From Eledone cirrhosa (Eukaryota), in assembly GCA_964016885.1 (NCBI GenBank), contig OZ024740.1, forward strand, positions 372,682,001 to 372,746,000: a stretch of 64,000 nt of DNA. Reading direction: 5' to 3'. Made by a program: the position numbers and the translations under genes. This document shows positions 1 to 64,000 of the stretch, one piece after another; positions within the stretch are counted from its first letter, which is position 1, and every line of letters starts with the position of its first letter. The notes beneath the pieces are model-generated. The model saw only the letters and a list, made by a program, of their open reading frames with translations. It was not told where the DNA came from and did not search any database.

Positions 1-97
1 ACCATAACGCACCAGAGTACTCAATACTTAGGGTAGTAGAGTGGGTAATAGGAAAACGTTTAACCGCGACGGCAGAGCTCTGCCGTCGGGGTTAATC

Positions 98-100
<3 letters not shown>
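1..100. mobile_element. Fold-back fragment of the 'half-hammerhead' short repeat family (PLE-like 3' terminus)
   Basis: Bases 1-80 are the reverse complement of the family tail seen at ~29500-29585. The fragment folds back at the palindrome CGACGGCAGAGCTCTGCCGTCG and abuts (TA)n at 101-158. Confidence 0.7.
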
Positions 101-164
<64 letters not shown>

Positions 165-1071
165 GTTTAGTATGTTGTGGTAGCTCCCAAACTGACAGTA
201 AACTTTACCGAGGCTATGAAAATAACCAAAGTCTCACTGAGACTAATACTTTCTTTTCTGGGGGTAATCCTCTCACTGTGGTAATTATATTTGTGGTAAT
301 TATAAAGTCCAATTTATAGATAGGTATTTTGTGTTGCAGGGTTGCGTTGGTGATTATGGGTGAAAGGAGGTTATATAAAGTAGATTAGATAAATGTATTT
401 GAGTCAAAATGCCTAATTTTACGACAGAAAACAATTAGTTTGTCTGAGAGTTTATTTAGCTGACGGGTGTGATGTTAATTTATTGTTGTAGTTTGGTTTG
501 GAAACATTAGAGTTTAGATATGTGGGAGGTATTAATATATATGGTGAGAGCGGTCAAAATGATTAAATGTTCTGTCTCTGGAATAATAGTAAATGTAGGG
601 ATTTGGGCTGGTTATAGCGAAAACGAACATGCTTCTGTTTGAGTTTATAGAATAAACACATATTAATATATAAGATGGTATTCAGTCAGGAATCATGAAT
701 GGGGAAAACAAAAACATATGATATGTGGTTTGTACGAGAGAAAGAGAGAGACCTCTTGTTATACGTTACAGAGTTATACTTGCCGCGTAAGTCATTTAAT
801 CTGAGACTATGTTTTGAAACATATCAATTACATCATCGAGAAGTCATTTTAGTCATTTATAATACACGAAAACCGTTAACTTCAATTTATATTTAACATT
901 TATTTCTAGGTGTCAACTATTTGATAAATGTACAATGAAGTTAACAGTTTTTTTTTATGTTTTCGAACGCCAAAACGAATATTTCCTTGATGAAATTGGT
1001 CTATAGATACACTTATACATAAATATATGTATATGGCGAAACCGTTACGCACACACCCGCATATATATATA

Positions 1072-1718
1072 TAGGCCGAATTTGCTTGCACACCGCCAGA
1101 GATTCGATTTTACTAAGTATCCAATTAATTAATAACTCTAGAAGAAAATAATATAACTAATTAATTTAATTAGACAATTCTGTTGATTGGTTAATTATTT
1201 GTGTTTGTTTAATAACATCTGGTCGAGAGATTATTCTGATGGTTAGCGGAAATTAATATTTCCTTTGTCTAACATTTTGAATGACCTGCCAAAAACCGGG
1301 GGTTGTTTCCCTTGCGGCAACTATATATACGATATGCTGCACCTAGCGGTAACATTTAGCCTCTCACCCCGTTCTTTGGTAGAACCAAAACTTGTGATGA
1401 ACTGAATCCTCTGTTCGATCATGAATACCAAGAGCTTGCCAGTTACGTAAGTCTGATATTTGATTTCGGATTCATAGACACACTTTAAACGTATAACATT
1501 TGATTTGTCCAGGTGTATTTTTCTCAACCTGTTAGTTCTTTCGTTACTTTGGTATATTGTGTGTTAGATTTTGCCTACCACAATGTTCAATTTGTCAAGC
1601 TATTTAAAGGTATGTTATTACTCTGAGGACCTACCTTGTCGAGTGCTTTGCTAACTCATTCTCATAGTAGGCCGAATTTGCTTACACACCGCCAGAGATT
1701 CGATTTTACCTAGTATCC

Positions 1719-1764
<46 letters not shown>

Positions 1765-1991
1765 GGATACTAGGTAAAATCGAATCTCTGGCAGTGTGCA
1801 AGCAAATTCGTCCTACTATGAGAATGAGTTAGCAAAGCACTCGACAAGGTAGGTCCTCAGAGTAATAACATACCTTTAAATAGCTTGACAAATTGAACAT
1901 TGTGGTAGGCAAAATCTAACACACACTATACCAAAGTAACGAAAGAACAAACAGGTTGAGAAAAATACACCTGGACAAATCAAACGTTATA
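1072..1991. mobile_element. Non-coding terminally redundant element (596-bp period) plus an inverted partial copy across a (TA)n array
   Basis: TAGGCCGAATTTGC...TATCCAATT occurs at 1072-1126 and 1668-1722. Arms 1492-1722 and 1761-1991 are near-perfect inverted repeats separated by (TA)n. The element is flanked by TA runs. Confidence 0.75.
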
Positions 1992-2002
1992 TATATATAT
2001 AT

Positions 2003-2269
2003 ATAAATGGAAAAAAATGAAACAAAATTTCATTTCTCACTCTTAGTACAGCTGTTACTTAAATATAAGTATGTATACGTACATACATATATGTATACAG
2101 ACGTACAGTAGTATGTATATACATACATACATGCACATATACATATATATGTACGTATGGGTTTACCGAACATTTATTATAACGCTCGGTTTGTTTGTAA
2201 ACAAACAGCCCGTATTAAGCCGTACAGTGTTTAGCAACCATCGTTGCCCTTTTGTTCAACACTGACAAA
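2003..2269 (-). mobile_element. Partial, permuted copy of the HHR-bearing ~430-nt element found at 26.0-26.4 kb
   Basis: 2003-2110 matches ~26298-26400 and 2151-2269 matches ~26016-26133. TA runs lie on both sides. Confidence 0.75.
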
Positions 2270-2388
2270 TATATATATAAATATAATACGTAGATTCCCG
2301 AGTTGTGTTGAGAGGAGATGGGTAAATACAATTAAAAAAGGTACTCAATACATTGGTAGATTATTATATATAGCGAAATGGCTTCTAC

Positions 2389-2467
2389 GGGACTAGAACA
2401 GTTTCATTCGTATGAAATCATCAGGAATTCCCTGATAATTGCATTCGAATGAAACAGTTCTAATCCC
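2389..2467. ncRNA. Head-to-head pair of hammerhead-like cores without stem I
   Basis: The minus strand reads CTGATGA-T-TTC-ATAC-GAA-T-GAAA-CT-GTTCT-AG-TC. The plus arm is a decayed inverted copy (CTGATAA...GAAACAGTTCTAATC). No stem I partner is visible. Confidence 0.5.
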
Positions 2468-5284
2468 ATTAACTGTTCAATTGAACCTTCCAACATTAAT
2501 CATAAAGGTCCCCACGCAGAGTGAGCGATGTAATGTCTTTTGCACCAAGAATGGAAACCTTTAGCCCGGCAAGTTGAGCACTCTAAATATACAAGGATAT
2601 AAAGCAATAGACAGAACTAGAATGGAGTTATATGAGATTTACTAATCTACAAAGAACACACCAACACAAACAAACACAATTTACAATAAATTGTTGAGGC
2701 ACTACTCTTCGATTAGAAATCCACCACTATGGATTATATATTTCACTTTACACGCACGAGGAATCACATCGTCGCACATAATCTATATCGATGACATCCC
2801 TACCGCACAATATAAGAACTAGACTGATATACATATACCCCAATGAATGCAAACAAATGGATATGAATTTTGTTGAAATAAATATTATCTAATATAAATA
2901 CATATGAATACAAAGGAAATTGCAATAAAGACTATTACATACCGTAGGTGCACATATATACACATATATAGTGTTAATGTGTGTGTTGGTGTGAGGAACA
3001 TGAATATGTGTGTATCTGTGCGGATGTTTCTGTGTGTTTGCAGATGTGTATGTGTGTCAGAGAGAAAGAAAGGGTGTGAGAGAGACAGCGCGAGAGAGAG
3101 AAAAAGAAACATAGTGATTTAATGTAAGAATTGAAGGAGTGTAGAATTTATTATGTTTTTGTCAGTTTGCAGTTTTGTGATCAGTGGCCCAAGAAGGCAA
3201 AGTAAATCTGATGAAGATTGCATATTCAGACAACAGTCGCCAGTCTTTGTGTGTATTTTGTGATACTTTTAATGCAATACTTAGTGTTTTGCCAATTTCT
3301 TCCTCCACATACGCCTACATTTACGTGCATATAGAAAAGCGTGCATTCACACAAACTCACATAAACACAGATATACACACGCATATATATGAGCGGATCT
3401 AATTATAGAAGCAATTGAAATATATATTAGCCAATATAGTGTTAAACTGTTTGCATTCTATCATAGTGCGTCTGATCAGACTTTTATATGAAGTTGAAAG
3501 CTGTAGGGAATTAATATCAGGTGAGCCCTTTCCTTTGAATTAAATGATTTTTTTTCTAGTTTATCCACACATTATCGTCCAATGATTTATAAAACAAACC
3601 AATAATCTAATGGATTTATGCCATGAACACTTATCCTTCTCCTGAGCATGGACTAACCATTTCTATTTTAATAAATATACCCTTCATATTTTCTAAAAAT
3701 TGCAAGGCATAATTTTAAAAGATTACGTTGTTGTTTCTTCCATATAGTGTGAACACAAGTCTCTGTAATAAAGCCAATATAACGCCAAAAGCAAGGCGCT
3801 GTGGAGGGAACTGAAAGATATGTTGAGGAGTTTATGTTCATCTTGATTTAATTAAATATCGAATATTTTTAGCTTATAGTTTGGGATTAACAATATTTTA
3901 ATACTTAGGCCAACAATATACTAAGATTCGTTGATCTCCGTTCATCATCACTCGACTTAATGCTGGATATATGCATATGAGTGAACTGGAATCTTTTTGT
4001 CAAGTGAATGCAACATCCATTATATCCACTAAGTGTTTAAACCCCTGTTGCATGGTTACTAAATGCCTCTATTCAGCAGAAGCAAGAGGGTAGCAACAGA
4101 TTCTGGCTGTGTGGTCGTTGTAAAGTTTACACACCATTCCTCGCCACATATTGCAACTCAAATACTAAGTTTTAACGTTTATATATATAGGCTACATGCC
4201 CTTCCTCGCCGATATATATATATATCAATTGTGATGATGATACCATGCGCGGAAATGCTATAAGATGGCCTATAACAGAGTGTGAAGGCACATAAAGTCG
4301 GAAAAAAAGAATTTGCCATAGTCCTCTGCGAGGAATCGAACTAGGTATCCACTAGACACTCAATGTCATTGATGATAAGGTAAACAAATTTGCCTCATAT
4401 CCTGCTAACCATGGCATCAAAAGCATGAAACCTATTCTTACTCACCAGGAACACACTGCACAGAACAAATTAATTCAAAAACGTCTTTCAATACCTTACT
4501 CTAGTCCTTCTACACACACATATACCCCCCCCCCCCACACACACACACGTATATATATATATATATAAAATGCACACATTAGAACGTCGAGGATATCAAA
4601 AAACAAGTACCAAAATATTCGAAAAACGAATGATACATTTTCACAATTTATACGCTATTCTATACGTAGAAATCTAGTGAAAAAAAATAGAAAAGAAAGA
4701 AAAAGGAGAACATCACAGGGGGTTTCCTATGCCAATATACTACGTGTACTAGAATCTTTATCCGAGTAAGGAAAATGTTCAGCCAAAATGACAGAACGCA
4801 ACATTAATGTGAGGAATGTTGATAAATAATAGTGATGAGTCGATTTTCTCTGTCGGCAACTTGCCAAAACAAGAAGGTATATTTGTTACTTTAAATATTG
4901 CTTTAAGCTACTGGAATACGCCATGTAGAGATTGCATGAGAAAAGCTGGATTAAGAAATGGATAAGAAAGATAAGAAAATCAACGCTCTCTTTTCAAACT
5001 ATAATTTTCATCAATTTTCTAAATTGTGAAGATAAATTTCTTTCGAGTGTTTGCGTCTTTTTTTTCTCTTTTTTTGTTGTATATATAGTGAAATGAAAAA
5101 CGAAAGAACTATATATCTCACTTTCAAATTCACCTAATCTCTTCACTGCTTCACATGCACATAAGAACACAAAACACAACAAAAAATATACATTTAGACA
5201 AACACACCCACACATACAACTTGCCCCTCTGTCTATGTATATAAATATGAATATAAATAAATAAATATATATACATATATATGC

Positions 5285-5328
<44 letters not shown>

Positions 5329-5338
<10 letters not shown>

Positions 5339-5788
5339 CGTAAAATAAGAAAATTATAAAATTAACTTACTTACTAAAATTTCACTCCCAACTAATTAGT
5401 TTCTGAAATGGAATAAATATACTTTCCGAAGAAAATATATAGAATCATTTCGTCGTCAGGGAAGACTATTCTCAGCTAAGTATCCAGGCAAAGTGTGGAC
5501 TCTGGAAACTTATTCAAAAATAATTCAGTGGATAGAAAATAGCAAAGCGTGGACTGAATTCCTAGCCACGCTTTGCCTGGATACTTAGCTGAGAATAGTC
5601 TTCCCTGACGACGAAATGATTATCAATATTTTCTTCGGAAAGTATATTTATTCCATTTCAGAAACTAATTAGTTAGGAGTGAAATTTTAGTAAGTAAGTT
5701 AATTTTATAATTATCTTATTTTACGTCTCTCATATTATTGTTCTGCAACCCCATGCATTGAACCACAAAGTTACTAAGACAAAACCTA
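5329..5788. mobile_element. Fold-back insertion in (TA)n with ~170-bp inverted arms
   Basis: 5329-5498 and 5566-5735 are near-perfect inverted repeats with a 67-nt spacer and a short unique 3' extension. It is bounded by TA runs. Confidence 0.75.
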
Positions 5789-5829
5789 TATATTTGCTAG
5801 CATTGATATGCATCTGTATGTATATATAT

Positions 5830-8478
5830 GTTACTAGATATTAATTCTTTATAATTATCTCCAAATTATTTGTCGAGCAATATTGGCCAAGACTATGGTA
5901 GCAGGCAGGCCGCTGTCTTATTAACAAACCACTTTCCACAGATTGACCTCGATGTCACGTGATTGATTCTTTTTGAATTTGCCACCGACGCAGAGGCAGT
6001 GATTTTCTCAACCGCTCGTGTATTAAACATATCCTGAGACATCTCAACCGCCAATTACACATCCATAAGCGGACACTCTCAGAGCGGACACATCGACTAA
6101 CAATAACACGCGGCGACTTGCTCCTTAAAATCACAAAAGCAATCGACCAGTGCTACCACTCCAGAGTCCAACACGAACAAAAAAACGGTTCAAGCGGAAA
6201 TATAAGTGGATCTTGTCTAAACTCCACAACGAAAACACCGACACTAACAAACAGACAGACCAGAACCACGTGGAAGACAACAACGTAACAACCGCCGCCG
6301 TCGCATCCACCAACACCGAACCACACCTCAACGATGAGACGCACCTGGTCACCAACCTAACCGGCACCCTCACGAACGACGAGCTGAAACTCCTACACCT
6401 CGGACCCAAGTTCATCGTCTCACAACTACTCGACGACAGACTCAAACTCGACATCGAAGCCAACTTCTGTTGAGCCGCCTACCAACTTAAATGGGTGACC
6501 GCCATCAACAGCGCCACGGAAAATAACCGCGCCCACGCACCCCCCCACCAGTTCCACACTTACCACCTCGACAACCTACTCCCCTCCCCCACCCACCAAC
6601 CACGAACTCGACACTAAACTCATCAAGTTAAAACACTCCATCTCGTATATTCTACACAACACATACACACAGGCACAACACACAACCTCACCGAATCTCA
6701 ACTCACCACTCTCTCCAGCCTGAAATCGAAGAACCTCATCTACCTCCCCTCCGTCAAGGGAAAATAATTCTGCGTCATCAGCAGAGAGGCCTACAACACC
6801 CTGGATCTCCAACACCTTGACGATGACAACCTCTATTCAAAAGTCACAGGAATCACTCTCGCGCAGATAGAGGAGCACATCAACGCCGCCTGGACCAACA
6901 TCTGAGACTGGCGGAAGCTCCCAAATAAGCTGAGATACAACAGCTGACTACCCGCCTCTACCACCTTGTGAAAACACTCAAACAGGGACCCGACCTGAAG
7001 ATTAGACCCATTGTATCGAGCGTGGAAGGTCCGCGCTACAAAATTTCATGGCTCCTAGCCAGAATACTCAAACCCATCATAGATACCTTGCCAGGACACG
7101 TAAACAGCTCCGAAGAGGTGTTGGAACGCCTGCATCAAATGGGTCCCGACACCAGAAAGGCCTTCAGCTTTAATGTAGTCGCTCTTTACACCTGGGTCCC
7201 GGCACTCCCGGCCGTTGATATACTGATGGAACGCGTCCAATCTACCGACCTACACTGCTTCGGGCTCACCCCCAATGTCATCCACCAACTCCTATCCGTC
7301 GTCACTGGCAACACATACTTCGGCTTTCTCGACCAAACATACCAGCACACCTCGGGGTTGCCCATGGGCTCAAGCCTGTCGGGTGTGCTAGCGATCTCAT
7401 ACATGGACAGCCTCGAGGGAAAGCCACTCAATACCTGCCACCCCAACGCCGTCGCCTTTTTCTCAAGGTACGTGGACGATATCCTCATCCTCACATCTTC
7501 CCAGGAGATGGCGAACGGAATTTATGAGAGGTTCAACAACACTTGCCCTCCTCGACTTCCGAATCAACATCACGGAACAGGGAGGGATCCACACCAACTT
7601 CTACCGTAAGGCAGCCTGCAGGGACTTGTTTGTCCACTACAATTCTGCTCTAATAGTGCAAAAAGAGGGTACGTCACGAACTAGATCACGAATAAGAGAC
7701 ACCAGACGCAAGAGGCAGAGAAACAACCAAGGCAAGTGCTTCCTTAAAATACCACACCTGGGAGAGAATACCACCAACGCTATCCGCAGGGTTAAACGGA
7801 GGGAGGGCCTCGACATCCACCTGGCCCACACGGGCCCCTCTCTGCGAAGATGCCTCTCCAGGAAACCCGGGAAATCCACTGACCCGTGTTCCCTCAGAAA
7901 CTGCCCGATGCGCCATACGAACTGTTTCTTACGCACCTACGTCGTGTATAAGGTAGAATGTGACAAGTGCAACCACTACTATATCGGTAGCACAATCCGG
8001 CCGCTACACATACGGATCAAGGAGCACATCAACACCAGGGCCTCGTCTTTCCTGAAACACGTAACCAAATGCGGAAACAAAGCCGGAAGGCCCATTGACA
8101 CAGTGCTAGTGACAGAACGCAACGTCGGCTCGTTACGAATCAAGGAAGCACTTTTGATCAAACGCATAGGGCCACAAATAAATAACCGATCCGGGAGAAG
8201 CGAAATGAAGTGGTTGGTGTAAACAAACGAGACACCAATACACGCACACACACACACAAGCGAGACAACAACACACGCACACACACACATACATACACAC
8301 AGTAGCATTCCACCAAACAAGCAGACGAATACCACCAACATACGAATATACTACACTGCTAATACAGAAACCATCACAGATAGATAATACAATGGATTGA
8401 CAGCTAACGCCACCCCACCCGGAGAATTAACCATCTGCATTGTTCATGCTTCCAAAACGACCAAAAGAAAATAAACCA
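5830..8478 (+). mobile_element. Penelope-like retroelement, decayed (RT + C-terminal GIY-YIG endonuclease)
   Basis: PLE N-terminal motif VTNLT...ELKLLHLGPKF (6150-6473). RT motifs RPIVS, SFNVVALY, GLPMGSSLS and RYVDDI (6968-7530). GIY-YIG YVVYKVECDKCNHYYIGST...RIKEH...KEALLI (7524-8222). Outer boundaries are approximate. Confidence 0.9.
6150..8222 (+). pseudogene. Disrupted PLE RT/GIY-YIG polyprotein
   Basis: Consecutive ORF pieces are broken by stops and frameshifts. The thumb region appears deleted after HYNSAL (~7655). Confidence 0.85.
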
Positions 8479-8479
8479 T

Positions 8480-8530
<51 letters not shown>

Positions 8531-9379
8531 ATAACTAGAAATTAATTAACATATATGTAAACATGAATAATCACAGGAGATAATTTTTACAAGTGTGTAA
8601 CCACTTGTGTGGTTACACACTTGTAAAAATTATCTCCTGTGATTATTCATGTTTACATATATGTTAATCAATTTCTAGTTATTATAAAATGCTCGGACCT
8701 ACTCGTTAGAATCTCGTAGCTTATTTTCCGGGTGATATGGCGCATGTCTTTCTGACATGACACCGATAATTTTGATTTAGATTGAATTCATTTAATTATC
8801 TTAATTTTGGATATAGATATATAAATACGGCTCCTTAATTGTAGAGCTAACTCTGTTGAAAGGACTCGACTGCTGTTTCTAGTTGTCGATAACCCTATTC
8901 ACGCCACTGGGACGAAGCAACTATGATGTGTGTATTTATAGTAAATACAACACGTGGTAATAGCCAGTTGCAGATTTGAACTTGAAATGTAAGCGCGGAT
9001 GGCTGGAAAATTTTCTTCCTTGTTGAAAATTCAAAATCTCCACTTCCGTGGTTTACCATCTGATTAATTGGTGAAATATATTTCTTTAATGGAATATATA
9101 CAGGGAAGATTAATCATATTATAAGGTATATATTTTTGAAGTTCTAGTCAACTTTATTTAGTTACCTACCTAGCTATGTGTGGTTACACACTTGTAAAAA
9201 TTATCTCCTGTGATTATTCATGTTTATATATATGTTAATCAATTTCTAGTTATTATAAAATGCTCGGACCTACTCGTTAGAATCTTGGAGCTTATTTTCT
9301 GGGTGATATGGCGCATGCCTTTCTGGCATGACACCCATAATTTTGATTTAGATTGAATTCATTTAATTTATCTTAATGT

Positions 9380-9381
<2 letters not shown>
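8531..9381 (+). mobile_element. Non-coding element with ~200-bp direct repeats (571-bp period) and an inverted 5' segment, like a PLE pseudo-LTR arrangement
   Basis: Near-perfect hairpin 8531-8604 / 8609-8682. Direct repeat 8606-8810 vs 9177-9381. (TA)n on both sides. Strand is assigned from the position of the inversion. Confidence 0.75.
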
Positions 9382-9434
<53 letters not shown>

Positions 9435-9435
<1 letters not shown>

Positions 9436-10410
9436 CTCGGAAAGGTTGTTTCGCCCTGGGGTTCTGTCAGACTTGGAATCCACCGTGCAACCGATTATTG
9501 ACCGCCAAACAGTACCTTTAAATTCTAGGCTTAATCGTAACTCTTAATTTAATCATGCCTCCTTCTACTAGCACTCAATCAGTACGAATAACTGGTAATC
9601 ATTTGGTATATAAGATGGTCAGCTGGCGGTAGCGGACTTCCCGCTAGCACACCCGACGCTTAAGACAGTTAGCATTCCTGGAGTGATCGGAAAAATAAAT
9701 TTACTTCTTTCGCTAGACGAAAATACTTTGAACGGTTGACACGGCGTTGGGCCCCGGGCTGGCGTTGCTGGTTAATGACCGCTAAGAATGGGCTTAATCC
9801 TTACTCTATATTTTACCCTGAAACTTTATCGTGACTACCTAAACCTTTTCATAAAAGACTCCTTCTGTAAATTCTTTAACTAAATCTCCCAACTTTAACG
9901 TAAATCTTACTTTTCTAATTTCATCTTAAATGGCATCTTTTAACTCTAAAAATAAATTTAACGTTTCTAATTGTTAATCGTAATTTCTGACCATACAATA
10001 TACTGTTCAGACGCCCTATATATAACTTTGTTAGAGCTATATGTTATTTGAAAAAAAATATTTTTCGCTGCTGCACTTTCTAGCACTCCTGACCGCTGGC
10101 CTGTCTATGACGGCTGTTGTACTAGTACACTATAAGCCTTCGCCCCTTCTCCCCTTCGCCAGAAGGACATAAGAAGACTTAATAATCATCACATGAGGGC
10201 GGTTGAGCGGGCTAAAAGCTGCTAAATGTACGGCCGCCCTCATGTCTCTTCTTTTCAGCCCCATGGATTTTGTCTATTATATTCCTTTGTTATATTTCAA
10301 ATACCTGATGATGTCATCAGATTCATACAGAACCCGGTCACTGAAATGATCATAGTATAATAATAATTTTAAGGAATTACACCAGCGCAGGTTCCTGTTA
10401 TTTTATAATA
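9435..10410 (+). mobile_element. 5'-truncated PLE relic (eroded GIY-YIG end, 3' UTR and HHR)
   Basis: Frameshifted translation gives KGCFALGFCQTW, LNSRLNRNS-NLI, QY..TGNHL and a terminal GLN, resembling a Neptune-type zinc-linker/GIY-YIG C-terminus. An HHR lies at 10301-10358. It is inserted between TA arrays. Confidence 0.6.
10301..10358 (+). ncRNA. Type I hammerhead ribozyme motif
   Basis: Stem I ATAC/GTAT, core CTGATGA (10305-11), eroded long stem II, GAAA (10343-46), palindromic stem III ATGATCAT, cleavage triplet AUA. Confidence 0.75.
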
Positions 10411-10683
10411 TATATATACATATATATATATGTGTAAATATGAAGATTTATATATATGAATTTATATATATGAAGATTTATAAATATGAAGATTTATATA
10501 TATTTATATATTTATATCAAATAATGTCTTAGCTACCATTATTTAATAAATGAATACACCGTCACTTATTATCACCCACTTGAGACAAATTGTTGTCACG
10601 TAGTGGTTTGGTTCGCTCTCTGACATGCTTAGCCTCAATGCAAGAGCTAATATAAATAACACGCTTCTGCAACTATATATATA

Positions 10684-10721
10684 TAGCTGTCAAAAAAGCC
10701 GGAGCTCGGCCGTCGGACTCA

Positions 10722-10727
<6 letters not shown>
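10684..10727 (+). repeat. Half-hammerhead family fragment
   Basis: TAGCTGTCAAAAAAGCCGGAGCTCGGCCGTCGGACTCATGACTC is similar to 19564-19610 and 24407-24452. Confidence 0.55.
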
Positions 10728-10811
<84 letters not shown>

Positions 10812-11026
10812 GGGAACAAAGAATCAGTGTTACATCATATACATATTTAATCACATATTACATATGTTTCACTGCCGATCAGCTCAAGGACCGATCTATT
10901 ATGTTAGTTCTTGACACTGATTCTTTGTTCCCTAATAAATATTAATGATACTCTGCTCCTCAATAGCATCGAGTGCTCATCTTGGCACTCCGCCTGTGAA
11001 CGCAAACCAACTACAACCTTATTACT

Positions 11027-11105
<79 letters not shown>

Positions 11106-11479
11106 ATAATAATAAAATTGAAGACTAAAATCCAAAGAGGGCTCGATATATAGGATTAAATATATATATACATTAAATATATATATAGGATTAAATATAT
11201 ATATACATGTAAAACCACTTTAAGGCGTGAAATAATCAGATCTAGCGTAGTGTCAAATTTGAACAAAGTATTTTGATTAATGTGTGTGCGAGAGCCGAAA
11301 AGGTGGAAATTTGAGTCTAAAAGTGGTATCTTTGAATATTTAAGCGGCTGCCACGCCATCCCTGAAAAACAAATGCAAAATACAAAGCCAATACAGGATC
11401 GGCAATGATAAATTCTATTTTGCTTTAAAATTTGAACGAAATCGGTGGCAAAATGTGGGAGCAAGAGCTAAAAATCTTA

Positions 11480-11702
11480 TTTTTCGATACCTAAAAAAAG
11501 GTGACCGCCCTATCGATTTTTATCTGCAGAATGACCCTGAATAAAAAAACAAAACGATACGCTGATACATAGAAAACACTCCCCGATGACTAATCTATGA
11601 GCCTGTAAAGTTTCATGAAAATCGGTCGTAAGATATAGGCACCTATAGGTAATACACAGACACACAGACACACACATACTTAATTTTATATATATACAGA
11701 TT
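11480..11702. mobile_element. Possible non-autonomous Helitron/HINE-like end
   Basis: AAGTTTCATGAAAATCGGTC...ACAGACACACAGACAC...TTTTATATATATACAGAT resembles the termini of invertebrate non-autonomous Helitrons. This is pattern recall only. Confidence 0.35.
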
Positions 11703-11721
11703 TGAATTAACATTATTTGCA

Positions 11722-11838
11722 TGAGTTCAAATCCCGCCGAGGTTGACTTTGCCTTTCATCCTTAAGGGGTCGATAAAATAAAGTACCAGTAATGCACTGG
11801 GTAATTGCTGGCCTTGTGCCTAAAGTAGAAACAATTAT
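11722..11838 (+). mobile_element. tRNA-derived SINE family A, 5'-truncated
   Basis: B box GAGTTCAAATCC, body GACTTTGCCTTTCATCC...GTCGATAAAATAAAGTACCAGT, near-TSD ATTATTTRCATG. Confidence 0.85.
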
Positions 11839-12269
11839 TTACATGCTATTTTTATGTATATTTATCGATTTTCTAATATTAGTATTCGAATCGACTGTTC
11901 AAGCACAGTTTCGGAAGAATTTATCTAAATTCTGCTGGTAGGTCACTATTCCCTGATTTATATAGGATTAAAATTAATGAAAGTACTTGAATAATAGCAA
12001 TACTGGAGTTTTAGTTGTTTGAAATTGGTAGTGGCTTATGCCAAACACGGTGTGGGAGATCAGATTTCGTCTAGAACCTGTTATGGGAATAGATTCATTA
12101 TTAATGTGAATTGAAAATTGAAATAGTATATTGGACATACAAATGGAATAGTTTATAGTTGGTGAAATATCTCATAACAGGAAATATGCTCAATTGTTTC
12201 GGAGCTGTTGACTGGCTTATTCGACAAAATGTAATGAACCCTCGTTACTGTTTTTCTTAAAACTAACCA

Positions 12270-25330: not shown

Positions 25331-25833
25331 ATCTAGGAGCAGTTTAGGTATGATACATTTTATTACTAATTATATCTAAATGTTTCTACTCTCTTCATAA
25401 TGTATTTTTAACTCTGATACTGGTTCAGTCTAGTTCAACCGGATTGGTCTGTCCCAGTCATTCATTGAACAACATCGGTGAAGTTGGCACCCTTAACTCA
25501 CGGTTGGGTGCGGATGCATTCATGTATATGTGTGTGTCCGCATGTATCTGTGTGTTTCTAAATATATTGTTAATAACTCCCTCTGGTCGAGCAATCTTTG
25601 AAGTGTGGGGACTGCTGGAAAGCTTCCATTACTCATACTTCTCGCCTCCTTCACCACATCTTCTACGGCTTCGATATAAATGCCCCCTCCGCCTCCGTGG
25701 TATTTTCTTCGGGGTTATAAGAGGCTTAGCTCTGTTTCTCGACCGTTATATCGCGTGACTATCTCCCCCTCCGCCTTTTGGGATTCTTTCTCACGTCGTG
25801 TAGACGCGTTCTTGAGACTAGTAAAATGAGGTA

Positions 25834-25923
25834 TCCTCTTGATAAGTCGGCAGACCTCGCAGGGACTCTATATCTTTATGATGTATTGTTTTTCTTTATG
25901 CCACGAAACTACATAGTCGAGGA
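25834..25923 (+). ncRNA. Second copy of the U3-A8 hammerhead
   Basis: Same motif, except stem III reads ACTACATAGT (CpG decay). Predicted cleavage after 25918. Confidence 0.7.
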
Positions 25924-26015
25924 ATCTAGGAGCAGTTTAGGTATGATACATTTTATTACTAATTATATCTAAATGTTTCTTCTCTCTTCATAATGTATAT
26001 ATATATATATGTATA

Positions 26016-26548
<533 letters not shown>

Positions 26549-27433
26549 TGTCTGTTTGTATGTGTGTATAAATGTATATATATGTACATCTTAGTGATCC
26601 TATGCTATGTGTACATATCCGCACACTAAAAATAGTTATTGATTCAATTATTTTTACAAATTTTGGGTTCACAGAGGCCATATTTTATTTATATTCTGGC
26701 AGAAATACTTATCAACTTCCGTCGAACAATATTTAATCTGAAACATTCCATCTAAAACGGCTGTTTATATATAGAAAGTTAGTCTAAGTTGCAATAACAC
26801 GAAAATTTGTAAAGTCCTGGCAGCAAAGTTAAACTTTTCATTCATTCTGATGTAATATTGATATACTCGATTGCTATTCTTATATCTGTTTAATTATGTT
26901 CAACAAACGTTTTTCTTGAATTTACGAAATAATTGTGTTCTCTTGTCTTCTTTATCGGATGTTGGACACAAATTGAAATCTCTTATTCAAACAAAATCAC
27001 TCAATGACTACAATTCCTTTCTTAACGGCACTTATTTTTGGAATAGTTTCAATTCTAAGAACAAATATACGAGAAGATTGCAAGCGACTCCATTAAAAAT
27101 ACTACCTCGGCTTCACTGTGTTATTTAGTTTGATGTTCTGACGTTCGTTTATAAACTTTACCAACACACAATAAAGATTAGTATGAATTGTAAATCTTCC
27201 ATTATGGACGACCGTGACAGAGCATTCAACACGAAGTGAACGAGAATTAAAAAAAGGAAACAACAACTATACTTCATAGCGCGATAGCGTGCGAAGTTAT
27301 AACATTTCCCTGATCATCTCCCTTTGAAAATACTCTTGTATAGATATAAATATAAAGAAAACCCAATAAAAGAATGTAGTCAATACACACTTCCACACAC
27401 TCAAACACACACACATACACACACATATATATT

Positions 27434-27469
<36 letters not shown>

Positions 27470-29096
27470 TTATATATATATGTATATATATTAAATATAT
27501 ATATATACATTATATATATATATATATACATATATGCACCACTGTGTACGTATGTATGTGTGCGTGTCTGTATGTGATTGGTATGTTTCTATTATCGAAA
27601 ATTCTAACATATTTCATGATTTTACTTATTTCTGAAGCCTTCACCAGAAGCACGTTTTATTTGTTAACTTCTGTCCGTGTTATAGTAGGAAAATACTCAT
27701 ATGAAATAAGTATGATTGTAATAATTGAACAAAAAATATTAGAGAAACAAATTGCCTCTTAAATGATAATAACTGAAAATAAATTGATAAAATAATGTGC
27801 GAATAAAGAAATACATAGTGGCAATGTATCTATATTAACGAGGGAAAATTATTGTCCATTATGTGCGGTTACTAAATCTCGTTTGAGGAATTCAATTTGG
27901 TTTTTGAGCAAAGTCAATTGCACTGACAAAAAAAGGAAAGTTATGTCTGTATTTTATAAAATATAGCAAAACGACTTATTTGCATGCACTCATATTCAGA
28001 ACAAAGCGTAGTGGCGACAGTAGGTGTTAGTTCTAAATCATTTTCAACCATATTACACGCAGCAAAAATATAGTTTTCATGCAGTTTAATACTACAAATT
28101 TAGCTTCAGTATATACCTGATTGGTTATATCGCCATCCTAGTAAAGTACAAAAAGCAAACGATATTTATTTCCGATGAAAAGGCTGAACTACTAACATTG
28201 TAGACAAATCTCTCGTAGCTACTTTACTACAGTCCAAAATAAGAAACACGAATAATAGAGAATGTAATTTTGAATAATAGTATAAAGATACGGATGACAT
28301 ATAATTGAATCTAATTTATAATCAGTTCAACAACGGTAGATCTGCATGTTATACATTAGCTCTTTTTCCCAATTACCGGACACAGGTAACACATTCAATA
28401 TATGATGTCGAATTTTAAGGGTTGCTAAATGATATTTGTTCTGCCATATGTCTGTGGCAATACCTGTTTTAGTTTGTCTAGATTTAGGATATGTTCTTTC
28501 AATCAACCATCAATGATGAAATATCGACACATTTTAGATTTCTTTAAATCCTGGATGGAAGTAGCTTCCTTTAAACTGGACGATACAAGAATGTATTTAA
28601 TACGGGTTGTGTTTCCATAGCAAGAATAAACATCCGGTAATAATTTAGCATAAAATATCTAAAAATAGGTACATTAAAACAAATAATAATAGGAATGTTA
28701 CTGTAAAACCATCATTAAATGAAAGTAAAGTTTAATTTTTAATGTGATGTCTTGACAATCCAGTTCCCTGCATTATAGAATATATTAAACACAAATTTGT
28801 AATTATGTATACAAATTAAATCTGAAACACACTGTTTCCGTGCTCATTTAATGCAACGGCATTATAAATGCTATACTGTTTGGCTCTATCTTGATTACAT
28901 CATCAATTTTACATTCTTTCAGCAAATTGGAGGAAGTAAGTAAGCTCCGACAATGCTTTAATGAATGCCGAGATCAGTCGATCTAATCTTTAATCATGAC
29001 TGCTATTTTTGAAACTTTGCCTTAGGTTCTATGTATGGAGCTCTTGAAAAATTAAACACATAGCAAATGAATCTCAAGTACACAGTTTATATATAT

Positions 29097-29156
<60 letters not shown>

Positions 29157-29339
29157 AGTGCGTGGGTGTATGTGTGTGTGTATACATAGATAGATAGATA
29201 TAGTACACACATGTCTATAGCATTATTCACAATAGTATTCGATACTTGGGCTAGTAGAGTCGGTACCACGATTGATGTGCTCTTGCCGTGTCAACAGATA
29301 GTTAATACGGCAAGAGCTGGCCGTCGGGGTCACTGGCTC

Positions 29340-29408
<69 letters not shown>

Positions 29409-29410
<2 letters not shown>

Positions 29411-29612
29411 AACATGTATGAACCCGACAGCAGAGCTCAAGCCGTTTTGAAGGCTATTTTTCTGGACTCCTTGAATCCTGAAATAGCCGTCGAAATGGCT
29501 TGAGCTCTGCCGTCGGGGTCATACATTTTCCTATTATCCACTCTACTACCCTAAGTATTGAGTACTCTGGTGAGTTATGGTCCATCTGGTTCCTTACCAC
29601 AACTCCTTCGTT
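29409..29612 (+). mobile_element. Half-hammerhead family copy with 5' inversion (a smaller piece lies at 29310-29343)
   Basis: Inverted arms around 29461-29480, then AAATAGCCGTC-GAAATGGCTTGAGCTCTGCCGTC-GGGG and the tail TATTGAGTACTCTGGTG...TTCGTTA followed by (TA)n. Confidence 0.7.
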
Positions 29613-32600
29613 ATATATATATATGGGGGAGTGCATGTGCATGTCGGCGTGCGAGTTTGTATGTGAGTGTAAATCTAAAGAAATCACGGAGATATATATA
29701 TTCTCATAAATACATACATAAATACAAGAGAATATGTTTGTTGTCTTACGTCGTCAATATTTACGAAGTGATCTCTTACACAGTCCTTTCTTTTGTTGCC
29801 AGCGTACGCGCTTAACTATATCATTAGGAGACAATAACTATACTGGTTGCTATGCAACCTGAAAATATGTGAAGTTTCATACCCAGTCATGTATATATCG
29901 AAACCCATCTTTAATTAGTAACGTCTGTATATGTGTGTGTATATTTGAGCGTATATGTTGGAGAGTGGGTTTATTTGTTAAGGTGGCAATGATATTCAAA
30001 ACAAAACAACAATAATTGAGAACTCTAAAAAGGATGATATAAAGGGTAAACACATTCTCAGAACTGCAGCTTGATAAAGAAGATTAAAGAGGCCAATGAA
30101 ACAATGTCCGGAATTTAACGAGTGAAAACAGAGAATAGTCCCAAAGAACAGACAGAGAAAATAGTATCATAGAGGGAATGAAAGATCAAAGTTTAATAGA
30201 AATTAGTAAATGGAAAATAATAAAATGACATAAAAATGAACAGATGCAATGGGAAGGAAATGTATATAAATTAACAGCCTTGTAGCATCGAAAAAGGAAA
30301 GAAAATAATAATGAAGCTGCTACAAAGCGTGCATTCTTTGTAAGTCACTTTTGTTTTTTGATCGCATTGAAGAGTCAACAAACGGAGAGGATTAGGCAGT
30401 GAGTCAATACTGCTTACTTCGTTGATTGGTTTATGAAAAGTCAGAATACTGCAAGACGCTAAAGGCTTATCTGGTAGGATTAGGTCAGGAGAGGAGAAGC
30501 GATCGATTTAGTTTTATACTCAACCAACCAATACACACTGAGATATTCACTACGAAGTCAGTCAACTGGAAAAAATCCAAGAATAAAAATTTTAGGATTT
30601 ATTTGTTTAGTTGTAGCAAATTATTGATATTATTTTTGGTTTAATAGTTGCTTTATCTTGGCTGCTCGGGAAAGATGGTATATAGAATTAAAGTAACTTA
30701 ATATGTATGCATGACGAGAAGTAGTTTGACCTTAGATGTTCCTAAGAACACATCGATATGAAGAAATGCTGGTAATTGAGTCTAGATTTTATCTTAAGAA
30801 GAATAATGAAGTAACGTGGTCTCTCTTTACACACACAATTCTTGTCAGCTACAAAAAAATTTTATTTCCATATAAGATATTTTTTATATATATGTGTATT
30901 CAATTACATATTCAATTTTGTATTTTTATTCATATACTGGAATCCGCTATTGTATTTTTATTTTCTCTGATTCAATTATTGGGGAAGCCACAAAACAATA
31001 CACATATGGCTAAATGAATTAAATCAGGTGAAGGTTCGACATATGAAACGAATATTGTACGGGGTCGTGTGTGTAGTAGAAATTGACAAATTGCGATTAT
31101 CTATGATAACCTATGTGATCAGCAAATTAACATAACTTTTAGATACGTACAACATGAATCTGTATTGAGCATGGGCCACCAATTCATCATACCATTAACA
31201 TGCCAAACCGCTTTTTCTTTCGACAGCGTAATAAAACATGTTGAGAAGATATGATTTTATCAGCCACGCATATCATTATGTAGATCATTTTAACCTCTAC
31301 TTCACAACGGAATGGCATCTCTACTATGCACATATATTGATGTTTGTGACGTACCATACAGTTTTCTACATGATTGGATTCATTTTCGTCCTGGACTGCA
31401 GTGGATTATTGCATTATTTGCTGCGTCTTGTAGACGGCAAGCTTTCGATAGCAATACGTATGGTGTGATATTAAATCTCATATTAAACCTCAGATTTGTA
31501 CCTTCATATTCCTCACAGCCTTTGCTCCTATACACGCCAGTTTCTTGTTTACAGCCCTATGTTCTTTGCTCAAACGATGCACTTGTAGAGGAACATTTGC
31601 AGCAATTACTGTAATGTGTATTATTGGATGTGCTATTATTTGTGGGGGTCAATCTGGTAATGGGGCCGTGGGTTCTATTGCTGTCAATAATTATCTGCTA
31701 TGTAGTAGATGCCGTTGCTGCCAGCAGCTTCAATGGCTGTCAAAGAATTGCTGTGTATTTTGGCAACTGTGGTATCATTTGTTATACTTGCCAAGTCTCA
31801 GCTCCAATTTTCCTTTATACAATAATCTTCAACATAGCTGGCACAGTTATGGTCGCGATGGCGGTGTTGCTGATGGCAGTGTTGGTGATGTTGTTGGTGG
31901 ATGTTGCGGTTGTGTTAGTGATGGAGTCGTTAGGTATGACGTTAATGTCACTGATGGAAATTGCTAGAGAGAATTGGGAAAAATATGTTATCTTTTGCTT
32001 TGCTGTCCTAAGATATTGCTTTTTTCTCGATTTTGCTGCTATTTATATCATACCAGACTTCCGTTCACCTTCAGCACTGGGCTGTACCATGGTTTTCATA
32101 TGAAACCCTACATTTGTGTTCGAAGTTTTCATTAAACAATGTTCGGAAAATATGTTATTTTTACCTTTCAGAAATGAATTAAGTGAGGTAGACCTCAAAT
32201 CTCAATCATGCCAGCCATGCGTATCCTTGTTGTACTGGGAACGAAGCTATTTTCTCCTCTAGTCGTCTCGTAATGCTTTTACTGTTATCGGTGGCCTCTG
32301 AAATTCTAGGTTTCCATTTCATTGATTAGAAAATACACATGTCCCGCTTAATTAAATATGTGCTCTACGGAATAAGTTTGTGGATTTCAATGTTCATTAG
32401 AACATGTTTCTCCATATATTACATTCTATCAACTCTTAGTTCACCAACATCTGAATATATGTCAGAAATATCTCGAAGTATCAGGGACATCATCCATCAA
32501 TTTTCTACCGCTGGATATTTCAGCTCCAGTTCATCCGAAGGAAAGCGTGCAAAGAATTCATCAGTCAACTCCCCTTACCTATGGCACAAATAACAGTTGA

Positions 32601-33339
32601 TCTTCAAGCCATGTATTCTCTAGGATTTCGTCGATTGTTCTTGTATGGAGATATGAACACATCCTTAACTATTTGAGAAAAGGAGTGGATAGATTTTATT
32701 CGCTTTGTTGCAAGTTTGTCAAAGAACGCTTTGAACATGTTAGCAATATTCCTTGTGTATAAAAGTTCTTGCATGCTCATCTCGTTTCTACTGCTGAACA
32801 ATATAACACATTCTTTATTTCTAGCAGAACTGCTGCAATTTTTGTTATGTTCAACTATATTTAAAATAAAGTGGCCTTTTTCATTTTGTAAAATATACAT
32901 ATCTACTTGGTCTGCTGTTTGTAATATACACATTTTCATTTTCTTTAATGTTTATTTTCTTTCTGTTTGTCTCATTTTAAGCATGCTGTGTAATTGTTTT
33001 TCAACACAATTTTTCTCGAATGCGAACGGTGCTCCTTCGTTTTTTGCTAGCAAGATTGTACTTCAATAAGCCACGTTAGTATACTAATATTATTGCAGCT
33101 ACTCCAATAAGAACAGCAACATCATCTTTGATAACAACAATGTCAATAATAATAATAATAATCTTCAAACGTAAGCCAATAATAAAATAAGATTTCTCTA
33201 GCATTCGGTTACGAGATAAAGCACGTTAATTAACCTCAAATCAGTCCCTGATTTCAGAGCCACAATATATTGTGTAGGATCATGGTAGTATTAGTGAGGG
33301 TAGGGATTTGGGGATACCAAGGCATTTGATGAAAAACCG

Positions 33340-33390
33340 AAGAAGAAGAAGAAGAAGAAGAAGAAGAAGAAGAAGAAGAAGAAGAAGAAG
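33340..33390. repeat. (GAA)n microsatellite
   Basis: Direct reading. Confidence 0.95.
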
Positions 33391-33559
33391 AGAAAGGGGA
33401 GGAGGAGGACATCAAACTAGAGAAACTAGTATGAATAATAATAGTACAACCTTTTATAATCATACAACATAACAGATAAATAAGAGAAAGTAATAACAAA
33501 GGTCAACAAGGAGAAATTCCATAATAGCCATAGTAGTTATTCGACGCAAACCCACAACA

Positions 33560-34110
33560 TTTGCACTGCAAGCTCCCTTGGCAATAGCACCAAGAAGGAA
33601 GGATACATCACCTGTGGGCATCGCGGAAAGTTACGGCTGTTGGCACAGCCATACGTGTAGGGCTTATCTCGTCAAAGAAATGTCCGTCTTCTAGCACTGT
33701 CATGCTAAGGAATTTTGGAAATTGTCCATAATCCTCGAACTAACAAAAAATCAGGAAGAACATGTTTAGACTGTCCTCATCATCGCCATAGCCGCTCCCC
33801 GGCCATCATCGCTCATTCCATCCACAAAACATCTAAACACCCAAATTGTTGGTTTCCTGCAGCGTATCATGATGTTCAGCGCCTAGCAGCCCCCTATATG
33901 CCTATCACCCAAAACTTGAAGAGCATGTTCTCCAATCAGTGTAGGTGTGTTTAGGGACATGGTACGGCGGGCAGGTGGTAGAATATCACCTAAGCAATGT
34001 AGCAGTTTGCCAGCTTTGCCTGATCATTAATGGGCATCCGTCTTTCTCCCCAATTATGGATGAATTTAGGGACCAGATTATCAAGCTGAGGGAAGGGAAA
34101 AGACCTATTT
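33560..34110 (-). mobile_element. Old L1/Tx1-like ORF2 fragment
   Basis: Minus translation WGERRMPINDQAKLANCYIA*VIFYHLPAVPCP*THLH*LENMLFKFW parallels ANAYIASVNYYLTVVPC...LERLLLKFLW of the 40-kb copy. Confidence 0.65.
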
Positions 34111-34656
34111 TATGAATCCCAGTTCTTTCTGTTACTTTATTTTATCGATCCGGAATGGTCAAAAGCAAAGTTGACCCCGAAGAGATATTGAACTTGGAAT
34201 TTATAATGCCACAACAAATGCTCTAATGACTGGCTTATAAAAAAGGGACATAACGTTGACGACACGTTGCTGGTCCTCATAAAATAATAACGGAGTGTCA
34301 GAAATTCTACTTGGCATGAATAACAACATATGTGTATTGGAGAAATACAGAAAACTGACAACAAAACAAAGCAGTCTGCTCTATGGAGCAGGCGGTGTAG
34401 TATATCATTCAGAAAACAGAACAATTTCGCATTCTAGAATTAGTTGGGTATAGATTAAAGTAAAATTGTGTGTGAAATGGGTGAGAACGAGAATCAAGAA
34501 AGAATCATATTCATAATTATATTATCGGGGCCATAAACGTATCGATGGGGTTGATTGTAACATGTGGTTGTATGCTGTGGGTATGGAGCATGACAGAATT
34601 ATATATTGTAAATTGTAATAGAAGTAATCTATTAATTGTTATATACTACGATTATT

Positions 34657-34698
<42 letters not shown>

Positions 34699-34937
34699 TG
34701 TGTGTGTGTGTGTGAGAGAGAGAGTGAGAGAGGGAGAGAGAAATAGACAACTTTCTTTTTTTTTCTGACTATAGAGAATCCGAACACAACTGCAATACAT
34801 CAAAATTGTAGTACTGTAAAGAAGCGAGAACTAAAAATATTAATAGATGCACTGAACTAGGAATTAAACAGAACATTTTCATTCAACGTTGTTTACCTTG
34901 AATGTTTGTTTTATTAAAAACATATTTGTTAAATACA

Positions 34938-35155
34938 GTGAAGACGTGTGGCTGAGTGGCTAGATAATTGGATTCACAATCATGAGGTTGTGAGTTCTAT
35001 TCCCAGACCGGGTTGATGCGTTATGTCGTCGAGCATGACACTTTGTTTCCCGTTGTTCCTTCTACCTGGAGTTGCAACCGACATATAGTATTATCAAGTG
35101 GAAAGACCAATGGAAACATTGTTTCTTGGGTCCGATTTTGACGAAAGTCGATCGA
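34938..35155 (+). mobile_element. tRNA-derived SINE family B
   Basis: GTGAAGACGTGTGGCTGAGTGG head and 3' end GACGAAAGTCGATCGA shared with two other copies. Confidence 0.85.
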
Positions 35156-38065
35156 CTGTCGATTTGTTAAATCTGAACCGCCTTGTTTGCCTTGAACTTA
35201 CTTTTTAAAACTGAATACTTATGCACGCTTCGCATAGAAAATTCTTGTTAACCGTATATTTCTGTTAACCTCAAGTACTACAATGAATTTCCTCCAGCAT
35301 ATACCAAATACTCCTTCCAAAAATGGTAATGTTGTATATATTTCACAAACCATGAATAACAAAGATTATAACACACGACCTTATATCTCGGACACATGTT
35401 GGATTTTTGCGATTTTTAATGAAGTATTTGTTTTAGTCTTCTAAATAAATAGCCATTTATGTCACACACCGAATGCTATTTAGCTTTACACATTTCAAAG
35501 CAATGCTGATATCATTATCTTTAATGAGTAAGACGAAAACGTTTCCTGCTGTTGAAGACAAGAAACGATTGGAGTAGGATATGGAATCCTAACCACATTT
35601 CAAAGTCCTTAGAAAATCAATAACTCAAATAAGAGATAAGCAACGAATCTCCTGTTAAATTATAGTGTGAAGGATCACTAATGCATGTTTGTATATTTAC
35701 ATAGATATAATTTGTGTAGCTTAAAACATGACCAAAACAATAGTGTTTGATCCTGGAAACAGTAGATATTAGCTATCTGCAAACGGTGATTCTAGTAAAG
35801 TTATTAACATAAACAAAACGTTGTTCAAAAGAAGCATATATATTAGTATTTAACTTCATGCAGCTAAGAAATGTTTGGATTCCACCTTGCTGCAGATCAA
35901 ACACTCTGCACAGATTTCTACATCCGTAAGCAGCGCATTTATCTCTTTTATGTTGTCGAATATACTATTTACGAATTCTACACAGTGAATTATAAAACAT
36001 CCGCCAACCATTCAACCAGACCAGTGCGTTATCATAATATTCGGGCATATTAAATTTTGTTCAGAGAAAATTGATAAAGAAACAATGCCGCTCACCATAT
36101 ACATGTAGCCATTTTCTATATGATTATTCAATTATTTAGGATAGACTGGAAGATTTACTATCCTTATCTCTTTGTTTATATGCATATTAACTATATTTTT
36201 CTCGCTTCTAGATGTTTAAATATTTATTGCTGTCTTATGTTCTACTTATGATATCATATTACTGTTAGTTTTACGCTACTGAATATCATTCTATATCTGG
36301 TAATGACTAGCATTACGTAAACGTTTTAGAAATAATCCCCATACACAAAAAAAAAAAAAATAGAATGGGAAATGATTTCATTTCCATTTTATCTGATTTT
36401 TTAAGAATATCGAATAGATGTTTAATGTATTAACAAACTTCCACTCATGTTCTATTGTTAAACAGAAATGTAATTAGATATAAAAATAGATTTCATTATA
36501 ACCGTCAAAAAAGTACGGATAAAGTAAATAAATTATAATATATTACCAAGTGTAAAAGTAGAAACAAAAATAGCATTTTAAAGGCAAAAACAGTAGAAAA
36601 TGAGGAGTTAATGGTGTGAATGCACTTAGTGTACAATAAGTGAATAAGAGCGTTAACGAACATTAAACAACTGGAATCTATTCTGTACGAAACAGATGCC
36701 CTTGTGTTTACTTGTCATCTTGCGAAGGAATTTAGATTCGGTCTAAAACACATCGGTTTTCTCCAAGTGTCTTATGTCAGAGCATTACGTCTCACAAATT
36801 AGAAATGAAAACCAGATTGGAAACCCAGACGTGGATAGCACTCATGGGATTTCAAGGGTGCAGCAGGCACACATAATTTAAGATACCAGACATGGCTTAC
36901 TGACAAATATATATTTCTCCGGTTATTTCATGGTAATAATAGTTTGATTCAATTAAATAGAATCAAACATATGCATAAAACAATGACACCTGGAATAGAT
37001 TTTGTATAGTTTAATACGAAATCTTCATTTATAGGGTTTGTCACAACTACTATAGCCAGCCAACCAGATACACCTGATCATTTAAAGTATGCAACAAAGA
37101 GATGAAATAAGAAAAGTCGCATTTCATATATAAGCAAATATTCTTGATATGCATATAAAAAATGGAACTGTTTTAGACAACTTATGTACAATGATGTTGC
37201 ATTAGTTAAATCCCCTAAAATTTCTTTTAACATTTCTCGTTTTAAGATACTTCATCTTTATCTAGAAATATTCAAATAGTGAATTGAACGCCGAGGACTT
37301 TAAGCTTTTATTTGATGCCAATATTTATAACATGCAAGACATTCTCAGGCTATGCGGAGTGGAAGCTATGAGAGAAAATGGCATTGAGTATTGAATAAAT
37401 CACTCTTGTTTTATGTTCTACTTCTCTGTTACGAAAGATCATTCGAATTGTTAAAATGTTCTACAATACCTTCTACAAGTCACATTTCTAAAAGCAATGC
37501 AATCATATAAGCATATTTTGCTATAGCTTATTACAAACTCTTGCAGTTTTATTAGATTCTCGAGATCAGTGTCGCGTTTGAATAAGAAGGGCACCCAGAA
37601 TTCTTAGCTTAGAGAAATGTATTATTACATTTCATTGATCCTATTTTGCACGCCAGAAGAATGCTGCTTGATTTTCGAAACGGATCAATAGTGCATATTT
37701 TTATCGATTTTTCTGCAAGTCAGTAAGAATGGATGGATAATATAGGGCCTCAGAAAAAACAAAATGAAACAAAGGAAACAAATAGAAATAAACTATGACA
37801 CACTTACTTGATTAATCCAACAGTTAGTTGTAATAATCTGATCTTTTTCATCCTGAAATAAAGAAAAGAGTAAATGGTTATAAAAGGTTGATTATATGAG
37901 AAAGCGAAAGTTATAAAAATAAGATCAATATTTTCGAAAATTATGATGTACCTAAATCAACAATTTAAGAAAACAATTTAACATGAGTGAATATATTTGA
38001 ATGATTGCAAAGAGGAAAACAACATCAATATAAAAATAATAGCGTTAAAAATAACCCCCAAAATA

Positions 38066-38094
38066 TTACTACTACTACTACTACGACGACAATG

Positions 38095-38134
<40 letters not shown>
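38066..38134. repeat. (ACT)n microsatellite
   Basis: Direct reading. Confidence 0.95.
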
Positions 38135-39071
38135 ATATTATGATGATCGTGGTAATATTTGTTGCGTTGATGATAAATAAGATGTTGATGATGATGATGA
38201 TGATACTTTCTATAAAAGCTATAAGAATGGGTAGTTGATTATATCTTTTCTTAAACTATTCAGTATAAATAGAAATGTAAATGTTCCTGAAATATTTTAT
38301 TCTATAATATAAAACATATACTGGTATTTAATTTCTTGCGTCTTAAATATAAAGTAGCTATGTACACACATCTCTTTTCCCCGTCGATGACTATTATGTA
38401 TATATATATGTATATATATACACATATTCCCTCCCCATATATATATATATACGTATATATCAAATATCTCCGTTTGTTTATATGCATATGTACATATATA
38501 CCTTATCATATTTAATTGAAATATTAAATCTTAGGAAAAGCAAGTAGTATCTGAATTAACAACGTTAAGACTTGCAATTTCTACAGAGTTATAGGAAAAC
38601 ATAAATAAATAAAATTAATTAATTCAATTTCGTTGAATGATTAATCCTTTTGTTAGATACTTATAGCAATTGACACATCCTACGGAATGAAAATTGTTCT
38701 TTACAAATATTTCGTAACATTGAATACTTAATATCAGCCATAGGGCATTATTTGGGTTATACCATTTATTGAAAGAATAAGTTAACTCAGGAAAGGAATA
38801 ATATATAGAAATATATTTTTTCTTTGCTAGGGGAGATGCAGGAAAAGAACGAAAAAGAAGACACGGTAAGTGTTTAGCAGAATAATTAAATTAAAAATGT
38901 TATTCAAATATTTTTTCTTATATTTTATTTGTTAGCGTTTGCTATTGCTTTCAAATTTTGAATAGAAATAAATTGGCTACTGCTTATAAAAATCAATGCT
39001 TTCCAGATGTTAGCCTACTACTACTACTACTACTACTAATAATAATAATAATAATGATAATAATACATAAT

Positions 39072-39244
39072 TGTTTCTATGTTTGGCACATTATCCAGTG
39101 AATTACTGGTACTTTATTTTATCGACACCGTAAGGATGAAAGGCAGAGTTAACCTCGGCGGGATTTGAACTCAGAATGGCAAGGGCCGTAACTCTATACG
39201 TCAAAGCATGGCGTCCGACCCTCTACCGAAACTGCCAATCCACC
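39072..39244 (-). mobile_element. tRNA-derived SINE family A inserted in the LINE tail
   Basis: Reverse copy with an 11-bp TSD TAATACATAAT (39061-71, 39245-55). Confidence 0.9.
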
Positions 39245-39255
39245 TAATACATAAT

Positions 39256-64000: not shown

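Follow-up and report, generated by a model that had tools for sequence, protein, structure and literature searches.

Does self-cleavage by a hammerhead ribozyme set the ends of the genomic copies made from the RNA that carries it? The question is raised by a 267-nt piece at positions 2003-2269 of the Eledone cirrhosa DNA analyzed here, a window of 64,000 nt (GenBank assembly GCA_964016885.1, contig OZ024740.1, positions 372,682,001 to 372,746,000). The piece represents part of a non-coding, hammerhead-bearing repeat that is very abundant and has a unit length of 431 nt, and it carries its segments in the order B-linker-A, versus A-hammerhead-mid-B in the family member at 26 kb (Table 1). A sequence-only reading of the window had noticed this permutation and the proximity of one end of the piece to the predicted cleavage site of the family, and had proposed a circular or tandem unit of about 430 nt, an RNA 5' end set by self-cleavage, and, by extension, genomic evidence of ribozyme activity in vivo. 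Alignment and descriptor searches confirmed the coordinates and segment order it had given, and the B piece ahead of A at 25 kb, and they put the predicted cleavage at 26143/26142.

Table 1. Coordinates of the repeat copies, their segments and the Penelope-like reading frames in the window.
Feature	Position	Strand	Evidence or remark
B segment, 2-kb copy	2003..2107	-	91/105 identical to 26298-26402; left end joins (TA)n, homologous to 48294
TA-rich linker hairpin, B to A, overlapping end of B	2065..2158	-	inverted repeats; linker letters at B-to-A joints in DNA reads
A segment, 2-kb copy	2148..2269	-	113/122 ungapped to 26012-26133; then (TA)n
Broken Penelope-like RT ORF	~6129-8222	+	RT match E 2e-8
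End of B and left half of linker; likely left end of 26-kb copy	25011..25094	-	78/84 to 2060-2143; 45/48 to 26355-26402
Unrelated insert splitting linker	25167..25998	.	593-nt unit + 239-nt direct repeat (235/239); left end at (TA)n
Right half of linker and A segment, 26-kb copy	25998..26133	-	alignment to 2-kb copy
Type I hammerhead motif (self-cleavage predicted)	26134..26200	-	descriptor; fold z -3.1
Mid segment	26201..26297	-	homologous to 48680-48742, E 0.006 and 0.0008
B segment; copy ends inside linker hairpin, adjoining (TA)n	26298..26402	-	alignment to 2-kb copy
Sister element B-linker-A-hammerhead-mid-B	48294..48850	-	466-nt unit + 91-nt terminal repeat, 91/91 identical
Penelope-like ORF, 870 aa	53734-56346	-	look-alike clusters with GIY-YIG families on 26-50% of members; C-terminal GIY-YIG-like region

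The organization of the unit was examined in runs X1, X2, X4 and X10 among 12 listed, which were compared against 26012-26402; X5-X9, with small shares, were left out. X1 and X2 derive from a single sample, X4 is labeled as a different organism, and X10 is a reduced-representation (RAD) DNA run. Matches were found in 78,200 of 12.5 million X10 reads (0.6%, which is not a copy number) and in 4,600-10,200 contigs each from X1, X2 and X4. Among the 15 of 116 joints listed were four from X10 that lead from 26400-26402 back to 26012-26025, carried by 642 reads at 36 starts, 377 at 18, 68 at 3 and 33 at 5, and a B-to-A joint was also present in one X4 contig; linker-like letters lay between the segments at these joints. 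The B-to-A junction, carried by over 1,100 reads with dozens of different starts, indicates that the unit is arranged head to tail, and that the 2-kb copy is not the product of two insertions. Terminal direct repeats at 48 kb and at 25-26 kb also support the head-to-tail layout, so that the proposal of a circular or tandem unit held up in raw reads as well as in the sister element.

The sequence-only reading had named two independent adjacent insertions of B and A at 2 kb as a circumstance that would overturn its interpretation, and the check did not do so. The TA-rich linker is a possible insertion target, and another element did insert there at 25-26 kb, but the idea is very improbable given the recurrence of the junction in the reads, at 25011-25094 and in the sister family, and given that the linker is a conserved hairpin. 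Compared with the 48-kb linker, the hairpin has 24 predicted pairs, of which none is broken and 2 are compensatory (two sequences).

The predicted RNA of the unit is strongly self-paired and non-coding. The 431-nt unit folded with a z-score of -6.4, and none of 100 shuffled sequences was as stable; the GC content was 0.32-0.38 and the longest ATG-initiated ORF 37-64 aa across both families. We interpreted the large groups of loose alignment ends at 26114, 26175, 26332 and 26365 as diverged subfamilies and not as copy ends, since the letters beyond them continue as unit-like sequence. Copies with two complete hammerheads were absent among the three in the window, and no listed read or contig piece spanned a full unit. 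A 19-mer pattern matched 24 metagenome and 4 viral loci, 0/28 of which aligned to the unit over at least 30 nt, and a second pattern found nothing in the genome and viral contigs scanned.

The 26-kb motif, on the minus strand, comprises a core at 26173-26167, GAAA at 26152-26149, a GUU triplet, a stem II with a U-U base and a palindromic stem III; except when paired in a dimer, stem III has 2 bp and a loop of 2 nt. By its sequence the motif is a type I hammerhead, with predicted self-cleavage. A strict descriptor (CUGANGA + GAAA core, NUH triplet, open stem I, closed stems II and III) found two motifs in the window, at 26173 and 48626, and none in 20/20 block-shuffled windows. At the Rfam gathering score there were no matches in the whole window, and E-value scans of the 26-kb motif returned no hammerhead, only low-complexity miRNA and snoRNA matches that we took as chance.

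Most family copies differ from the 26-kb copy within the ribozyme. The triplet is GUA in 89% of X1, 92% of X2, 94% of X10 and 62% of X4 matches, and two changes at 26178-26179, present in 93-99% of the family, lengthen stem I from 4 to 6 pairs (by inspection). Between the 26-kb and 48-kb motifs 5/13 predicted pairs are compensatory and none is broken, in a comparison of two sequences where the fold pairs part of the core and is not the active shape.

The sister element at 48 kb is 557 nt long, or 1.20 units, and its two terminal repeats are identical. Its hammerhead (48573-48644) scored 38.6 bits against Rfam Hammerhead_HH9 (E 7.8e-9), below the gathering score of 52, and its predicted cut at 48596/48595 is crossed by the copy. 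Folded as a circle, the sister unit had a z-score of -10.2, and 0/40 shuffles were as stable. Of the elements in the window, it is the one that most cleanly qualifies as a candidate product of circle copying.

The sequence-only reading had placed a B piece before A at 25010-25085, and that piece is real, probably representing where the 26-kb copy begins on the left. Some 900 nt stand between it and A, however, made up of a (CA)n tract and an unrelated insert of 832 nt that the reading had not mentioned. No hammerhead was detected in the insert with the descriptor, and no Rfam ribozyme at E<=1 in 25160-25800. Whether the two B pieces of the 26-kb copy came from one template was not discriminated by their sequences, as the 25011 piece matched the 26-kb B at 45/48 positions and the 2-kb copy at 46/48; an uncommon allele at 26369 is common to the 25011 piece and the 26-kb B. 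Within B of this copy, eight differences from the family are clustered at 26318-26331, where they break the hairpin beside the likely start site; the cluster looks like one local rearrangement and not like point changes.

At 2 kb, the alignment of A extends over 2143-2269 against 26007-26133 with 92% identity, and the right end, 2269, is equivalent to 26133, so that 9 nt are missing up to the predicted cut, or 10 should the final A belong to the flanking (TA)n. The copy carries the common allele of the family at 12/12 positions checked, which were chosen from the 40 rows listed of 272; it therefore looks young, and the 26-kb copy is the more decayed one. TA tracts flank the 2-kb copy on both sides, and so no target duplication can be read.

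The neighborhood of the 2-kb copy has peculiarities of its own. Directly to its left lies a 500-nt palindrome (1492-1991, 97.6%) centered on (TA)n, with a third piece of 56 nt at 1072-1127; an insertion of two strands, a fold-back duplication and an assembly artefact are all conceivable origins of the palindrome. The right flank, 2270-2292, is similar to the first bases of the 25011 piece if a gap of 7 nt is allowed, and is possibly a very short second copy or possibly a chance likeness in AT-rich DNA.

A longer insertion might later have lost its hammerhead side by a deletion with a breakpoint in the flanking (TA)n, an explanation that the TA tracts on both sides, with the target duplication unreadable, and a potentially unstable palindrome as left neighbor would accommodate. 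It is nonetheless improbable, as the copy looks young by its alleles and no mid or hammerhead remnant was found nearby.

The ends of the copies differ in how well they are fixed. The left ends at 2003 and 48294 meet (TA)n at one and the same position of the homologous sequence, immediately outside the hairpin, and the third, at 25011, lies 57 nt further in with a similar motif at its start. Thus (TA)n adjoins 3/3 left ends and a common start is seen in 2/3, while the right ends of the three copies all differ. The better-fixed end of the copies is the left one, and not the one on the side of the cut. A start shared by two copies has p 0.007 under a uniform model, or about 1 in 15 if any ATA microhomology primes, and there was no step in depth at 26298. 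These left ends, which are the 3' end in the ribozyme sense, are likely the starts of reverse transcription.

From the shared start, a linear monomer cut at the predicted site could yield at most 276 nt. The copy at 2 kb falls within this limit, but the 26-kb copy, at 479 nt (1.11 units), and the longer sister element hold an intact cut site and so must have come from a circle, from a tandem left uncut, or through a template jump. Since a circle has no end at the cut, a circular template and a cleavage-set end exclude each other for any single insertion. The same unit-plus-repeat layout next to (TA)n was found in two elements without a detected hammerhead (25167-25998 and 8606-9399), and permutation alone therefore says nothing about cleavage. 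An R2-like, ribozyme-defined 5' end would have full-length copies begin at the cleavage site, and two of the three window copies cross it.

The reads and contigs also gave little sign of a boundary at the cut. The ratio of depth in the bin with the cut to that in the bin on its left was 1.17 in X1, 1.21 in X2, 1.66 in X4, and 0.97 and 0.73 in the minus and plus mates of X10, so that depth is continuous over the cut in 4/5 columns and drops by 27% in the X10 plus mates, which may be explained by 150-nt RAD reads with fixed starts. None of the four listed places where matches begin or end, and none of the 24 loose ends listed of 1,236, fell at 26131-26143; contigs show ends poorly and RAD reads sample loci unevenly, which limits the detection of ends in both. 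Two listed joints do have their breakpoint at 26131, 11 nt before the cut is reached: an X10 joint to the opposite strand, with 115 reads at 5 starts, and a contig joint in X1. These are a weak hint of cleavage-set ends.

By chance, a right-side end would fall within 10 nt of the cut with p 0.023, and at least one of the three window ends would do so with p 0.07-0.13, under a uniform model applied post hoc. When six opposite-strand joint ends are pooled with the three window ends, 2/9 are no more than 12 nt away from the cut (p 0.02-0.09, also post hoc, from a filtered list and with the joint orientation assumed). All three right ends in the window lie in predicted stems, which makes stalling an equal candidate.

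It is doubtful, although consistent with several of these observations, that the 2-kb copy is the run-off product of a self-cleaved linear monomer, a minority route in which the last 9-11 nt were trimmed or remained paired in stem I while longer copies came from circles or uncut tandems. The copy spans 267 of the possible 276 nt, the joints at 26131 would belong to the same class, and the GUA majority, the two restored stem I pairs and the compensatory pairs suggest a ribozyme that has been maintained. Against run-off, the window offers a single such copy, which is not flush with the cut, and the pile-up and general depth step that might have been expected did not appear among the data listed, with chance accounting for such an end at a level of 2-13%. 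Cleavage was not required for insertion of the anole element in vitro (PMC11167929), and only 1/9 predicted Xenopus retrozymes cut in vitro (bioRxiv 2026.07.22.740005).

The claim that self-cleavage set the RNA 5' end thus comes down to one copy, as 2/3 window copies cross the cut, and it was not established. Nor does the 2-kb copy give genomic evidence of activity in vivo, the other copies examined running mostly through the cut site. That a minority class of copies ends at the cut, and hence that cleavage occurs in vivo, is a testable minority hypothesis and not a finding, and we regard it as unlikely. We would put forward with still more reserve, as rather unlikely, a combined scheme in which one internal start and a Penelope-type enzyme serve two templates, such that cut monomers yield ends 9-11 nt short of the site and religated circles yield copies of 1.1-1.2 units with perfect repeats. 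If this two-template reading were true, counting ends over thousands of copies would allow both in vivo cleavage and circle-templated retrotransposition to be read from DNA.

Our preferred reading is that the 2-kb piece, a partial copy of a 431-nt, head-to-tail, retrozyme-like, non-autonomous element, was probably made by Penelope machinery from circular or uncut tandem RNA, with an early stop near the cut. A Penelope-type reverse transcriptase-endonuclease would nick a (TA)n tract, and priming would occur at a preferred internal site of a minus-strand RNA, the presumed template. This RNA, circular or an uncut tandem, would be copied over a variable distance, and at 2 kb copying would have stopped early, near the cut by chance or by a stall in ribozyme stem I.

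Penelope-like elements are the likely source of the mobilizing enzyme, and two are present in the window (Table 1). A Pfam search identified a reverse transcriptase in 1/3 Penelope-like frames and nothing in the 870-aa ORF. When the unit was compared with the ends of both Penelope-like elements of the window, no sequence likeness was found, and no ORF with reverse transcriptase and GIY-YIG domains lies beside any of the three copies there; with no Penelope-like ORF attached to them, these copies do not qualify as pseudo-LTRs of an autonomous element. Opposite-strand joints numbered 3 among the 15 listed (of 116).

Several features around the Penelope-like frames were recorded as well. Beside the 870-aa ORF is a long 3' region (51205-53733), in which 52724-53528 consists of tandem repeats of 293 nt; it also has a hammerhead-like core at 51291, with a (TC)n(TA)n tract following some 50 nt later. 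The broken reverse transcriptase frame is preceded by an inverted pair, 5329-5498 and 5566-5735, in which hammerhead-like cores occur at 5459 (-) and 5605 (+). Roughly 85 nt beyond the GAAA region, the inverted copy meets (TA)n, a distance near the spacing reported for the anole element. At 8527-9399, a 571-nt unit with a 222-nt direct repeat and a 78-nt inverted piece at its left sits between (TA)n tracts in a Penelope-like layout, and no hammerhead core was detected in it.

We compared these families with known systems. Metazoan non-LTR retrozymes are described as non-coding, head-to-tail units of about 150-450 nt with GC under 50% (Cervera and de la Pena 2020, PMC7229834), and a wider range of 51-972 nt has been given for retrozyme units (Li, Clavereau and Pollet 2026, bioRxiv 10.64898/2026.07.22.740005). 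The 431-nt unit falls inside the narrower range, and the 466-nt sister unit falls slightly above it and inside the wider one. Besides size, the likeness extends to GC, absence of coding capacity, type I hammerhead, head-to-tail layout, self-paired fold, abundance and co-occurrence with Penelope-like elements, and copies longer than one unit are a prediction of the circle model (PMC7761336). In its stem II with a U-U base and its palindromic stem III, the 26-kb motif recalls the two axolotl hammerheads. On its sequence characters the element fits as a further case of the known animal non-LTR retrozyme kind, and we file it as a retrozyme-like monomer family.

Unlike non-LTR retrozymes, the window copies comprise 0.6-1.2 units in (TA)n and lack a two-hammerhead dimer. 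A preferred internal start is likely here, and none is described for non-LTR retrozymes in the passages compared.

Penelope elements offer a second comparison. Their small hammerheads are cited in PMC7761336 as cutting as dimers, and for the anole element Poseidon from Anolis internal copying starts, cutting of AT-rich DNA, normal insertion in vitro by ribozyme mutants and no RNA-seq reads ending at the cut are reported (Frangieh et al. 2024, PMC11167929). With Penelope pseudo-LTRs as described there and by Craig et al. (2021, PMC8557442), our few copies seem to share partial tandems, frequent 5' truncation, inverted truncated neighbors and microsatellite targets, as well as a hammerhead in the repeat and internal starts with optional extension. 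They differ from Poseidon in the absence of an ORF beside the three copies, in a likely start 276-302 nt past the cut versus about 85-92 nt in the anole, and in two possible starts 57 nt apart versus a 30-40 nt tail.

A precedent for a ribozyme-defined 5' end is provided by the R2, RTE and L1Tc retrotransposons, in which HDV-like or twister ribozymes determine the 5' end (PMC7761336). In those elements the ribozyme lies downstream of a cut at the 5' boundary of the element, whereas most copies examined here hold an intact cut internally.

A literature search of titles and the beginnings of abstracts found no mapping of animal retrozyme copy ends against the cut, with subscription papers and supplements largely outside its scope. 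The role of the hammerhead in Penelope-like elements and retrozymes is stated as unclear, and copying from RNA circles appears as a model without direct genomic proof, in the texts of PMC8557442 and PMC7761336. Both questions, the role of the hammerhead and copying from circles, can be addressed by counting in a family that is very abundant, with variable ends and a start that is likely fixed. What this window adds now is two related retrozyme-like families and one suggestive end, which is not evidence of cleavage in vivo.

The window also contains a dispersed SINE-like repeat of about 190 nt in at least seven copies, at 11722-11851, 14676-14872, 17497-17675, 20723-20911, 39064-39244 and 44400-44885, the last of these intervals, at 44.4-44.9 kb, holding two in tandem.
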